DNA from: a virus
Lineage: Duplodnaviria; Caudoviricetes
Virus record (IMG/VR): IMGVR_UViG_3300045973_000630
Span: 1 to 56,769 of that record
Length of the DNA: 56,769 bases
Reading direction: 5' to 3' (one strand)
Shown here: one piece after another, positions 1 to 56,769 of the stretch
Numbering within the stretch: the stretch's first letter is position 1
Layout: the number at the start of each line of letters is the position of its first letter
The notes under the pieces: model-generated
Database searches by the model: none
What the model was told of the DNA's origin: nothing
Seen by the model: only the letters and a program-made list of their open reading frames with translations
Program-made: the position numbers and the translations under genes

Positions 1-495
1 TGCTGAAGCTATTCGAGTCATGGTACCTTCGAACCCTTCTGCTAAATGCTTATCCATTATTCTATGTAAATCTTCAAGATCAACTGCAACTTCTGGAACT
101 ATTGCTTGACAAAAGGTATGAATTTGATGTTGTTGTTTAAAATAGTTAGTTAAATCCGTACATCTTGCAATGTATGGTTTAACTAAAGTATCTTTTACAT
201 AATCGAAAACCATATAAGTGAAACTAGGCGTACCATTTTGAGACATAACCATAGACTGGACATCGTTAAAACCATCTCCGCAAATGATCTCGCCATCAAA
301 GCCATCTGGGCAGTGAAGTTCAATCATATTTCTAATATGATGATTTGGGATAGGTTTGAATGACCTAGAAACAGCTTTACCATCTATAACTAAACATCGA
401 ATTCCATCGATTTTTGGAGTACAAAATAACGGAAATATCAATTTATCTAAATCCGGATTTTTGGCGGCGAGGAGAGGTTTTGTAATAATAGGCAT
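1..495 (-). CDS. lig: ATP-dependent DNA ligase (N-terminal part, runs off the window edge)
   Basis: Hand translation from ATG at 495, with AAGGA upstream: MPIITKPLLAAKNPDLDKLIFPLFCTPKIDGIRC...SRSFKPIPN...DGFDGEII...YMVFDYV...EGFEGTMTR. These are ligase motifs I (KxDGxR), III, IIIa and IV. Not in the ORF track. Confidence 0.93.
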   Translation of the reverse strand, partial: MPIITKPLLAAKNPDLDKLIFPLFCTPKIDGIRCLVIDGKAVSRSFKPIPNHHIRNMIELHCPDGFDGEIICGDGFNDVQSMVMSQNGTPSFTYMVFDYVKDTLVKPYIARCTDLTNYFKQQHQIHTFCQAIVPEVAVDLEDLHRIMDKHLAEGFEGTMTRIASA

Positions 496-509
496 TTGTA
501 ATTCCTTTG

Positions 510-830
510 TTATATTTTTGTTAGCAGCATACCACTCAATATTAATAGAATTCCTAGGACTTGTACACTAGAAAGTTTGGCATTAAAGAAAATAATTGGA
601 ATTATTAAATAAGTAATTACAATCATGGAGTCCCAAATTAAAGCTTTAAGCATCAAACTACTTGAATTGCTTTCAGATTTTGCAATTAATAACCATAATA
701 CATTTGTGAGAATTCCGCCAAGTGCTCCGATAACTAAGTACCATTTTGATAATTTAAGTGTCTCAGAATAAGACACTGAAGCTAAACAGACATAAAGAGC
801 AAAGCCTAAAAGATATTGTAAATATGTCAT
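510..830 (-). CDS. small 4-TM membrane protein, DMT/SMR-like
   Basis: 106 aa with four hydrophobic segments. C-terminal FFNAKLSSVQVLGILLILSG resembles the last helix of EamA/SMR proteins. Confidence 0.55.
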   Translation of the reverse strand: MTYLQYLLGFALYVCLASVSYSETLKLSKWYLVIGALGGILTNVLWLLIAKSESNSSSLMLKALIWDSMIVITYLIIPIIFFNAKLSSVQVLGILLILSGMLLTKI

Positions 831-1078
831 AGTTTAATACCGTGATACTTTAAAATCTTAAGGAACTTCTTTTCTAGGGCTGCAATAAGCTCTTCCGAAC
901 CTTCGAATTTCTCTAAAAGATGGGTTAGTTCTTTATCTTTATACCCATTTCGTCTAGCAGCTTCGAATATCTGAGATTTAATTTGTAATAATGCCTCTTC
1001 ATATTTAGATGCGTTTAAAGCTAAGTCATATTCTTCTTGTTCCGAGGGTAGATCGAATTCTATTAAGCCTTTGGTCAT
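827..1078 (-). CDS. hypothetical phage protein
   Basis: ORF with GAGG upstream and a 4-nt overlap with the next gene. Confidence 0.7.
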   Translation of the reverse strand: MTKGLIEFDLPSEQEEYDLALNASKYEEALLQIKSQIFEAARRNGYKDKELTHLLEKFEGSEELIAALEKKFLKILKYHGIKL

Positions 1079-1119
1079 GACGGAACCTCATTGAGTTTAT
1101 TTTTCTTCTGGACAGGTTT

Positions 1120-1920
1120 TCATACAAACAACTTTCCAGTTAACGGAGGATGACTTTGATAATTAGTAAGTTTAAAGTGATCTTCTGTTATTTCAGTTAA
1201 ATCTGTAAACGGGATAATTTCTAGTTGAGTTCCCGGCATTGGCTCTCGAAGTATTTGCCCTCTTAAAATTTCAGTATGCGGTAAATAAATATGACTATCC
1301 CCCAAACAATGGGTCAGTATTCCGACTTGGTATCCGGTAAGTACTGCCATAATATGGGTTAACAACGCGTAATCTACAATATCTATTGGGACTCCGAGTA
1401 GCATGTCCCCGCTTCGTTGGTATAGTTGTGCATGTATTTTATCTTCTCGGATAAAAAATTGTATTAGCGGGAGGCAGGACGGTAGCGCACATCCGGTTCT
1501 TAAAGTTTGAGATACATTCCAATTACTAATTATTAGTCTTCTAGAGTTCGGATTTGTTTTTATTTCGTTAATTACCCAAGCTAATTGGTCAATACCTTCA
1601 TTATTAAAATTCCTAAAATGTTCCGGGTAACATCCTTTAATTGCGCCTGTTTCATCTGCCCAGTCTTTCCACCAAGGTTGAACTTTTATATGTAAGTTAT
1701 TTAAATTTGAAATTCCACCAATAAACCAAAGTATTTCTCTAATAGCATTTTTAAAGGCCATCTTTTTAGTAGTTAAAATTGGGAATTCTTTTGAAAGATC
1801 AAAAACCATTCGTTGGCTAACTAAACTAATAGTACCAGTTCCGGTTCTATCCATAATTTTAATACCATTATCTAAAATATCTTGGGCAAGTCTTTTGTAT
1901 TCTAAATCAGCTTGTGACAT
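1120..1920 (-). CDS. thyA: thymidylate synthase family protein, probably dCMP-specific (C5-methyl/hydroxymethyltransferase)
   Basis: DRTGTGT, FPILTTKK, EILWF, PNSRR, catalytic Cys149, YQRSGD and HIY. Asp180 stands in place of the conserved Asn (GVPID versus GxPFN). Confidence 0.9.
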   Translation of the reverse strand: MSQADLEYKRLAQDILDNGIKIMDRTGTGTISLVSQRMVFDLSKEFPILTTKKMAFKNAIREILWFIGGISNLNNLHIKVQPWWKDWADETGAIKGCYPEHFRNFNNEGIDQLAWVINEIKTNPNSRRLIISNWNVSQTLRTGCALPSCLPLIQFFIREDKIHAQLYQRSGDMLLGVPIDIVDYALLTHIMAVLTGYQVGILTHCLGDSHIYLPHTEILRGQILREPMPGTQLEIIPFTDLTEITEDHFKLTNYQSHPPLTGKLFV

Positions 1921-1921
1921 G

Positions 1922-2455
1922 TTACACCTCTTTATTAGAATGCTTTATTACAAATAGTGCTTGGTTCTTAGCATCATCAAGTGCATTATGATTTGTACCT
2001 TCCGATTTATCTACCTTTTCATTATTAGCCACGAATCTACGAAAAGTCCTTAAGTCCATAGAATTATAGTACATAAATGGAACTTCTATATTATATTGAT
2101 TGAACATATTCTCTAAAATAGAAATATCGAAGGTATTCCCGTTGCCCCATGGTTTTAAATTCTTCTTATTGGTTTCTTGCTTAATCCAATATACCAAAGT
2201 ATTTAAAACTTCTGAAGTTGGTTTACTCTTTTCATGAAAAACTTTCTTAACTGCATCACTTTGAGACATCCACCACTTAAGAGTGGACCCGGTAATGCTA
2301 CGACCTTTTTTAAGTTGGTCTTCAATATCTAATGCCATGTAAAAGGTTGGCCCTAGTTGTTTAGTTTCGATATCAAAAAAGCAAGCACCGATAGATACTA
2401 CTATAGTATCTGGGTTTGTTCCTAAAGTTTCTAGGTCGACCATTAGATCATTCAT
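1922..2455 (-). CDS. DnaQ-like (DEDDh) 3'-5' exonuclease
   Basis: DLETLG, WGNGNTFD, DLRT and HNALDDA motifs. Confidence 0.88.
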   Translation of the reverse strand: MNDLMVDLETLGTNPDTIVVSIGACFFDIETKQLGPTFYMALDIEDQLKKGRSITGSTLKWWMSQSDAVKKVFHEKSKPTSEVLNTLVYWIKQETNKKNLKPWGNGNTFDISILENMFNQYNIEVPFMYYNSMDLRTFRRFVANNEKVDKSEGTNHNALDDAKNQALFVIKHSNKEV

Positions 2456-2456
2456 A

Positions 2457-2714
2457 TTACACCTCTGTTATTTGTAATGCACCGCTAATTATGGCTAATG
2501 CTTCAGTTCTATACTTTTTAATTGAACGTTTGTTCGCCGATCTAATTAAGCAATCTGTAATTACCCCAGTTATAGGTTGTGCAATTTGAATAAAGTGATC
2601 ATCCATAGAATCTTCGGCTGGTTCATAAGCTACTGGAATAGTAAACTCATCTAACGGAAATCTCTCTAAAAATTGTTCAAAAGTTTCAAATTTAATAGTC
2701 ATTAGTACACCCAT
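2457..2714 (-). CDS. hypothetical protein
   Basis: ORF in a tightly packed minus-strand operon. Confidence 0.6.
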   Translation of the reverse strand: MGVLMTIKFETFEQFLERFPLDEFTIPVAYEPAEDSMDDHFIQIAQPITGVITDCLIRSANKRSIKKYRTEALAIISGALQITEV

Positions 2715-3103
2715 GATTTTTTTCTAGTTTCAGTTTTTTCGAAAAATGATTCTCGCAAAGTCGACCAAGTTGCGTTTCTAGAAGTATCTCGAGTTATACT
2801 TAACCCGTGAGTCCTTAAATACGAAAATACTTCCCCAATTAAAATATTTGCGCTTTTTGAAGTCTCTTTAGCGCTTAGTGCCTTAGTTATTTCTAAGTTT
2901 AAGTTCTTAGGATAATTTTCTATTTTAAAACCTTTGGAATATATACATTCTAAGGTCTTTTCAACTATAGCCAAAACTCTATCACATTTAGAACTATTAA
3001 TTTGCTGAACTGCATAATTCTTAAGCAAGTCTAAATCAAAAATAGTTAAATCTTCAAATTGTAATGTCATTTTGAGACTCCTAACGAAACTACTAAGGGG
3101 CAA
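2702..3103 (-). CDS. hypothetical protein (likely start ATG 3070)
   Basis: GGAG upstream of ATG 3070, which overlaps the upstream stop as ATGA. Confidence 0.6.
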   Translation of the reverse strand: MPLSSFVRSLKMTLQFEDLTIFDLDLLKNYAVQQINSSKCDRVLAIVEKTLECIYSKGFKIENYPKNLNLEITKALSAKETSKSANILIGEVFSYLRTHGLSITRDTSRNATWSTLRESFFEKTETRKKSWVY

Positions 3104-3312
3104 TACTGGTCGGTATTAGCTGCGGTAGATACTGTAGTACCTAAATTCCCGACGCCCCATTGTGAAGGTATGCTAACAATAGGGGTATTAGTTATTAATT
3201 GACCGGGGATAGTTCTAAGCGCCTCTAATTCTCTTATACGTTGATCTTTAAGTTCTAAGAGTTTCGATAACTCTTGAATTTGTTCTCTAAGTATATTTTC
3301 TATAGTTTTCAA
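3067..3312 (-). CDS. hypothetical protein with N-terminal coiled coil
   Basis: TTG start preceded by GGAGG. Confidence 0.6.
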   Translation of the reverse strand: MKTIENILREQIQELSKLLELKDQRIRELEALRTIPGQLITNTPIVSIPSQWGVGNLGTTVSTAANTDQYCPLVVSLGVSK

Positions 3313-3333
3313 AGTAAACCTCCAAGCTTTTAA

Positions 3334-3867
3334 CTAGTGTAACTCGTCTTCGGATCCCGGTACACGAATTCTTTGAAATTCTATTTCTGCAGCTTCAAAT
3401 TGAGACTGTACATCAAAAGGTTTATTTGGATCCCGATCCCTACCAAGCACTTTCGAGTGTATAAAAGCCTGCATATCTTCGACAGTTGCTGAATTTAACC
3501 AAGTATCTAAAACATCTTGAGATACATACAAATTCTTTATCGCTACCGCATCTTCGCCTAGATAAGTTTCCCCTACAGAATCTTCAATATATGAATCATG
3601 GAGTTCAATTATTGGATGGATATCTTTTAAATTTTGGAACCAGATAATAACTTCAGGATGTGTCAAATCGATATGAAAACTTATCACAATAGATTGTGAT
3701 TCTTGACTTGGGAAGATTCCGAAGAACAATTTAAAGAGCGGCAGTTTATCTTTATAAAAGACGTGAATGTTTCGATGTTCAACTTCAACATCTAATTTAT
3801 AGACATCTTTAAGTTTTCCTATTAAGTAAATATATTGGTCATACATTCTAATTACTATATTTGACAC
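3334..3867 (-). CDS. hypothetical protein
   Basis: 177-aa ORF starting just past the upstream stop. Confidence 0.7.
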   Translation of the reverse strand: MSNIVIRMYDQYIYLIGKLKDVYKLDVEVEHRNIHVFYKDKLPLFKLFFGIFPSQESQSIVISFHIDLTHPEVIIWFQNLKDIHPIIELHDSYIEDSVGETYLGEDAVAIKNLYVSQDVLDTWLNSATVEDMQAFIHSKVLGRDRDPNKPFDVQSQFEAAEIEFQRIRVPGSEDELH

Positions 3868-3868
3868 T

Positions 3869-4120
3869 TTATACCTTAGGTTTCTTTAATACTTCAGTTT
3901 TAAACTCGGCAAGAAACGAGTCTCTCCAATTATCATATTCAGATTTATTACTTTTGGGAAGGTCTATTTTAACTTTTCGGGGGCGTATTGGTTTTACTAT
4001 ATTTTGAAGTTCTGCTTTTAACTGTTTGATTTCTTTAGTTTGTTTTAAAACTAAAGAACGTAGCTCTCTAATAGTTTCTTTATCCTTTTTCGAGTTTTCT
4101 TTTGTAGGGATTTTACTCAT
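3869..4120 (-). CDS. hypothetical basic protein
   Basis: ORF with GGGAG upstream. Confidence 0.65.
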   Translation of the reverse strand: MSKIPTKENSKKDKETIRELRSLVLKQTKEIKQLKAELQNIVKPIRPRKVKIDLPKSNKSEYDNWRDSFLAEFKTEVLKKPKV

Positions 4121-4236
4121 GTAATTTTACTCCCTTTTTTCATATTATCTATAGCCCATAACGGTTGTAAATTTGTATAATGACATGCTTTTAGGTCTTT
4201 AGAATACTGATGTAGTCCTTTTTGACATGTTTTCAT
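4117..4236 (-). pseudogene. internally deleted HNH-type homing endonuclease remnant (39 aa)
   Basis: MKTCQKGLHQYSKDLKACHYTNLQPLWAIDNMKKGSKIT. The first 16 aa equal those of ORF 41672. HYTNLQPLWxxDNxxKG is the C-terminal end of an HNH endonuclease family. Confidence 0.7.
4189..4236 (-). repeat. 48-bp repeat, inverted copy of 41672-41719
   Basis: 46/48 identical. Both differences are synonymous (GGA/GGG and GAC/GAT). Confidence 0.9.
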
Positions 4237-4238
4237 AC

Positions 4239-5699
4239 TTAAAATCTCAGATCTTTAATTTTACAGTTAAAATTTCTAATATAAATTTCTAGTCGGTTCT
4301 CTAGATGTCTGGCTAAATAATTAGTCCCCTCAAAAAAGAAATCATGCAAGTAAGCAATTGATTTTCCTTCAAACTTTCGAATAGCCCGCCCGGCATTTTG
4401 GACACATAGTATTTCTGATTTTCCCCCTACACAATTGATTAAATGATCAGTGGACTTAATATTAATGCCCTCCCCGATGACGGAAGATCCGATAAGAATT
4501 CGTACTAATTTTTCGTTAAATTCGTTAATTGTATTATTTATTAGTTCTTTTGAGTCATCTCCATTAATATATGAGCAGATTACTCCATGTGTAGTCAAAT
4601 ATTCTGAGATTACAAGTCCAACTTTATCCTTCTGTGAAACTAAGATTAAAACTTGATTATCTAATTCAACATTTTCAATTATTTCCAATATTTTATTTAA
4701 AACCGCGGGATTTCCAGAATAACTCTCTTCATATTCTTTTTGATACTTTGTAATAGGTCTTCCTGGAATTTGATGAACTAGTACTTCAAGTGGAGTTAAA
4801 TACCCTTCTTGAGTAGCTTTCCAAGCTGGGTACTCATATAATATATTAGAGGCTACTCCCCATAGAGCTAGTATGTCGGCTCCTTGACGTAAATATGTTC
4901 CAGAAAACGAAAATCGATAATAAATATGATCAAGATCTGGTAGTAGTGTTAGATAAGATTCCGCGGAAGAATGGTGTGCCTCATCAATAAATAAAGCTTC
5001 CATTTGGAGTGCAAATTTTTGAAATTCTCCAGATTTTTGTAAAGACGCTAGGGACTGAACTGTTATAATATTTATTGCTTTTGGTCGTTTATTTAGTCTA
5101 ATTTTCTTTGCATCTAAAATTTCTACATTTGTAGATCCAAACCATTCTTCGAAATCTGAGTATAATTGTAAACTCAAACCTCTTGACGGAACTATAATTA
5201 AGTTAGTTACCGCAAGTTCTTTAATTAAATATGCTAAAATACAGGTTTTCCCGGAACCGACACAAGAAGAGAAAACACCCCGACCGGCCTCGAGGCCTAG
5301 TCTAATCATTTCCTTTTGATAGTATCTAGGTTCAAAAGGTTTGTTATTCCACCTTAAAATTTGAGAGGACGAAGGAATCTCTCGTCGGTCCTGTACCTCA
5401 AACGGGGTACAAACTTCTTCTAAAGTTGCTTTAACAATGTTTAAAAGCCCAGTAGGAAACTTATTATCTTTGATTAAACATACGTATTCAGTTTTTTCTA
5501 AGTAAGCAATTCGAGCTTTCGCTATATTGTAACCCTTTAAGTTATTGTAACGCTTAGCATTTTGCATACGATAAAAGCAGGCCGCTTTTTCTGCATCGAT
5601 ATCATTTCGATAAGTAAGGACTTCCGTTAGAAGATCTTTAGCTTCTTTAGGTATATTCCCAGAAATGGTTGTAAATGAATTACTAACAATTAGTTGCAT
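4239..5699 (-). CDS. superfamily 2 DNA helicase (UvsW/ResIII-like)
   Basis: PRYYQ, GSGKT, DEAHH, SGT, GEGINI and QNAGRAIR motifs. Confidence 0.92.
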   Translation of the reverse strand: MQLIVSNSFTTISGNIPKEAKDLLTEVLTYRNDIDAEKAACFYRMQNAKRYNNLKGYNIAKARIAYLEKTEYVCLIKDNKFPTGLLNIVKATLEEVCTPFEVQDRREIPSSSQILRWNNKPFEPRYYQKEMIRLGLEAGRGVFSSCVGSGKTCILAYLIKELAVTNLIIVPSRGLSLQLYSDFEEWFGSTNVEILDAKKIRLNKRPKAINIITVQSLASLQKSGEFQKFALQMEALFIDEAHHSSAESYLTLLPDLDHIYYRFSFSGTYLRQGADILALWGVASNILYEYPAWKATQEGYLTPLEVLVHQIPGRPITKYQKEYEESYSGNPAVLNKILEIIENVELDNQVLILVSQKDKVGLVISEYLTTHGVICSYINGDDSKELINNTINEFNEKLVRILIGSSVIGEGINIKSTDHLINCVGGKSEILCVQNAGRAIRKFEGKSIAYLHDFFFEGTNYLARHLENRLEIYIRNFNCKIKDLRF

Positions 5700-5821
5700 T
5701 CACTAATTAAACCCTGATGTGTCAAAAAAGTACAGTTTTAATTTAAATTAAAAATAAATGTTTACTTTTTAAAAGTTCTTAGATAAAAGTTATAGCAACT
5801 AGTAACAAATCGAGGATTAAC

Positions 5822-6019
5822 ATGTCAAAATTAGAGTCTAAACTACCAGAAATAACTGACTGGCGTAAGTATGTAAACGATTTTACACCAAAAGTAGATC
5901 CAAAAATTAAAGAGCTACTCTTAAAAACTTTAAAAAATAATCCTCGAATTAAAACTAAGCCAAATACAACTAGAATTGATAATTTTCATTTAAACGAAGT
6001 TAAAAAGAATATAAAATAA
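5822..6019 (+). CDS. hypothetical basic protein
   Basis: GAGGA ribosome binding site. First gene after the strand switch. Confidence 0.6.
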   Translation: MSKLESKLPEITDWRKYVNDFTPKVDPKIKELLLKTLKNNPRIKTKPNTTRIDNFHLNEVKKNIK

Positions 6020-6620
6020 GGAGACCATTAAATTCAAGTCTTTGACTTGATGCAGCATCTACGTTAATTGGGACCGTGAAATATACGACTGCAATCAAAT
6101 GACTGGGCAGGTAAAAACTAACCCCGGAAGAGTCGGACCAGGCACACCTCAAAGCAGAAGACCTTATTTCTGTAGCGGTAACTCGCGAAGTGTACTAGGC
6201 ATCGTTGAGAATTTGAGCCTAGCGAAAAGCCCACCGTAGAAAGTAACTTTAAGGGGAGTTTGAAGACCCTTAAATGAAGCCAAGATATAAACCTTCTAGC
6301 GAATTTGTAAGGATTGGAAAACTTATAGTAGTAGCTATCTGGCGGTATTAATTTGGGAGAAATATCTAATAGGTTTGTGAAAACTTTGACTATTAGAAAA
6401 TACCCCCAATAGGTATTGCTTTGCCAAATCCAATAGCATTTAAAATCTTTCATTATTTTGTGAACAACAGCGTTTCACAGCCTCACGCTGTTCGGCGATA
6501 CTCTGGAATGTTGTTCTAAGAAAGAGTCGATCACAACGAAATACCAACAATACCTTAGGACTATTTGGGAACCTAGTACATGTTTCATATAACTTAATAA
6601 GCTTACGAGTATTATGTGAA
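6020..6620 (+). ncRNA. candidate large structured non-coding RNA (~600 nt)
   Basis: The only long intergenic gap. It holds at least eight complementary stems, some nested (see findings). Strand is inferred from the flanking genes. Confidence 0.55.
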
Positions 6621-6649
6621 TTTACTTAAGGAAATAACTAAGATAGAAT
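6621..6649 (+). promoter_or_regulatory. sigma70-like promoter of groEL
   Basis: TTTACT-N17-TAGAAT, followed by AGGAGG and ATG 6677. Confidence 0.65.
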
Positions 6650-6676
6650 CTAAGAAAATCCAGGAGGAATTAACAA

Positions 6677-9277
6677 ATGTCAAAACGAATTATTACTCGC
6701 GAACAACTAATAGATCCCAAACTAAAAGGCTTAACTGCAATCTCGAGCGTAGTTAAACGAACTTTAGGACCAGGTGGACTATTAATTTTAATCGAAAGAG
6801 TTGGGCAAACACTAGAAGGACTTCCGCTCGGGCCTAAGATCACAAAGGATGGGGTAAGTGTCGCGGAAGAGTGCGCATCTATAGATAAGGCTGAAGATAT
6901 TATAATTCAAGCGGTTAAGGGAATTTGCCGTAAAACAGTTAGTACTGCGGGTGATGGCCCCCAACCACTTTATAGTAAAGTTCTTACTCCAAAAGGTTTT
7001 ATAGAGATGCGAGATGTAAGGGTTGGGATGGTTATCTGTGGTACTAACGGAACAGTTCAAAAAGTTTTAGGGGTTTTCCCAAAAGGCCAAAAAGAGATCT
7101 ATGAAGTAGAGATTCAAAATAAAGGAATAGTAGAATGTTGCGAAGACCATGTTTGGTCAGTTACTAAAAACAGTAATGGGGGCGCGGATTCTGTAAAATC
7201 TGTAGCGGAACTTATAAAAGATTATAAAAAAGAAGGTATACAGTCTACAAAATATAATTATTATATACCAAAAACTCCGGTTTACTTTCAAGAGAATACT
7301 GCGGAAATGCCCTTAGACCCATATTTACTTGGAGTTTTGTTAGGAGATGGTTGTTTAAAAGATGGTTCTAGTATTGAGTTAGGACTGGGAGTTAAAAAAG
7401 AACATATATTACAAAAATTAAAACCACCTAAGGGAATTAATACAAATATCCAATTTGTAGAGTCTAGGAATTATTTTAGAGTTAAATTTTCAGGTATTTC
7501 GGAGACCGGAAAATCAATGAGAGATTATGTAGAGTCTTTAGGATTAAGAGACGCAGGTAGTTTTACTAAGTTTATTCCAAAATCCTATTTATACGCCTCT
7601 ATTGAAACTAGATCCCAAGTCCTACAAGGATTAATTGATACAGACGGATGCGTTAACGAGCGAGGCTTATTTGAGTTTAGTACAGGCTCAAAAGAACTAG
7701 CAACGGACCTTCGAGACCTAGTTTTGAGTTTAGGTAAGACAGTTCATATGTATCTCAGAGATCGAAGTAATGACAATGCATTCTCAAAGACTCCCATGTA
7801 TAGAATTGGAGAATTAAAAGGATTTATACATGGAGATAAAATAAAAGAAATTAAAGCTACTGGCAGGTTTACCGAAATGCAGTGCATTAAAGTAAGTAAT
7901 CCGGATAGTTTATACATAACGGATAATTATGTAGTTACACATAATACCACAACTGCTATGGTATTAGGTGAAGCAATTGTAAACGAGACCGAGCGCATCT
8001 TAAAAGAAGATACTAAGCTTAACCCGCAATTAGTTAGAGAATCTCTAGAAGAGGCATCTTTACAAGTAATTAAGAAACTTAAAAAGATAGCAATTAAAGT
8101 TAATAATAATAAAACTATCCAACAAGTAGCTACAATCTCTGCAAACGGAGACGAATCTATTGGAGATATTATCGCAGCAGCTTTTGCGCATGTAGGTGCC
8201 GAAGGGGTTGTAACTGTAGATGAGGGACATACTTCAAAAGTTACCTTAGATGTAGTTGACGGATATCAGTTCAATAGGGGCGCCGAGGGTCGTACCGCGT
8301 TTTTCAATAATAGAGACGCAACCCAATTTGAAGCGGAAGATGCAGCATTAATTATTTATGATGGAAAATTATATAACTATACTCAATTAATTCCAGCACT
8401 TAAGTTATTAGCGGGAGTCGGTGCGGATGAAAAAGCATCTCGAAAGATGCCGCCCACTGTAATTGTGGCAAATGAGTTCAGTCCAGAAGTACTTCAGTTC
8501 CTGTTAATTCAAAAAACAGAGATGGGGATGACCTTCTGTCCAATCACTGGACCGAATACTACCCATGTGAGATCTGGGTACTATGATGATTTAGCAGTTT
8601 ACTCAGGTGGAACTAGACTTGGAAATGGAGCACGCAACCTTGAGTCTATTGAAATGGATGATATTGGCCTCGTAAAAAGAGCATTATCTGATAAATATAA
8701 AACTACATTATATGATGGGCAAGGTTCTGAAGAATCAATTCTAGAAAGAGTAGACCAATTAAAAGCTGCAAAAGCACAAGCAGAGTCCCCATATGACGCA
8801 CAAATCTTAAATGATAGACTTGCATCACTAACTAATGGTATAGCTAAAATTGGAGTTGGTGGAACTACTGAAATGGAAATTAAAGAGAAGTATGACCGAA
8901 TAGAGGATGCATTAAACGCAGCACGCGCGGCAATCGAGGAGGGAGTTGTACCAGGCGGTGGAACTACTTTATTAAGAATTGCGTTAGAGATGCCTGAGAA
9001 GACAGTTGGTCAAAAGATCCTAAAAGTAGCATTACAAGCTCCATTCTTTCAAATCTTAGAGAATATTGGTATTTTTAAAGAAGAAGCTCTAGAAGTGTCT
9101 AAAACTCTCGTTAAGAGTAAAAGTAAGGTTTATGATGCAAGAACTAAGCAGATCAAAAATGCGATGACTGCGGGGATTATAGACCCAGTAAAGGTGACTA
9201 GAACTGCCTTGGAGAACGCGGTATCAATAGCAACCCTATTAAGTACTTGCGGTGGAGCAATTACTTACGAAAAATAA
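6677..9277 (+). CDS. groEL: chaperonin GroEL (Cpn60) precursor containing an intein
   Basis: TLGPGG, ITKDGVSVA, AGDG...TTTA, VATISANGD, EDALNAARAAIEEGVVPGGG and GIIDPVKVTRTALENA. It is 537 aa after removal of the intein. Confidence 0.96.
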   Translation: MSKRIITREQLIDPKLKGLTAISSVVKRTLGPGGLLILIERVGQTLEGLPLGPKITKDGVSVAEECASIDKAEDIIIQAVKGICRKTVSTAGDGPQPLYSKVLTPKGFIEMRDVRVGMVICGTNGTVQKVLGVFPKGQKEIYEVEIQNKGIVECCEDHVWSVTKNSNGGADSVKSVAELIKDYKKEGIQSTKYNYYIPKTPVYFQENTAEMPLDPYLLGVLLGDGCLKDGSSIELGLGVKKEHILQKLKPPKGINTNIQFVESRNYFRVKFSGISETGKSMRDYVESLGLRDAGSFTKFIPKSYLYASIETRSQVLQGLIDTDGCVNERGLFEFSTGSKELATDLRDLVLSLGKTVHMYLRDRSNDNAFSKTPMYRIGELKGFIHGDKIKEIKATGRFTEMQCIKVSNPDSLYITDNYVVTHNTTTAMVLGEAIVNETERILKEDTKLNPQLVRESLEEASLQVIKKLKKIAIKVNNNKTIQQVATISANGDESIGDIIAAAFAHVGAEGVVTVDEGHTSKVTLDVVDGYQFNRGAEGRTAFFNNRDATQFEAEDAALIIYDGKLYNYTQLIPALKLLAGVGADEKASRKMPPTVIVANEFSPEVLQFLLIQKTEMGMTFCPITGPNTTHVRSGYYDDLAVYSGGTRLGNGARNLESIEMDDIGLVKRALSDKYKTTLYDGQGSEESILERVDQLKAAKAQAESPYDAQILNDRLASLTNGIAKIGVGGTTEMEIKEKYDRIEDALNAARAAIEEGVVPGGGTTLLRIALEMPEKTVGQKILKVALQAPFFQILENIGIFKEEALEVSKTLVKSKSKVYDARTKQIKNAMTAGIIDPVKVTRTALENAVSIATLLSTCGGAITYEK
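6959..7945 (+). mobile_element. class 3 intein with LAGLIDADG homing endonuclease (329 aa)
   Basis: Starts PQPLYSKVLTP. Block B CEDHVW, endonuclease motifs LLGVLLGDG and LQGLIDTDG, block F MQCIKV, block G VTHN|T. Confidence 0.92.
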
Positions 9278-9304
9278 GTAATTAAGTATCAAATCAAAAC
9301 AGTT

Positions 9305-9355
9305 AAATACCCGAGTGTTTCAAATAGATAAGTTTGAAAATATTCGGGTATTTTT
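9305..9355 (+). terminator. long hairpin, probable intrinsic terminator after groEL
   Basis: AAATACCCGAGTGTTTCAAA-8nt-TTTGAAAATATTCGGGTATTT followed by further T residues. Confidence 0.65.
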
Positions 9356-9399
9356 CATTTAAATTTAGGTATGATAAATTCAATTGAAAAGGAGACACC

Positions 9400-11250
9400 T
9401 TGAATAAATCAAATAAACTATTATCGGATCTAGTTACCTTTAAAACATATGCACATTATATAGAACATCTAAGTAGACGCGAAACTCTCAATGAGGTTAT
9501 AACTAGAAATAGACAAATGCACCTAGACAAGTTTCCAAAGTTAGCAGATGACATAGTGAAAGCTTACGAGCAAGTTTATGACTTAAAAGTAATGCCTTCG
9601 ATGAGGTCACTTCAGTTTGGAGGAAGTGCAATTCAAAAAAATAATACAAGACAATACAATTGTAGCTTTTTACATATGAATCGAGTTAGGGCATTTGCCG
9701 AAACTTTATATCTTCTATTATGTGGGACGGGAGTTGGATTCTCAGTACAAAAACATCATATAAATCAGTTACCAAGAATTAGACATCCTAAACGAGAAAA
9801 TATACATATAATAAACGATAGCATAGAAGGTTGGGCAGACGCGTTAGATGCATTAATGACCGCATATTTTTATGGTGCAATTCGTCCAATTTTTGATTAC
9901 AGTCAAATTTCAGCAAAGGGTACATTATTAGTTACTACTGGATCAAAAGCCCCAGGGCCTGAGCCACTTAAAATAATGCTTGAGACGGTAGAGGCAAAAC
10001 TTAGAACCGTAATTGACCGAAAACTAACAACATTAGAGGTCCACGATTTAGAGTGTATTGCAGCAGAGTGTGTTTTATCCGGCGGAATTCGGAGGGCCGC
10101 ACTTATTAGTCTTTTTGATAAAGATGACGAAGATTTACTTACTTGTAAACAAGGCGAATGGTGGGTAAAAACTCCGTATAGAGCTCGTGCAAATAATAGT
10201 GCAGTATTGCTTCGTAGTGATACAACAAAAGAAGAGTTCCGAAGAGTATACGAGGCTTGCATTAAATCAAATGCTGGCGAACCTGGATTTATATGGACTA
10301 ATAATTTAGAGATGGGAAAAAATCCGTGCTGCGAAATAAGTGTGCTAGACCAAGAATTTTGTAACTTGACAACTACTAGTATTTCCTCACTTATTTCAGA
10401 AACAGATTTAATGAACAGAGTGCAAGCTTCATCATTTATTGGTACACTTCAAGCATCATATACAGACTTTCCGTACTTAGCAGAAAAGTGGAAACAGAAC
10501 TCAGAAGAAGAAGCATTATTAGGTTGTTCATTTACCGGAATTGCTGAATCACATATGTTATCTGCAGAAACTTTACAAACTGCAGCAAATGTAGTTTTAG
10601 ACACAAATTATAAATATGCAAAAATTTTAGGAATTAACCCAGCAGCTCGAGCAACTACAATTAAACCAGAGGGTTCCGCTAGTTGTGTGCTAGGTTCAAG
10701 TTCTGGTATTCATGCTCGCCATTCTAACTTCTATTTAAGAAGAGTACGATTTAATAAAGAAGAACCCTTAGCTAAATATTTAAAATTAGTAATTCCGGAG
10801 TTAATTGAAGATGATCTCTTTTCACAAAGAGATAGCGTAGTTACAATTCCACAAGAATCTCCCCCCAATTCGATAGTCCGAGAACAAGAGTCAGCATTAC
10901 AACTACTAAATCGCGTTCTGTTTTACAATGAGAATTGGATAAAACCAGGACATCGGTCGGGTAGTGATCGACATAATGTTTCGTGCACTATAAATTATAA
11001 GAGTTCCGAAATTGAAGAGCTATTTGAACAAATGTGGGTTAATAGAAATATTTATTCGGGTATAAGTTTATTACCAATGGATGATAGTATTTATCAGCAA
11101 GCCCCGTTTGAAGCTTGTTCTAAAGAACTTTTTGAAAAATATGAAAATTTAGTAAAAGATATTGATTTAACTAAGGTTCTAGAAATAGAAGACTCTACGG
11201 ATCTAACTGGGCAACTAGCTTGTTCTGGAATTTCTTGCGAAATTAAATAA
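9400..11250 (+). CDS. nrdJ: class II (B12-dependent) ribonucleotide reductase
   Basis: PSMRSL, YNC, LLLCGTGVGFSV, GGIRRAALI, GEPG, NPCCEI, TTIKPEG and C-terminal ACSGISCEI. No beta-subunit gene is adjacent. Confidence 0.92.
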   Translation: MNKSNKLLSDLVTFKTYAHYIEHLSRRETLNEVITRNRQMHLDKFPKLADDIVKAYEQVYDLKVMPSMRSLQFGGSAIQKNNTRQYNCSFLHMNRVRAFAETLYLLLCGTGVGFSVQKHHINQLPRIRHPKRENIHIINDSIEGWADALDALMTAYFYGAIRPIFDYSQISAKGTLLVTTGSKAPGPEPLKIMLETVEAKLRTVIDRKLTTLEVHDLECIAAECVLSGGIRRAALISLFDKDDEDLLTCKQGEWWVKTPYRARANNSAVLLRSDTTKEEFRRVYEACIKSNAGEPGFIWTNNLEMGKNPCCEISVLDQEFCNLTTTSISSLISETDLMNRVQASSFIGTLQASYTDFPYLAEKWKQNSEEEALLGCSFTGIAESHMLSAETLQTAANVVLDTNYKYAKILGINPAARATTIKPEGSASCVLGSSSGIHARHSNFYLRRVRFNKEEPLAKYLKLVIPELIEDDLFSQRDSVVTIPQESPPNSIVREQESALQLLNRVLFYNENWIKPGHRSGSDRHNVSCTINYKSSEIEELFEQMWVNRNIYSGISLLPMDDSIYQQAPFEACSKELFEKYENLVKDIDLTKVLEIEDSTDLTGQLACSGISCEIK

Positions 11251-11269
11251 AACTAAAGGACTATAACAA

Positions 11270-11734
11270 ATGATAACAATTAAAAAGTTAAATTCATATT
11301 ATAGAAGAGCCTTGACAATAGCTGAGGACTCCCATGATCCGGATACTAAAGTAGCCGCACTTTTAGTAAATTCAGAATCTGGAGCAGTAATCGCAGACGG
11401 TTATAACGGTTTTGTAAGAGGTGCGGATGACGAGAATTTACCTAAAACAAGACCTGAAAAATATCAGTATTTTCTCCATTCTGAAATCAATATGATATGT
11501 AATGCAGCAAGAAATGGAATTAATACTTCAAATTGTATTGTTTTTTGTACACTATCCCCTTGCGCGCATTGCCTACGAGTTTTATATCAAAGCGGTATAA
11601 CTGAAATCTATTTTAAAGATCGGTATAGAGATTTTGATAAAGATTTAATATTAAAAGACTTAAATATAATAGTTACATCTATCGGGGAATTCAGTAAAAT
11701 TGCATTAACCGCTAACAAATTGGGGAATTCATGA
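11270..11734 (+). CDS. dCMP deaminase
   Basis: GYNG, HSE and SPCAHC zinc motifs. Confidence 0.92.
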   Translation: MITIKKLNSYYRRALTIAEDSHDPDTKVAALLVNSESGAVIADGYNGFVRGADDENLPKTRPEKYQYFLHSEINMICNAARNGINTSNCIVFCTLSPCAHCLRVLYQSGITEIYFKDRYRDFDKDLILKDLNIIVTSIGEFSKIALTANKLGNS

Positions 11735-12285
11735 AAATCGAAAAAGCTAGCATTATAACAGTAGATTTAGGGAATAATATATCAAATACTTTTGTAGTCG
11801 ACACTATAGAAGATACTACTCTATTAGTAAGTCACCCATTAGCTAAAGGTATTCTTATCAGAGTATCAAAAGATAAAGCTGATGGATCAATGGCTAAGAT
11901 TAAAGACTCGTCAGAACGCGGAATTGACTTTGCAAATTCTAATCGTAGATACTTAGACTTTAACGCGCTATTAGATCTTGACTGTATTTGTACTAGTTTT
12001 GTATTAACGAAACGAGTTACACCTAGACAAAAGTCAATAATAGCTAGCATCTGCGGAGTAGTTGCAGAAGTTAAATTTAATGATGATCTTAAAGAAACTA
12101 TGAAATTTATTACTAAAAATTCAACAATGTTAGATGAATTCAATTACTTATGGTTTACTAATTTCAGAAAGCTATTTTCTGGAGATCAACCAGTTTTTTC
12201 TAAGAAACAAAGAAGTGCAATCTTTAATATCGCTGGCTTTTTATTAGCTGAGTTAGAAAACCCAGTAGCATATTCTATTAAGTGA
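11731..12285 (+). CDS. hypothetical protein
   Basis: ORF coupled to the upstream gene by an ATGA overlap. Confidence 0.7.
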   Translation: MKIEKASIITVDLGNNISNTFVVDTIEDTTLLVSHPLAKGILIRVSKDKADGSMAKIKDSSERGIDFANSNRRYLDFNALLDLDCICTSFVLTKRVTPRQKSIIASICGVVAEVKFNDDLKETMKFITKNSTMLDEFNYLWFTNFRKLFSGDQPVFSKKQRSAIFNIAGFLLAELENPVAYSIK

Positions 12286-12313
12286 TAAAATTATTTTTCA
12301 GGAGATAAATAAC

Positions 12314-14128
12314 ATGGCTGAAGTATTACGTTCACATATAGACTTTATAATGAAACTTAAAAAACAAGGCAAAACTTATGTACAAGTTTCACAAGCTTTT
12401 ATAAAAAGATTTGGAATTCCAAAAAGTAGCAGTGCGGTTAAAGATACTTTTGATCGATTTAAATCTGAATATGATCTAACAGACCTAAAACCGGTTATAG
12501 AAGTAAAAGACGAAATAACCAGATCTAAAGTACTAACCCAGTTCCTGAAATTAGTAGAAAAGCGTAAATATGTACCAACTAAACTTGAGTTTTTGAAACA
12601 TGTAGATATTTCGAAAGATACTATTGATCGTAAATTTGAATCATTTAATAAATTAGTACAAGACGCCCGAGAGTTAGACCCAAAAGTATTTGAAAATATT
12701 ATAGATGAATCATCGTTCTCAGATGAAGCTTTTAGTGTACTTCGAGAACAAATAGCAGAACATCAAAGATTCGTAATTACCGCAGCAGTCACTGGATGCG
12801 AACCGCACGCAGATGCATTAAGTGCTTTAAACACTTATTGTAAAGCTAATAAAGCTATGTTATTAATCCTACCGTGTTCAGATCCAGCTCACCAAAAAGG
12901 TAAAGAAAACGATTGGGCACTAAGTCATAAACTCCCTAAAGAAAATATAGTTTTTAAAGATGTGGCAATAAATGATAATTTAGTATTATCAACTATTAAA
13001 ATGAGTGCTAAACAACTTCAACCGCTAACTGGACTTAAGCGTATATCTCAAAAACGAGGATCTACAATAGTAGCATCGCCTAAGCAGTTTCTTGAGTTTT
13101 CAGCTAATTCAAACAATAACTTAGAGATTCCGAGAGCCCTAGCGTCGACTGGGGCTATTACTAAAGCTAATTATTCAACTGAGATGTACATGTCTGAACG
13201 AACTGCATATCTAGCTGAAATGGATCATACTCTAGGCGCAGTTATCGTTGAAGTAGAGAGTGACCAAATCTTCCACTTTAGACATATTCAATTTGAAAAG
13301 AAAACTGGAACTATTTACGATTTAGATAGAAAGTACTTAGCTAATGGAAAAACTGAAAAAATTAATATTAAGTTAATTCAAACAGGAGATTGGCACGTTC
13401 AGTCTACTTGTCCAATTGCTAGAAACGCAACAAAGGAAATGATTGAGTTAATGCGCCCAGAAATAGCTACATTTGAAGACTTCTTTGACGGAAATTCGAT
13501 TAATCCACATGAACGTCATAATGTAGTTTCTTTATCTAAAAAATCTAAACAAGGATTACTCTCGTTAGCTACAGAACTAAAGGCATGTAGGGATGAGTTA
13601 GATGCTATATGTAAATGGCCAGTTAAAAATATAGTAATGAAATATGGTAATCATGAGGACTTTTTAAAACGATGGTTAGCAGACGGTTCATTTATTAAAG
13701 ACCCAGAAAACAAAATTCTAGCTATGAAACTAACTATAGCGTTAGAAGAGCATAATGCAATGCCCTTTGAATATGCAATGCGTGAGCTACTAGGATTGGA
13801 ACAACCCGAAAAAATTAAGTTTTTAGAACTAAATGATTCATTTAAAGTATCCGGAATTGAAAATGGAGCACATGGCCATATTGGAAAAAGCGGAAGACGA
13901 AACCCAGCAATGGCGGAGTTAGAAGAATGTTACGGAGCAGTTAATGCCGGACATACACATTCATCTGGTATATTTAGACAAGTATTTAGAGCTGGAACTA
14001 TGACTAAGTTAAAACTATCGTATAATGACGGAGCTTCAACTTGGACTCAATCTAATGTGATACAGCATCATAATGGTACACGTCAAATCATTCATGTTAT
14101 TAATGGTAACTGGCGCCTCAAAAAGTAA
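12314..14128 (+). CDS. T5 A1-like protein (calcineurin-like metallophosphoesterase/nuclease)
   Basis: GDWH, GNHE, HGH and GHTH metal motifs. RFVITAA, STGAIT and the C-terminal YNDGASTWTQS...NGTRQII...NGNWR resemble the A1 family as recalled. Confidence 0.75.
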   Translation: MAEVLRSHIDFIMKLKKQGKTYVQVSQAFIKRFGIPKSSSAVKDTFDRFKSEYDLTDLKPVIEVKDEITRSKVLTQFLKLVEKRKYVPTKLEFLKHVDISKDTIDRKFESFNKLVQDARELDPKVFENIIDESSFSDEAFSVLREQIAEHQRFVITAAVTGCEPHADALSALNTYCKANKAMLLILPCSDPAHQKGKENDWALSHKLPKENIVFKDVAINDNLVLSTIKMSAKQLQPLTGLKRISQKRGSTIVASPKQFLEFSANSNNNLEIPRALASTGAITKANYSTEMYMSERTAYLAEMDHTLGAVIVEVESDQIFHFRHIQFEKKTGTIYDLDRKYLANGKTEKINIKLIQTGDWHVQSTCPIARNATKEMIELMRPEIATFEDFFDGNSINPHERHNVVSLSKKSKQGLLSLATELKACRDELDAICKWPVKNIVMKYGNHEDFLKRWLADGSFIKDPENKILAMKLTIALEEHNAMPFEYAMRELLGLEQPEKIKFLELNDSFKVSGIENGAHGHIGKSGRRNPAMAELEECYGAVNAGHTHSSGIFRQVFRAGTMTKLKLSYNDGASTWTQSNVIQHHNGTRQIIHVINGNWRLKK

Positions 14129-14143
14129 CTACCTAAAATAGAT

Positions 14144-14200
14144 CTTCCCTTTGAGTTAATTGTCTGATACGATAAATTAGACAGTTAACAATTAGGGAGG
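14144..14200 (+). promoter_or_regulatory. RBS-sequestering hairpin with promoter-like element
   Basis: CTTCCCT/AGGGAGG and GTTAATTGTCTGAT/ATTAGACAGTTAAC stems. TACGAT lies at the loop. Confidence 0.65.
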
Positions 14201-14204
14201 TTTT

Positions 14205-14750
14205 ATGAGTTTACAAGTTGAGTATAAATTAAAATTAGGTCAAGATGAATTTACATTAAAAGCAGAAGTTCAAGATGAAGTTGAATTTTTCGAAAAAATG
14301 TCGTTTTATTCAAATTTGCCAAAATCCACACCGAACGGATCTACAGATTTAAAATTAGCATTTCGGGCGCTAAAAGATGGAAATAAATACTATTCAATAG
14401 TATGCGAAAGCGAAAAACTAGAATTTAGATTTGGATTATTAAAAGAAAAATCAGGTGGTGGACTCTTTCCTAAAGGTTGGGAACCACTCTATCAAAAAGA
14501 ATCAGAAGAAGCACCCCCTAAGATTGCACAAACGGCTCCAGTAACCCCAAAACCAGTAACACCTATAGTAAATAAACCGGCAGCTTCGATGACTCCAGTA
14601 GCGATGCCAAGAGTTTCTATGCCAATAGTTACTCCAAGTATTCCGGCACCAAGTATTCCAGAAGTAACTCAAGTAACACCAAATGCACCCTTAGCTACAG
14701 TAAAAGCAGCCGCAACAAATGTATTAGCTAGATTTAATATTAATAAATAA
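14205..14750 (+). CDS. hypothetical protein with Pro/Thr/Val-rich C-terminal linker
   Basis: Strong GGGAGG ribosome binding site and a low-complexity tail. Confidence 0.8.
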   Translation: MSLQVEYKLKLGQDEFTLKAEVQDEVEFFEKMSFYSNLPKSTPNGSTDLKLAFRALKDGNKYYSIVCESEKLEFRFGLLKEKSGGGLFPKGWEPLYQKESEEAPPKIAQTAPVTPKPVTPIVNKPAASMTPVAMPRVSMPIVTPSIPAPSIPEVTQVTPNAPLATVKAAATNVLARFNINK

Positions 14751-14760
14751 GGAGTTTTAA

Positions 14761-15069
14761 ATGAATGAACCAAAAGTTAGCACTAAAAGATATATCGGAA
14801 AAGTTAAGAATCAACAAACACAATTCGGGATTCTTAAAAAACTAGTAATTGATAATCCACATGCAAATAAAAAAGATGGACAACCAGATCCATATAATAA
14901 AGGCGCGTTAATCTGGATTGATCGAGAAACTGGGCATCAATATCAAGTTTTAGGACTTACATGCTCAGTCCCAAGAGATGGGTTGAATCCTAAGTTAGTA
15001 GAAGCTGGATTTGAATCTAATATAGTTCTAGATTTAGCTAGTAGCTATGAAGCAATCGCATTAGATTAG
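14761..15069 (+). CDS. hypothetical protein (possibly ssDNA-binding)
   Basis: AAGGAG ribosome binding site. It lies directly before the primase-helicase; the function is a guess from position. Confidence 0.6.
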   Translation: MNEPKVSTKRYIGKVKNQQTQFGILKKLVIDNPHANKKDGQPDPYNKGALIWIDRETGHQYQVLGLTCSVPRDGLNPKLVEAGFESNIVLDLASSYEAIALD

Positions 15070-15120
15070 TAGTTTAATAAGTTCTGTTTAACAAATTTAA
15101 TAACAAACTTAGGAGTACTC

Positions 15121-17097
15121 ATGTATTTTTATAGATTAGTAAAAGCTGAATGGGGCAAATTAACTATAGCAAATAATAAAGCAAACCCTAAGTTTGTTCG
15201 GGAGATTGTAGGACCAGATACCTATGAAGGTACTGATTTTACTCCCGAATTTTTAACTGAAAAGAATCAAGAAGGTTATAATATATACTTCTTTCCAAAT
15301 CATCCTAGTAGAGATGTGTACGCAGAAGGAACTCGAAGTTTATCAGGTAAGCATATTGATACCTTTGAGTTTATATTTATTGATATGGATCTTAAGGACG
15401 AAGTTTATAAAACAAAAGACGAGTTTCTTTCGAAACTTTCAGAATTTCCACTGAAACCAACAATGGTAGTAGACTCAGGGAACGGAATTCATGCATATTG
15501 GAAAATTTCAGATCTAAGTCGAGATCTTTATGTCATATCACAATTGGCACTAATTAATCATTTTAAAACAGATGAATCGGTATTTACAGTTTTACAACTT
15601 ATGAGATGTCCCGGATTTTTAAACACTAAAAAAGAAGATACCCCAATTTTAGCTTCAGTTTTAGAAGATTATTCATCAAATTCAGAATATTTAAACTCAG
15701 AAATACCCGAAGTTATCTATGGAAACTTAAGTGAAGCACAAATTACCAGGGGCCAAAAGCACTTAGATCGCCTAGATGGAAAATTAGTAGTCGAAATCTC
15801 CGAACATGTGAATATAGATGAAATCCCAGAAAAGTTCTTCGATTTCATTAATGAACCAGCGAATAAGTTAGCCGGAGATTTATTTAGACATCCAAAAGAG
15901 ACCCAAGGCGATAGATCCGCAGCGGATATGAAGCTGGCGAATATATTATTCAAGAATGGATTTAATAAGAAAGAAGCAGTAGCGATTATTTCGAATAGTG
16001 AGAAGGCATTAAGTCACCCAGACAGAAAGCATTATGCGGAACTTACAATTAGTAAAGTTTATACTGAACGCTTAAATTCAAAGTTTATGACAGTTGGTCA
16101 ACGTAATAGAACTATTGATGAAACTCAAAATTTAGGAGCCTTAGTCGGATCAACTTGGTATTTTGATTCTGAGGTCTTAGGAAACCCTTGGCGCAAACGA
16201 GAAATCACTGGATTAATTGCGGGAAGCGGAGTTGGCAAGTCGAGTTGTGCACTAAAATGGGTTAAAGACGCAATAGAAAATAACCCGGAGAATGACGATA
16301 TTTATGTATTTTTCTCATTAGAAATGTCAGTCGGAGAAATAGTAACTAGATGGAATAACTTAGTTGGTAAAGAATCTAAGTTAGCCGATAGACTGTATGT
16401 CATTGGAAATGAAACTGAAGCGTTTGAACCTAGAAATATTGGGCTGCAAGAGATCTTAGAAGATTGCCAAGAACTTAAGAAACTTACGGGTAAAAACTTA
16501 GGAATGATTATTATTGATCACATCGGAATAGTTTCAAAGCATATAGATACTCGAAAGAAAGTTACATTTGGTATTAACTCAGAAGTTGGGGCCGGATTTG
16601 GGGATATTAAAGTTCTTAGTTTAAATAGTTTATGTAACCAACTCAAACCGTTATGTAAAATGTTAGATACACACGTTGTAGTTCTAACTCAAACTACTAA
16701 AGCAAAGGGTATTGGGGATATGCCAATTGATAAAGATGGCGCGTACGGTATGTCTAACTACGAAAATATTGTAGACAGAATCGTAACTATTTGGCAACCC
16801 TTAAAATTAGTTCAATCACAAACAAAACATAGATTTTTAGCATGGCAATACGTAAAGATCCGCGCAAAACATAAAGATGACAAGATTCAGACTTCTGAAG
16901 CTAAGATTTTAACCTTTGAGTTAGAGACTGGTGACTTAAGAATTCCAACACAAGAAGAGTATACTGAATTTATGAGGCTCTACCCAGTTGCCCAAGAAAT
17001 GAGACTGGCACAACAGAAGCAAACTGGCGGAATTGGATATTCAATCCATACCGGAGTATCTGACTTAGTTAAAGCAAAACTAGGGTTAGTAAAATAA
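15121..17097 (+). CDS. bifunctional primase (RepB/AEP-like) - SF4 helicase
   Basis: FIDMD and VDSGNGIHAYW (primase), DRSAAD, Walker A GSGVGKS, FFSLEM, IIIDHI and VVLTQ (DnaB-like). Confidence 0.88.
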   Translation: MYFYRLVKAEWGKLTIANNKANPKFVREIVGPDTYEGTDFTPEFLTEKNQEGYNIYFFPNHPSRDVYAEGTRSLSGKHIDTFEFIFIDMDLKDEVYKTKDEFLSKLSEFPLKPTMVVDSGNGIHAYWKISDLSRDLYVISQLALINHFKTDESVFTVLQLMRCPGFLNTKKEDTPILASVLEDYSSNSEYLNSEIPEVIYGNLSEAQITRGQKHLDRLDGKLVVEISEHVNIDEIPEKFFDFINEPANKLAGDLFRHPKETQGDRSAADMKLANILFKNGFNKKEAVAIISNSEKALSHPDRKHYAELTISKVYTERLNSKFMTVGQRNRTIDETQNLGALVGSTWYFDSEVLGNPWRKREITGLIAGSGVGKSSCALKWVKDAIENNPENDDIYVFFSLEMSVGEIVTRWNNLVGKESKLADRLYVIGNETEAFEPRNIGLQEILEDCQELKKLTGKNLGMIIIDHIGIVSKHIDTRKKVTFGINSEVGAGFGDIKVLSLNSLCNQLKPLCKMLDTHVVVLTQTTKAKGIGDMPIDKDGAYGMSNYENIVDRIVTIWQPLKLVQSQTKHRFLAWQYVKIRAKHKDDKIQTSEAKILTFELETGDLRIPTQEEYTEFMRLYPVAQEMRLAQQKQTGGIGYSIHTGVSDLVKAKLGLVK

Positions 17098-17129
17098 TTG
17101 TATTAAGTTGAGACGCTTAAAAATTAAAG

Positions 17130-17175
17130 TATACAACTAAATATAGAACCTTTATAATTAAAAACGGAGGTTCTA
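17130..17175 (+). promoter_or_regulatory. promoter plus RBS-sequestering hairpin upstream of DNA polymerase
   Basis: TATACA-N17-TATAAT. Stem TAGAACCT (17144-51)/AGGTTCTA (17168-75) overlaps GGAGG. Confidence 0.7.
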
Positions 17176-19962
17176 ATGACTTGGCCGACTAAATATAATT
17201 TAATAGATTCAGAAGAACTTATATCTAAAACTGATCAATATTTAATGAACGAAGATGGAACTCCCAAATTTCCGGTAATTTCGTTGGACACTGAAACTAA
17301 CGGACTAGCCTTGTATAAGACCTCAATAGTTGGTATATCCTTCTCAGTAGATCAATATCATGGATTCTATCTTCCATTATTAATATGGAAATCTGATCCA
17401 AATTCTAAAAAATTAAGAACAAAAGATGGAATTAAGCGAGAAGTTTTAACAGACGGACAACTATATTGTCCATGGACCGATACTTATTACGATGAATTTG
17501 TAAAACCACAAGATGTAAAGTACCCAGACTGGGTTCCGGCTATTATCGAACGTTGGTTTGGAAAGACTCAGTTATTTGCATGGAATGCGCCATTTGATAT
17601 AAACCATATTTTTATAAACTTTGGAATAGACCTAAAAAACAATTTAGTAGTAGATGGCGGATTATTAACTCATATTCTAAATGAAAATGAATCAGTCGGA
17701 TTAAAAGAGACCGCCAATAGATATGCTGCACAATTAGGATTTAATCAATATGTGCTGGCTACTGCTGAAAAAGAAGAATTAAAAGGTTCAATAATTCGTA
17801 ATGGAGGAACGGGAACTCAAGTATGGCGAGCAGATATAGAACCTCAAATGCATTACGCGGCTCAGGACACTATGTTGACTCATGGGCTTATACCTTTACT
17901 ATTACAAGATTTATATCAAGAACGTGGCGAGGATTATGCACAATTAGAATCTTGGATTTTCGATCAAGAAGTAATGCCCTTATGTAAAGAAGTAATAATT
18001 GATTTGAAACGAAATGGAATTTTCTTAGATGTTCCACATTTTGAAAAGTTAAGAGATCAGAATGCTAAAAAGTTAATAGAACTAGAAGATAACTTTATTT
18101 TAGCAATTACACCTTATTTAAAAGATTTCGAAAAGGGTAAATCTTTAGATGAAGCAATTTCGCACCAAAGACTAGTTAAAAAAATTATAGAGTTAGAAGG
18201 TTTAGAACTTCCACAAGTTTTAGATAAAAAGACTGGAGAGACCAAGGAAAGTTTAGCGAAGGCTGTAGTTAAGAAGACTTATGAAGAAACTCCGCATTGG
18301 ATTTGGGGTTATATCTTAGGTCAAGATGAGATTAAATACTCAGAAGCAAAACTAAATAAAATTAAACAAGAACTATATGAAGAAGTTGAAGGTCGAAGGT
18401 ATCGGTTTAATTTAGGATCCAGTGATCATTTAGTTTGGCTATTCTTTGATAAATTGAAGGAAAATAGACACTTATTTGAAAAAACAGCAGGATCTACCGA
18501 AGAAGAATGGAAACCATCATTAGATGCAGACCAAATCAAAACTCATTTATTACCAAAATATGCGTGGGTTAACTACCTTTTGAAGTATAAAAAGATTCTT
18601 AAGATTCAATCAACATATGTAGAACCAGCATTAGAACTACATATTGACGGATGGATGAGAGTAGATTATAAACAAAATGGAACTACCTCAGGTAGGTTTT
18701 CATGCGCTGGTGGATATAACTTACAGACACTTCCGCGGGTTGAGGATGAACAAGAAGCATTAGAACAATGTAGTAAATGTAATTCTAAGAATATTGAATT
18801 AGATGAGTATATTGAATGTGCCGCAAATGTTATATGTGGAGATTGTGGACATATCGAGCATGATATTACTAGACCTTCAGCAATTAAAAAGGGGTTCATA
18901 GCACCCCCGGGATATAAGATAGTAAATGCAGATTATGCAAGTCTTGAACCGCGGATTTTCGCTTATATTAGTGAGGAACCAGATATTAAGAAAGTTTATA
19001 GTGACGGACTCGATCTATACTCAAAAGTGTATTGTGATATGTTTGATAAAGCGGGTCAATATTCAGCAGATCCTAACGCAAAAAACTTCCTTAAAAAGGT
19101 TTACCCAAAGGGAAGAAAGCTAATAAAAGCAACAGTTTTGGGAATTCCGTATGGCGCAGGTAACGCCCAGGTCGCAACTATGACTGGACATACAATAAAG
19201 TCTACAAAACCAAATAAACATGGCATTTATGAAGAACGTCCAGATGTTGCAAAAGGAAAAGAACTTAGAGATTTATATCTAGCAACTTATCCTAGACTTT
19301 CTTATTATATGGAACGAATGGAGCGGCAAGCGGTAGAACTTGGATATGTACAATGTAAGTATGGAAGACGCCGGCATTTTGAATGGGCTAAACTAATTGG
19401 TGACTTTTTAGAGCAACTTCCTACTAAGAATGATTTTCATTATGATCAAATGTCTAAAGTAAATTCATTGGTTCAAGTAAGTAGTACTAAGTTACAAGGA
19501 ACTAGCGTTGATATTAAAGATATAAATTCAGGAAATATTATATGGTTGTTAACTGAAAAGAATCTGGAAGAGCTATGTAAAGTTTTAAATATTAATTTTT
19601 CAGTCGATAAATTCGGAAAAGATGGATGCAAGCAAAAAGGGGGTTGGTCATACATTAAGTCACTTTTAAAAGGTGATCTTAACAATGCTAAAAACTTCCC
19701 AATTCAAGGGTTAGCAGGATCTGTAACTAACATGGGTATGCTCGTAACTGCTAGGCTTTTTAAAGAACATAATATTGACGGTTGGATTTTTACCACAGTT
19801 CATGATGAGATTGGCTGTTATGTTCGAGAAGATCAGGCAGAATTGGGGCGAGAGTTGCTTCAAAATGGTATGGAAAATAATATTTTTACACTTCCACTAG
19901 CAAACGATGTTAAAATGATAGCAGAACCTATAATATGTGACAATCTCAGAGACTCTAAATAA
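17176..19962 (+). CDS. polA: family A DNA polymerase with 3'-5' exonuclease
   Basis: DTETNG, NAPFD and YAAQD (exonuclease). TTSGRFS, NLQ, ADYASLEPR (A), RKLIKATVLGIPYG (B), NFPIQG and VHDE (C). Confidence 0.96.
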   Translation: MTWPTKYNLIDSEELISKTDQYLMNEDGTPKFPVISLDTETNGLALYKTSIVGISFSVDQYHGFYLPLLIWKSDPNSKKLRTKDGIKREVLTDGQLYCPWTDTYYDEFVKPQDVKYPDWVPAIIERWFGKTQLFAWNAPFDINHIFINFGIDLKNNLVVDGGLLTHILNENESVGLKETANRYAAQLGFNQYVLATAEKEELKGSIIRNGGTGTQVWRADIEPQMHYAAQDTMLTHGLIPLLLQDLYQERGEDYAQLESWIFDQEVMPLCKEVIIDLKRNGIFLDVPHFEKLRDQNAKKLIELEDNFILAITPYLKDFEKGKSLDEAISHQRLVKKIIELEGLELPQVLDKKTGETKESLAKAVVKKTYEETPHWIWGYILGQDEIKYSEAKLNKIKQELYEEVEGRRYRFNLGSSDHLVWLFFDKLKENRHLFEKTAGSTEEEWKPSLDADQIKTHLLPKYAWVNYLLKYKKILKIQSTYVEPALELHIDGWMRVDYKQNGTTSGRFSCAGGYNLQTLPRVEDEQEALEQCSKCNSKNIELDEYIECAANVICGDCGHIEHDITRPSAIKKGFIAPPGYKIVNADYASLEPRIFAYISEEPDIKKVYSDGLDLYSKVYCDMFDKAGQYSADPNAKNFLKKVYPKGRKLIKATVLGIPYGAGNAQVATMTGHTIKSTKPNKHGIYEERPDVAKGKELRDLYLATYPRLSYYMERMERQAVELGYVQCKYGRRRHFEWAKLIGDFLEQLPTKNDFHYDQMSKVNSLVQVSSTKLQGTSVDIKDINSGNIIWLLTEKNLEELCKVLNINFSVDKFGKDGCKQKGGWSYIKSLLKGDLNNAKNFPIQGLAGSVTNMGMLVTARLFKEHNIDGWIFTTVHDEIGCYVREDQAELGRELLQNGMENNIFTLPLANDVKMIAEPIICDNLRDSK

Positions 19963-19972
19963 AAGGAATCAA

Positions 19973-20617
19973 ATGACTAAACCTAAAATCATAGCATTTT
20001 GCGGAGCTAAAGGTTCTGGCAAATCAACCTCAGCAGAACTTTTAAAAGAAGTTTCAAACTTAGAAATTAAAGAAGTTGCATTTGCAGATCATTTAAAATT
20101 AACATGTTCTAAAGTATTTAATTTAAATATGGATAATTTTATAAATCCTAATTTAAAAGAGCGAGAATTAGATAGTTATATTAATTTAAATAGTGTTAAT
20201 ATTATTGAAGTTTTAACTGAATTTAAAATACTTGATATAGATTACGATCGAATGGTTAGACCGCATATGGGTCAAGTTTTTGATACTCCAAGAAAGTTAC
20301 TTCAATATATTGGAACTAATCTATTACACCTTATTGATCCGCTAATTCATGTAAAATCCGCATTTGATAGTATAGACTCCACTAAATTAAATTTAATTAC
20401 AGATCTTAGATTTCCACAAGAATTTGAAGCACTTAAAGATACTGCATTATTAGTATACGTATCAAATGACCGAGCTGAGTTACTTTCATCATATGATACA
20501 CATGCTTCTGAAAAAGGCTTTTTAAAGTTTAGAGATAATTGTATAAAACTTGATAATAACCAAGATGTTCACGCACTTAGAGAAAAGATTCAACAGTTAG
20601 TTAAGGAGTACTTATGA
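19973..20617 (+). CDS. deoxynucleoside monophosphate kinase
   Basis: GAKGSGKS, FADHLK, PRKLLQYIGT, ITDLRFPQE and HASE. ATG 19973 has an AAGGA ribosome binding site. Confidence 0.88.
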   Translation: MTKPKIIAFCGAKGSGKSTSAELLKEVSNLEIKEVAFADHLKLTCSKVFNLNMDNFINPNLKERELDSYINLNSVNIIEVLTEFKILDIDYDRMVRPHMGQVFDTPRKLLQYIGTNLLHLIDPLIHVKSAFDSIDSTKLNLITDLRFPQEFEALKDTALLVYVSNDRAELLSSYDTHASEKGFLKFRDNCIKLDNNQDVHALREKIQQLVKEYL

Positions 20618-21024
20618 ATAAATATGGAATAGTCGGAATTTTAGTTTTAGTCGTTGCAATAATAAGCGCCGGAGTTACTAGATACTACTTCCCAAAAATT
20701 GAAGTTAAAAATGTAGAAGTTACTAAAGAAGTAGTGCGTAATGATATTAAGACTGTAACTAGAATCGTGGAGCGACCAGACGGCACTAAGGAGTCAGTTA
20801 TAGAAGTAGTAGATAAATCTATTAAGAAGGAAACAATCGCTAAGGAGACGACAATAGCGGCAAAGTCTAAATGGTTAGTTGGCGGAGGTATAGCGTATAG
20901 TATTCCCAATAATAAACCTGAATATGAATTAAGTCTTCAAAAGCGAGTTATAGGACCTTTATTTCTAGGGGGCAAAGTTACTACTGCAAAGACTATAGGG
21001 TTAACTATTGGAATGGAATTTTGA
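20614..21024 (+). CDS. membrane-anchored protein with beta-rich C-terminus ending in Phe
   Basis: N-terminal hydrophobic helix, V/K/E-rich middle, C-terminus ...IGLTIGMEF. Confidence 0.7.
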   Translation: MNKYGIVGILVLVVAIISAGVTRYYFPKIEVKNVEVTKEVVRNDIKTVTRIVERPDGTKESVIEVVDKSIKKETIAKETTIAAKSKWLVGGGIAYSIPNNKPEYELSLQKRVIGPLFLGGKVTTAKTIGLTIGMEF

Positions 21025-21073
21025 GACTCACAATCGGGAATAAACTAGATAAAGTTAGATTTGGAGATAACCA

Positions 21074-21460
21074 ATGTATCATTTTAATGATCTACAAAAT
21101 TTAGTTCAAGAAAATTTAGACTTAATAGAGATTACTAAAAACTCATTTTCAGAGGCCAGAGAACGTGCCGCAAAGTTCTTAGTAGTTCAAGCAATCTTAT
21201 CAAATCATTTAAAAGATTTAGAAGATATTAAAGTAAAAGCTTCAACAATAGAAAAAGCTCAGTTCGCACAATCAGTATTATGTGCAAGTGGTAAAAACAT
21301 TACTGAAAATAAAATGCAGGCCGAAGCAGATCCAGTTTACGCTGCAACTAGGGAGTCTTTAGAATTAGTAGATAGTGAATTAAACTGGACAAAGCGTCAT
21401 TATGAAATATTCGCGCAAGGCCATGTCTTATTTAGGCAGATAGCAAGCGATCAAAAGTAA
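21074..21460 (+). CDS. helical protein, possible UvsY-like recombination mediator
   Basis: Size, helical pattern, AEADPVY and position immediately upstream of the recombinase. Confidence 0.45.
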   Translation: MYHFNDLQNLVQENLDLIEITKNSFSEARERAAKFLVVQAILSNHLKDLEDIKVKASTIEKAQFAQSVLCASGKNITENKMQAEADPVYAATRESLELVDSELNWTKRHYEIFAQGHVLFRQIASDQK

Positions 21461-21468
21461 GGATTAAA

Positions 21469-22380
21469 ATGAGCAAATTTGATTTTTCAAAAACAATAAA
21501 ACGGGTACAAGATTCCTATAAAAAAGATCCAAGAATGTCCAACCAAATTGGAGATGGACTAACTTTAGAAGAAATTTCTCATAATCCAGAAGATTATGTT
21601 GTAATGGCGCCTTGGTGGGAAGAGAAATTTGGGGTAATGGGGTTAAAAACTGGGCATATGGTGCAAGTTGCGGGAAAGTCAGATTCTGGCAAAACATCTA
21701 TTGCATTAGACGCAATGAAGCGAGCTCAAACACAAGGATACGGAATAATTTACGTTGAAACTGAGAGTAAGACTGGCCCAGAAGATTTAATAGCAGGCGG
21801 AATAGATCCCGCAGGTGTGATTTGTATAAATTCCTCGATAACTGAGGAAGCGTTTGAACTAGGTTTAAAAGCTTGGGATTCTTTTTTTACTGATTTTCCA
21901 GATGAAAAATTATTATTTGTATATGACTCATTTGGAAATACTACGTCTATTAGAGATAGCGGGTTATCGATGACTGAAAAAGGAGCGATGGTTGGTGGCG
22001 CCGCTAAAACAAATAGAACCGGGCTTTCAATAATGCGCGCCAAAATGATAAAAGACAAGGTGGCCGTTCTTTTAATAAATCGAACATACGACAATATTGG
22101 TGGAGTTGGTCGGACAAACGCAGGTGGCGGCTCTATTGACTTTTTTTCAATGTTAACTGTACAAACATCCAGAAAGGGCTGGTATGAAAAAACAGTTAAA
22201 GGCGAGAAGATGAGAGCAGGTTGTACGGTAGTGTGGTCCGTGTTCAAAAACCATTACAGTAAACATATCAAGGGCTTAGACGGAAAACCAAGAATGTTTC
22301 CGAAATCTATAGAACTAAAAATTACAGGAGAGGGAATTTCTCCGGTAGATTTAAAAGAAGAAGACGATTCCGAAGATTAA
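21469..22380 (+). CDS. recA: RecA/UvsX-like recombinase
   Basis: GKSDSGKT, YVETE, FVYDS, LLIN, AGGG and KN motifs. Confidence 0.88.
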   Translation: MSKFDFSKTIKRVQDSYKKDPRMSNQIGDGLTLEEISHNPEDYVVMAPWWEEKFGVMGLKTGHMVQVAGKSDSGKTSIALDAMKRAQTQGYGIIYVETESKTGPEDLIAGGIDPAGVICINSSITEEAFELGLKAWDSFFTDFPDEKLLFVYDSFGNTTSIRDSGLSMTEKGAMVGGAAKTNRTGLSIMRAKMIKDKVAVLLINRTYDNIGGVGRTNAGGGSIDFFSMLTVQTSRKGWYEKTVKGEKMRAGCTVVWSVFKNHYSKHIKGLDGKPRMFPKSIELKITGEGISPVDLKEEDDSED

Positions 22381-22382
22381 AC

Positions 22383-22427
22383 CTTACAATATAGCCTAGG
22401 TTAACTATAATAGTAGTAACCTAGGAG
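22383..22427 (+). promoter_or_regulatory. promoter plus RBS-sequestering hairpin upstream of sbcD
   Basis: CTTACA-N17-TATAAT. Stem CCTAGGTTA/TAACCTAGG overlaps AGGAG. Confidence 0.7.
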
Positions 22428-22434
22428 TATCTAA

Positions 22435-23403
22435 ATGTCTATAAAGTATACTATTATCGGCGACCCACATTGTACACCTAAAAATTTAGACAAAATTGCA
22501 CAGTTATTAGACCAAGCAGAAGACCTCGGTAATACCGTTATTATTCTAGGCGATCTACTAGACACAAAGTCTGTAGTTAGATCTGAATGTCTTAATTTAT
22601 ATTTTGAAAAACTTAGTAAGTCTAAACTCTCGTTTTACATACTAGTGGGAAACCATGATTATCATAATTTACAATGTGAAGATCATTCACTTAAAACTTT
22701 AAAAGCACTCTCAAATGTAATCATTATTGATCAAGTTTTTCAAACAGAATGGGCTACGTTTTTACCGTTTATACAAGATAAATCAAAACTTAAAGAAATA
22801 TTAGAAAGTACTCCCGAAGATCACGTAGTTTTTGGACATTTTGAGGTAACTCAATTTGACTTCGGAAATGGTCACATATGTGAAGACGGACTAACTTTAG
22901 AAGATTTTAGTAGATTCAAACGAGTCATTTCAGGGCATTTCCATAAACATCAAGTTACTGATAATTTCACTTATTTAGGCACACCTTTTAGTCATTCCTT
23001 TGGAGAAGCTAATCAAGTTAAGTATATAGCAGAATATGAAATAATTCAAGATACTTTAAATTTAATCCAAACTACCTTTCCACAACATGTTAGTTTAAAG
23101 TTAGATATATCTACGAAAACTGCAGATACTAAACTTAAAAAGTTCCTTAAAGATAATGTTAATAATATAGTACGCGTTCAATTAGCTGGAACTTCTGAGC
23201 AAATCTCCCAGTTTAAAAAACCAGAAGGTCTTATTAAATGGGAAGAAAAACCAATAAGTACTTTTGATAATTCTATAAGTTTAGATGAAACTTTAGATAA
23301 TAAAAGTCAATTTGCAACTTGGGCTACTCAAATTAAAAAGTTAGATCTGGAAACTATAAAACTTGGACTCTCAATTTTAGAGAATTTGAAAGGTGGAATC
23401 TAA
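22435..23403 (+). CDS. sbcD: SbcD/Mre11-like nuclease subunit
   Basis: GDPH, GDLLD, GNHD, GH, SGHFH and YLGTP. Confidence 0.92.
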   Translation: MSIKYTIIGDPHCTPKNLDKIAQLLDQAEDLGNTVIILGDLLDTKSVVRSECLNLYFEKLSKSKLSFYILVGNHDYHNLQCEDHSLKTLKALSNVIIIDQVFQTEWATFLPFIQDKSKLKEILESTPEDHVVFGHFEVTQFDFGNGHICEDGLTLEDFSRFKRVISGHFHKHQVTDNFTYLGTPFSHSFGEANQVKYIAEYEIIQDTLNLIQTTFPQHVSLKLDISTKTADTKLKKFLKDNVNNIVRVQLAGTSEQISQFKKPEGLIKWEEKPISTFDNSISLDETLDNKSQFATWATQIKKLDLETIKLGLSILENLKGGI

Positions 23404-25526
23404 TGTTAGAAAAAATCATAGCTTCAAATTTCTTATCTTGGTCACAATTAGAGTTTACAGTTACTACTGGTGTTTGTTTAATTGATGGTCAAAACCTTGA
23501 TGATGGTCGTTCTGAAGGTTCTGGAAAGTCGAGTATATTAAATGCTATTTGCTGGGGAAGTTACGGAAGAGTCCCAAAAGAACTCAATGTGGATGAAGTG
23601 ATAAAAGACGGAGAAGAGTCTTGTTTTGTTATTCTTTTATTTAAAAACGGTGATAAATTACGAAGATCCAGAAAACCTAATGATTTGTTTCTACAATTAG
23701 CTAGTGGCAAAATCGTTAAAGGAAAAGATGCAAAAGAGACACAAGTTTTAGTAGAAGAGTACCTCGGATGTAATTTTGAAACCTTTTGTCAATCTGTATA
23801 TTTTGCCCAAGATTTTAATAAGAAGTTCCTAGGGTCGAATCAAGAAGATAAAGCTAAAATACTAGCTAATATTCAAAATTTACAGATATTTGATAAAGCT
23901 CGAAAAGAAGTAATGGACCTATTAAAAGTAGAAGAATCTAAAGTCAAAACTACGGAAAGTCAGTTACAAGTTAATAGATCAAAACAAGACGGAATAACTA
24001 GTCAAATTAAACTAATAGAGAACTTTATTGAGGAAAAAGTACAAAGACATAATCAACAAGTTGAACAATTACAATTACAATATGCGGGTATTCAAGATCA
24101 TATAGAACAAGCTGAGTATACAAAAAATCAATATCAAGAACAAATAACTAATAAAATTAATGAATCTTCAGATATTTCTGAGCAAGAACTTCTAGAATTA
24201 AAAGATACAAAACAAACTGAATTAAATGTATTATTAGTTAATTATGGACAAATAAAAGTTATAAAAGATAACTTAGCACAAAAAGAATATGAAGGACAAG
24301 CTTTAGCTCGTAAATATCAACAGTTACTGGATAAACAAAATATTTACACAAATCAAAAAGTTAATAGCACTATTACTAGATTGTATGCCGCAAAGACTAG
24401 CGCGGAAGGTTATCAGCAAACTACACAATACTCAAGACTTATAACTAAACAATTAAATATTCAAAAACTGATAGATACACCACCCAAACAGTGTCCAACT
24501 TGCGGATCTAGTGCTAAGTATGTTCCAGATACTGCTCAGTTTAATATAGAACTTCAACAAATAAATGAGGAACTAACTGAGTTAGCTGAGCAAAGCGCTA
24601 GACAAGTTATTCAAATTGAAAAAGAGATACAACTTGCAGATGCCCAATTTCAGGCAGATAGAGAACAAATTAGTGTCGAACTTGTTGAGATTTTAGAACA
24701 ATTACAAGTTATTTCGGACTTTTTAGATCAAAACCCGTTGCCTGATTCGGAGCAGTTCGCTAAAACTGAGAATATACTTAGAATACAACTTAAACAAATA
24801 GATCAAAGTATCTCAAAAATTAAACAAGGTAACTTTGAGTTGGATCAATTACATCAGCAGATGACTAGACTAAACATACAAGTTGATGGATTAGTATCGC
24901 AACAACAAAGAGTACAAGAGCAATTAGCACAACTTGGAGAACCCGATACGGCAGTAGATTTCGCAAAAATCGGAGTATTGCACAGTCAATTAGGTCAATT
25001 TTTAGATCAAGAAGTATTATTAAATAGTTTAGTTAGTAAGTCTAGAATTTATATCGATCAATTGGAAGCTCTTAAAGATGGATTTAAAGAGATCAAATCA
25101 TATGTATTTTCGCAAGCTTTAAATGAACTAAACTTTAAAACTAATGAGTATTTAGCACAATTATTTGAAGTAGATGCTAAAATTAACTTTATAAGTGAAG
25201 ACCAAAAAATTCAATCAAATATTACATTAAACGGAGTACCTAGAGCTCTCGGGGCACTTTCCGGAGGTCAAAATCAAAGGTTTAACTTAGCAGTTGATTT
25301 AGCGTTATCTGATATTGTTAACTCAAGAGGATCATCTAAATTAGGTATCATCATTTTTGACGAGTACTTTAAGAATCTCTCAGAAACTTCTATGGAAAAA
25401 TGTCTAGAGATACTAAAAGAGAGAAAAACCCCAGTCATTGTGATAGAGCACAACAGTCTAATTAAAAATATTGTAGATAATGTATTTTTCGTAACATTGC
25501 AAAATGGCACAAGCTTTGTAGCTTAG
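23403..25526 (+). CDS. sbcC: SbcC/Rad50-like ATPase subunit
   Basis: GSGKSS, coiled coils, zinc hook CPTCG, LSGGQ, FDE and IEH. Confidence 0.93.
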   Translation: MLEKIIASNFLSWSQLEFTVTTGVCLIDGQNLDDGRSEGSGKSSILNAICWGSYGRVPKELNVDEVIKDGEESCFVILLFKNGDKLRRSRKPNDLFLQLASGKIVKGKDAKETQVLVEEYLGCNFETFCQSVYFAQDFNKKFLGSNQEDKAKILANIQNLQIFDKARKEVMDLLKVEESKVKTTESQLQVNRSKQDGITSQIKLIENFIEEKVQRHNQQVEQLQLQYAGIQDHIEQAEYTKNQYQEQITNKINESSDISEQELLELKDTKQTELNVLLVNYGQIKVIKDNLAQKEYEGQALARKYQQLLDKQNIYTNQKVNSTITRLYAAKTSAEGYQQTTQYSRLITKQLNIQKLIDTPPKQCPTCGSSAKYVPDTAQFNIELQQINEELTELAEQSARQVIQIEKEIQLADAQFQADREQISVELVEILEQLQVISDFLDQNPLPDSEQFAKTENILRIQLKQIDQSISKIKQGNFELDQLHQQMTRLNIQVDGLVSQQQRVQEQLAQLGEPDTAVDFAKIGVLHSQLGQFLDQEVLLNSLVSKSRIYIDQLEALKDGFKEIKSYVFSQALNELNFKTNEYLAQLFEVDAKINFISEDQKIQSNITLNGVPRALGALSGGQNQRFNLAVDLALSDIVNSRGSSKLGIIIFDEYFKNLSETSMEKCLEILKERKTPVIVIEHNSLIKNIVDNVFFVTLQNGTSFVA

Positions 25527-25536
25527 AAGGTTTATA

Positions 25537-25851
25537 ATGGCGTTAAGAGTATATAGAAATAAAGAAACCGGCGAAGAAATTAGGTCCTTAAAACAATTAG
25601 ATCCTGCTAAATTTGAAGAACTAATAATAGCACCCAATCAAAAGTTTATGATTGCTGCAAATGCCGAAAAGGGTACATCTAAAATTAAAGATAGTGATAA
25701 GATGCTAAAAGCTAGGGCGAGGAATCATTCTAGAGATGTACTTGGAGATGACACTATCCAGATTAATCTAGCAGCAGGAAGTAAAGAGTCCGTATCGAGA
25801 AACTTATTAAATGAATCTAGAACCCGCAGAAGAAAGATTGATGATATCTAG
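25537..25851 (+). CDS. hypothetical protein
   Basis: ORF with GAAGG upstream. Confidence 0.7.
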   Translation: MALRVYRNKETGEEIRSLKQLDPAKFEELIIAPNQKFMIAANAEKGTSKIKDSDKMLKARARNHSRDVLGDDTIQINLAAGSKESVSRNLLNESRTRRRKIDDI

Positions 25852-25870
25852 TTTAAGTTATAATTAGAGA

Positions 25871-26467
25871 ATGAAAACTTTCTTAGCAATAGATCTTAGC
25901 ACTACCTGTACAGGCTGGGCAGTATTTAATTTAGAAACTCATGAGTTAATCACTTATGGGTTTATAAAAGGTAAAACAGTCAAAGATAACTCTAAATGGA
26001 GAGCCACATTACTTAGATTAACAGCAATGGCTGAAACTATTAAGAAAGTAATTGAAGAACATAAGCCAACAAAAATTTGCATAGAGGAAATCGCGGGAAG
26101 TAAGAATCGAATAGGTCAAAAAACCCTGGATATGCAACACGGGATTTTATGGCACCATATTTCAGAATATTTAGATATTGTAGATTATTATGATGTATCG
26201 GGAGCAGCTGGTTGGCGCACGCATTTAAAGCTTAAGTTATCAGATGCAGACAAATTAGCAAATAAAGAAGCCAAGAAATTAAATCCTAAACTTGGAAAAG
26301 GTATTCCAAAGTTGCCCATATATGATGCAAAAGACCTCGCGGCTCGATATGTTAACAGTACTTATAAGTTACAGTTAGACCCACAAATGATTCAATCTGA
26401 TGCAGATGTAGCCGATTCTATAGCCATCGGGAGTGCTTACCTAAAATTTAAGTTTCCAAAGTCTTAG
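25871..26467 (+). CDS. RuvC-like Holliday junction resolvase
   Basis: LAIDLSTTCTGWAV, ICIEE and DVADSIAI. Confidence 0.85.
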   Translation: MKTFLAIDLSTTCTGWAVFNLETHELITYGFIKGKTVKDNSKWRATLLRLTAMAETIKKVIEEHKPTKICIEEIAGSKNRIGQKTLDMQHGILWHHISEYLDIVDYYDVSGAAGWRTHLKLKLSDADKLANKEAKKLNPKLGKGIPKLPIYDAKDLAARYVNSTYKLQLDPQMIQSDADVADSIAIGSAYLKFKFPKS

Positions 26468-26487
26468 TTCTATGCTAAGATTTAGAT

Positions 26488-26847
26488 ATGGAAACAAATA
26501 ATACTGATTCTAAATACCAATTAAACGCAATGAAATGGCTCTTCGAGTTAGAGGTTTTAAATAATCCGCAAGTAATCAATACTATAAAATTTAATATTTT
26601 AGCAGTATCCAACTCCATAAAAGAGACAGAACTTCTAATCTTTCGGGAAAATAAGGCAATTTTAGTTTTAATTAAATTAAACTGGTTTGGAAGGACCTTT
26701 CACAAAAATCAAATTATCTCAGATATTCACGAACAATTACGTCTATTATTACCATCATTTAACTTTAGAGTAACTGAAGACCCTAAGATAATGGAGTTAG
26801 CAGTAGCTCAAGTTAAACACGCCGTTTCGGGAGGTGCTAATGCTTAA
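26488..26847 (+). CDS. hypothetical protein
   Basis: ORF in operon context. Confidence 0.7.
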   Translation: METNNTDSKYQLNAMKWLFELEVLNNPQVINTIKFNILAVSNSIKETELLIFRENKAILVLIKLNWFGRTFHKNQIISDIHEQLRLLLPSFNFRVTEDPKIMELAVAQVKHAVSGGANA

Positions 26848-27379
26848 GACACTTATTTTGTCAATATTGATACTTTTTTCATTAAAAACTAAAGATCTAA
26901 AACTAACTCAAGTAACTCAAGTTACGTCCAAAGTTACTAAAATTTATGCTCAGATCACCAAAAATCATCCTAAATTAGACAAAAATTATGCGACCCGATT
27001 AGCTATTGCAATCGAGTCAAAAACGACTAAATATAAGTTGTCACCTACTGTTTTTACAGCAATGTTAATGCAAGAGTCCGGATATCGAATAGATGCTAAG
27101 AATATAGTTTGTGGTAGATCAGTAAGCACTGGCAAATCTGATTGTGTGGTTCAAGATTGGGGAGTTGGTCAAATTAACCGCAAAACAGTAAAAGCTTTTA
27201 AGTTTGATCAAAAGCGATTAATTACAGATTTAGAGTATTCTATAGAAGCTGCAGCCTTAGTTTTAGCTAATTTCAAGAAAGCTTATGGAACTAGCGATAA
27301 GGAGTACTGGACTCGGTATAACTCCGGAGTTTCTAGCAAACGGCACTTTTACAAAAGACTAGTTACGCGATACTTCTAA
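26834..27379 (+). CDS. lytic transglycosylase (SLT family) with N-terminal signal/anchor
   Basis: MQESGY (catalytic Glu), DWGVGQIN and RYNSG. Hydrophobic N-terminus. Confidence 0.85.
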   Translation: MLMLKTLILSILILFSLKTKDLKLTQVTQVTSKVTKIYAQITKNHPKLDKNYATRLAIAIESKTTKYKLSPTVFTAMLMQESGYRIDAKNIVCGRSVSTGKSDCVVQDWGVGQINRKTVKAFKFDQKRLITDLEYSIEAAALVLANFKKAYGTSDKEYWTRYNSGVSSKRHFYKRLVTRYF

Positions 27380-27411
27380 CTTATTGAATATAGTCTGTTA
27401 TAATTAACTTC

Positions 27412-28107
27412 ATGGATGATAAAACTAAAGATTCACAAGTAAACTTAGACCCGAATGCATCAAATAGTATGCCAGGCGGGTCCATATTAGCCAAAAATGA
27501 AAAAGGTGATCTAGTATTAGTCGGAGTCGAGCAGATCCGTAATGACTATATTTGCGAAGGTGCCGCAGTTAAGGACTTAGCTACTAAATATGGAATATCT
27601 AGCGTTGCTATTGAACTTTATATTAAAAAAGAAAAATTAGACGAATTACGAAAAATTCATATAAAACATGGGTTATCTAAACTTCAAAATATTCAAATTT
27701 CAAATGCTGAACGGTTAATGCACTTAGAAAATGACTTTAAAAAATTAAGAATCACACAATTAATTGAAAGTTTAAAAGATTATGAAGAGTATTTTATAAG
27801 ACACGGGCATTTAAATAAAGTACACCCAATAACTGGGGAAATCTTACGAGATACTAGTGGCCTCCCTTTACAACTCAAATTGCCCAATGTGGCTAAAGAA
27901 TTAGCAGATCTTAAAGATTCAGTATCAATTTCAGAAGGTCTAAAGCAGATGCTAATGCAAATAGATACTATGATAAATAAACCTAAAGAAATAGCTCCAC
28001 CAAAACAATCTAAACCCGAACCAATTATTACTAGAAATGTAGAAGTAATTGATATGGATAAATTCGACAATCTCTTTAAGAAAAAGAGCGAATTAACAGA
28101 GGATTAA
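27412..28107 (+). CDS. putative terminase small subunit
   Basis: HTH-like segment VKDLATKYGISSVAI, directly upstream of terL. Confidence 0.55.
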   Translation: MDDKTKDSQVNLDPNASNSMPGGSILAKNEKGDLVLVGVEQIRNDYICEGAAVKDLATKYGISSVAIELYIKKEKLDELRKIHIKHGLSKLQNIQISNAERLMHLENDFKKLRITQLIESLKDYEEYFIRHGHLNKVHPITGEILRDTSGLPLQLKLPNVAKELADLKDSVSISEGLKQMLMQIDTMINKPKEIAPPKQSKPEPIITRNVEVIDMDKFDNLFKKKSELTED

Positions 28108-28108
28108 G

Positions 28109-29938
28109 ATGGAAATTGGGCAACTTACCGATATTCAGTTTGCAGCAGTCTATGACAAACTGATTACCAAAATCAAATTAGATCCAATTGCTAATTTTAT
28201 TAGTGCCTCTGGATTTATGGATCTAGAGTTATTTCCTGCACAAGAAGTAATTTTAAAAGTTATTTTTGGTAAAACTTTAGATTATCATAAGAAAAAATCT
28301 ATAAATATGGAAGGTCGAACTACTACCGGCGGATTTAGACTTAGTTCTAAGCAAATGACAGAAGTTCAAATTTATGAGTTCATGACTGAATCAGAATACG
28401 ATCCAAAAAGTCTAAGAATGTTGAAGATTAATAAGGTTAATCTTATTTGTGGACGACGTTCGGGTAAGACATTATTAGCAGCAGTAATCGCAATTTATTG
28501 TGCAATTTCAACTAATTGGCAACCTTTTCTACGTAAAACTCCGTTTGCAACCGTATTGATTATGTCACATTCTAGAGAGTTCTCCGATGAAGTTTTAGAG
28601 GTCTTACGATCACTAATTGAAACATCCGAAATATTAAGACGGCTTATAAATAATGAAAAAAAGAATACATCCGCAACTATGAATCTTAAGATTCCTTGGT
28701 CCTCTAACGATAAAGTTCAATATTCAAGGGTACAGATTAAGGTTGCCGCAGCATCTAGTAAAACAACTCGAGGAGTTGCCGCATGTGCAGTACTTTGCGA
28801 TGAAATCAGTTACTGGAATAACGCAGAAACTATGACTGAAACAGATGAAAAGATTATGCGAGCAGTCCGTCCCGCGATGAAGCAGTTTGGGGACCATGCA
28901 ATGCTTATTAAGTTAAGTTCTCCAAGTTTAAAACAAGGTGTTCTTTACAGTGAGTACAAAGCACATAAAGATGGAACTTTACCAAAAAGTTACGCGGTGT
29001 TTAAAGCGCCGACTTGGGTTATGAACTCAATACTCCCAAGTAAAGAACTTGCAGAAGAATTTGAGTTAAATCCAGAAGCTTTTGATGTAGAGTATAGAGC
29101 TAATTTTACAGATTCATTAAGTTCATTTATAGTACCTGAATATATAGAAATGGGAGTCCTTAAACGAGTTCACATGCAACCCCCGGAAGCAGAGCTAGTG
29201 AGATACACTGCCGCAATTGATGCAGCCTATAAAGGAGATGCATTTACCTTTACCGTCTGTGGATATTCAAATGGAAGACTACGACAATATCTTATAAAAG
29301 GATGGCAAGGTACAAAGTTAAAACCCGTATCATCTTATGAAGTGGCTGAGTTTATTAGGAATATATGTAAAGTCTATAATATTGATGAAGTTGCTGCAGA
29401 TCAGTATTCATTTCAGCCACTTAGGGAGATTTTTGGAACTTACGGAGTATCCTTAAAAGAATACGTTTTTACCCCGGCATTTAAAAAGAAAATCTATTTT
29501 AACTTAAAAAAACTAGTACATTCTCAACAAATAGACCTACTAGATCATGAAACTCAAACTAGAGAACTTAAAGAACTAGTAGTTGAACAAGGACAATCTG
29601 GGTTAATCAAGATAAGCCATCCAGTTGGTGGAACTGATGATTATGCAGATTCTTTAGCAGTTTCCGCATTTCTAGCTACTCAAGAACTCGGACAAGGAAC
29701 TTTTGAGGTAGTAGATGGGGCAGCTGGGCAAACTTATGGGATATCTACCGATAACTCCGGTAGAGCATTTAGAGCTCCAAGTACAGATCAACTAGTTAAT
29801 TCTGGACATCTATCGGGGAATATTAATGATAATTCGGCTATGTTTATTAGACATCCTAAAACTGGTAAGGTAATGTTAAAAGTAGACTATGAAGAAGAGG
29901 GCGACGAAACTGACGAAAATAGTCAGTTTCTATTCTAA
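28109..29938 (+). CDS. terL: terminase large subunit
   Basis: FPAQ, GRRSGKT, VLCDE, SSP, EYRANF, IDAA and DDYADS. Confidence 0.93.
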   Translation: MEIGQLTDIQFAAVYDKLITKIKLDPIANFISASGFMDLELFPAQEVILKVIFGKTLDYHKKKSINMEGRTTTGGFRLSSKQMTEVQIYEFMTESEYDPKSLRMLKINKVNLICGRRSGKTLLAAVIAIYCAISTNWQPFLRKTPFATVLIMSHSREFSDEVLEVLRSLIETSEILRRLINNEKKNTSATMNLKIPWSSNDKVQYSRVQIKVAAASSKTTRGVAACAVLCDEISYWNNAETMTETDEKIMRAVRPAMKQFGDHAMLIKLSSPSLKQGVLYSEYKAHKDGTLPKSYAVFKAPTWVMNSILPSKELAEEFELNPEAFDVEYRANFTDSLSSFIVPEYIEMGVLKRVHMQPPEAELVRYTAAIDAAYKGDAFTFTVCGYSNGRLRQYLIKGWQGTKLKPVSSYEVAEFIRNICKVYNIDEVAADQYSFQPLREIFGTYGVSLKEYVFTPAFKKKIYFNLKKLVHSQQIDLLDHETQTRELKELVVEQGQSGLIKISHPVGGTDDYADSLAVSAFLATQELGQGTFEVVDGAAGQTYGISTDNSGRAFRAPSTDQLVNSGHLSGNINDNSAMFIRHPKTGKVMLKVDYEEEGDETDENSQFLF

Positions 29939-30003
29939 AGTTTCCCAGATATAATTGAATTTGACTATAATACACTATTTAGCAAGATCCGGAGAATACC
30001 TAA

Positions 30004-31992
30004 ATGTCTAATGAAATCAATAATAAGTCGCTTTTTCATAAGATAGTTGAAGCTGGAAACTCGTACCTAGACGCCCAAATTTTTAAATCGAAAAGCACAA
30101 TTCTCAATTCCAATGTTGAAGATGACTTCTTTTTCGGTAAAGCAGTTGTAGAAGATCCTAGTTACTCACTCCATTCTCAAGGGTTTCTAGATAAACCATA
30201 TAGAATTCAAGCCGCACATTTAAAGCAAATGTCCTACCAAGATACAGTAGTAGCCGGAGTTATCCAAACAAGACAAAATCAAATAGCAAATCATGCTATG
30301 CTGGTTAAATCTACGTATCAAAAAGGTTTTCAAATTAATCTTAGAGATGAAGACGCACTTCTAGAAAAAATAAAAGAAGAACTTAGAGCAGAATTAGAAG
30401 TAAAGAAATTAATGACTCAACCCGGAAATACTGAGCAAGGATCCCCAGAAGATAAAGCTGCAGCAGTACATAAGTCTTCTGAGTTTTCACAAAATGAAGA
30501 TATATCTACAGACGGAACTCAGCAAACCAACCCGGAAGATTCTGGTAAATCTGATGATGAAATTGAAGCATTTGATTTTGAGTTAGAACGAAAAGCTAAA
30601 GCCAAACTTGTTAAGCAATTCGCAGATGCACAAAAAGACGTAGAGCAATACATTCTAAATTGTGGTAAATCTGATAATAGACCTTTTGAAACAAAAAAAT
30701 GGAACTTTGGATCTGCGTTAAGAGCTTGGACCCGAGACACTTTGACTTATGATTTATATGCTACGGAAACAGTACCGGATCGAGCAGGACGTCCGCATCA
30801 TTGGTTCCCGATTGATAGTGGAACAGTTAAACGGGCTTCAAAAGATCTTAGAAAATTCAAAGATGTAGCTGAAAATTTTTATAATCTTGACATCTTATAC
30901 CCCGAGAAAACTAAAGAAGCTAGTGAACGACAAAAAGCAATTGATTTAGATGATACGCTATTAGAGCAGGATGCTTATAAATGGGTTCAAGTTATTAGAG
31001 GTAAAGTAGAGCGAGCATACACAGCAGATGAATTAGCAGTAGGTATTAGAAACGTAAATACTGACATTTTTAATAACGGATATGGTATTTCTGAATTAGA
31101 ATTACTATTATCGATGGTTACCGGGCATTTAAATGCAGAGTATTACAATCAGGCGTATTTTACTCAAGGATTCTCAGCTAAAGGTATTTTACACATCAAA
31201 TCTGCGTTAAATAGACGTAAAGTTGAAAGTGTTAGAACTGAATGGCACCATATGTTAAAAGGGTCTAAAAACTCGTTTCAGACTCCGATATTTGCAGGGG
31301 TTGAAGATGTTCAATGGATACCACTGACTCAAAATCATAATGATATAGGTTTTGAAGGTTGGATGCGGTATTTAATAACTATGATAGGGTGTATCTTCCA
31401 AATAGACCCAGCTGAAATGGGAATTCATCTTAAAGCAGAAGGTTCGGGTGGTGGACTTGGAAGTAAGGATAATACTCAAGAAAAAATAGACAACTCTAAA
31501 GACCGAGGGTTATTTCCATTATTAAATCACATTGAAACTTATATAAATGATCAGATTATAAAACCATTTGATTCTAGATTTATTCTTAAATTCACAGGAG
31601 TAAATGGCGAAAATCCAGTTCAAACACTAGCTCGACAAGAACGTGAAGTTAAATTCAAAAAGACAGTTAACGAAATTAGAGCAGAAGACGGACTTCCAAG
31701 TTTACCTGGAATGGATGACATTATATTAGATCCGCAATATATGGCTTGGTATAACCAGTATTCAACTAAAGCTTTAGAAAAACAGCAACAAGCTACTGAT
31801 TCTGCGATGCAATTGCAAGTTCAAGCACAAGATAGTGCACAACAACAAAATGCAGATCAAGGTCCGCAAATGACCCCAGAAGCTCAGCAAACTGATAATA
31901 ATATTTATGGAGATGGAGCTTTTACGCAAGAACCACCCATTAAAAAGAGCATGAAACCTCTAAAGATTGAAATCTATAAGATGGAGTCGTAA
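30004..31992 (+). CDS. portal protein
   Basis: IIQTR-like VIQTRQNQ, YGISELE, YFTQGFSAKGIL, FQIDPAEMG, GLFPLL and TVNEIRAEDGLP; SPO1/Twort-like portal. Confidence 0.93.
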   Translation: MSNEINNKSLFHKIVEAGNSYLDAQIFKSKSTILNSNVEDDFFFGKAVVEDPSYSLHSQGFLDKPYRIQAAHLKQMSYQDTVVAGVIQTRQNQIANHAMLVKSTYQKGFQINLRDEDALLEKIKEELRAELEVKKLMTQPGNTEQGSPEDKAAAVHKSSEFSQNEDISTDGTQQTNPEDSGKSDDEIEAFDFELERKAKAKLVKQFADAQKDVEQYILNCGKSDNRPFETKKWNFGSALRAWTRDTLTYDLYATETVPDRAGRPHHWFPIDSGTVKRASKDLRKFKDVAENFYNLDILYPEKTKEASERQKAIDLDDTLLEQDAYKWVQVIRGKVERAYTADELAVGIRNVNTDIFNNGYGISELELLLSMVTGHLNAEYYNQAYFTQGFSAKGILHIKSALNRRKVESVRTEWHHMLKGSKNSFQTPIFAGVEDVQWIPLTQNHNDIGFEGWMRYLITMIGCIFQIDPAEMGIHLKAEGSGGGLGSKDNTQEKIDNSKDRGLFPLLNHIETYINDQIIKPFDSRFILKFTGVNGENPVQTLARQEREVKFKKTVNEIRAEDGLPSLPGMDDIILDPQYMAWYNQYSTKALEKQQQATDSAMQLQVQAQDSAQQQNADQGPQMTPEAQQTDNNIYGDGAFTQEPPIKKSMKPLKIEIYKMES

Positions 31993-32232
31993 GTGGGAAA
32001 GATAAAAATCTTCGTAGAAGATAACGAATCCCAATTAGAAGTAGAAGAATCTTTACATAAAGCTCTAGAATTTCATAGTTCTGGAGATGTGCATGAAACT
32101 GAATTATTTGAAGATGCGGGAGCTCAAGATTTATTAAATAAACTTGAACTTTTGCATAAAAACTTATATATTCAAATACTTAATGAAATTTATGAAGCTT
32201 TAGACGAGGACTATACAAATGGTAACATCTAA
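31993..32232 (+). CDS. small acidic hypothetical protein
   Basis: GTG start after GGAG, between portal and the MuF-like gene. Confidence 0.65.
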   Translation: MGKIKIFVEDNESQLEVEESLHKALEFHSSGDVHETELFEDAGAQDLLNKLELLHKNLYIQILNEIYEALDEDYTNGNI

Positions 32233-34075
32233 AACAACTCTTGAAAAAATTAGAGAAATCATAAGCAAGAATTACGCTAAATTAGCAATTTCAGTATTAG
32301 GCAAATCTGTGTTAACGGATAAAGAACTTAAAGAGTTAAAAGCACAAGGTATTGATATCTCAAATACAGAATCTCTATTTGCATTATTATATAATCATGC
32401 ATTTATCAATCCACCAGAAGATACTCTAGGACCTAAATCTGTAGAAGATATGGAAAGTCAACAATCGGTAAGAGGGCTCCTCCCAGAAGGTTCTGCACAC
32501 GATTATGTTATAGAAAATCTAAATGATAAAACTAAACAACTTATAGACAAGCTTAAAGTAGATGTAATCTCTAGGGTTGAGGGATTAATACGAGAAAATA
32601 ATGATGTGTATCGAGTTGATGCGCTACAAAATTTAGATAGAACAGATTTGTTGGACGAATTGACTAAGGAGTCTAGCCTAGGAAAACTTAAGCAAAAATT
32701 AAGAGACACATCTAAAGAAGCAAACCGAGACTGGCTAAGAGTAGCAGTTACCGAAATGTCTAATGCTATCGGAATAGCGACCACAGATCGAATTGTGGTA
32801 GATAATAGATCTAAAAATTTAGAAGAGGTCTATGTATATAGAATTGCTCATAAAGATGGAAAAACATGTTTTACTGAGGCCGAAGAAGTATGTATGGCTA
32901 CTGGAGAATTGTGTCAGTTAAAGGATATTAAAGTCGGGGATTTATTACAGTCTGGGACTAGGAAAAAAGACAGAAATATAGGGTCGAAATCTAAAGTAGT
33001 TAGAATAGAGACAAAATTAGCAGAAGTGCTAGAATATCAATTTAGTGATGGAACGGTTATAAAGTGTACGTCTGATCATCCTATTTTAGTAAAATATAAA
33101 AAATTCTTAGGATTTATTCCGGTTTATATGTTAGAAACTACTAAGGTTAAATTTACAGTACCAAAGTACCAAGAGTTAACCACTGGAGAACGTGCAAGTA
33201 TAGGACGTATGCCAAGTTGGGCACTACAAATGGCCCCGAACTATACTGATTTCTTTTACTTTTGGCAAGACTATGGTCCTGAATTACTAGCAGATATTAG
33301 AAAAAGTAACTCATTTAAAGATTTACAAGAAAAATGGCAATTCCCGAAAATTGGTAATTGCCGAAATCTAGGCACGTTAGCCGCACTTTGCGGAGAGTCT
33401 TTTTCTAAATATACTAAAATTTCAAGTGCTAATAATAATTATAATGTAGAGTATCTAGAGCACCTTGCCACTAAATGTTTAGCCAAACTAGATTTAAGCG
33501 CGGAGGACCTAACTCGAGATCTAGGGTTGCACGGCTATAAATTTGTTATTAAAAAGTATAATATCAGTTTTCATATTCTAAAATTTTGGGTTATTCAAAA
33601 TTTAGGAAGTGCTTTTGATAAGAAGATTAGAAAATTAGGAAAAATTAGAGCACAACGAGCCGGTCAAACTAGTATTGCAAATACTCCCGGACTTCGCGAA
33701 AAACTAAATAATGAGGCCAGGACTAGACTAATAAGAAATTGTAAATCTACATCAAAACCTCAACGCGTGTTGTTTAATACTTTAAAATTAACATATCCAG
33801 CTATACAGTTAGAGGTCCCGATATTAGAAGCTTTTCGAGCAGATATTTTATTGAATAATATAATTATAGAATTTGATGGAAGTGGGCACTGGCTATTTGG
33901 AAAAGGTAGTAAAGCGCGAGATGAAGCTAGGGATAGACTTTGTACCCGGTATGGGTATTCTGTAATTAGAATTAAATCCCCAAAAGATAAGCAACCACCA
34001 ATTGAGAGTTTAACTAAGATACTAGAAATAATCAAACCTGGAGAATATAAGGAGATACACTGTGATAGTTTCTAA
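32219..34075 (+). CDS. MuF-like minor head protein N-half + split intein IntN + Vsr/DUF559-like endonuclease
   Basis: RDWLRVAVTE...DGKT|CFTEAEEV...DIKVGD...CTSDHPIL, then C-terminal FRADI...IEFDGSGH...RD...GYSVIRI. Confidence 0.82.
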   Translation: MVTSKTTLEKIREIISKNYAKLAISVLGKSVLTDKELKELKAQGIDISNTESLFALLYNHAFINPPEDTLGPKSVEDMESQQSVRGLLPEGSAHDYVIENLNDKTKQLIDKLKVDVISRVEGLIRENNDVYRVDALQNLDRTDLLDELTKESSLGKLKQKLRDTSKEANRDWLRVAVTEMSNAIGIATTDRIVVDNRSKNLEEVYVYRIAHKDGKTCFTEAEEVCMATGELCQLKDIKVGDLLQSGTRKKDRNIGSKSKVVRIETKLAEVLEYQFSDGTVIKCTSDHPILVKYKKFLGFIPVYMLETTKVKFTVPKYQELTTGERASIGRMPSWALQMAPNYTDFFYFWQDYGPELLADIRKSNSFKDLQEKWQFPKIGNCRNLGTLAALCGESFSKYTKISSANNNYNVEYLEHLATKCLAKLDLSAEDLTRDLGLHGYKFVIKKYNISFHILKFWVIQNLGSAFDKKIRKLGKIRAQRAGQTSIANTPGLREKLNNEARTRLIRNCKSTSKPQRVLFNTLKLTYPAIQLEVPILEAFRADILLNNIIIEFDGSGHWLFGKGSKARDEARDRLCTRYGYSVIRIKSPKDKQPPIESLTKILEIIKPGEYKEIHCDSF

Positions 34076-34169
34076 GAAATCATTAGGAGTACAGAATATC
34101 GTAGAGTTAGAACTAGATCAAAATTCTAGCAAAACTTATATAAATAAAGACGGAATTATCTCGCACAAT
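32867..34169 (+). mobile_element. naturally split intein with embedded endonuclease (IntN from 32867; IntC 34062-34169)
   Basis: Cys1 and block B TxDH lie in the first ORF. Blocks F/G ending ISHN|C lie in the second ORF, in another frame. Confidence 0.82.
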
Positions 34170-34430
34170 TGCAGATGGTGTTCCGAATTTTATGTTGATA
34201 ACGATGGAAGTCCTAAGCTTTATAAGTTAACTTCATTATTAGATAACGGGTCTAACTACGGTAAAAAACGAGATACTTGGCAAGCCGTTATTGGTGCCAC
34301 CCATCCGAATGAGCGATGTTCTGGTATTTTAGAATTAAAACCCGGGTTTATGCTTAAGTCTGATGGGACCAGTACATATATCGGAATGGCTAAATGGCCT
34401 GGATATATTTTGAATAAAGTTCAAAAATAG
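34062..34430 (+). CDS. split intein IntC (36 aa) + MuF-like head protein C-half
   Basis: TAAGGAG-7nt-GTG. MIVSKKSLGVQNIVELE...GIISHN|CRWC...HPNERC. Confidence 0.82.
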   Translation: MIVSKKSLGVQNIVELELDQNSSKTYINKDGIISHNCRWCSEFYVDNDGSPKLYKLTSLLDNGSNYGKKRDTWQAVIGATHPNERCSGILELKPGFMLKSDGTSTYIGMAKWPGYILNKVQK

Positions 34431-34476
34431 TATACAAAATCAAAAGCAATAGATACTATTCGAAAGAGGTATCTAT
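34431..34476 (+). promoter_or_regulatory. promoter plus RBS-overlapping hairpin
   Basis: TATACA-N17-TACTAT. Stem ATAGATAC/GTATCTAT overlaps GAGGT. Confidence 0.6.
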
Positions 34477-35010
34477 ATGCAATCTATCGATTCTCAAATT
34501 AAGACGCTTTTACTTAAAAAGAAGAAAATTGATTACATCAATTACTTGTTGGATCTCATTAAAAATGATACTAAATGTATTGATTTTACTGAAGTTAAAC
34601 AAGAAGTTATGTCTCAAATTGAACCATTTTTCGCCGAAGTTATTGCTTCAATTGAAACAGGTACGGATATTGCTAAATCAGTTTCAAATAGTTTTTCAAA
34701 TAAAGAGGTCGAAGTACTACAAAATTTAGTACAAAGAACTTTAGCTAAACAATCAAATCCAGCACCGCAAACTGAAACTACTCAAAAACCAATACAACCA
34801 ACTAGAAATTTACCGGAGTTATCTCAAGCAGATAAGCTTAGTTTTGCGCTAGCTAATAGACACTTTGCAAATAAACGAGTACAAATTATAAATGATCAAA
34901 ACGTACAAATTAATGGTGTATGCGTTGGATTAGATGCTCCGAATGTATTAGTTCGTACAGATTCTGGACCGACTATTCAAGTTCCATTAGAAAAAATAGT
35001 TATTTCGTAA
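34477..35010 (+). CDS. hypothetical protein (C-terminal SH3/Sm-like beta domain possible)
   Basis: ORF with ribosome binding site. C-terminal KRVQI...GVCVGLDAPNVLVRTDSG. Confidence 0.7.
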   Translation: MQSIDSQIKTLLLKKKKIDYINYLLDLIKNDTKCIDFTEVKQEVMSQIEPFFAEVIASIETGTDIAKSVSNSFSNKEVEVLQNLVQRTLAKQSNPAPQTETTQKPIQPTRNLPELSQADKLSFALANRHFANKRVQIINDQNVQINGVCVGLDAPNVLVRTDSGPTIQVPLEKIVIS

Positions 35011-35019
35011 GGAGGATTT

Positions 35020-35397
35020 ATGATTAAAGAGAAACTAGAATTTTTCGATACAGTATTTAATACGGCTCTGTCCGAAATCTCAGATGAGATTAGAACTAGT
35101 ATATCAAATGATAGGCTTGAAGAACAAGGATATACAAAACAACAAGCTATAAATATTAAAAATAACATGGATGGTAAAAAGATAGGTGAAATATTCTCTG
35201 CAAATAATACACTATATTGTAAAACTCCGTATCAAACAGTAGTATCCGCGCAAATTTATATGTACACTATACAACAGTCTTTAATTACTTGCGGGACTCA
35301 TATCAATACGCTAGAGCAAGAACTTGCTAACTATAAAAAGTATACTTTTTATAGTTTAATAAAATTAATATTTAAAAAACTTATAAATAAAGGATAA
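35020..35397 (+). CDS. hypothetical protein
   Basis: AAGGAGG ribosome binding site. Confidence 0.7.
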   Translation: MIKEKLEFFDTVFNTALSEISDEIRTSISNDRLEEQGYTKQQAINIKNNMDGKKIGEIFSANNTLYCKTPYQTVVSAQIYMYTIQQSLITCGTHINTLEQELANYKKYTFYSLIKLIFKKLINKG

Positions 35398-35400
35398 ACA

Positions 35401-35925
35401 ATGGGAAAGAAAAAAACTCAAGAACATATGCAACAATCAATGGGTACTTTAGTTTCTAAAGCGGCGCTTGCACAATTAGCTCCGGAAATTAATGAAATAG
35501 TACTTGCCAAAGTTCGAGAACTTGGCGGACTTTTAGCCCAAGAGCAATTATCAACTCTTCAAGATTTATTTGTAAGACTTGTAGTATTAGAGTCTTTAGC
35601 AGTTGAAAAGTTTGGAATTACTCCAGATGAATTATCAGATAGAGTTGCCCAACTTCAAGATGAATCTGAAGGTTTTAAAACTTCACAAGAACCAGCAAAA
35701 GCTGGGGATACTATTCGTTTAGAGATTAAAACTAAAACTAAAGATCAAGCAGAATTTCAAGGAAAATCAAGACTTAAAGTTACAAATTTAGGTAGCGGTA
35801 ACTCACTTGGAGTTTTAGAAAAAGATATCATCGGAATGATTACCGCTGAAACAAAGCTTATTGAATTTGGCGAAGATAACCAAATGATTGCAGAAGTATC
35901 AATAAATAAGATTTCTAGTAAATAG
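35401..35925 (+). CDS. protein with C-terminal trigger-factor-like FKBP domain
   Basis: EPAKAGDTIRLEI...EFQG...NLGSGNSLGVLEKDIIGMITAETKLIEF follows the trigger factor PPIase pattern (AxxGDxVxI...EFEG...LGxGxxIPGFExxLxGMxxGE). Confidence 0.6.
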   Translation: MGKKKTQEHMQQSMGTLVSKAALAQLAPEINEIVLAKVRELGGLLAQEQLSTLQDLFVRLVVLESLAVEKFGITPDELSDRVAQLQDESEGFKTSQEPAKAGDTIRLEIKTKTKDQAEFQGKSRLKVTNLGSGNSLGVLEKDIIGMITAETKLIEFGEDNQMIAEVSINKISSK

Positions 35926-35932
35926 GATTTAT

Positions 35933-36196
35933 ATGAAAATATCATTACGTGGTAATAGGGTTGGAATAGAAAAATTAAAGAAGGTAAATAAGAATCAAAA
36001 TACCGGATTCTTATTTGTGCCAGAAGCAGAAGAATATCAAGGATTAGTACGATTTGTTGGAGAAACAGCAGCCAAAGATCTACAAGTTGGACAAAAGGTA
36101 TATTTTAGTACTAATTTCCAACAAGTTAAAATGGTCGGAATGGATATTTGCATTTTAGAGGATTCCCAAGTTTTTGCGATAGCAACTGAAGAATAA
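35933..36196 (+). CDS. groES: co-chaperonin GroES (Cpn10)
   Basis: ISLRGNRVGI, mobile loop GFLFVP, GLVRFVG, LQVGQKVYF and ILEDSQVFA. Confidence 0.85.
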   Translation: MKISLRGNRVGIEKLKKVNKNQNTGFLFVPEAEEYQGLVRFVGETAAKDLQVGQKVYFSTNFQQVKMVGMDICILEDSQVFAIATEE

Positions 36197-36207
36197 TAGA
36201 GGTCTTT

Positions 36208-36813
36208 GTGTCACGTAAATTTAATAAAGAAGATATTGAACGATTTCATGATTACGGGATCTATATACCAAATAGAGTAATTTATATGGGATCTGAATCT
36301 TATGATTTAGACTCAAATGAATCGGGCACTAATGGGTTAATGGCAGAACGTATCTTAAAGAACTTAACGATGTTAGATACACTCTCCCAAGAGCCGATCA
36401 CAATTATATTAAATAATATAGGTGGAGATTTTTACCATGGATTAGCTATTTTTGATGCAATCCAGACTTGTAAATCGCCAGTAACTATAAAGGTTTTTGG
36501 ACATGCTATGTCTATGGGCTCAGTAATATTGCAAGCAGCAGATAGAAGAGTTATGGCAGCAAATGCTAAGCAAATGATACATTATGGTACTTGCGGAATG
36601 AACTCGCACGCTAAGACATTTCAAAAGTGGGCCAAAGAATATGAACGACTAGATAGTTGGATGGAAGACTTATATTTTAAAAGAATCTTAGAAAAACATC
36701 CAGATTTTCCAATATCTAAGTTGAAAAAGATGTTAGATCATGACTCGTTCTTAACCGCACAAGAATCCGTAGATCTAGGATTGGCTGACGAACTTTTAAA
36801 AGTAGGAGAATAA
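36208..36813 (+). CDS. clpP: ClpP-family serine protease
   Basis: RVIYM, ITIILNNIGG, GLAIFDAI, AMSMGS (Ser), MIH (His) and DSFLTAQESVDLGLAD. Confidence 0.9.
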   Translation: MSRKFNKEDIERFHDYGIYIPNRVIYMGSESYDLDSNESGTNGLMAERILKNLTMLDTLSQEPITIILNNIGGDFYHGLAIFDAIQTCKSPVTIKVFGHAMSMGSVILQAADRRVMAANAKQMIHYGTCGMNSHAKTFQKWAKEYERLDSWMEDLYFKRILEKHPDFPISKLKKMLDHDSFLTAQESVDLGLADELLKVGE

Positions 36814-36816
36814 CTA

Positions 36817-37575
36817 ATGTCATTAACTAAGATTTTTGAAGACATTTTAAATAAAGAACAACCTAAGTCTAGCAGTTTAGGTCAATTCAAAATTAAACCC
36901 TCAACATTAGGGTCTAAGTGTCTTCGTAAAGTCTATTATGTTTCAGCAGGTGTTTCTGAAGACTTTGAGTTTGACCTCAGCGGTAAGCGCCGAATGAAGC
37001 TAGGTGACTATGTTCATTCTATGCTTCATGACATTTATGATGAAGCAGGGATTCTTATAAAGTATATTAATCCGGATGGAACTACTAATTTAGATTGGAA
37101 AAACCCAACTAAAATTGATTATGAGTTTCCGTTATCTTCAGAAGACCTTTTTATCAAACGCGGGAAGATCGATGCGGTAATAGAGATTAATAATGAACTT
37201 TGGATTGGTGAGTATAAATCTATAAATATGAATGGATTTAGTAACTTAACCCAGGCTAAACCTGAGCATATAATCCAAGCAGTTGTTTATTTATATGTAT
37301 TTAATCAGATGTTAGCAAGTGGCGCATTTTCACATATAGAACAATTAGCTAAGTATAAAGCAGCAAAAGGTGTTAAATTTTTATATTTAAATAAAGATGA
37401 CACAGCATTAAAAGAGTTTACCCTAACTAATTGTGATGAAATCTTTGGTCAAATAGTAGAGAAAATAATGGTAATTAGACAAGCTTATGAAACCAAGCAA
37501 CTACCTGGAAAAACTCCTGACTTTTGTAAAACTTGTAATTATAGAACAAAATGTCAAAATAACTATAACATTTAG
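36817..37575 (+). CDS. Cas4-like PD-(D/E)XK exonuclease
   Basis: CLRK, GxxVH, GKID, EYKS, QxxxY and C-terminal CKTCNYRTKC. Confidence 0.85.
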   Translation: MSLTKIFEDILNKEQPKSSSLGQFKIKPSTLGSKCLRKVYYVSAGVSEDFEFDLSGKRRMKLGDYVHSMLHDIYDEAGILIKYINPDGTTNLDWKNPTKIDYEFPLSSEDLFIKRGKIDAVIEINNELWIGEYKSINMNGFSNLTQAKPEHIIQAVVYLYVFNQMLASGAFSHIEQLAKYKAAKGVKFLYLNKDDTALKEFTLTNCDEIFGQIVEKIMVIRQAYETKQLPGKTPDFCKTCNYRTKCQNNYNI

Positions 37576-37604
37576 TTTACTTAATGGAATATATAAGATA
37601 TAGT
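37576..37604 (+). promoter_or_regulatory. sigma70-like promoter
   Basis: TTTACT-N17-TATAGT. Confidence 0.6.
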
Positions 37605-37648
37605 CTAAGTATAGCCGTAACAACTCGGAATAATCTTTTAGGAATATA

Positions 37649-37993
37649 ATGGCTGACTCAAATAATAACTCATTCAAATGTAAAGAAGTATGCGATTGGA
37701 AGATAAATTCTCCAAAGTATCAAGATTGTATATGGAGTTATATAAGAGCTAGATCTGCAGCAGATGGTTCTATGAGAGAGCATTCACAAGCTGAAATTTC
37801 TAAAATGCTAGGTATTCCAAGTACTAAGGTAGCGTTAGCTATAAAAGAAGCAACTAAAGCATTCAAAAAAGCATTGAAAAAAGCAGATTTAGCCCAAGTT
37901 TTAAATAAAGATGTTAGTTATAATATAAACTTAGGTACGACTTCTTTAGAAGTTACACCCACTTTTGATAAACCGAGCAATAGTATAAAATAA
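37649..37993 (+). CDS. small sigma70 region-4-like HTH protein
   Basis: EHSQAEISKMLGIPSTKVALAIKEATKAFK, preceded by a Cys-containing N-terminus. Confidence 0.6.
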   Translation: MADSNNNSFKCKEVCDWKINSPKYQDCIWSYIRARSAADGSMREHSQAEISKMLGIPSTKVALAIKEATKAFKKALKKADLAQVLNKDVSYNINLGTTSLEVTPTFDKPSNSIK

Positions 37994-37995
37994 TT

Positions 37996-38850
37996 TTGGA
38001 TAAAATGAGTAGTATGACTAATGATTCTAATTTTAAATTTATAATTCCCGCTGAACTTGAGAAATCTGCCAATGGAGACTGGAAAGTCCGCGGATTAGCC
38101 TCTACTAATAATTTAGATAGACAAGGTGAAAGAATCCTTCAAGAAGGTCTAGATTTAACTCCGATTGATCAAAAACGCGGAGTTATAAACTATGATCATT
38201 TAAGCGGACCTGAAAATACTATAGGTTTGCTAGACGGATATACTCAAACAAATAAAGGCTTATATATAGAGGGAAGACTCTTTAAAAATCATACTAAAGC
38301 GAAAGCTATATATGAAATCATGAGTTCTTTAAATAAAGCCGACCATGGTCGAATGGGTATTTCAGTTGAGGGTAAGATAATTGAACGAGATCCGCTCAAT
38401 CCATCAGTAATCAAAAAGTGTCGAATTAATGCAGTAGCTTTGACACTTAATCCAGTAAATGTAGATACTTATGTCGATATTGTGAAATCTATGAATGCAA
38501 GTCAAACAGTAGAATTTAATTCAATAGAGCAAGCGCAAAACCTAGAAGTTAAGTCCGAAGAGCCGATGTTCACATCTACTCAAGTAGTTTCTATTATAGA
38601 AAAAGCATTAGCAATTACTACCGGAAATGCTTTGGCACCAAATACTAGAACTGGTGGAGATGCTTTAGGCCAAGAAGAATTAGATTCTAAGAAAAAGCTT
38701 AAAAATAAACCAAAAGAGCTTTTTAAGTCTCAAATGCTAGAACTATTAGATCAACTTCAAAGTTTGCACCCAGACTGCTCTAGATCGGAGCTTTGGGCTG
38801 CAATCTCAGAGCGTTTATCAACAAAATTTCCACAAATACACAATAATTAA
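37996..38850 (+). CDS. prohead protease (true start may be ATG 38005 or 38014)
   Basis: GLAST...DRQGE, NYDH, GLYIEG, GISVEG and ALTLNPVN. Confidence 0.9.
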   Translation: MDKMSSMTNDSNFKFIIPAELEKSANGDWKVRGLASTNNLDRQGERILQEGLDLTPIDQKRGVINYDHLSGPENTIGLLDGYTQTNKGLYIEGRLFKNHTKAKAIYEIMSSLNKADHGRMGISVEGKIIERDPLNPSVIKKCRINAVALTLNPVNVDTYVDIVKSMNASQTVEFNSIEQAQNLEVKSEEPMFTSTQVVSIIEKALAITTGNALAPNTRTGGDALGQEELDSKKKLKNKPKELFKSQMLELLDQLQSLHPDCSRSELWAAISERLSTKFPQIHNN

Positions 38851-38891
38851 TAATTTAGATATAATTCTCAGTAATTATAAGGAGTTTCGAC

Positions 38892-39161
38892 ATGTCTCTT
38901 TCAGAAAAAGTAAAAGGTAGAATCAGATCAGCAATCACTAATAAAGATGATGCAGATGCACTTATTGCCGCTATTGAATCCGGAGCTAACCCACAAGCTA
39001 GTTCAGTTGCAGTAATTGGTACAACTTCAAATTTAGTAGGAGTTGATGGAACTGGTAGTAATGCTGCCCCATTAGCTGGTACTGAATCAAGACTAGATGC
39101 GGTTGAAGCTAAAATCGATGCAGTTATTACTGCACTTAAAACTGCCGGATTAATGGCTTAA
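38892..39161 (+). CDS. head fibre/decoration-like protein
   Basis: C-terminal AKIDAVITALKTAGLMA is typical of short head-fibre proteins. Confidence 0.6.
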   Translation: MSLSEKVKGRIRSAITNKDDADALIAAIESGANPQASSVAVIGTTSNLVGVDGTGSNAAPLAGTESRLDAVEAKIDAVITALKTAGLMA

Positions 39162-39177
39162 TTTCAAGGAGAGAACA

Positions 39178-40026
39178 ATGAATACTCAACAAACTGAAAA
39201 TCTCAATAAGTCAATTGATTCTCTTATTGAAGAATTATTTGCAGAACCAGTTCAAAAAGCTAGCGACAATTTAGACGTAGCCTCTGCTAGTAAAACTACT
39301 GCAGACGCAGCTATCGCAAGTGCACCTAAATCTCAAAATGATGATGCACGTGGTGCAGGTCGTCCGAAACAAATTTCAGATGTTCCAGCAACTGATGAAG
39401 ATGGCAAACGGGATGGTCAATATGACTCATCAATCGCTACTAAAATTAGTGAAGATGAACCAGATGAGACTAAAAAACAGATCAAAGCAATTGATCAAGG
39501 GTCAAGTGCTGGACGTCTTAGCGAAGGTCCTAAGATGAAAGATCCAAGACTTTCTAAATCTATTTCTGAAGATGAATATGCTGAATTTGTAGCATTCAAA
39601 AAATCTAAATCAGAAGCAGAAGAACTTAAGAAATCTGAAGAACTTAAAAAGTCAGAAGATCTTAAAAAAGCAGAACTTGAATCATTTATTAAATCTGCAG
39701 TTAATGCAGCCGTCGGTTCAGTTAAACAAGAGAATGATAATCTTAAAAAATCTTTAAATGAGTCACAAGCACTTATTAAAGCAATGGCTAATCAACCACA
39801 AAGATCTAAATCAATTACAGGAATCGAAGCATTAGAGAAATCTATGCCAGAACTAACTGGTCCACAAGAATTTTCTAAATCAGAAAAACTTGATGCAGCA
39901 GAACGTTTAGTAATGAAAAAAGCGCTTCCATTAGAAGCAGTAGTAGAGCTCGAAAACACTAACACTGTGTTCAACAAAGAATGGCAAAAACAAATCGAAC
40001 GCGAGTTATTGAACCCATCTAAATAG
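39178..40026 (+). CDS. putative scaffolding protein
   Basis: Charged and helical, between protease and capsid, with many xKS motifs. Confidence 0.75.
   Translation: MNTQQTENLNKSIDSLIEELFAEPVQKASDNLDVASASKTTADAAIASAPKSQNDDARGAGRPKQISDVPATDEDGKRDGQYDSSIATKISEDEPDETKKQIKAIDQGSSAGRLSEGPKMKDPRLSKSISEDEYAEFVAFKKSKSEAEELKKSEELKKSEDLKKAELESFIKSAVNAAVGSVKQENDNLKKSLNESQALIKAMANQPQRSKSITGIEALEKSMPELTGPQEFSKSEKLDAAERLVMKKALPLEAVVELENTNTVFNKEWQKQIERELLNPSK
39619..39672 (+). repeat. 3 x 18-bp imperfect tandem repeat (EELKKS/EELKKS/EDLKKA)
   Basis: GAAGAACTTAAGAAATCT GAAGAACTTAAAAAGTCA GAAGATCTTAAAAAAGCA. Confidence 0.85.
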
Positions 40027-40031
40027 AATTT

Positions 40032-40050
40032 AGCCCCTTCGGGGGTTTTT
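40032..40050 (+). terminator. UUCG hairpin / terminator between scaffold and capsid genes
   Basis: AGCCCC-TTCG-GGGGTT-TTT. Confidence 0.75.
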
Positions 40051-40112
40051 AATTTTAACAATCTTACAAATTAACATTAAAAATATAAAAACTTTTTCTT
40101 TAAGGAGAAAAC

Positions 40113-41531
40113 ATGTCACAAATTATTAATCAGATCGCTAATGATCCGTCAATTACTGGCTTTGGATCAATGGGTGCGCAACAAGTTGATGCTTTACAAA
40201 AAGCATTAGCAATTACACAAAACTACGGCACAACTGCTCCAGGTTCACTTTCAGGTGGATCCGCTCTTGCAGTTGAAGATCTTGACCGTACTCTTAAACT
40301 AGTTACACATGGTTTAGAGCATTTGAAACTTTGGAAAGATATCGTAAAAGAGAAAGTAAACCAAACAGTTTCAGAATATAACGTTCAAAATTCATATGGT
40401 CAAGAAGTTAGTCCATTTTTCAATATGGGTGGAACTCCGGTATCAACTACGGCTAATTATGATCGTGAATTTATCCAAGTAAAATATCTTGGAACTCAAG
40501 GACAAGTACAACATAACTTGACCCTTATTCAAGCAGCGCACGGTCCAGTTATTGCTCGCGAAGTTAAAAACAAAACAGTTGAACTTTTAGCTAGAAACGA
40601 AAGAGCAATGTTCGAAGCTGATAGCTCAATCAACTCTCTTGAGTATGATGGTATCGAAGCTCAAATCGCTACTAAAGAAGCTCAATCACAATACAAATCA
40701 ACTGCTTTCGCAGGTTTTGATGCAGTTGGATCTTCTGACTCTGTGATTATCGATGTACGCGGAAAATTCAATGATGAAGTAGCTGAAAGAATGGCGTTAA
40801 CTAACGTTAATAACTTCGGTATGGCTATGGATTGTTATTTAGGTACTGATGTTCATTCAGTATTTTCTAGAGATTATTATTTAAAACAAAGAACTCTTCC
40901 TGGAGAAACTTTGACTTCTGGTAACAGAGTTAAAGAACATACTGGTTCGATTGATTACCGATTTAAACCAAGTTTGTTTAATAGACCAAGAATTAGTCCA
41001 CTTCCGCAATCAGTGTCAGCTTCAGCAGTTCCTACAATTGCTAATATGCTTTCGCCAGCGGACGCAAGTTCACAATTTGCTTCAGGAGATGCTGGAACTT
41101 ATGGATATAAAGTAAGTTTAGTATTTTCTGATGGTGAAACTGCTCCGTCAACTGAAGTTTCTGGCGCAGTTGCTGCGGGAGATAAAGTTACTATGGAAAT
41201 TTCTTTCTCAGGAAGTCCATTGTATGCTAATATCTTCAGATCTGCTAAAGATGCTGCTGGTTCTAACTGGAAATTTATCGGTCGTATTGCATTACTTGGT
41301 TCTGGAGTTGCAGTAACTATCGATATGAATGCAGTTATTCCAGGTGCTGCAAAAGCATTCTTGTTAATGCATGATTCTGATGCATTATGTTTTAAACAAT
41401 TAGGTTCTATGATTAAATATGATTTGGCAGTTACCGATACCAGCTATAAGTGGCTACAACTTATGTATGGAACTCCATTGATAGCCGCGTCTAGAAAACA
41501 TTGTATAGCTAAAAATTTAACTTTAGCATAA
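40113..41531 (+). CDS. major capsid protein
   Basis: LQKAL...GSALAVEDLDRTLK...LWKDI...EYN...VKYLG...LEYDG; SPO1/Twort-like capsid, downstream of protease and scaffold. Confidence 0.92.
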   Translation: MSQIINQIANDPSITGFGSMGAQQVDALQKALAITQNYGTTAPGSLSGGSALAVEDLDRTLKLVTHGLEHLKLWKDIVKEKVNQTVSEYNVQNSYGQEVSPFFNMGGTPVSTTANYDREFIQVKYLGTQGQVQHNLTLIQAAHGPVIAREVKNKTVELLARNERAMFEADSSINSLEYDGIEAQIATKEAQSQYKSTAFAGFDAVGSSDSVIIDVRGKFNDEVAERMALTNVNNFGMAMDCYLGTDVHSVFSRDYYLKQRTLPGETLTSGNRVKEHTGSIDYRFKPSLFNRPRISPLPQSVSASAVPTIANMLSPADASSQFASGDAGTYGYKVSLVFSDGETAPSTEVSGAVAAGDKVTMEISFSGSPLYANIFRSAKDAAGSNWKFIGRIALLGSGVAVTIDMNAVIPGAAKAFLLMHDSDALCFKQLGSMIKYDLAVTDTSYKWLQLMYGTPLIAASRKHCIAKNLTLA

Positions 41532-41556
41532 TATTAAAAGTTTAGTTCAAAACTTT

Positions 41557-41587
41557 AAAACCCTAGGCCTAAAACCTAGGGTTTTTT
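41557..41587 (+). terminator. intrinsic terminator after the capsid gene
   Basis: AAAACCCTAGG-7nt-CCTAGGGTTTTTT. Confidence 0.85.
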
Positions 41588-41671
41588 CGTTTCAATATGA
41601 TACAACTCAAAAATAAATGCTTACAACTAAAATTTCTCGGAGTAAAGTTAAGTAACAAGGAGATCATATTT

Positions 41672-41935
41672 ATGAAAACATGTCAAAAAGGGCTACATCA
41701 GTATTCTAAAGATCTAAAAAGATGCCCAGATTGCACTAAACTAAAAAATTTAAAGTTTAGAAGCGAGAATCCAGAGAATGCTGGACTAGCAACTAAAAAA
41801 TATAGAGACGCTAATCCAGAGAAAGCTGCAAAAGCAATTGAAAATTGGAAATTTAACAATCCAGAAAAAGCTAAAGAGGCCAACCAACGCGCTTGCAAAA
41901 ACTGGAGAGATACTTTAAAAACTGAGAATGATTAA
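41672..41935 (+). CDS. truncated homing-endonuclease N-terminal domain (Zn motif + NPE repeats)
   Basis: AAGGAG upstream of ATG 41672. CxxxxH...CPDC and three NPE repeats, with no nuclease domain. Promoter-like CTTACA-N17-TAAAGT at 41620-41648. Confidence 0.65.
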   Translation: MKTCQKGLHQYSKDLKRCPDCTKLKNLKFRSENPENAGLATKKYRDANPEKAAKAIENWKFNNPEKAKEANQRACKNWRDTLKTEND

Positions 41936-41958
41936 TATTTTAACTAGTAGGGTAATTT

Positions 41959-42273
41959 ATGGAACCTAAAATAAAAGATATTGCTCGCGACGAATTTGGA
42001 AAGAAAATCGGAAATTATAAAGAATGTGTTTGTTGTAAAAAAATATTTATCGCAAAACAGGGAGGTAATAAAACTTGTTCGGAGAGTTGCGCTACTAAAA
42101 ATAGGGCGACTAAGATGTCTGAAAATCGTAAAGGTAAACCATCTTGGAATTCCGGAAAAACTGGAGTTTATTCTTCGGAAACTAGAGAAGCAATGGGTAT
42201 TAAAAATAAAGGGAAAGTTTTGACAGATCTACATCGAGAAAAGATTTCTCAAAAATTAAAGAGTAACTCATGA
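41959..42273 (+). CDS. NUMOD3-type DNA-binding protein (homing-endonuclease-associated)
   Basis: CVCC...CSESC, KMSENRKGKPSWNSG, SSETREAMG and HREKISQKLK. Confidence 0.7.
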   Translation: MEPKIKDIARDEFGKKIGNYKECVCCKKIFIAKQGGNKTCSESCATKNRATKMSENRKGKPSWNSGKTGVYSSETREAMGIKNKGKVLTDLHREKISQKLKSNS

Positions 42274-42854
42274 AAAATTATCTAACGGAAGAGAAGCTAG
42301 GCGTAATTTTACAAAGTATATTTAGAGATATAACTCCTCAGTATAAATATAATAGACGAAGAGTTGATTTTGCAGTTAGGTTATCCGCCGAATCTAATCA
42401 ATATTCGAGTTTTAACAATAAATTTAAAGAATCAAATACTAAAGATATTATGCTTTTTTATGAATTTGATGGGTTTCATCATTACCAAAATAGTTATATG
42501 ATAGAAAAGGACGGGCCTAGACTAGTTTGGCAAGTTTTAGATTCTGAGAACAAAATACTTCAGTTACGAATTCCATATTGGGTTCAACCAGTTGCCGAGT
42601 TATCTAAAGTTTGGTTTGAAACTTACCAAGATTTCTCAGAAGGATTTCCACAAGGATTTATCTCCAAAGAGTGTGTTTGTCCAAGCACTTTTTGTACTGA
42701 TGGCGAAACCGAGTTTATTAGAGAACTTGCAGTTCTTCCCTTAGAAATTAAGAAGCAAATACACAATAATTTGCTAGACCGAGTTATCGAAACGGGTAGA
42801 GCTCGGACTATATCAAGGTCACTTCATCAGTATTTAACCCTAACAAACTATTAA
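42270..42854 (+). CDS. PD-(D/E)XK (Vsr/DUF559-like) endonuclease-like protein
   Basis: RRVDF, YEFDGFHHY and LRIPYW. Confidence 0.7.
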   Translation: MKNYLTEEKLGVILQSIFRDITPQYKYNRRRVDFAVRLSAESNQYSSFNNKFKESNTKDIMLFYEFDGFHHYQNSYMIEKDGPRLVWQVLDSENKILQLRIPYWVQPVAELSKVWFETYQDFSEGFPQGFISKECVCPSTFCTDGETEFIRELAVLPLEIKKQIHNNLLDRVIETGRARTISRSLHQYLTLTNY

Positions 42855-42884
42855 CTATAAGATATCATCATCCTAGGAGTACAA

Positions 42885-43034
42885 ATGAAATTATGGGAAT
42901 ACTACCACCTTTGTATAAGATATCCAACTTTGAAACTTTACTTAAACACTTGTTATGCCAACTATGACGATGATTATTTTTACGATTTTCTATTTACAAT
43001 AGAAACTCAAGATATGGATCGAATTGAATCATAA
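42885..43034 (+). CDS. 49-aa hypothetical protein
   Basis: AGGAG ribosome binding site. MKLWEYYHLCIRYP...; below the ORF-track cutoff. Confidence 0.5.
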   Translation: MKLWEYYHLCIRYPTLKLYLNTCYANYDDDYFYDFLFTIETQDMDRIES

Positions 43035-43067
43035 ATTGTATTATTTTGATACTTTAAAATAAATAAT

Positions 43068-43096
43068 TTTACAATTCAAAATTCCAAACTTATAAT
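43068..43096 (+). promoter_or_regulatory. near-consensus sigma70 promoter
   Basis: TTTACA-N17-TATAAT, followed by AAGGAG. Confidence 0.75.
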
Positions 43097-43113
43097 ATTT
43101 AAAAGGAGATAAC

Positions 43114-43977
43114 ATGAAGAAATTAATTATAAGTGTTCTAGTACTCACTTTAAATATAGGTTGCGGAGTAGCTGAAGGTCTTGGTCGTGAATGCGGTGGA
43201 ACTTTTGAACAAGGTTGTCATACTATTTTTGGTGGTAATCGAGCCAATGACCAAGATTACACTAATAATCTAAAAAACCAAGAACAAGATCAAAGACTTA
43301 AAAACTTAGAATTAAGGTTAGATAACTTAGAGTTATTAAATATCCAAATAAAGATTACTACTGAAAGTCTGGCACCTTCAGTTTATGACTTACAGTCTCA
43401 AATTGAAACCTTAAACTTAAAACAAACACAGTTTGAAACTGCAGTTCAGGCAGATGAACAAAGTGATAATTTAGCCCAAGTAAATCTTCAAAATCAAATA
43501 ACTATAACTAACCAAACATTAAATTCTTTAAATCAAAGTATTATAGCGCTTCAAACAACAACTACGGATCAAACTACGTTAATAACACAGTTACAAAATT
43601 CTGTAACTCAGTTACAACAGACTAGTAATTCACAACAAGTTACTACTCAAAATTTAGGTAACTCAGTTACCGTGCTACAAAATGCGCTTTTAGCACTACA
43701 AAATCAAAGTAATGCTAACACTGTACAACTAGCCACTTTGCAAGGTTATACTAATATTGTGAGTATAAAAGACCCATGTGGAAAGCAAGTTGCCGCCGAT
43801 GAAGTTCTATTAAAGCTTTCAGATGGTAGATACTTAGTAAGTTTTAGTGATAATGCTGCAGGTTTAAATACTAGATTTTCAGTACTTGGTAATGGAACTT
43901 ATGTAACTAGTGATGGAACTCATTGTTACTTTCAGATTAGTAATAACGGATTAACAATTTCAAATGAGCACAACTAA
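43114..43977 (+). CDS. predicted lipoprotein with long Gln/Asn-rich coiled coil and C-terminal beta domain
   Basis: MKK + hydrophobic stretch + IGC lipobox-like site, heptad repeats, DPCG...DEVLL...YVTSDGTHCYF. Confidence 0.7.
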   Translation: MKKLIISVLVLTLNIGCGVAEGLGRECGGTFEQGCHTIFGGNRANDQDYTNNLKNQEQDQRLKNLELRLDNLELLNIQIKITTESLAPSVYDLQSQIETLNLKQTQFETAVQADEQSDNLAQVNLQNQITITNQTLNSLNQSIIALQTTTTDQTTLITQLQNSVTQLQQTSNSQQVTTQNLGNSVTVLQNALLALQNQSNANTVQLATLQGYTNIVSIKDPCGKQVAADEVLLKLSDGRYLVSFSDNAAGLNTRFSVLGNGTYVTSDGTHCYFQISNNGLTISNEHN

Positions 43978-43986
43978 AAGGAAATT

Positions 43987-44235
43987 ATGGAAACTCAACA
44001 ATTTTCAGATGAGCAATTAAATATAGCCCTGGAACTTACACACCAGGAGTACTTTATGCAAGTACTTGGAATAATGTCTCATTCTAATACTGTAGAAGAA
44101 CTTAACTATGTCAAAATTCCGATAATAACTCCAGGCGGTGGAACTTATTTAATTAGTATCTTACATGTTGATGGACCTAAGATAAACTTACAAAGCTTAG
44201 CTAAATTAGATCAAACTAAAAAGGAAAATATATGA
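43987..44235 (+). CDS. hypothetical protein
   Basis: AAGGA ribosome binding site. Confidence 0.65.
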   Translation: METQQFSDEQLNIALELTHQEYFMQVLGIMSHSNTVEELNYVKIPIITPGGGTYLISILHVDGPKINLQSLAKLDQTKKENI

Positions 44236-44531
44236 ATTTAGAAACAGAGTTAACAAAATTAGAGAAGTTCTTAGTTAAACAAGGTCGTCCAGAATTGATT
44301 CTAGAACTTAGAGCTTTAGGTAATGACGATCGTAGACAAAGACTAATGAAACAAGCAGTTTTAGAGCAAGAGATCTTTGATACTAAAGATAAAGAATCGC
44401 AAAAGCCGCAAATTCAAGAAGCTAAAACTATTATTAAAGAGTTCAATGCTTTATATAGTGAGCAACTTAAAATGACTCGTAAGATTGCAAGGTTCATCCA
44501 TCTATTAATCGAAGATTCTGGGAAAGAATAA
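44232..44531 (+). CDS. hypothetical helical protein
   Basis: ATGA overlap with the upstream gene. Confidence 0.7.
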   Translation: MNLETELTKLEKFLVKQGRPELILELRALGNDDRRQRLMKQAVLEQEIFDTKDKESQKPQIQEAKTIIKEFNALYSEQLKMTRKIARFIHLLIEDSGKE

Positions 44532-44532
44532 T

Positions 44533-44709
44533 ATGGATATCTTAATCGCGGCAATCATCGCAGCATGTCCAGGATATGATACCGTAGCAGGCAAAATAAC
44601 AGTTACAAAATGTCAAGAACAAATGGTAAACTGTGTTATAGGACCTAACGGAGTTACGACTAAAGAATTAATTGAATCATGCACAAAGAAGGTACAAAAT
44701 GTCAAGTAA
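44533..44709 (+). CDS. 58-aa Cys-containing protein
   Basis: MDILIAAIIAACPGYD...C...C...C. It fills the gap between neighbours and is below the ORF-track cutoff. Confidence 0.55.
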   Translation: MDILIAAIIAACPGYDTVAGKITVTKCQEQMVNCVIGPNGVTTKELIESCTKKVQNVK

Positions 44710-44917
44710 TCAAGGTGGAGCTTCAGTTTTAAAACTACAAGATCCAATGTTTAAAGATAAAGATGGCGGAGGTGGAATGCCCCCATTTGCACATGCTGAA
44801 ATTGATGTAGCAATAAATGGGTACATTGTCACCACTGTTTTAGCAGATGGAACGGCAGAAACTGCAGTTTATACTGATTTTGATGATGTTATAAAATTTA
44901 TTAGAGCGGCAAACTAA
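44699..44917 (+). CDS. hypothetical protein
   Basis: ATG 44699 with GAAGG upstream, in frame with track ORF 44672. Confidence 0.6.
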   Translation: MSSNQGGASVLKLQDPMFKDKDGGGGMPPFAHAEIDVAINGYIVTTVLADGTAETAVYTDFDDVIKFIRAAN

Positions 44918-45525
44918 TGTATAAGTTAAGCCGAGAACTTGAAGATATATGTACGGTCATGAAAACTGCATATGACCGTAATTTAATTACTCCAAGAGAT
45001 GGGAATATCTCTATTAAAAAGGGTAATTTTATGTATATAACTCCAAGCGGAGTGCTTAAACATACTTTGAAGCCACAAGATATGGTTGGATTTAAATTCG
45101 AGGATGGAAGTACTAGTATAGAGATTTCTAAGAAACCTTCGGGTGAACTTGAAATGCATACAAAACTACAATTTGTAGATCTAGCAGAGCAACGATGTGT
45201 AATACATATGCACCCAACTTTCACAATTGCTGCAATGCATAAGGGATTTAATTTACAAGATATTGCAAAAGATTTCCCGGAGTTATCTAGATATACTAGG
45301 GTAGCTTACAATGTAAGAACTTTACCAGTTACCTCAAGTATTTTAGCATCAGAAACTTTAAGTGCACTAACCGATAGCTCGGAAAGACTTCAATTTGATA
45401 TTGTGGGACAAGCAAATCATGGAGTATGCGCGGTAGGCACTTCTGTTAGAGAAGCTTTCGAACATATTGAAAGACTAGAACATTGTTGTAAGATCGTAAT
45501 ATTATCCGGAGTTTCTTCAAAATAG
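44917..45525 (+). CDS. class II aldolase/adducin family protein
   Basis: DGNIS, ITPSG, KPSGELEMH, HMHP and NHG. Confidence 0.9.
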   Translation: MYKLSRELEDICTVMKTAYDRNLITPRDGNISIKKGNFMYITPSGVLKHTLKPQDMVGFKFEDGSTSIEISKKPSGELEMHTKLQFVDLAEQRCVIHMHPTFTIAAMHKGFNLQDIAKDFPELSRYTRVAYNVRTLPVTSSILASETLSALTDSSERLQFDIVGQANHGVCAVGTSVREAFEHIERLEHCCKIVILSGVSSK

Positions 45526-45532
45526 GAGTTTT

Positions 45533-46057
45533 ATGCTTTATTCGAAAAGACTAAAAGATAGAGTTAAGTTTTCAATTAAAGATTTAATTCCAAATAGAGT
45601 GCTAAGATTCTTTAGAAATCTTATACGAGCTTGTCAGTATTTTAAACAAGGTTGGGGCTCAAAAGACTGGGATTATTCATTTATTTTTGACGACTTAATC
45701 TTTAAGTTAAAACGGGTTGAAGTTGATCTCAAAAATGATATTTATCATGAACCCGAAAAGTTAGAACTTCAGTCAATAAGACTTGTAATTAAATTATTAG
45801 AAAAGTATAATACTGATAGGTATTATTATTACCGTAATTTACACGAGGCAAAATGGGGTGTTGGTGAAATGATTTTTTCAAAAGATGAGCAACCTAGAGT
45901 ATCTATTTTTAGAAAAAATGTAATTCCTGGAGAAAACGAAGAACAAGAACGTAAAGAGTTTTTAATTGCGGTTAAAGCAGACGCCGAATGTAGACGAAAA
46001 GACTTAGACTTAGCATTTAAGATAATACAAAAACATTGTCAAACTTGGTGGACTTAA
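45533..46057 (+). CDS. hypothetical phage protein
   Basis: WGSKDWDYSF...C-terminal WWT; ribosome binding site present. Confidence 0.75.
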   Translation: MLYSKRLKDRVKFSIKDLIPNRVLRFFRNLIRACQYFKQGWGSKDWDYSFIFDDLIFKLKRVEVDLKNDIYHEPEKLELQSIRLVIKLLEKYNTDRYYYYRNLHEAKWGVGEMIFSKDEQPRVSIFRKNVIPGENEEQERKEFLIAVKADAECRRKDLDLAFKIIQKHCQTWWT

Positions 46058-46105
46058 CTCTTACAAAACTCAAAATTATAGATATAACACTTAAAGCGGG
46101 GATTT

Positions 46106-46327
46106 ATGATTGAAAAGTCTTGTAAATGCGGAACTTTAAAAAAGAACTTTAAATTTGATATTGGTACTAATTTTGTAGCAGAGTGTTGCTTAGAAAATGG
46201 GTATACAGAAATAGGTGAACTAGTTTCAGATGTAGAAGCTCGCAATGCTGCAATTGCCGAAGAAGCGCGTAAACTTACTGTAATGAATCCTAGAGTAGTT
46301 AAAAAGACTATAAAAAAGCCAGTTTAA
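46106..46327 (+). CDS. hypothetical protein
   Basis: GGGG upstream; CxC...CC. Confidence 0.6.
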   Translation: MIEKSCKCGTLKKNFKFDIGTNFVAECCLENGYTEIGELVSDVEARNAAIAEEARKLTVMNPRVVKKTIKKPV

Positions 46328-46328
46328 C

Positions 46329-46583
46329 ATGAATATGTTTAAAGATACTCCTATATTTGAAACCCAAAACGCGGATTTAGCTACATTTTTAATGCTTGAG
46401 GGTATAAAATTACTAGAAGTAAAAAGACTTGAAACTAATAATAAACTAGTAATTCTAAGGTTTTTAGATGAAAAACAAAATTGTCTAGACTTAGAGCGAG
46501 TCTATTTAAGCTCGCAGTTTAAGAAATTTAGGGATATAAACAAATACTTATTAGCTAAAATACACCAGGCACTTAGAGACTAG
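46329..46583 (+). CDS. DUF5659-like protein
   Basis: FETQNADLATFLML...F pattern. Confidence 0.55.
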   Translation: MNMFKDTPIFETQNADLATFLMLEGIKLLEVKRLETNNKLVILRFLDEKQNCLDLERVYLSSQFKKFRDINKYLLAKIHQALRD

Positions 46584-46655
46584 ATATAATAAAAACAGGT
46601 TACACGGGTAGCCTAAAAGTCTCTAATTAAAACCTAGAGTTGGAAATGGATTGGT

Positions 46656-47588
46656 ATGGCAATAGAAAAGACCTGGCTAGAAGTGCCAGCTATATTCTTA
46701 TTAGTTGACGGAACCACTGAAGGTGAACTAGCTATTCCATCAACCCTACCATTCAAAGTTAAACAACGAATATTCATAAGATCAAATACATTAGCCCCAT
46801 TAGAACTTGAAATCAAAAGAATTACTAGTAATACACTACTTCAAGTCGGAAGTATTGGAAAAGGCATAAAAAATAGAGTAGATTTAAGCCAGTTTACTTT
46901 AGCAGATACTGCATCTATTTTTTCGGTAGAACAGTCAAGACCGGCAATTCCCCCAGATGACTATAACCGTGCGGTTTACGAAGAAGAGCCAACCGTAGCG
47001 CTAAGAACTATATTAGTTGACCCACTAGGTAATAAGTTTAGTAAAACTAATCCGGTACCTGTCCAGTTATCCGATGGATCCATTAGTATTGGTACCGTTA
47101 ACGCAGAACTAGAAGTTCAGTTAAGTCATAAAAATGATACGCCCAATTTAGGCGATATTGCAGATTCAGTCAGAATAGGTGACGGAATCAATGAATTAAA
47201 TGTGAATTCAGACGGGTCGTTAAATGTAGTAGTTCAAACTGCGGGGACCAGTAGCACTACTATTAGTGTATTTAATCAAGTAAGTTCAGTAGCTAACGGA
47301 GTATTGACTGATGTAGTTACTTATACCGTTCCCGGAATCGGTACCTTTTATTTAAATAAACTAGACTATTCTGGAGATAATATCGCAAGATTTCAAGTAG
47401 AACTAAATTCCGGAATAATAGACATTCAGCGTACATTTTTCGCCGGAGGACTAAACGGAGTATTTGATTTTGCTAATGGATCCAAGGGGTTAGTATTAAC
47501 CGCCGGGGATATACTTAAATTAAGAGTTTTTCACGCTAGACCGACTGCTGGTGATTTTTCGGGTCGGATTCAGTTAACACAATCTTAG
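46656..47588 (+). CDS. putative virion structural protein
   Basis: Beta-rich (G/S/T/V). The C-terminal domain resembles that of 47800. Confidence 0.65.
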   Translation: MAIEKTWLEVPAIFLLVDGTTEGELAIPSTLPFKVKQRIFIRSNTLAPLELEIKRITSNTLLQVGSIGKGIKNRVDLSQFTLADTASIFSVEQSRPAIPPDDYNRAVYEEEPTVALRTILVDPLGNKFSKTNPVPVQLSDGSISIGTVNAELEVQLSHKNDTPNLGDIADSVRIGDGINELNVNSDGSLNVVVQTAGTSSTTISVFNQVSSVANGVLTDVVTYTVPGIGTFYLNKLDYSGDNIARFQVELNSGIIDIQRTFFAGGLNGVFDFANGSKGLVLTAGDILKLRVFHARPTAGDFSGRIQLTQS

Positions 47589-47614
47589 ATATAATCTAAA
47601 GAAGCGGGGTTCAT

Positions 47615-47788
47615 ATGAGTATTGATAAAAAGCGAAAAGGGCTAGAGTTAAAGCGAGTTGAGTTAGCAAAAGAAGAATTAGAGTTCAAAGTCATTGAACG
47701 CCAAGAAGATATTAAGCGTCTGCAAGAACATATTAAAGTTCAAGACGATAAAATTAACCAACTCAAATTAGAAGTTGAAAGTAATTAA
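47615..47788 (+). CDS. 57-aa coiled-coil protein
   Basis: MSIDKKRKGLELKRVELAKEELEFK..., with GGGG upstream; below the ORF-track cutoff. Confidence 0.65.
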   Translation: MSIDKKRKGLELKRVELAKEELEFKVIERQEDIKRLQEHIKVQDDKINQLKLEVESN

Positions 47789-47799
47789 GGGGAATAAAA

Positions 47800-48708
47800 A
47801 TGAGTGACGCAAATAGTTCATTACCAATAAGAACCGAGAATAATGGCGATGTAAAAGCTATATTAGTCGATGGAACAATAACCTCGCAAGCATTGGCAAT
47901 TGACGCAGCTGGTAAAGTTAGCGTTAAGTTAGATGATGCCGCAGGTACTGGACTTACTTCACAAGTGAACGGCACACAACAAGCATTAGATGTAGGTATT
48001 AATGTTGCGGGGGTTCAAGTTGATCCTAGAGATACTAGGGCATTAACTGCAACAGATGTAGTTACATCTAATCAAGGTTCTGCAAATACTTTAGCAAATG
48101 CTTGGCCAGTAAAACCAACAGACGGAACTAACTCTCAAAGTTTTACAGCAACTGGGGAAGCTAAGGTTGAAGTTACACAACCACTCCCAGCTGGTACAAA
48201 TACAATAGGCGCAGTAACTCAAGCGTCTGGTCCCTGGACTCAGAATTTAACGCAAGTTGGCGGAAGTTCTATAGCTCTTGGCCAAACTACAATGGCTGCA
48301 TCTTTGCCTGTTACATTAGCGTCTAACCAAGGACCAATTGCAGTAAGCATTAGTTCCGATGGAGTTGGTACAGAGATTGATGCTTATAATACAGCGTCTG
48401 CAGTCGCAGCCGGTGCAAATTCAAATCATGATTACACAGTTACTGCTGGAAAAACTCTCCAGTTGACTCAAATCGAAGCCTCTGCTTCTGGTAAACTTAA
48501 AATAGAAGTTCAAGTTGAAACAGGAGTAGGCGCTGGAACATTTACAACTAAATTTGTACAATTCAACTCTACGGCTAACCCAAATTGCTCTTTAAAAATA
48601 GGTCCAGCAATCTCAGTTGCGGCCGGAGTTAAAGTTAGAATTATCAGAACTAATAAAGATAATCAAGTCCAAGATTTGTATAGTACAATTTGCGGACAAG
48701 AAATTTAA
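47800..48708 (+). CDS. putative virion fibre/structural protein
   Basis: A/T/G/S-rich, with fibre-like segments PLPAGTNTIGAV and SLPVTLASNQ. Confidence 0.7.
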   Translation: MSDANSSLPIRTENNGDVKAILVDGTITSQALAIDAAGKVSVKLDDAAGTGLTSQVNGTQQALDVGINVAGVQVDPRDTRALTATDVVTSNQGSANTLANAWPVKPTDGTNSQSFTATGEAKVEVTQPLPAGTNTIGAVTQASGPWTQNLTQVGGSSIALGQTTMAASLPVTLASNQGPIAVSISSDGVGTEIDAYNTASAVAAGANSNHDYTVTAGKTLQLTQIEASASGKLKIEVQVETGVGAGTFTTKFVQFNSTANPNCSLKIGPAISVAAGVKVRIIRTNKDNQVQDLYSTICGQEI

Positions 48709-48724
48709 ATTCAATGAGGTCTAA

Positions 48725-49129
48725 GTGTCTGACATTACTGATATTCAAGCGGCGCAAGCTGTAAAAATTATAGGGTCAGATTCTACTGGGGTTGAACAAA
48801 CCCCAGTTATGGCTACATTAAACGGAGATTTAAGTACTTCAGATGGCCTAAAAAGCGGGGGACTTGAGGGAGTATTAACACTAACTCTAGCGAATACTAT
48901 ATACGAGGTTAAAGTTGGAGCAAGTCCGTTAGCTAACAGAAAGTTAATAACTATACAACCTGATTTTGATATGTACTGGGGTTATCGTAATACGGTTACA
49001 ACTTCAACAGGCACTTTAATCCATAAAAATCAGTTTATACAATTTTCAGTTGACCCAAATAGCGGATTTACAGTATATTTAATTTGTGGTTCTGCAAGTA
49101 AAACTGCGCGCCTAACTGAGAGTCCTTAA
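48725..49129 (+). CDS. putative virion structural protein
   Basis: Beta-rich ORF in the structural cluster. Confidence 0.6.
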   Translation: MSDITDIQAAQAVKIIGSDSTGVEQTPVMATLNGDLSTSDGLKSGGLEGVLTLTLANTIYEVKVGASPLANRKLITIQPDFDMYWGYRNTVTTSTGTLIHKNQFIQFSVDPNSGFTVYLICGSASKTARLTESP

Positions 49130-49130
49130 T

Positions 49131-49619
49131 ATGAGCTCAAAAATAATAGTATCATCAGTTGCTAAATCTGTACCGTTCGATAATGCTACAAACGGGTTTA
49201 TTGCCCAAGAAACACAATCGGCTATCGAAGAGGCTAAACAAAATGCAGAAGGTTTCCCAAGAGCCGGGATAATCCTAACTGCAAACGGGACGCAATCTAA
49301 TGGTGATTGGATTAGTTATTCAGAACTTACTCCAAGCGCAAAAATAGTATTCCCGGTAAACAGTAGACTAAATGAAATAACCTTTTCAAATAATACTCCA
49401 GACGTAGAATTTGCTCTTGAATTCTATAAAAATGGTACAGCGATTGGAAACTTAGTATATACTTGGACGGTTAACACGAGTCCAGGAGTAGATTTTAGTT
49501 ACACCTCGGGAATTAACATAAATTTTGTAGCAGGAGACTGGATCCGAATTAAGTATATAGATCAAGGGGATAATACCTCAGATTTAAATGTAGTATTGTG
49601 GATTAGTAGGATAGCATAA
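49131..49619 (+). CDS. putative virion structural protein
   Basis: AKSVPFDN...TQSAIEE fibre-type motif. Confidence 0.6.
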   Translation: MSSKIIVSSVAKSVPFDNATNGFIAQETQSAIEEAKQNAEGFPRAGIILTANGTQSNGDWISYSELTPSAKIVFPVNSRLNEITFSNNTPDVEFALEFYKNGTAIGNLVYTWTVNTSPGVDFSYTSGININFVAGDWIRIKYIDQGDNTSDLNVVLWISRIA

Positions 49620-49987
49620 TGGCATTAATCAAAATACTAAAAAATAATTCAGGAGCAGAACTCCAAATATTAAATAGGCAAGTTGCAAATGCGGATAGTT
49701 ACAATGTACCTTATGGGCAGTTTACTAAATTAGCAGATTCTGAATATATTGTCACATTGGTTACAAGCGGCGGTATTATTGTAAATAACGGAACTTTAGA
49801 TTTAGCCAGTTCAGACGCAATAGCTTATCTAAAATTGATGGAAGCGCCGTCTCCCGGGATGAGTTTTTCTAAAGTAGATACCTATCTTGAAGTGCCAATT
49901 AATCGACAGATGATTGTGTATCAAGAAATAGAGATGCTTCTGGGGCAAGAACTCGCGATTAACGGCGAATTGGTTTTAATAGAATAA
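49619..49987 (+). CDS. putative virion structural protein
   Basis: ORF coupled by a TAATG overlap within the structural cluster. Confidence 0.6.
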   Translation: MALIKILKNNSGAELQILNRQVANADSYNVPYGQFTKLADSEYIVTLVTSGGIIVNNGTLDLASSDAIAYLKLMEAPSPGMSFSKVDTYLEVPINRQMIVYQEIEMLLGQELAINGELVLIE

Positions 49988-49997
49988 AGGATTTAAG

Positions 49998-52900
49998 ATG
50001 TCAACTATACTTTTTACTGAACAAGTTACTCCAGCTAGTCCTTCTGTAGGTAAGGTCCGGTTATTTATAGATAATAATGATAGCACTTTAAAGTCTGTAG
50101 ATTTTAATGGAGTTGTTACCACTTATGGTGGAGCACTAACTACTGAACAAATTCAGGACTTAGTTGGGGCATTTATAAGCGCTGGAAGCACAAAAGTTCT
50201 TATAAATTATAATGATGTTGGAAATATACTAACTATAGATATAGACGAAACTCAAATAGACCATACCGCCTTATTAAATATAGGAACAAATACCCATTCT
50301 CAAATAGATACACATTTAGCGTCAACGTTAAATCCACATTCGGTTACTAAGACTCAAGTGGGGTTAAGTAATGTTCCCAACTTAGATACTTCAAATCCCG
50401 CAAATATAACGCAAGATATTACACATAGGTTTGCTACGGATACAGAAAAATCTACATGGAATGGAAAACAGGATTCTATAACGGGAGCAGCCACTACTAT
50501 TACCGCATCAAATCTAACAGCTTCCAAAGCTTTAACTTCTGATGTATCTGGTAAAGTAGCAGTATCTTCGGTAAGTTCAACAGAACTTGGGTATATTTCT
50601 GGAGTTACTTCTGCAATTCAAACACAATTAGGTAATAAAGTTACGGGTAATACTTCTATAACTGGAGCTACTGCAACGAAATTAACTTATGATTCTAAAG
50701 GACTAGTAACTAGCGGAACCCAAGCGTCCTTAAATGATTTAAGTGACGTATTATATAATAGTCCTATATTAGATGAAGTCTTAAAGTGGAATGGTACTAA
50801 ATTTGTAAACGGTAACCCTGCAACAGTAAATGCTGGTGCTGGTGTTGCCCAATTTCTAAGTGTAACTGCTTCTGGAATCGGAGCGTATGAATTAATGTCA
50901 AAAAGTCCGGATAGTAACACGGAAATTATAGAATCAATTGTAGTAAACAATAATACAGTTTTACTAGAAGGATATATAGGAGATGCCGTAATTGGTGGAA
51001 CTCAGATAGATGCAGGAATTTGGGAATTTAATCTTTATTCTTATGTTGATACCATAGCGGGTGTTTCTAATTTTGTAATTGAAATTTATACTAGGACTTC
51101 CGGTGGAACCGAGACTTTATTATTTAGTCTAGATTCCCAAACTATAAATAGTACCTCCATTATATTAACTACCTCGCAAACTGTACAACCATCTTTTACT
51201 TGCAATGCTACCGATAAACTTCTGTTTAAAATCTACGGAAAAACAACTAATACCTCAAATACAATCGTTTACTTAGTTCATTCTGGAACAGTAAATTACT
51301 CGCATTTTCATACACCTCTTGTAACTAGACATAATGATCTAGCAGGTCTCCAAGGTGGTACTACCGGACAACAATACCACTTAACTTCTAGTGAATATAC
51401 TGGTACCGGAACTGGAAATTTTGTTAGAGCATTAAGTCCCAATATTACAACACCAACTGGAATTGTCAAATCGGATGTTGGTTTAAGTAACGTAGATAAT
51501 ACTTCAGATACTACAAAGAATTCTGCAGCAGTTACTCTGACTAATAAAGCTATATCCGGTTCGAGTAATACCTTATCTAATATAGGATATTCTAGTTTAA
51601 GTTTAACTGGTTCTATAGTAAATACTGATATTTCAGTTAGTGCGGATATAGCGTTATCAAAATTAGCAACAGTAACTACTGGAAAAACTTTACAATCTAA
51701 TATCACAACAGGGTTGATAGAAGCTTCATCAGTTACTAATACAGAATTAGGTTATTTATCAGGAGTAACTTCAGCATTACAAACGCAACTTTCAGGTAAA
51801 GCACCGTTAGTATCTCCAGCATTAACCGGAACTCCGAGTGCCCCTACCGCAACACTTGGAACTTATACTACACAAATTGCTACAACAGCTTTTGTATTAG
51901 CTAATATTGGGACTCCACCAGATGCAACTACTATTGCTAAAGGTATAGTTCAACTTTCTGGAGATTTAGCTGGAACTGCGGCAGCTCCATCAGTAGTAAA
52001 AATACGAGGAAGTTCTGTATCCGCCACTGCTCCTAGTGATGGCGAAACCTTAGTATGGAACTCCGCAACATCTGAGTATGCACCACAAGGTCCGGTAACA
52101 ACAACTACCGTAAATACAGTATCTGATATTAACACTCAACTCACCAATACCTCAAACTACTATCAGATATTTATAGGAAGTGTTCCAGGTCAAAGGGTTA
52201 CTCTACCAGATGCAACAACTATAGGCTTAGCTGATGATTTTTTTATTATAAATGATAGTAGCACTATAATCCCAGTATATAATTTTGTCGGAACTTTACA
52301 AGGAATTGTCTACCCACAAATGTATGGGGAGTTTATGCTAACAGTACAAACTACTTCAGCTGGAGAGTGGTTTAATGAGATAGCATTTCCTAATTATCAA
52401 CAACAATCAGTATTATATGATGATTTTATAAATTCTGGAACCTCATCTCTTACTATAGGAATGTTAGGTTGGGCCATAGTTACAGGAACTGGTGGTAACG
52501 TCACTTATTCCGCTGGAACTGCTAATGATTATGGAGTAGTAACCTTAAGTTCAGGAACTAGTACAACAACTGGAGCAGCAATTCATTTAGGTAATACCGC
52601 TACAGTTGCGGGTGGTGGTATTAGTGTATTTGAATATAGAATTAGAGTCCCAGTCTTATCGACAGTAGCCCAAGAATTTAATTTATTTATAGGAACTAAT
52701 AATAATATAACAACTAATGCAGTTCCAACTAATGGTATATTCTTCTCGTATGAAAGAATAACAAGCGTAAATTGGCTTTGTAATACAACTAATGGCGGAA
52801 CTAGAACTACTGTAACTTCAACAATACCTATAGTAGCAAATACCTGGTTTAAGTTAACCGGAGTAGTAAATGCAGCGGGAACTCAAGTTGATTTCTATAT

Positions 52901-53051
52901 AAATGGAACTTTCGTGGGTTCATCAACTACAAATATTACAACCTCAACTATAGCACCGAATTTGACTATTAGAAAAACTGTAGGAACTACTGCTATGACC
53001 GTCGGTTGCGATTATTTCTATCATACAAAAACTTTTAGTGTGATAAGATAA
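49998..53051 (+). CDS. long fibre protein with C-terminal lectin/LamG-like domain
   Basis: NPHSVTKTQVGLSNV, TELGYxSGVTSAxQTQL twice, KAPLVSPALTGTPSAPT...QIATTAFV, DATTIAKGIVQL and WFKL...FYINGTFV. Confidence 0.8.
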   Translation: MSTILFTEQVTPASPSVGKVRLFIDNNDSTLKSVDFNGVVTTYGGALTTEQIQDLVGAFISAGSTKVLINYNDVGNILTIDIDETQIDHTALLNIGTNTHSQIDTHLASTLNPHSVTKTQVGLSNVPNLDTSNPANITQDITHRFATDTEKSTWNGKQDSITGAATTITASNLTASKALTSDVSGKVAVSSVSSTELGYISGVTSAIQTQLGNKVTGNTSITGATATKLTYDSKGLVTSGTQASLNDLSDVLYNSPILDEVLKWNGTKFVNGNPATVNAGAGVAQFLSVTASGIGAYELMSKSPDSNTEIIESIVVNNNTVLLEGYIGDAVIGGTQIDAGIWEFNLYSYVDTIAGVSNFVIEIYTRTSGGTETLLFSLDSQTINSTSIILTTSQTVQPSFTCNATDKLLFKIYGKTTNTSNTIVYLVHSGTVNYSHFHTPLVTRHNDLAGLQGGTTGQQYHLTSSEYTGTGTGNFVRALSPNITTPTGIVKSDVGLSNVDNTSDTTKNSAAVTLTNKAISGSSNTLSNIGYSSLSLTGSIVNTDISVSADIALSKLATVTTGKTLQSNITTGLIEASSVTNTELGYLSGVTSALQTQLSGKAPLVSPALTGTPSAPTATLGTYTTQIATTAFVLANIGTPPDATTIAKGIVQLSGDLAGTAAAPSVVKIRGSSVSATAPSDGETLVWNSATSEYAPQGPVTTTTVNTVSDINTQLTNTSNYYQIFIGSVPGQRVTLPDATTIGLADDFFIINDSSTIIPVYNFVGTLQGIVYPQMYGEFMLTVQTTSAGEWFNEIAFPNYQQQSVLYDDFINSGTSSLTIGMLGWAIVTGTGGNVTYSAGTANDYGVVTLSSGTSTTTGAAIHLGNTATVAGGGISVFEYRIRVPVLSTVAQEFNLFIGTNNNITTNAVPTNGIFFSYERITSVNWLCNTTNGGTRTTVTSTIPIVANTWFKLTGVVNAAGTQVDFYINGTFVGSSTTNITTSTIAPNLTIRKTVGTTAMTVGCDYFYHTKTFSVIR

Positions 53052-53452
53052 TGAAATATATAGTTATAACCCAAAATTCTAAGATTGAGTTTAGTAGCAA
53101 AGCTGAGGCCGATGCTTATGTAGCAACTCTAGTTAACCCCTATACACTATTGTCAGAGCAAGAAACGCTTGAGATATCTTTAGCAAAAAAGAAGAGAGAA
53201 TATGGGTTATATATTTCCAATGAACTAATCGAACGCCTAGGTGCTAGAAATAAGATTTTAGGCCTAACTGGCACACAAGTTACTCAGATGCTAACACAAT
53301 TAGCAGGAGTTCGATCCTTATTGGAAACGGGGGCGTTAGGGACCGCGCGTGGGTATATGGGTCAATTTCGAGCAGCTTTTCCAAGTCATTCTGATATATT
53401 TACAGCGGGTATAAATGATATAAACATATTCGAGCAGGAAAATGGATTATGA
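53051..53452 (+). CDS. hypothetical protein, possible fibre assembly chaperone
   Basis: Coupled directly downstream of the fibre gene. Confidence 0.5.
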   Translation: MKYIVITQNSKIEFSSKAEADAYVATLVNPYTLLSEQETLEISLAKKKREYGLYISNELIERLGARNKILGLTGTQVTQMLTQLAGVRSLLETGALGTARGYMGQFRAAFPSHSDIFTAGINDINIFEQENGL

Positions 53453-53928
53453 AACAATTAACTATTGGGTTCAGTAAACCTATTAAGTCCAAAATAGGAG
53501 CTTGGTTAATAGAGAAATGGATGAATAAGCCATATTCTCACGTTTTCTTTTATTACCAAGATGACCAAAAGAGAGACTTAGTGTTTCAGGCGGCCCACGG
53601 ATTAGTTCATTTAATCTCCTTAGAAAGATTCTTACACGATAACAAAATAGTAAAGACTTATGTTTTAGATGCTACTCCAGGAGAGTACCAAGCTTTCAGA
53701 GATTACTACTATTCAAAACTAGGTTTACCTTATGATTTCATGGACTTAGTATTTGTTTTCTTATTTAAATTGTTAGGAAAACTAGGTATAAAACATCAAT
53801 TTCCTAATTATTCTGGCTATATTTGCAGTGAACTAGCAAGCGATTGCTTAGCAAAAGTCTTTAAAGTCCCTTTAAATAAGCCAGCTAATATGTATGATCC
53901 TAGCGATGTAGAAGACTTACTGGTATAA
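53449..53928 (+). CDS. permuted papain-like amidase (YiiX/YebB-like NlpC/P60)
   Basis: YSHV precedes LGLPYD and ICSELA (His before Cys). Confidence 0.8.
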   Translation: MKQLTIGFSKPIKSKIGAWLIEKWMNKPYSHVFFYYQDDQKRDLVFQAAHGLVHLISLERFLHDNKIVKTYVLDATPGEYQAFRDYYYSKLGLPYDFMDLVFVFLFKLLGKLGIKHQFPNYSGYICSELASDCLAKVFKVPLNKPANMYDPSDVEDLLV

Positions 53929-53976
53929 TTTTAAATGACAAGTTAGCATTTAACAGTGAGAGGATACTAGTGCCCA

Positions 53977-54417
53977 ATGGAGAGACAAGACTTAATAATT
54001 AAGTTTATTGAACAGACCGCCGAAGTAACTCATGCAAAAATAGATGTTTTGAATGATAAAATTGAAGCTTTAGAAAAAGACAATAAAGGTTCAATAGAAG
54101 ATCATAAACAACATGAAAAAATAGCTTTTGAAACTAGATATATTCTAGACGCCCATTTACGCTCAGACGATACTTATCAAAAAAGTATAAACTCAAATTT
54201 AAGTCAAATCTCACAAATCTTAGAACGTAATACTACCTCGCTTCAAGAGCATATGAAAAGAACTGATCTTTTGGAAAAATTACATCAAGATAACCAAAAA
54301 AGAATTACTCTGTTAGAAGAACCAGGTAAGTTCTTGACATTATTAAAGAAATATGTAAAATACTTATTATTTATAGGCGGAGCAGCTGCAGCTATTACAA
54401 AATGGTTAAGTAAATAA
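53977..54417 (+). CDS. coiled-coil protein with C-terminal TM segment (holin-like candidate)
   Basis: Heptad repeats followed by YLLFIGGAAAAITKWL. Confidence 0.45.
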   Translation: MERQDLIIKFIEQTAEVTHAKIDVLNDKIEALEKDNKGSIEDHKQHEKIAFETRYILDAHLRSDDTYQKSINSNLSQISQILERNTTSLQEHMKRTDLLEKLHQDNQKRITLLEEPGKFLTLLKKYVKYLLFIGGAAAAITKWLSK

Positions 54418-54471
54418 CTACCAAGTCTCATTTGATTGATATAATTTAAATATCTTTAAGGAGACTCCTAA

Positions 54472-54885
54472 ATGCTTAAAATTAGACTAGTTAATAACCA
54501 AGTAACCTTAAATAACTTCAAGACCTTTGATGCTATTGAGTATGTTCCGAATATACCACTTACTATTAAATTCCAAATCTCAGATGCCGAAACTAAAATT
54601 AGATTTATGGCAAATGCTTCTGCAAAAATGAATATCATATTTCAAAAGACAGATGGCGGAACTTTAGTTAAAGTTGCAAGTAAACTATTCAACCCAAACG
54701 ATTTATCATTGTGGACGGTTTCACTCACTGCTAGCGAGTCAAATTCAATTGTAGGAAGCAACTTTCAAGTAGTACTAGACAATGCAGGAGATTCTACTTT
54801 GGCAGATCTAAGTGACTCTAGTCAACTAGACGCAGGGCAAGCTTACGGAGTACTTAGTAAACAAGTTTTGGAAGGTGATTGCTGA
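54472..54885 (+). CDS. putative virion protein
   Basis: AAGGAG ribosome binding site, beta-rich, upstream of the neck gene. Confidence 0.6.
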   Translation: MLKIRLVNNQVTLNNFKTFDAIEYVPNIPLTIKFQISDAETKIRFMANASAKMNIIFQKTDGGTLVKVASKLFNPNDLSLWTVSLTASESNSIVGSNFQVVLDNAGDSTLADLSDSSQLDAGQAYGVLSKQVLEGDC

Positions 54886-55736
54886 TGGGAAAAGTAACTG
54901 GTGGGACTAACGGGTTAGTGTCTATAAATAATATAAATGGAAAAAAGACAGAAGCACTTGTAACAGTGGAGCAACTAAAAGCAACTTGGATGTTCGGAGT
55001 CAAAATCCGCGACAGAGAGACCGGCGAATTTATATCAGATGAGGCTTATCAAAATGCTCTAGACACTGCAATATCAATGATGGAGCATTATCTTGATATT
55101 TCAATCTCTTTAGTTAGAGACCATGTAGACTATAAAGATTATAGACTTAATGATTATCAGGATTGGGGTTTCATGATGCTTGACAACTTTCCCGTCCATT
55201 CTATAACTTCACTTAAAATGGTTTATTTTAGGGATGAAAGCGGAGTACCTACTACAGTTCAAGAAATTCCCCCATCTTGGATTAGACTTAATGCGCATGA
55301 CGGAATTATTAGATTAATTCCAAATACTAGATTTCCAGCAAATTTACAAATTAATGAAACTGGTTCATTCTTTCCCGAAATCCTTAGAGCAGGGATGATC
55401 CCCAACATGTGGCAGATCACTTATTCATATGGCTTCGACTCTGGTAAAGTTCCAGTACTTCTCAATCAAGCGATTGCAATGAGTGCCGCAATTACTTTAA
55501 TGATTACGGCTGGACATTTACTTAATCTAGGAGCTGGGATATCATCGGCCAGTATATCATTAGACGGATTATCTCAATCAATTAATACTACAAATTCCGC
55601 TGAAAACTCTGGATTTTCAAGTACAATTAAGGATATTTCTGATAAATTATTTGGGGCTACAAAAGGGGATCCGACCGCTATAATGACAATACTTAAGAAT
55701 TATTATAAAGCTGCAGATGGCCTTACGGTCCTTTAA
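54879..55736 (+). CDS. head-tail adaptor / neck protein
   Basis: EHYLDI...ITYSYGF...GAGISSASISLDGLSQSINTTNSAENSGF...LKNYY, as in SPO1/Twort-like neck proteins. Confidence 0.75.
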   Translation: MLMGKVTGGTNGLVSINNINGKKTEALVTVEQLKATWMFGVKIRDRETGEFISDEAYQNALDTAISMMEHYLDISISLVRDHVDYKDYRLNDYQDWGFMMLDNFPVHSITSLKMVYFRDESGVPTTVQEIPPSWIRLNAHDGIIRLIPNTRFPANLQINETGSFFPEILRAGMIPNMWQITYSYGFDSGKVPVLLNQAIAMSAAITLMITAGHLLNLGAGISSASISLDGLSQSINTTNSAENSGFSSTIKDISDKLFGATKGDPTAIMTILKNYYKAADGLTVL

Positions 55737-55745
55737 GGAATTAAC

Positions 55746-56696
55746 ATGATTAAATCATTAAATGATAAATTATCTAAGGGTGGCGAAGGTTCTGGTAAAG
55801 TTGGACACACCACAAATCATACTAATAATGTAACTGCGGGAACTGCTAAACTTTTAAGCCTAGCAGACAAATTAGTAAATTCAAATAAATTTAAAATCTA
55901 TTTAGATAAATTAAATCATGGCGGAGTTTTAGACGGAGCTCAGCTAAAGTCCGGTAAACCTATATTTTTGTCTGCGCAACAAGGTGTTGCTGAAGGATAT
56001 ACTCCAGAAGAGCATCGAGAAGCGGGTTCCGCCCATTATGCAAAGTTGGAACAAACAACCGCACAATTAAATAAGTTTAAAGATTTAGGTAAAGCCCCGC
56101 CACCAGAGCTTTCAGCAATTGCTAACTTCCATAAAGCGGCATTTAAAGGTTTCTTCAATACAGCAAATCGTATTGAAGACCGTCAAAATAAGACAGAACA
56201 AACTGCGTATAAAATGAAGAAGTCCGTAGTATCTATGGGACATGCAGACGGGGCGGAGATTGATACAGCTAAATTTTCTACAGAACTCAGGAATGCCCAA
56301 GACCATGATCTTCTTGAAAGACTGTATCAAGCAATGGAAGGATACCAATACGGAGATGTTCCGCGTAGTATAGACCTCCCAAAAGGTAACCTTTTCTTAG
56401 TTCAAGTTTCGGAGGGTTTATTTTCAGGAGTATTTCGTATCATCGAACATGTGAATGATTCTGACCAAGTACTTGAAGATACTGCTAAAATTAGAATTGA
56501 ACGCATGACTTTACCCTCGATTGTACAACTTTGTTTAGCAAGAGGTTGGGTAAATCCAGCACCAGTATTACCACTTTTAGCAGAACCTCAAGCATTAATA
56601 GAGAAACTCGAAGCACCTTTAGAACCTGTAATTGTAGTGTCTGAATTGGATAAAAAGATTCAATTAGCACAATTACTAACTAAACTGTTAACTTAA
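55746..56696 (+). CDS. hypothetical protein, probable internal head protein
   Basis: MIKS, LSKGGEGSG and MKKS motifs. Confidence 0.6.
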   Translation: MIKSLNDKLSKGGEGSGKVGHTTNHTNNVTAGTAKLLSLADKLVNSNKFKIYLDKLNHGGVLDGAQLKSGKPIFLSAQQGVAEGYTPEEHREAGSAHYAKLEQTTAQLNKFKDLGKAPPPELSAIANFHKAAFKGFFNTANRIEDRQNKTEQTAYKMKKSVVSMGHADGAEIDTAKFSTELRNAQDHDLLERLYQAMEGYQYGDVPRSIDLPKGNLFLVQVSEGLFSGVFRIIEHVNDSDQVLEDTAKIRIERMTLPSIVQLCLARGWVNPAPVLPLLAEPQALIEKLEAPLEPVIVVSELDKKIQLAQLLTKLLT

Positions 56697-56728
56697 GTTA
56701 TAATTAAATTATTAAATTAGGAGATTTC

Positions 56729-56769
56729 ATGAACAAGTCGATAGACGAACAAATTGAAGAGATGGCAAA
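56729..56769 (+). CDS. partial CDS running off the window edge
   Basis: AGGAG, then MNKSIDEQIEEMA. Confidence 0.6.
   Translation, partial: MNKSIDEQIEEMA

Follow-up and report, generated by a model that had tools for sequence, protein, structure and literature searches.

A natural Asn177-to-Asp thymidylate synthase homologue in a phage genome: a candidate deoxycytidylate C5-methyltransferase

A thymidylate synthase-family gene and its surroundings

The window, by which we mean the whole stretch of DNA analyzed here (56,769 nucleotides), is an entire IMG/VR record, IMGVR_UViG_3300045973_000630; it is linear, comes from a phage of the class Caudoviricetes and is about 49% complete according to CheckV. 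Close to its first letter, on the minus strand, lies an open reading frame (ORF) of the thymidylate synthase (TS) family (Table 1). PF00303 is matched over the full length of the protein with 266.7 bits against a gathering score of 24.3 (residues 7–264 of 266 are covered), PHROG 160 is matched with an E-value of 3.3e-84, and a HMMER comparison with solved TS sequences returned 127 distinct ones, the best of which was 7ta9_A at 1.1e-63. The ATG start codon occupies positions 1918–1920, with the stop codon of an exonuclease gene (1922–1924) and the hexamer GAGGTG (1925–1930) just upstream, and no ORF on the opposite strand reaches 50 aa across 1120–1920. The GC content of the gene (0.350) is close to that of the window (0.343), and there is therefore no compositional sign of a recent transfer.

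Table 1. Features of the window discussed in the text; residue numbers are those of the window protein unless E. coli is named.
Feature	Position	Strand	Evidence
Candidate dCMP C5-methyltransferase, ThyA family, 266 aa	1120..1920	-	PF00303, PHROG 160, solved-structure match
Cys149 codon TGC, E. coli Cys146 (catalytic nucleophile)	1474..1476	-	alignments
Leu150 codon CTC, at the E. coli His147 position	1471..1473	-	alignments
Asp180 codon GAT, at the E. coli Asn177 position (pyrimidine-specificity residue)	1381..1383	-	alignments
Leu146 codon, E. coli Leu143, retained	1483..1485	-	alignment
Asp172 codon, E. coli Asp169, retained	1405..1407	-	alignment
Two-residue insertion Thr142-Gly143 ahead of the catalytic loop, relative to ThyA	1492..1497	-	common to the P0002 cluster
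dNMP kinase, core gene of the phage group	19937..20617	+	PHROG 139, E 3.1e-36; PF21448, 47.5 vs 27.1 bits
Family A DNA polymerase	17176..19962	+	PHROG 17, E 3.6e-84
dCMP-deaminase-family enzyme, HSE and PCAHC zinc motifs intact, core gene	11270..11734	+	PF00383, 67.5 bits
Ribonucleotide reductase, immediately ahead of the deaminase gene	9400..11250	+	PHROG 367, E 1.5e-116
Two small ORFs (106 aa, 83 aa)	510..830 and 827..1078	-	without counterpart in G004

The rest of the window carries genes for a ligase, the exonuclease, a helicase, a GroEL with a probable intein, a ribonucleotide reductase, a dCMP-deaminase-family protein, a primase-helicase, a family A polymerase, a dNMP kinase, SbcCD and the structural proteins. 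The phage dNMP kinase and polymerase on which an earlier note on this DNA had relied are thus both present. The same note called for a search for a dCTPase, a dihydrofolate reductase (DHFR) and a second thyA or thyX; this came back empty, as the TS-family gene is the only one in the record and no ThyX, second thyA, DHFR, dUTPase/dCTPase, MazG or PRA-PH was found in the roughly 49% of the genome that the record represents. At this level of completeness, the half that is not covered could carry a canonical thyA, a thyX or a gp42-like gene. Of the two small ORFs beside the TS gene, the 106-aa one is membrane-protein-like, with an EamA-like match of 24.2 bits that falls under the Pfam cut-off of 28.2.

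The deaminase-family protein finds its best solved structure in 7fh4 (E 1.4e-20) and also matches 4p9c and 1vq2. The first of these is the dCMP/dCTP deaminase of PBCV-1, described as the closest structure to a 5-methylcytosine (5mC)-selective enzyme, and the structures listed for one such protein, mSCD-B5, are 7fh4, 4p9c/d/e and 1vq2 (bioRxiv 10.1101/2024.12.05.627091). The window deaminase is 33% identical to that of phage Xp12, and it could act on dCMP or on a 5-methyl nucleotide. The ORF that follows it (11731–12285) gave nothing usable in Pfam, the PHROGs or the ESM Atlas. Over the whole window, the observed/expected ratio lies within 0.87–1.21 for each of the 16 four-base palindromes, none of them being clearly avoided; the ratio for CpG is 0.84.

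The active site read against published rules

Two positions of ThyA (given, like all those compared below, in E. coli numbering) have drawn particular attention in earlier work. The N177D change was reported to turn ThyA towards dCMP with 5-methyl-dCMP (5mdCMP) as the product, and positions 177 and 147 came out as the top two differentially conserved positions between cytosine-modified and unmodified viral contigs in a set of 433 virome TS sequences (Yang 2021, PMC8670742). When natural N177D homologues were assayed in vivo, five of the seven made 5mdCMP and two did not; the TS homologue of Xp12 makes 5mdCMP as well (bioRxiv 10.1101/2024.12.05.627091). These reports bear out what the earlier note had stated as background, namely that the N177D change shifts ThyA towards dCMP and that the 5mC of Xp12 is made at the nucleotide level. 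A further study lists twelve residues within 6 Å of C5, associates an acidic residue (Asp or Glu) at position 143 with the verified hydroxymethylases and the hydroxylase, and gives D169N as the mark of the 5-hydroxy-dCMP synthases (NAR 2026, PMC13326640). In our reference table, T4 gp42 has Asp143, Thr147 and Asp177, the gp42-like enzyme of RB69 has Glu143, Thr147, Asn169 and Asp177, the SP8 enzyme (from a phage with a 5hmdU genome) has Asp143, Asn147 and Asn177, and both Xp12 and PaMx74 have Pro147 and Asp177. The rule for position 143 is not a strict one, because Xp12 aligns there with Asn and not with a hydrophobic residue.

Residues 167–184 of the window protein read YQRSGDMLLGVPIDIVDY. 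In the alignment with E. coli K-12 ThyA, Cys149 falls on C146, Leu150 on H147 and Asp180 on N177, with the Cys and the Asp 31 residues apart, which is also the E. coli spacing; the position and spacing of the Asp and the replacement of the His by Leu are therefore just as the earlier note had read them, and so is the Asp at the equivalent position of T4 gp42, which our alignment extends to the Xp12 enzyme. The same register was obtained in HMMER alignments with solved TSs, where PPCH stands against PSCL and VPFNIASY against VPIDIVDY in the window protein. The rest of the scaffold is canonical, as had been proposed. Retained are R21, E58, W80, W83, Y94, R126, R127, A142, L143, C146, Q165, R166, S167, D169, G173, H207, Y209 and a ThyA-like C-terminus, so that the catalytic Cys, the phosphate-binding Arg residues (R21, R126, R127 and R166), E58, Y94, H207 and Y209 are all in register. 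Nine of the twelve residues within 6 Å of C5 are those of E. coli; a change of C168 to Gly is neutral (Gly also occurs in Asn-type ThyAs), and H147L and N177D are the only differences left.

Held against the enzyme classes above, the protein departs from canonical ThyA in having Leu150 for His147 and Asp180 for Asn177, the residue by which ThyA pairs with uracil at O4 and N3. It agrees with the Xp12 type in the combination of Asp177 with a residue other than His at 147 (Asp180, Leu150) and of a non-acidic residue at 143 with Asp169 (Leu146, Asp172). On the basis of this signature, which fits the published rules, we lean towards a ThyA-derived deoxycytidylate C5-methyltransferase, or 5-methyl-dCMP synthase, as the product of the gene, in line with the suggestion of the earlier note. 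The predicted product would be that of the Xp12 deoxycytidylate 5-methyltransferase. The Xp12 enzyme (MT664984, CDS 45326–46195) and that of PaMx74 share with the window protein the PF00303 domain, Asp177, a non-His residue after the Cys, Asp169 and a deaminase-family gene in the genome. There are also clear differences: Xp12 has Pro147, Asn143, Leu165 and a shortened C-terminus, whereas the window protein has Leu147, Leu143, Gln165 and the full ThyA C-terminus. The TS, deaminase and DHFR genes of Xp12 are adjacent, while in the window 9.3 kb separate the TS gene from the deaminase gene, the two lie on opposite strands, and a DHFR gene was not found. A similar difference holds for the virome N177D homologues found by MetaGPA and by IMG/VR mining, with which we compared the protein by their published description. 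They are of the same class, with Asp177, a changed 147 and a deaminase-family gene on the contig, but for 70% of the modified contigs a deaminase gene within 3 kb of the TS gene is reported (bioRxiv 10.1101/2024.12.05.627091), a proximity that the window lacks.

A further parallel is found in two engineered proteins, E. coli ThyA N177D and L. casei TS N229D, which, like the window protein, carry the Asp on a canonical ThyA scaffold; these mutants are reported to switch to dCMP and to give 5mdCMP, as cited in Yang 2021 (PMC8670742). The window protein differs from them in being natural and in having, in addition, H147L, P145S, F176I, I79W and the two-residue insertion. The enzymes of Xp12 (24%) and PaMx74 (22%) and T4 gp42 (23%) are only 22–24% identical to the window protein, compared with 37% for E. 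coli ThyA, and none of its close relatives is a characterized enzyme, which counts against our preferred reading.

T4 gp42 belongs to the same superfamily and shares with the window protein the catalytic Cys and Asp177, and one could imagine a dCMP hydroxymethylase of the gp42 kind, the 5-hydroxymethyl-dCMP it makes possibly serving as a base for hypermodification. Besides the shared Asp177, this would agree with the two-residue insertion, located where Xp12, PaMx74 and T4 gp42 also have extra residues, and with the TS homologues in phages bearing related deaminases, 21 of 24 of which are gp42-like with D143/T147/D177 (see below). We nevertheless regard it as quite improbable. The window protein has Leu at 143, neither Asp nor Glu, and gp42 has Asp143 and Thr147; the protein ends in a full ThyA C-terminus (...GKLFV), a tail that gp42 does not have; the identity to gp42 is low; and PHROG and Pfam scans of 50 window ORFs matched neither a glycosyltransferase nor any other tailoring enzyme. 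Between the two modifications that the earlier note had offered, 5mC is hence favored, and 5-hydroxymethylcytosine is disfavored by Leu143 and the ThyA C-terminus. The 5-hydroxy-dCMP synthases of the RB69 gp48 type are likewise of the same superfamily and carry Asp177, but RB69 has Glu143 and Asn169 where the window protein has Leu143 and Asp169; Asp172, which occupies position 169, does not fit this class.

Conservation of the signature and its place among relatives

A profile built from two sequences was searched against 1.84 billion representatives and gave 19,060 matches at E ≤ 0.001, with the protein's own cluster at 573 bits and the next match at 257 bits. The nearest relatives form one 90%-identity cluster, made of the representative P0002 and four members, which are 59% identical to the window protein and come from other contigs. 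C149, L150, D180, L146 and D172 are invariant in all six members of this clade, and since the five cluster sequences on other contigs also carry Cys-Leu and the Asp, Asp180 is not a sequencing slip. Beyond the P0002 cluster no further clade member was found in 5.8 billion clustered proteins, the 1.84 billion representatives, IMG/VR and the JGI metagenomes. Identities to other proteins are 45–46% for cellular ThyAs of Bacteroidales, 37% for RB69 td and 36–39% for three ThyA-like representatives with Asp177 and Pro147. The best matches in phage records were 42.9% identical for the TS, 28% for the polymerase and 30.5% for the capsid protein, and no cultured relative with a known DNA chemistry was among them.

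The two substitutions go together. In a set of 151 rows, consisting of the best 150 of the 19,060 matches and P0002, all five rows with Asp177 lack His147 (two have Leu, three Pro), and all 146 rows with Asn177 have Cys-His; six of the latter first seemed to deviate and turned out to be one-residue misalignments. The five Asp rows fall in four 50%-identity clusters and therefore do not stand for five independent events. A pattern of 5/5 against 146/146 speaks for a coupled functional switch and against drift.

This covariation bears directly on the most conventional explanation, that of an ordinary or relaxed-specificity TS making dTMP from deaminase-supplied dUMP, in which Asp180 and Leu150 would be tolerated drift or a sign of dual dUMP/dCMP use. 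Much about the protein looks the part: it scores 240.7 bits with the TS equivalog TIGR03284, above the cut-off of 108.35, it is 45–46% identical to cellular Bacteroidales ThyAs, its catalytic and folate-site residues are ThyA-like except for two, the window holds a dCMP deaminase able to feed it with dUMP, and it is the sole TS gene found in the half-complete record. We consider this explanation unlikely all the same. The protein stays under the cut-offs of all six TS equivalogs of the NF series (NF002497, NF002496, NF002499, NF002495, NF010393 and NF002498; for NF002497, 261.1 vs 327 bits). His147, kept in every Asn177 row of the 151-row set, is lost in every Asp177 one, and H147L together with N177D is shared by all six clade sequences, although identity among them falls to 59%. 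The published effect of N177D is a preference for dCMP (Yang 2021, PMC8670742), and close phage relatives manage without any TS gene, as described below.

The trees differ in where they put the clade. In a tree of 116 rows, the clade is sister to the Asp-bearing P0121 within Asn-type ThyAs; in one of 53 rows, it is sister to the Asn-bearing P0132. In both unconstrained trees the window clade sits with ThyA sequences and apart from Xp12, and the AU test does not reject a topology that unites the nine Asp177 rows (p = 0.58). Given the discordant trees and this p value, we make no claim that an independent origin of Asp177 is demonstrated. Of the alignment and tree that the earlier note had proposed, the alignment has settled the register of the signature, and the two trees have given the clade different neighbors.

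A wider search yielded 65 loci, of which 56 read His147/Asn177, one Ser/Asn and two His147/Asp177 (one of these on a doubtful alignment), with six unreadable. In the same material, an IMG/VR contig of 239,841 bases (L042) combines His147 and Asp177 with Glu at the Tyr94 position, a combination seen in no other row. The metagenome loci L009–L018 belong to a divergent TS subfamily with the motifs WW(K/Q)PWAD, NCH and PHN(W/F)IQYW, which has Asn177 and His147 together with Pro142 and Ile143.

The genomes around related deaminases tell where the gene stands in this phage group. The 38 IMG/VR records with the nearest relatives of the window deaminase were searched (39 loci, with L086 left out), and 24 TS-family genes were found in 23 of them; 22 of these genes have Asp177 (21 gp42-like with Asp143/Thr147, one partial) and two are canonical. 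Three records are true relatives of the window phage, with capsid proteins that are 82% (G003 and G004) or 72% (G008) identical; G004 is 82% complete, and G008, at 118.9 kb, is 100% complete, which suggests a full length of about 115–120 kb for the genome of the window phage. None of the three has a TS-family gene. The absence of the gene from true relatives is a new observation of this work.

The window and G004 are syntenic for the ligase, the exonuclease, the helicase, GroEL, the reductase, the deaminase (56% identical) and the ORF after it. The gap between the ligase and exonuclease genes holds unrelated small ORFs in G004, and the EamA-like ORF, the 83-aa ORF and the TS gene in the window. 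With the TS gene missing from syntenic relatives, we see it as an accessory cassette at a variable spot and not as part of a co-inherited module. The dNMP kinase is present in all three relatives, a dUTPase-family gene in none of them, and MazG only in G008. Since kinase and deaminase are core genes of phages that have no TS gene, they are no evidence for a dedicated pathway, and the deaminase in particular was rejected as such.

Some of the TS matches in the deaminase-bearing phages are unusual in themselves. Seven gp42-like matches from IMG/VR (L167, L168, L170, L173–L175 and L177) contain one in-frame TGA, L170 contains a TAG in addition, and L169 lacks a TGA but has both a TAG and a TAA; these in-frame stops could reflect recoding, a frameshift or an intron. 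One record of 167,515 bases with direct terminal repeats (G021) has both a canonical Asn177/His147 TS (L162) and a gp42-like Asp177 homologue (L184), in the manner of the T4 pair.

Proposed reaction and the fate of its product

The proposed reaction is modeled on that of ThyA and its N177D/N229D mutants. Cys149 would add to C6 of dCMP, and Asp180 would select dCMP over dUMP by pairing with cytosine at N3 and at the 4-amino group, with Leu150 standing in for the His that serves the water network at O4 of dUMP. The methylene of CH2-THF would then go onto C5. Leu146 and the closing C-terminus are expected to exclude water, so that the folate donates a hydride, and a methyl group and dihydrofolate result. 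The 5mdCMP formed may pass through the phage dNMP kinase and a host NDP kinase, and the phage polymerase may incorporate the modified dNTP. If the enzyme works in this way, the phage DNA probably contains 5-methylcytosine, which could replace cytosine partly or fully and could protect against restriction; some of the methylated nucleotides may also end up as thymidine nucleotides through deamination.

We hold the proposal of a substituted genome, raised in the earlier note, less firmly than the reading of the enzyme itself. The kinase and polymerase that it calls for are present; against it are the lack of a dCTPase, DHFR or MazG in the record and the fact that kinase and deaminase are core genes in TS-less relatives. 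The deamination step could even be the principal outcome: dCMP would be methylated, the product mainly deaminated to dTMP or dTTP, and the enzyme would serve to make thymidylate without passing through dUMP, so that virion DNA would contain hardly any 5mC or none. There is precedent for such a step, as neighboring enzymes of the dCMP-deaminase family turn 5mdCTP into dTTP, a role proposed for Xp12-type phages (bioRxiv 10.1101/2024.12.05.627091). By its matches to 7fh4, 4p9c and 1vq2, the window deaminase belongs to the broad subfamily that includes the 5mC-selective deaminases, and a dCTP-exclusion enzyme was not found in the record. To our mind, this outcome has only a small chance of being the right one. 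In Xp12 deamination coexists with full 5mC substitution, and 5mC selectivity is described as polyphyletic among these deaminases and not readable from sequence (both bioRxiv 10.1101/2024.12.05.627091). The deaminase is, moreover, a core gene in the TS-less relatives, and its ancestral substrate was for this reason presumably plain dCMP.

If the gene does encode a 5-methyl-dCMP synthase, the automatic label "thymidylate synthase" would be wrong and the phage DNA would carry 5-methylcytosine, with consequences for restriction sensitivity, for methylation-dependent defense and for the behavior of the DNA in sequencing and cloning. The principle is not new: viral N177D TS homologues have been surveyed and assayed, and earlier work has already described N177D combined with a changed 147 and tested it in other viral proteins of this kind (Yang 2021, PMC8670742; bioRxiv 10.1101/2024.12.05.627091). 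The window protein is an isolated new member of this class, and a ThyA-like enzyme with so few active-site changes would be good material for studying the switch in pyrimidine specificity. The relatives without the gene, one of them complete, have the kinase, the deaminase and the polymerase, and together they offer a natural test of whether a single ThyA-derived gene is enough for cytosine modification. We may go one step further and suggest, as a tentative and rather doubtful extension, a comparatively recent and independent conversion of a ThyA into a dCMP methylase (with Leu147, not Pro), which as a one-gene plug-in would have made a TS-less phage lineage 5mC-containing by recruiting the existing kinase, polymerase and deaminase without a dCTP-exclusion enzyme.

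Two other parts of the window deserve a brief mention. The GroEL-like chaperonin (866 aa; 6677–9277, plus strand) has an insertion at residues 95–423 that includes a LAGLIDADG domain and is probably an intein; residues 1–94 and 424–865 abut in the GroEL of G004, and the insertion is thus specific to the window phage. In the structural module, two different head-maturation-protease-like genes (36208–36813 and 37996–38850, plus strand) flank a gene for a Cas4/PD-(D/E)XK-like exonuclease (36817–37575, plus strand).

What the first reader, a model, noticed from the sequence alone, without database searches (positions are those of the whole stretch)
6677..9277. Class 3 intein inserted in the GDG|TTT ATP-binding motif of a phage GroEL
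Seen: 329 aa (6959-7945) interrupt AGDG|TTTA exactly, and removal gives a 537-aa chaperonin. The insert starts with Pro rather than Cys/Ser. It has Trp in block B (DHVW), Cys in block F (MQCIKV) and Thr in block G (VTHN), plus two LAGLIDADG motifs. Knowledge: W-C-T with a non-nucleophilic first residue defines class 3 inteins. Inteins mostly sit in replication, recombination and nucleotide enzymes or terminases, and I know of no well-described chaperonin host. Inference: chaperonin activity depends on splicing, which could be conditional on temperature or redox state.
Basis: partly seen in the sequence, partly recalled or inferred. Interest (0 to 1): 0.85.

Follow-up and report, generated by a model that had tools for sequence, protein, structure and literature searches.

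The report
Self-splicing intein inside a phage chaperonin
A phage gene for the GroEL protein-folding machine is interrupted, exactly in its ATP-binding loop, by a mobile self-removing protein element (a class 3 intein carrying its own DNA-cutting enzyme); many uncultured phages carry the same element, yet I found no paper that describes it.

Summary
ORF 6677-9277 (866 aa) is a group I chaperonin whose GDG|TTT loop is split by a 329-aa insert (6959-7945). Removing the insert leaves 537 aa that align without a gap to intein-less relatives.

The insert has every sequence mark of a class 3 intein: Pro1, His64/Trp66, Cys309, Thr327-His-Asn329 and Thr+1. Trp66, Cys309 and Thr327 align with the catalytic Trp67, Cys124 and Thr143 of the solved class 3 MchDnaB1 intein. 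A confident model (pLDDT 92.9) matches PI-SceI and the class 3 DnaB inteins.

It is not a one-off. I found 125 complete intein-bearing GroELs, all at this site. They include full-length, endonuclease-decayed and mini forms, and every context I examined was phage.

The window's copy is the only intein-bearing member of an 84-member extein clade. Its nearest intein (68% identical) sits in a GroEL whose exteins are 31% identical, and AU tests reject congruence. It was therefore acquired horizontally.

Ten literature searches found no chaperonin intein. Conditional splicing is untested; it has precedent only in a mycobacterial class 3 DnaB intein. Verdict: a real, mobile class 3 intein in a new host protein.

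The parts
6662..6667 (+). Shine-Dalgarno-like AGGAGG, 9 nt upstream of the ATG
   Evidence: Read directly from the sequence.
6677..9277 (+). Precursor ORF: GroEL with inserted intein, 866 aa plus stop
   Evidence: NCBIfam GroEL 3.2e-113 in 2 stretches. Pfam Cpn60_TCP1 2.1e-30 and LAGLIDADG_3 2.7e-6.
6677..6958 (+). N-extein: GroEL residues 1-94, ending ...AGDG
   Evidence: Alignment A1. GDG is invariant in 27 of 27 rows.
6959..7945 (+). Class 3 intein, 329 aa (precursor residues 95-423)
6959..7273 (+). N-terminal lobe of the splicing (HINT) domain, intein residues 1-105. Holds Pro1 and block B (ECCEDHVW; His64 at nt 7148-7150, Trp66 at nt 7154-7156).
   Evidence: phmmer alignment to gp41-1 (3.1e-8) and to class 3 MchDnaB1 (1.4e-3), where His64/Trp66 align with His65/Trp67. 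The boundary comes from mini-inteins that lack about 106-285.
7274..7813 (+). LAGLIDADG homing endonuclease domain, about intein residues 106-285. Motif 1 is around nt 7319-7357 (Asp130) and motif 2 around nt 7601-7654 (Asp229).
   Evidence: Pfam LAGLIDADG_3 4.9e-7 on residues 220-269. Foldseek matches PI-SceI 4e-17 (TMq 0.73) and I-DmoI. The domain is absent from 9 mini-intein alleles.
7814..7945 (+). C-terminal lobe of the splicing domain, intein residues 286-329. Block F MQCIKV (Cys309, nt 7883-7885); block G Thr327-His328-Asn329 (nt 7937-7945).
   Evidence: Cys309 and Thr327 align with Cys124 and Thr143 of MchDnaB1 (residue roles from PMC7664689). Cys309, His328 and Asn329 are kept in 125 of 125 complete relatives.
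7946..9277 (+). C-extein: GroEL residues from Thr+1 (TTTAMVLGEA...) to the stop
   Evidence: NCBIfam best stretch is residues 422-862 against profile positions 86-520 of 543. Alignment A1.

Best explanation
The gene encodes a phage group I chaperonin as a precursor. Its nucleotide-binding GDGTTT loop is split by a mobile class 3 intein that carries a LAGLIDADG homing endonuclease.

Inferred splicing mechanism, from the class 3 pathway established for the mycobacteriophage Bethlehem DnaB intein:
1. Pro1 cannot act as a nucleophile, so the block F Cys309 attacks the Gly94-Pro95 peptide bond. This forms a thioester branched intermediate.
2. The N-extein is passed to the side chain of Thr+1.
3. 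Asn329 cyclises and releases the intein.
4. An O-to-N shift rebuilds the GDG-TTT peptide bond, giving a 537-aa GroEL.

Until splicing happens the ATP site is disrupted, so chaperonin activity depends on splicing.

The freed intein's endonuclease is expected to cut intein-less GroEL alleles of co-infecting phages at the conserved GDG|TTT coding sequence. Repair then copies the intein in (homing).

What is shown: the window's lineage acquired its copy horizontally from a distant GroEL allele. What is inferred: the splicing chemistry and the endonuclease activity.
For: Anatomy: the insert lies exactly between GDG and TTT, and intein-less relatives align across the site without a gap.

Class 3 marks: Pro1, His64, Trp66, Cys309, Thr327, His328, Asn329 and Thr+1 are all present. 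Trp66, Cys309 and Thr327 align residue for residue with Trp67, Cys124 and Thr143 of the solved class 3 MchDnaB1 intein (roles from PMC7664689). The definition of the class was read in PMC2807308.

Fold: the AF2 model of the intein has pLDDT 92.9 and pTM 0.89. Foldseek finds PI-SceI at 4e-17 (TMq 0.73), TliVMA, PI-PfuI, and the class 3 DnaB inteins 6riy/6rix/6bs8 at TMt 0.77-0.78.

Selection for splicing: of 125 complete intein-bearing GroELs, 125 keep the block B His, block F Cys, His-Asn and Thr+1. 115 keep the full class 3 signature. The exteins keep GroEL motifs along their full length.

States expected of a homing cycle, among the 124 complete intein-bearing GroELs that are in the extein tree: 100 with both LAGLIDADG acidic residues, 15 decayed and 9 mini-inteins of 135-164 aa. 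There are also 114 empty alleles. Empty sites in the syntenic phages L013-L015 differ from the window's flanks only at wobble positions within the 12 nt on either side.

Mobility:
- Intein and extein identities are uncorrelated over 231 pairs (Spearman -0.08).
- The window's intein is 68% identical to that of P0083, whose exteins are 31% identical.
- The window's protein is the only intein-bearing row in an extein clade of 84 (support 98).
- At least 13 changes of intein state are needed on the 238-row extein tree.
- AU tests reject {P0001, P0083} on extein data (p 0.012) and reject the extein-defined split on intein data (p 0.00125).
Against: No experiment shows that this protein splices, needs Cys309, or cuts DNA. 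Everything is inferred from sequence, a model and homologs.

The nearest sampled intein is only 68% identical. The donor is therefore unsampled, and the transfer need not be recent.

The AU groups were named after identities had been seen. The extein of P0083 is a very long branch (3.46).

The intein-less rows in the tree are mostly the best hits to this protein (98 of 114 come), so the count of 13 state changes rests on uneven sampling.

The equivalog model TIGR02348 scores 355 bits, below its 582 cut-off. The extein is therefore a divergent GroEL.

No GroES gene lies in the 56.8-kb fragment, which is 49% complete.
Confidence: 0.85

Rival explanations
1. The intein is more than a selfish passenger. 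It acts as a post-translational switch that delays or gates activation of the phage chaperonin according to redox state, metal ions or temperature. This would work through the catalytic Cys309 and the conserved cysteines Cys27, Cys60 and Cys61.
For: Besides Cys309 (124 of 124), three further cysteines are conserved in the intein: Cys27 in 111 of 124, Cys60 in 121 of 124, and Cys61 in 95 of 124 (Ser in 26).

Cys61 occupies block B position 7. In the modelled prototype class 3 intein, that position lies by the N-terminal scissile bond (PMC2807308).

Precedent exists in the class 3 M. smegmatis DnaB intein, which also sits in a P-loop. It is reversibly blocked by a disulfide to its catalytic Cys under oxidative stress (PMC6195587, passages read). 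Its splicing is temperature-sensitive (PMC13476343, abstract read).
Against: Nothing here tests conditionality. Cys at block B position 6 is also present in the class 1 relative gp41-1 (alignment) and in the portal intein of L012, so it may be a structural trait of the lineage.

Inter-cysteine distances could not be measured, because the tools return no model coordinates.

83 of 84 members of the window's own extein clade lack the intein. That fits a parasite better than a needed regulator.
Confidence: 0.15
2. The insert is a decayed element that no longer splices, so this GroEL copy is dead or makes an inactive fusion protein.
For: Some relatives do look damaged. IMG/VR contigs L009/L010 and L011 have a frame break inside the intein. 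15 of 124 alleles have lost a LAGLIDADG acidic residue.
Against: In the window the frame is open for 866 codons. All splicing residues and both LAGLIDADG aspartates are intact. The exteins remain 72-78% identical to intein-less relatives, with every invariant GroEL column kept.
Confidence: 0.04
3. It splices, but not by the class 3 route. For example, Thr+1 could attack the N-terminal junction directly, as in class 2 inteins, with Cys309 playing only a structural role.
For: Seven relatives at the same site begin with Cys1 while keeping Trp, Cys and Thr. The family therefore tolerates another first-step nucleophile. An engineered WCT version of gp41-1 did not splice productively (PMC7664689), so the triplet alone is not sufficient.
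Against: Class 2 is defined by lacking the WCT triplet (PMC2807308). Here Trp66 is kept in 123 of 125 relatives, Cys309 in 125 of 125 and Thr327 in 124 of 125. In the prototype the block F Cys is absolutely required.
Confidence: 0.05

Closest known systems
Mycobacteriophage Bethlehem DnaB intein (prototype class 3 intein; PMC2807308)
   Same: Both have Pro1, Trp at block B position 12, Cys at block F position 4, Thr at block G position 5 and Thr+1. Both come from phages, are about 340 aa and carry an endonuclease domain.
   Different: The host protein differs: a helicase there, a chaperonin here. Sequence similarity is low; mycobacteriophage hits are 25-29% identical. Splicing was shown by experiment there and not here.
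Class 3 inteins in the Walker A loop of phage helicase-like ATPases (Escherichia phage ph0011 helicase; Klebsiella phage KP13-16 1199-aa protein)
   Same: These are the best matches among 50,697 deposited phage records, at 31-35% identity over the whole intein. They share the AQPL/PQPL start, H-x-W, the block F Cys, THN|T and a LAGLIDADG domain. They are also inserted in a glycine-rich phosphate-binding loop just before a Thr (GxGK|T there, GDG|T here).
   Different: They begin with Ala1 rather than Pro1. The fold and function of the host protein are different.
MchDnaB1 and MsmDnaB1 class 3 mini-inteins (PDB 6rix/6riy, 6bs8)
   Same: The catalytic Trp, Cys and Thr align. The splicing domain superposes at TMt 0.77-0.78. 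Both sit in an ATP-binding loop.
   Different: They are cellular mini-inteins without an endonuclease. Sequence similarity is weak (E 1.4e-3 and 0.33).
gp41-1 intein (PDB 6qaz; its engineered WCT variant is 6riz)
   Same: It is the best sequence match among solved structures (9e-7; the WCT variant scores 3e-8). It shares the GVFPKG...C(C/S)E(D/E)HL motif and THN.
   Different: gp41-1 is a naturally split class 1 intein with Cys1, Phe at the Trp position and Asp at the block F position (PMC7664689).
PI-SceI (yeast VMA1 intein)
   Same: It is the best overall fold match. Both have a splicing domain plus a LAGLIDADG endonuclease (4e-17, TMq 0.73).
   Different: It is a class 1 intein of about 454 aa with an extra DNA-recognition region, and it is eukaryotic.
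Virus-encoded GroEL chaperonins (virioplankton GroELs, PMC5649160; phage EL gp146, PDB 6tmt)
   Same: Both are phage-borne group I chaperonins. The window's fragment has no GroES gene, like one virioplankton clade.
   Different: That survey's main text has 0 occurrences of 'intein', 'insertion', 'homing' or 'interrupted'. EL gp146 is only a distant relative: an intein-less relative of the window's GroEL, P0016, scores 2e-19 against it and 1.7e-82 against E. coli GroEL.

Membership tests
Intein (HINT splicing domain) | In-frame insert in a conserved host protein whose intein-less homologs are colinear across the site | tested here: met
   A1. Empty sites in the syntenic contigs L013-L015.
Intein (HINT splicing domain) | HINT fold | tested here: met
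   AF2 pLDDT 92.9. Foldseek matches PI-SceI, Prp8 and DnaB inteins.
Intein (HINT splicing domain) | Block B His, C-terminal His-Asn, and a nucleophile at +1 | tested here: met
   His64, His328-Asn329 and Thr+1. Each is kept in 125 of 125 relatives.
Intein (HINT splicing domain) | Protein splicing observed | not testable with these tools
   Needs expression and mass spectrometry.
Class 3 intein | First residue is not Cys, Ser or Thr | tested here: met
   Pro95 of the precursor. Pro in 118 of 125 relatives and Cys in 7.
Class 3 intein | Trp at block B position 12, two residues after the block B His | tested here: met
   The motif is DHVW. Trp66 aligns with Trp67 of MchDnaB1. Kept in 123 of 125 relatives.
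Class 3 intein | Cys at block F position 4 | tested here: met
   The motif is MQCIKV. Cys309 aligns with Cys124 of MchDnaB1. Kept in 125 of 125 relatives.
Class 3 intein | Thr at block G position 5, and Thr or Ser at +1 | tested here: met
   The junction is THN|T. Thr327 is kept in 124 of 125 relatives and Thr+1 in 125 of 125.
Class 3 intein | Obligate block F Cys and a block F branched intermediate | not testable with these tools
   A biochemical criterion of PMC2807308.
LAGLIDADG homing endonuclease | Two LAGLIDADG motifs, each ending in an acidic residue, in the alpha-beta-beta-alpha-beta-beta-alpha fold | tested here: met
   Asp130 and Asp229. Pfam LAGLIDADG_3 4.9e-7. Foldseek matches PI-SceI and I-DmoI.
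LAGLIDADG homing endonuclease | Cleaves the intein-less allele | not testable with these tools
   Supported only indirectly, by the incongruence of intein and extein trees.
Group I chaperonin GroEL | Scores above the curated family cut-off | tested here: met
   NF009487 scores 378.9 bits against a cut-off of 352. The stricter equivalog TIGR02348 scores 355, below its cut-off of 582, so this is a divergent GroEL.
Group I chaperonin GroEL | Intact GDGTTT nucleotide-binding loop | tested here: inconclusive
   The loop is split in the precursor and would be restored only by splicing. The role of the loop in ATP binding is recalled from memory and comes from no call.
Group I chaperonin GroEL | Partner co-chaperonin GroES | tested here: not met
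   No Cpn10 match in the 56.8-kb record, which CheckV rates 49% complete. Some phage chaperonins work without one, as stated in PMC5434244.

The most novel reading that the evidence does not exclude
The GroEL intein is kept in some phage lineages because it works as a thiol- or metal-sensitive timer. The cluster of conserved cysteines (Cys27, Cys60, Cys61) around the catalytic Cys309 would hold the chaperonin precursor inactive under oxidising, zinc-rich or hot conditions, and release active GroEL only when the infected cell is in the right state. If so, it would be the first protein-folding machine whose own activation is gated by protein splicing.
Probability: 0.12. Interest if true: 0.8.

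Novelty: new member of a known kind. Interest (0 to 1): 0.55.

Why it matters
Inteins are known mainly from replication, repair, nucleotide-metabolism and phage packaging proteins. This finding adds the central protein-folding machine to the list of host proteins. It also shows a large, diverse, apparently virus-restricted population of such inteins at one site, at least 125 complete examples.

The site is again a phosphate-binding loop. This fits the idea that inteins move between unrelated ATPases through similar nucleotide-binding motifs (bioRxiv 10.1101/2025.01.02.630785, passages read).

The family offers several things in one orthologous set: full-length, decayed and mini forms, empty alleles, and both Pro1 and Cys1 variants. 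That makes it useful for studying the homing cycle and the transition between class 3 and class 1 splicing chemistry.

A 2026 paper reports that GroEL stabilises an intein-containing precursor (PMC13476343, abstract read). A GroEL that must itself splice is a natural next case to examine.

Class 3 mini-inteins with Thr+1 may also be of use in protein engineering.

Tried and rejected

Megablast of the gene against deposited phages: no match. tblastn: 0 of 987 matching records cover 80% or more of the precursor. No deposited phage therefore has this arrangement. The best match was the intein-less GroEL of the Flavobacterium phage elemo group, at 32%.

Sequencing runs: one DNA holder, a pond metagenome that may be the source of this DNA. 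No RNA holder is listed.

Laying that run on the stretch: one contig covers it with the intein, and no joint skips it. These are contigs and probably the source itself, so this says nothing about coexisting empty alleles.

Species genomes, first scan: no relative found. Second scan with the intein alignment: three short MAG contigs.
- L019 and L020 hold the same intein-GroEL.
- L019 is flanked by terminase and portal genes, so it is phage.
- L021 is a partial hit that was not resolved.

Other searches of the window: tRNA scan found none; Cpn10 search found none; a search for a second LAGLIDADG domain found none.

Other inteins in the window's large proteins: considered and rejected. Pfam on PolA, RNR, primase-helicase, TerL, portal and SbcC found no Hint or LAGLIDADG domain.

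P0252 and P0255 were first counted as GroEL with an insert. They are PhoH proteins with related inteins. P0253 and P0266 are tandem-fused GroELs without an intein. All four were removed from the counts.

Distances between the conserved cysteines in the model could not be measured, because no coordinates are returned.

Literature searches for a chaperonin intein found none. Supplementary tables of the intein surveys (PMC2807308, PMC4760082) are closed and might list one.
Full report
WHAT IS THERE

The window is a 56,769-base IMG/VR virus record. CheckV rates it 49% complete, and it is linear. It encodes a helicase, ribonucleotide reductase, primase-helicase, family A DNA polymerase, SbcC-like nuclease, large terminase, portal and major head protein (PHROGs). 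G+C is 34.3%. It is therefore about half the genome of a tailed phage.

ORF 6677-9277 on the + strand is 866 codons long and is preceded by AGGAGG. NCBIfam calls it GroEL in two stretches: NF009487, 3.2e-113, 378.9 bits against a cut-off of 352. The longer stretch runs from residue 422 to 862 against profile positions 86-520. Pfam adds a LAGLIDADG_3 domain between the two stretches.

The protein reads ...STAGDG|PQPLYSK...YVVTHN|TTTAMVLGEA.... The insert is residues 95-423, nt 6959-7945, 329 aa. Removing it leaves 537 aa.

IT IS A REAL INSERT, NOT A CHANCE RESEMBLANCE

A search of 5.8 billion clustered proteins returned 21 other proteins of 845-914 aa that match over the full length (43-59% identity). 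It also returned about a hundred proteins of about 540 aa that match only the exteins. In alignment A1 the five I took are 72-78% identical.

In A1 the short proteins carry an uninterrupted GDGTTT exactly where the long ones carry the insert. All 22 long proteins have the insert after GDG. All 22 start with Pro, have H-(L/V)-W at intein positions 64-66, have MQCIKV, and end THN followed by Thr.

Three IMG/VR contigs (L013-L015) share the window's gene order, from the genes left of the helicase to the primase-helicase (L015 reaches into the polymerase; L014 and L015 lack the RNR gene), at 30-70% protein identity. They carry the empty site. At the DNA level, the 12 bases on either side of the site differ from the window's flanks only at wobble positions.

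WHAT KIND OF INTEIN

Tori et al. define class 3 inteins by three things: a non-nucleophilic first residue, the non-contiguous Trp (block B position 12), Cys (block F position 4) and Thr (block G position 5) triplet, and Thr or Ser at +1. Their prototype begins with Pro1 (PMC2807308, passages read). The window's intein has Pro1, His64-Val-Trp66, Cys309, Thr327-His-Asn329 and Thr+1.

A sequence search of the PDB gave these matches:
- gp41-1 intein: 9e-7 (its engineered WCT variant: 3e-8);
- class 3 MchDnaB1 intein: 1.4e-3;
- PI-SceI endonuclease region: 9e-3;
- class 3 MsmDnaB1: 0.33.

In the MchDnaB1 alignment, His64/Trp66 fall on His65/Trp67, and Cys309/Thr327 fall on Cys124/Thr143. PMC7664689 names these as the catalytic set.

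An AlphaFold2 model of the intein alone, built with a 26-row alignment, has mean pLDDT 92.9 and pTM 0.89. Foldseek against the PDB gave these matches:
- PI-SceI: 4e-17, TMq 0.73;
- TliVMA and PI-PfuI inteins;
- class 3 DnaB inteins: TMt 0.77-0.78;
- I-DmoI for the endonuclease part.

Both LAGLIDADG helices end in Asp (Asp130, Asp229).

Every sequence and fold criterion for an intein, for class 3 and for a LAGLIDADG endonuclease is therefore met. The biochemical criteria (splicing, obligate block F Cys, DNA cleavage) cannot be tested here.

HOW COMMON IT IS

An exhaustive HMMER search of 1.84 billion cluster representatives found 32,253 proteins at E of 0.001 or better. Most of the best 150 are 800-940 aa and match in one stretch.

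I aligned 258 of the 266 proteins in hand; eight longer than 1,100 aa were left out. I then removed fragments, three PhoH proteins and two tandem-fused GroELs. This left 125 complete GroELs with the insert at this site and 114 without. Because the list was cut at 150, 125 is a lower bound.

Conservation among the 125:
- block B His, block F Cys, His-Asn and Thr+1: 125 of 125 each;
- Trp: 123 (Phe in 2);
- Thr at block G position 5: 124;
- first residue Pro: 118 (Cys in 7);
- full class 3 signature: 115 of 125.

State of the endonuclease among the 124 that are in the tree:
- both LAGLIDADG acidic residues kept: 100;
- at least one lost: 15;
- mini-inteins of 135-164 aa lacking roughly intein residues 106-285: 9.

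The ESM Atlas holds two clusters, of 72 and 71 members, automatically named cpn60/LAGLIDADG and labelled as viruses.

Among 50,697 deposited phage records, none has the arrangement. In 185,579 species genomes, pattern scans found only three short MAG contigs. One of them is flanked by terminase and portal genes. Every context I could examine is phage.

IT MOVES

Over the 231 pairs of the 22 long proteins, intein identity and extein identity are uncorrelated (Spearman -0.08). In 119 pairs the intein is more than 10 points more similar than the exteins.

The window's intein is closest to that of P0083 (68%), whose exteins are 31% identical. The next closest are P0063 and P0077 (61-64% intein, 36-37% extein). 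Its intein is more similar than its extein in 114 of 123 comparisons.

On a FastTree of 238 exteins, the window's protein is the only intein-bearing member of a clade of 84 (support 98). At least 13 changes of intein state are needed.

The extein data put seven distant proteins on one side of a fully supported branch and reject a P0001+P0083 clade (p-AU 0.012). The intein data reject that same seven-protein split (p-AU 0.00125).

Caveats:
- The groups were chosen after identities had been seen.
- P0083's extein is a long branch.
- Intein-less rows are over-sampled near the window.

Even so, any close intein-bearing relative would have scored above the intein-less ones, and none appeared. I conclude that the window's lineage received its intein horizontally from a distant GroEL allele that has not been sampled.

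WHERE THE INTEIN FAMILY COMES FROM

The closest deposited relatives, at 31-35% identity over the whole intein, sit in the Walker A loop of helicase-like ATPases of Escherichia phage ph0011 and Klebsiella phage KP13-16. They read GxGK|AQPL...HxW...C...THN|T.

Related inteins also occur in other host proteins:
- PhoH ATPases;
- phage portal proteins;
- a high-G+C phage portal, L012, which has the identical ECCEDHVW motif.

The GroEL site is likewise a glycine-rich phosphate-binding loop followed by Thr. This agrees with the proposal, in a preprint on actinophage inteins, that similar nucleotide-binding sites allow switching between host proteins (10.1101/2025.01.02.630785, passages read). This link is an inference. 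I did not test it.

HOW IT MOST LIKELY WORKS

The mechanism is inferred from the class 3 pathway of PMC2807308:
1. Cys309 attacks the Gly94-Pro95 bond.
2. The N-extein moves to Thr+1.
3. Asn329 cyclises and releases the intein.
4. An acyl shift restores GDG-TTT.

The insert lies in the loop that binds the nucleotide phosphates. That role is recalled from knowledge of E. coli GroEL and comes from no call. The precursor should therefore lack chaperonin activity until it splices.

The exteins behave as a working GroEL. An intein-less relative, P0016, scores 1.7e-82 against E. coli GroEL (PDB 1aon), but only 2e-19 against the phage EL chaperonin. No GroES gene lies in the fragment.

CONDITIONAL SPLICING

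That intein is blocked by a disulfide to its catalytic Cys under oxidative stress (PMC6195587) and is temperature-sensitive (PMC13476343, abstract read).

In the GroEL inteins three further cysteines are conserved: Cys27 in 111 of 124, Cys60 in 121 of 124, and Cys61 in 95 of 124. Cys61 is at block B position 7, near the scissile bond.

This is suggestive only. The block B Cys is shared with non-GroEL relatives, and I could not measure distances. In addition, 83 of 84 members of the window's extein clade do without the intein. I give the switch reading about 0.12-0.15.

NOVELTY

Ten full-text searches found no paper describing an intein in GroEL, Cpn60 or a thermosome.

Targeted reading gave the same result:
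- The virioplankton chaperonin survey does not mention inteins (0 occurrences).
- The main text of the large intein census does not mention GroEL.
- The Staphylococcus jumbo-phage preprint has both a GroEL and an intein, but the intein is in gyrase A.

Supplementary tables are closed and might list a case.

The mechanism class, the endonuclease type and the preference for ATP-binding loops are all known. What is new is the host protein and the size of the virus-restricted family. I rate it a new member of a known kind, with interest 0.55.

Noticed in passing
Proteins P0127, P0172, P0182, P0218, P0220, P0229, P0238: Seven GroEL inteins at the same site begin with Cys1 (CQPL...) while keeping the Trp-Cys-Thr triplet. 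On the intein tree the Pro/Cys state changes at least 4 times. P0127 has exteins nearly identical to those of L001, whose intein starts with Pro. These may be natural intermediates between class 3 and class 1 chemistry.
   Followed up: partly
Proteins P0216, P0222, P0227, P0228, P0232, P0235, P0244, P0245, P0258: Nine mini-inteins of 135-164 aa sit at the GDG|T site and lack the endonuclease domain (about intein residues 106-285). The mini state changes at least 5 times on the intein tree.
   Followed up: partly
L001:1424-3928: The intein-GroEL gene of this 29.9% G+C IMG/VR contig has two in-frame TAG codons. One lies in the intein where relatives have Gln. The other lies in the C-extein where the near-identical P0127 has Gln. 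This suggests a phage that reads TAG as Gln.
   Followed up: partly
L009:about 6400-6470 (the same in L010); L011:about 6480-6560: The reading frame breaks inside the intein soon after block B. L009 and L010 come from two different metagenomes and differ at 8 of 14,491 bases, yet share the break. In L011 the break lies among A and T homopolymer runs. The cause could be a real pseudogene, a slip or an assembly error.
   Followed up: partly
Proteins P0237, P0252, P0255, P0264 (PhoH); P0251, P0257 (portal): PhoH-like ATPases of about 910-990 aa and portal proteins of 1,430-1,590 aa each hold Hint/LAGLIDADG matches at two or more separate places along the chain. This points to more than one related intein per protein. 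P0264 has its intein right after SGK in the Walker A loop.
   Followed up: partly
L012:5254-7806: The portal protein of a high-G+C (68.6%) phage contig carries a class 3 intein (Ala1, ECCEDHVW, VQCIKV, THN|T). Its block B motif is identical to the window's.
   Followed up: no
Proteins P0253 (1078 aa) and P0266 (831 aa, partial): Two GroEL copies are fused head to tail in one polypeptide, and the sequences are rich in Ala, Gly and Arg. They are not inteins and were removed from the counts.
   Followed up: no
window 17176-19962: The family A DNA polymerase is 928 aa. Pfam DNA_pol_A matches in two stretches, with a weak zinc-ribbon hit between them (residues 531-560, E 0.018). No Hint or LAGLIDADG domain was found.
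   Followed up: no
window 6959-7945: Four cysteines of the intein are conserved across the family: Cys27, Cys60, Cys61 and Cys309. The intein's G+C (34.3%) equals that of the window, while the exteins are at 39.6%.
   Followed up: partly

Follow-up and report, generated by a model that had tools for sequence, protein, structure and literature searches.

In the window (the whole 56,769-nucleotide stretch of DNA analysed), which comes from an uncultured tailed phage of roughly 115 kb, two overlapping open reading frames (ORFs) in different frames, ORF1 (32219..34075, 618 aa) and ORF2 (34062..34430, 122 aa), are located on the plus strand within the head gene module; all features of these two ORFs given below are on the same strand. 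The gene for the large terminase subunit (28109..29938) precedes a plus-strand portal gene (30004..31992; PF04860, E 3.6e-13; phrog_11117, portal, 8.6e-41), which is followed by a single 79-aa ORF and then by ORF1; genes for a head protease (36208..36813) and the major head protein (40113..41531) also come after the portal gene.

ORF1 encodes an N-extein, IntN and a Vsr/EDxHD-like nuclease in a single frame. The N-extein (216 aa, 32219..32866, C-terminus ...KDGKT) showed up to 70% identity, over 100% of its length, to residues 1–216 of 302-aa intein-less proteins. At the junction, ...HKDGKT is followed from residue 217 by CFTEAE..., the beginning of IntN (approximately residues 217–320, 32867..33178, the 3′ boundary being approximate and placed by inference). 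The Cys1 codon of IntN is at 32867-32869, and its block B T-S-D-H (33068-33079) lies within the sequence CTSDHP at residues 283–288. The rest of ORF1 consists of a poorly conserved, presumably DNA-binding middle region of the endonuclease (residues ~321–488, 33179..33682), in frame with IntN, and a Vsr/DUF559/EDxHD-like nuclease domain (residues 489–618, 33683..34075, including the ORF1 stop at 34073-34075). In the window and in each of 19 aligned proteins, no stop codon separates IntN from the nuclease; with neither a stop nor a spacer in between, IntN and the endonuclease make up one polypeptide.

ORF2 starts with a GTG codon and overlaps the nuclease tail by 14 nt (34062..34075). By direct reading, a Shine–Dalgarno sequence, TAAGGAG (34048..34054), is placed 7 nt before this GTG, and since the ORF2 frame contains a stop at 34029-34031, ORF2 cannot be a longer frame. 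Its translation is MIVSKKSLGVQNIVELELDQNSSKTYINKDGIISHN followed by CRWCSEFY...HPNERC. It comprises a 36-aa IntC (34062..34169, C-terminus ...GIISHN) and an 86-aa C-extein (34170..34430), which begins with CRWC (+1 Cys at 34170-34172), contains HPNERC, terminates at 34428-34430 and aligns to residues 217–302 of the intein-less homologues. An earlier, sequence-only reading had described ORF1 as a 216-aa extein ending in DGKT, an IntN and a nuclease-like end, with the endonuclease fused to IntN, and ORF2 as a 36-aa IntC with CRWC...HPNERC, overlapping by 14 nt and preceded by TAAGGAG and a 7-nt gap to the GTG; each of these elements was recovered in place, and the in-frame fusion of nuclease and IntN was found in relatives as well as in the window.

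A search with the N-extein alone yielded 170 proteins at E ≤ 0.001, and the lengths and motifs reported here were counted in the 120 listed among these matches. All 120 were 300–307 aa long, and 109 were exactly 302 aa, the sum of the two exteins (216 + 86). In the alignment, T216 lies directly before the insertion and the first Cys of the CxxC motif directly after it, and in 120/120 listed homologues the sequence D-x-x-[T/L/A]-C-x-x-C ran straight through the point at which the window is interrupted. The sequence-only reading had expected splicing to restore a longer signature, D-x-x-T-C-x-x-C...HPxxRC; its first part stood in this broader form, but HPxxRC was not universal, being present in 78 listed homologues; another 35 carried HPxxRT, and 7 carried neither form. 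The comparison with intein-less alleles that this reading had called for was provided by a syntenic intein-less locus (L015), in which a portal gene, an 80-aa ORF, a 302-aa gene and a 187-aa ORF occur in the same order, and by an alignment with natural intein-less alleles in which the insertion was clean at the DNA level. The alignments place an insertion of the intein type at one exact position of a conserved protein of 302 aa.

The residues required for splicing were retained throughout the family. C217, H287 and P288 were invariant in 19/19 aligned members, and block B had the form [T/S]xxH (T in 16 members, S in the other 3). In IntC, G31, H35 and N36, followed by C37, were invariant in 5/5 aligned ORFs; ...HN followed by CxxC was also found in the IntC ORFs of L006 and L008, so that His-Asn-Cys was present in 7/7. 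The IntN family profile matched the gp41-1 intein best among PDB entries (6qaz, E 4e-6), and also matched a BIL domain (2lwy, E 2e-5) and hedgehog and DnaE inteins. Matches of the window sequences taken singly were weak (IntN to the Ssp DnaE intein, 1zd7, E 0.058; ORF1 to the Pfam entries Hint, E 0.016, and Intein_splicing, E 0.022), and ORF2 of the window had no match in Pfam, PHROGs or PDB; for the IntC of L003, a match to PF14890 (Intein_splicing, E 1.1e-6) was obtained at the C-terminus of the profile. The element thus combines the features of class 1 inteins, namely site-specific insertion, block A and B residues, block G with a +1 Cys, and profile similarity. Judged by its sequence, it is a naturally split class 1 intein with predicted splicing activity.

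Association of the two halves was modelled by complex prediction with IntN (205–325) and IntC (1–46). The score was 0.41, against 0.05 for the best of 3 controls, which was graded as weak support. The mark applied is reached by 58/80 solved complexes and 2/110 mismatched pairs, and scores of 0.60 or below include only 7 of the 80 solved complexes and both of the passing mismatched pairs. The runs agreed in at least 88% of contacts, with a partner pLDDT of at least 59. Because split-intein complexes have already been solved, this pass may reflect likeness to them only.

The tail of ORF1 carries ...IIIEFDGSGHW...RDEARDRL...GYSVIRIKS. In the window, the Pfam DUF559 match (residues 547–604, E 0.0011) fell just below threshold (19.3 bits vs a cut-off of 20.6), and it exceeded the cut-off in 6/10 relatives scanned. 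E551 (33869-33871), D553 (33875-33877), G554, G556, H557 (33887-33889), D568, R571 and D572 were nearly invariant in the family alignment, and the E, D, D and R residues were invariant in 7/7 aligned nuclease domains. The family profile matched 3hrl at E 1.4e-3. An AF2 model of the nuclease (pLDDT 76.9) had as its best PDB match 3r3p, the catalytic domain of I-Bth0305I (E 0.024, not significant alone; prob 0.99; TMt 0.67), followed by the Vsr structures 1cw0 and 1vsr. I-Bth0305I is the prototype of the EDxHD homing endonucleases and, as is predicted for the window enzyme, has a C-terminal Vsr-like catalytic domain after a longer, presumed DNA-binding region, with conserved acidic and His residues (PMC3239194); the latter were compared as a motif rather than mapped residue by residue onto I-Bth0305I D196, H213 and D222, and phmmer detected no similarity between the two enzymes, the similarity being too low. 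I-Bth0305I is free-standing within a group I intron (PMC3239194), whereas the window enzyme forms the C-terminal portion of a fusion with N-extein and IntN. The fold and the conserved residues suggest a Vsr/EDxHD-like nuclease domain, predicted to cleave the insert-less allele. Motifs D-x-x-W/F-x-F/Y-W and N-x-x-N-x-x-Y were kept in the middle region across the family; helix-turn-helix (HTH) matches were obtained in this region of relatives (P0137, HTH_7, 29.6 bits vs a cut-off of 23.8), and Pfam found none in the window's own middle region. Free-standing relatives of the endonuclease, 365–473 aa long, also exist.

The extein is probably a MuF/SPP1-gp7-like head-morphogenesis protein of 302 aa. 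Its description as MuF-like in the sequence-only reading was supported by fold matches, language-model neighbours and position, but similarity to PF04233 stayed under the Pfam threshold and hhalign against SPP1 gp7 gave no match (probability 0.1). Neither half in the window matched PF04233 in Pfam, and the best relatives reached 14.6–15.6 bits vs a cut-off of 29.6 (P0119, E 0.057; P0133, E 0.027); for comparison, SPP1 gp7 reaches 114 bits. The C-exteins of L003 and L006 aligned with the end of the PF04233 profile at E 0.054 and 0.22. The extein model had no match among PDB folds. In BFVD, ranks 1 and 3 were phage proteins with Hint or intein names and rank 2 was unnamed (E 1.5e-10 to 1.7e-9); a "Phage head morphogenesis domain" protein followed at E 1.7e-3 (prob 1.00, TMq 0.42), together with many minor-capsid and MuF-like entries at E 0.008–0.3. 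In the ESM Atlas, 24 of the 30 named matches were clusters with PF04233 on 49–52% of members (score 0.95). The place of ORF1 shortly after the portal gene is comparable to that of SPP1 gene 7, which comes after portal gene 6.

The break between nuclease and IntC recurred in relatives. Among 85 representative protein matches to IntN plus endonuclease, 20 (the window's own included in both counts) consisted of N-extein, IntN and nuclease, lacked IntC, and ended 64–77 residues past the ExDG motif; a contiguous form with a full endonuclease (~740 aa) was found in none of the 85. Of the 13 loci retrieved from IMG/VR, six matched in IntN alone and were left out of the count, and L005 was cut by the contig end; each of the six complete loci (L002, L003, L004, L006, L007 and L008) had an overlapping downstream ORF for IntC and C-extein. 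The overlap, 14 nt long in the window, measured 8, 13, and 20 or 53 nt in relatives, and the frame offset was +1 in the window, L003 and L006 and −1 in L002, L004, L007 and L008. SD-like purine-rich runs preceded the start of the IntC ORF in six related loci. The N-exteins of the recurrent split forms have diverged to 9–49% identity. Recurrence of this layout in many distantly related phages therefore indicates a real, stable encoding of the protein, and the break is genuine rather than an error. The indel check across the ORF1/ORF2 junction that the sequence-only reading had advised was carried out on a 38.6-kb Logan contig (run X1), whose sequence (depth 17) agreed with the window at every position of 31900-34600, without indels; this contig possibly stems from the same sample, and it therefore represents an independent assembly and not an independent sample.

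Several explanations other than trans-splicing were considered. The gene may have been broken by a selfish insert and splicing lost, the halves being held together non-covalently by IntN and IntC, or the function being dispensable. Non-covalent assembly is known for a phage gene fractured by an endonuclease (PMC3045599), and the Aeh1 nrdA case is mentioned in Dassa 2009 (PMC2677866); the endonuclease has decayed in relatives (P0149; P0154, which is ORF1 of L008; P0126; and P0127), and splicing itself is a prediction from sequence. We nevertheless regard this explanation as improbable: Cys1, the block B His and the His-Asn-Cys junction are kept without exception in the aligned members despite the divergence of the N-exteins, a conservation not expected of a mere dimerisation handle. 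Furthermore, both exteins are conserved and full-length, and L008, with its decayed endonuclease, still has IntN, IntC and the overlap.

In a second alternative, programmed ribosomal frameshifting towards the 3′ end of ORF1 would produce a contiguous, cis-splicing precursor, so that the split would be only apparent. Programmed frameshifts are used in phage structural modules, and here the two reading frames overlap, that of ORF2 being free of stops from 34032 onward. We consider this highly unlikely, however, because the shift required would be +1 in three of the loci compared, the window's included, and −1 in the other four, and therefore no single conserved frameshift mechanism fits; in addition, no slippery heptamer was seen in the 41-nt interval, an SD-like run and an ATG or GTG start were present at every locus, and the text of Dassa 2009 (PMC2677866) reports similar overlaps between free-standing endonucleases and IntC and does not invoke frameshifting. 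Least probable of all is an assembly or sequencing frameshift in a continuous gene for a full-size cis-splicing intein with a nested endonuclease: a one-base indel anywhere in 34032-34072 would join the frames, the supporting contigs come from one run, perhaps the window's own source, and one contiguous relative (P0177) exists, but the separately assembled contig has no indel, the same post-nuclease stop recurs among the representative matches and in 6/6 complete loci with overlaps of differing length and opposite offsets, ORF2 has a strong SD and a start codon, and the ~740-aa form is absent from the 85 matches.

Taken with these comparisons, it is very probable that a split class 1 intein occupies the gene downstream of the portal gene, that its halves trans-splice to a 302-aa protein and that its endonuclease homes. 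In this trans-splicing model, ORF1 would be translated as one chain of N-extein, IntN and a Vsr/EDxHD-type homing endonuclease, and translation of ORF2 would begin independently, at a GTG within the final 14 nt of ORF1 that is served by a separate SD, and give IntC and C-extein. IntN and IntC would then associate into a HINT fold. Trans-splicing would be carried out by Cys217 (Cys1) and the T-x-x-H block together with the His-Asn end of IntC and the +1 Cys, and would link ...DGKT to CRWC... in the 302-aa product. The released IntN–endonuclease, with IntC bound, would amount to a full-size bifunctional intein whose backbone is nicked once, between endonuclease and IntC. In co-infecting relatives, intein-less alleles are predicted to be cut by the endonuclease near ...AAGACA|TGCAAATGGTGT..., and repair of the cut allele would copy the whole 1.3-kb insert. 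An endonuclease of ~300 residues attached to the IntN end could impede pairing with IntC, and no characterised split intein is known to carry such a load.

The closest known systems are the fractured genes of Dassa 2009 (PMC2677866), which include gp41-1, NrdJ-1 and IMPDH-1. These are likewise of phage origin, with N-extein–IntN and IntC–C-extein ORFs on the same strand of one locus and a Vsr-like homing endonuclease between the intein halves, and in 15 fractured loci the endonuclease 3′ end overlaps the IntC start by 6–69 bp (14 nt here). In those loci, however, IntN ends at a stop codon and is followed by a non-coding stretch of 27–51 nt, often with a hairpin, and a free-standing endonuclease gene, whereas the window has no IntN stop, spacer or free-standing endonuclease gene; their hosts are enzymes of DNA synthesis, repair or packaging, whereas the window's host appears to be a protein of the head-morphogenesis/minor-capsid type. 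A half-fused locus is not described in the text of that paper, its supplementary table aside. Canonical full-size inteins have the same order of N-splicing region, endonuclease and C-splicing region, and the associated products of the window would form the same assembly; they are, however, single cis-splicing chains, mostly with LAGLIDADG or HNH endonucleases, whereas in the window the chain is interrupted after the endonuclease, before IntC, and the nuclease is of a Vsr/EDxHD-like kind. The IntC of the cyanobacterial DnaE split intein (Ssp, Npu) is ~36 aa long, like that of the window, and this intein also shares class 1 chemistry, Cys1 and the +1 Cys; the Ssp DnaE match noted above covers the block B region (EVLEY..DG.VI..TSDH). 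Its halves lie at separate loci and carry no endonuclease, whereas those of the window are adjacent and IntN carries the endonuclease.

Inteins in MuF/minor-capsid proteins are already known as contiguous forms. Actinobacteriophage minor capsid proteins contain contiguous inteins with non-canonical endonucleases, among them Vsr-like (EDxHD) ones on the antisense strand (bioRxiv 10.1101/2025.01.02.630785), and the protein F intein of a Mu-like prophage of Methylococcus capsulatus is contiguous, with no recognisable endonuclease (PMC517821). Their hosts are of the MuF/head-morphogenesis type, as is probable for that of the window, and the preprint likewise has Vsr-like endonucleases; a split form in such a host is not described in the text of the preprint, its supplementary table aside, or in that of PMC517821.

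How homing endonucleases enter inteins and how split inteins originate are still argued from a few arrangements, among them free-standing endonucleases between the halves (Dassa 2009) and antisense or out-of-frame endonucleases in contiguous inteins (the 2025 preprint). The sequence-only reading had regarded the locus as an intermediate stage in intein splitting. Step IIIa of the model in Dassa 2009 (PMC2677866), in which the endonuclease flanks are lost, does imply a half-fused form, but the layout looks long-lived because it recurs in 20/85 matches with N-exteins at 9–49% identity, and it thus looks stable rather than transitional. The window and its relatives supply this missing half-fused form, which has lost the 5′ flank but retains the 3′ break and is common and apparently long-lived, and they extend the range of natural split inteins from DNA-metabolism enzymes to a probable head-morphogenesis protein. 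We tentatively propose that the locus belongs to an undescribed, widespread class of split intein with the endonuclease in the N-fragment and the sole break between endonuclease and IntC, a stable end state in which endonuclease dosage is tied to late expression and the members form a cargo-tolerant, possibly orthogonal set. If so, trans-splicing would rebuild a head-assembly protein and free a nicked but otherwise complete bifunctional intein, and both dosage and timing of the endonuclease would follow late structural-gene expression. The family spans at least 19 further protein clusters, with seven IntC sequences including the window's own. These diverged, possibly mutually orthogonal IntN/IntC pairs with a Cys +1 junction, which would tolerate a 300-residue cargo on IntN, are candidate trans-splicing tools and bear on whether a large IntN domain suits fast splicing.

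The family also includes internal-deletion forms (L008/P0154 and P0149) and one contiguous relative, P0177, whose IntN, endonuclease remnant and IntC share a single frame. The sequence-only reading had proposed a comparison with contiguous alleles, and P0177, the one found, is a re-fused contiguous form. With the internal-deletion forms and P0177, the whole cycle is therefore traceable within one host gene. P0177 has, in addition, a second intein, located between HPH and CRC of the extein HPxCRC motif.

The interrupted gene lies in an IMG/VR record of 56,769 bases (completeness estimate, 49%) and is read as two overlapping open reading frames (ORFs) on the plus strand. ORF1 (32219..34075, 618 aa) passes from ...HKDGKT into CFTEAE... 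at residue 217, has CTSDHP at residues 283-288, and continues without a stop codon from the intein N-half (IntN) into a C-terminal region containing ...IIIEFDGSGHW...RDEARDRL...GYSVIRIKS. ORF2 (34062..34430, plus strand, 122 aa) begins with GTG in a different frame and overlaps ORF1 by 14 nt. The Shine-Dalgarno (SD) sequence TAAGGAG (34048-34054, plus strand) is located 7 nt 5′ of this GTG, and a stop codon read at 34029-34031 closes the ORF2 frame. The N-terminus of ORF2 consists of 36 residues ending in GIISHN, followed by CRWC...HPNERC. On re-reading of the sequence, all coordinates and strings given for the two ORFs in the sequence-only reading were correct. Between positions 31800 and 34700, promoter-like sites (12, versus 12.1 expected) and terminator-like sites (2, versus 1.2 expected) occurred at chance level, and the G+C content of the insert was the same as that of its flanks (approximately 0.32-0.36). 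No RNA data set was listed as containing the locus. The window contained no tRNA genes, and a family HMM detected no second copy of IntN, endonuclease or the intein C-half (IntC) elsewhere in it.

The 216-aa N-extein was matched by 170 proteins at E <= 0.001. Among the 120 matches listed, 109 were exactly 302 aa long, all were 300-307 aa long, and all carried D-x-x-[T/L/A]-C-x-x-C at the site interrupted in the window's gene. The homologues read ...KDAKT-CKWCRRFY..., against ...KDGKT followed by CFTEAE... in ORF1 and ...ISHN followed by CRWCSEFY... in ORF2. This alignment places the insert directly before the first Cys of CxxC, so that 216 + 86 residues restore the 302-aa length. An alignment at DNA level of the window's two junctions and four intein-less alleles, a comparison suggested in the sequence-only reading, revealed a clean insertion between ...AAGACA and TGCAAATGGTGT..., and the intein-less metagenome locus L015 was syntenic (portal, 80-aa ORF, 302-aa gene, 187-aa ORF). 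The proposed signature therefore stood in its D-x-x-T-C-x-x-C part, with T, L or A at the fourth position, but its HPxxRC part was not universal: among the 120 matches listed, 78 had HPxxRC, 35 had HPxxRT and 7 had neither. The signature was also partly lost in the intein-less locus L026:2998-3876, which has ...TDPTCRKLY... (first Cys gone) and HPNSRTS, and the intein-less proteins P0058 and P0096 have HPNTRTS; if the Cys motif binds metal, it would be dispensable in some lineages.

A search of metagenome contigs with a smaller alignment gave 13 loci, which matched N-extein residues 1-217 only; the two whose ORFs were read, L015 and L026, were both intein-less. A search with the N-extein for longer proteins returned the window's own and P0122 only. 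No blastn or tblastn match to the locus or the N-extein was obtained among INPHARED phage records, neither ORF had a match in PHROGs, where the intein-less homologues had rows at chance level only, and a word-based search for ORF2-sized relatives returned only ORF2 itself and one truncated intein-less protein.

By itself, ORF1 gave weak matches only: those in Pfam were to Hint (E 0.016), Intein_splicing (E 0.022) and DUF559 (E 0.0011, slightly under the cut-off), and the Ssp DnaE intein matched it at E 0.058 over EVLEY..DG.VI..TSDH. When ORF1 residues 217-618 were searched against 1.84 billion representative proteins, 85 matches were obtained at E <= 0.001 and sorted by a tally of junction, block B, nuclease motif and IntC. 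Twenty of them, the window's own included (P0121, P0122, P0125, P0128-P0142, P0154 and P0169), had the N-extein, the D-x-x-x-C junction, block B and the nuclease motif, and these stop 64-77 residues past the nuclease motif, without IntC. Three (P0126, P0127 and P0149) had the junction and block B without the nuclease motif, one (P0177) was contiguous, and 61 were other Hint-domain or nuclease-only proteins. In an alignment of 19 family proteins, D213, C217, H287 and P288 were invariant, and E551, D553, G554, G556, H557, D568, R571 and D572 were nearly so. The profile of these 19 proteins matched the gp41-1 intein (6qaz, E 4e-6) and, at 2e-5, a bacterial intein-like domain. Further matches were to hedgehog and DnaE inteins and, at 1.4e-3, to 3hrl, a protein of the DUF559 type.

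The Vsr/DUF559-like nuclease proposed at the end of ORF1 is probable: DUF559 exceeded the Pfam cut-off in six of ten relatives scanned, and the nuclease domain, modelled with AF2 (7-sequence alignment, pLDDT 76.9), had as its best PDB match the catalytic domain of I-Bth0305I (3r3p; E 0.024, prob 0.99, TMt 0.67), followed by Vsr. An E of 0.024 is not significant alone, and the match counts because the sequence evidence agrees with it. I-Bth0305I is described as the prototype of the EDxHD family (PMC3239194), first recognised as the Vsr-like endonucleases of fractured genes (PMC2677866, PMC3239194). HTH_7 was above the cut-off in P0137, and phmmer against the PDB found nothing relevant for ORF2 or the nuclease domain. 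Ten mid-sized nuclease-only matches, considered as further IntN fusions, were rejected as free-standing DUF7487/DUF559 proteins. DUF7487 precedes the DUF559-like domain in the free-standing relatives P0153, P0155, P0159, P0168, P0171, P0183, P0186, P0191 and P0199 (365-473 aa); endonucleases fused to the intein show no DUF7487 match, and the part presumed to bind DNA is therefore of another kind in them.

Whether the split is genuine was addressed with an independent assembly and with related loci. A 38.6-kb Logan contig (depth 17) was identical to the window over 31900-34600, with no indel; it derives from the only public run with the locus, a pond metagenome and possibly the source itself, and so adds independence of assembly but not of sample. 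The indel error that the sequence-only reading had wanted checked across the ORF overlap was in this way absent from a separately assembled sequence, at the level of contig rather than reads. Single-protein and two-sequence queries of IMG/VR contigs found no relatives, and only the 19-sequence alignment succeeded, its profile retrieving 13 IMG/VR loci. Of these, L009-L014 match IntN residues only and L005 ends at a contig edge. The same layout, a long ORF ending just past the nuclease and overlapped by an IntC ORF, was present in all six complete loci (L002, L003, L004, L006, L007 and L008). The IntC ORFs of these six begin with approximately 35 residues ending in [V/I]x[H]N, followed by CxxC...HPxxRC; G31, H35, N36 and C37 were invariant in five aligned IntC ORFs, and the L003 IntC matched the C-terminus of PF14890 (E 1.1e-6). 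The overlap is 14 nt in the window, 13 nt in L002, L004, L007 and L008, 8 nt in L003, and 20 or 53 nt in L006. In the four 13-nt loci, a conserved Trp codon near the nuclease end (EVWRF, DTWRV, DIWQN, QKWVA) is built from the last two bases of the ATG/GTG start and the next G, so that the two frames are tightly coupled.

A conserved programmed frameshift joining the two frames would make ORF1 and ORF2 one product, but the frame offset differs among loci (+1 in three and -1 in four, counting the window) and each IntC ORF start is preceded by a purine-rich SD-like run, which argues against it. An endonuclease made separately from an internal start was rejected, as Met335 and Met344 are not conserved, and a BIL domain was rejected because the conserved His-Asn, the +1 Cys and the precise excision frame favour an intein. 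Sequencing error is excluded by the identical contig and the recurrent layout. It is highly probable that the split intein is real and recurrent, of the fractured-gene type but differing in its fused endonuclease.

Complex prediction for ORF1 205-325 and ORF2 1-46, with alignments, scored 0.41, compared with 0.05 for the best of three controls, and was graded "weak support" by the method itself. Of 80 solved complexes, 58 reached the mark for this score, as did 2 of 110 mismatched pairs; scores <= 0.60 included only 7 of the 80 solved complexes and both passing mismatches. At least 88% of contacts agreed between runs, with partner pLDDT of at least 59. Since split-intein complexes have already been solved, the predicted pairing is a likeness at most. 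In the proposed mechanism, ORF1 and ORF2 probably share a transcript of the late head operon, and ORF2 would initiate from its own SD and GTG within the ORF1 tail. IntN would then bind IntC, and Cys217, the T-x-x-H block, His-Asn and the +1 Cys would ligate ...DGKT to CRWC.... The released IntN-endonuclease with bound IntC would amount to a full-size intein nicked between endonuclease and IntC, and the endonuclease may home the 1.3-kb insert into empty alleles.

Fractured genes, as described in PMC2677866, consist of IntN, a stop, 27-51 nt of non-coding sequence, a free-standing GIY-YIG or Vsr-like endonuclease and IntC, with a 6-69-bp 3′ overlap in fifteen loci, and the host proteins are enzymes of DNA synthesis, repair and packaging; the sequence-only reading had characterised them likewise, by enzyme hosts and a free-standing endonuclease between the halves. 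Set against that description, the present family lacks the 5′ stop and spacer and otherwise has all the features, and its host protein is of a different kind. The same paper proposes a model in which loss of the endonuclease flanks yields an in-frame domain. Protein F of a Mu-like prophage was recorded in 2004 as containing a contiguous intein (PMC517821), and contiguous inteins with antisense or out-of-frame endonucleases are reported in actinophage minor capsid proteins (bioRxiv 10.1101/2025.01.02.630785, 2025), where Vsr-like endonucleases are otherwise placed only in the split inteins of Dassa 2009. Searches of one open-access library yielded neither an IntN-endonuclease fusion nor a MuF, minor capsid or minor head protein with a split intein.

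In the window's extein clade (57-70% identity among the matches listed), the intein was absent from 120 of 120 listed, and the nearest intein-bearing relative, P0122, was 49% identical in the N-extein and 31-37% in the insert. With close listed homologues intein-less and the nearest intein-bearing relative distant, the distribution is sporadic. N-extein and insert identities were correlated (Spearman 0.44; 18 full-length members, truncated P0127 omitted; 153 non-independent pairs), and at long range the insert was more conserved than the extein (approximately 0.24 versus 0.17), a pattern that fits a single origin and long association. The split is kept in decay forms, namely L008/P0154, without the middle of the endonuclease, and P0149, which lacks most of the endonuclease but retains its tail. 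Comparison with contiguous alleles, also suggested from the sequence alone, brought one such relative, P0177 (666 aa), in which a single frame encodes IntN, a remnant of the endonuclease from which the nuclease domain is missing, and IntC (PF14890 E 2.8e-7). A second intein lies between HPH and CRC of its extein HPxCRC motif, indicating that both halves of the Cys/His signature are intein targets.

The gene lies in a head module. The large terminase subunit (28109..29938) is upstream of the portal gene (30004..31992), which is followed by a 79-aa ORF and ORF1. Further on are a head protease (36208..36813; phrog_94, 2.1e-35), a Cas4-like exonuclease gene (36817..37575; phrog_1706, 6.2e-27), a second head-maturation-protease-like gene (37996..38850; phrog_1028, 1.6e-46) and, downstream of the proteases, the major head protein (40113..41531). 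No Pfam entry was assigned to the 302-aa family. The best rows for PF04233, for the N-extein side (P0119, E 0.057; P0133, E 0.027) and for C-exteins (L003, E 0.054; L006, E 0.22), were collinear with the profile and far under the cut-off; comparing the extein profile with SPP1 gp7 in hhalign gave nothing, nor did Foldseek of the extein model, an AF2 model of P0001 (pLDDT 78.4), against the PDB. In BFVD, the top three matches of this model were phage proteins (E 1.5e-10 to 1.7e-9), one named "Hint domain-containing" and another "Intein splicing domain", and from E 1.7e-3 many entries were "Phage head morphogenesis domain", "Minor capsid protein" or "MuF-like". Named neighbours in the ESM Atlas numbered 30, of which 24 were clusters with PF04233 on 49-52% of members (score 0.95). 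The MuF/SPP1 gp7 assignment of the sequence-only reading accordingly stands as a probable likeness, from BFVD and ESM Atlas neighbours and the position after the portal gene, and failed at the PF04233 threshold and in hhalign; the protein is probably MuF-like, short of Pfam-level membership.

The lineage of the phage is uncultured, and the phage collection contains no isolate close to it. Its major head protein is approximately 30% identical to the best cultured-phage matches, which are Bacillus SPO1-like or SP-10-like phages, Bacteroides DAC phages, and many Staphylococcus and Enterococcus myoviruses. Metagenome contigs related to the window have lengths of approximately 114 kb. In L008:47-4600 (on a 166,843-base contig), the portal gene upstream of the split MuF-like gene encodes 1517 aa and carries two inteins with LAGLIDADG (PF14890, 9.2e-17; LAGLIDADG_3, 7e-18; two stretches each), which with the split intein makes three inteins across two adjacent head-module genes. 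In L002, the next ORF after the IntC-C-extein gene (6796-7656) starts with MSQV-CFTENE..., close to the window's CFTEAE, and encodes a LAGLIDADG_3 domain (E 1.1e-4); possibly a further intein, or a fragment of one, opens the next gene here.
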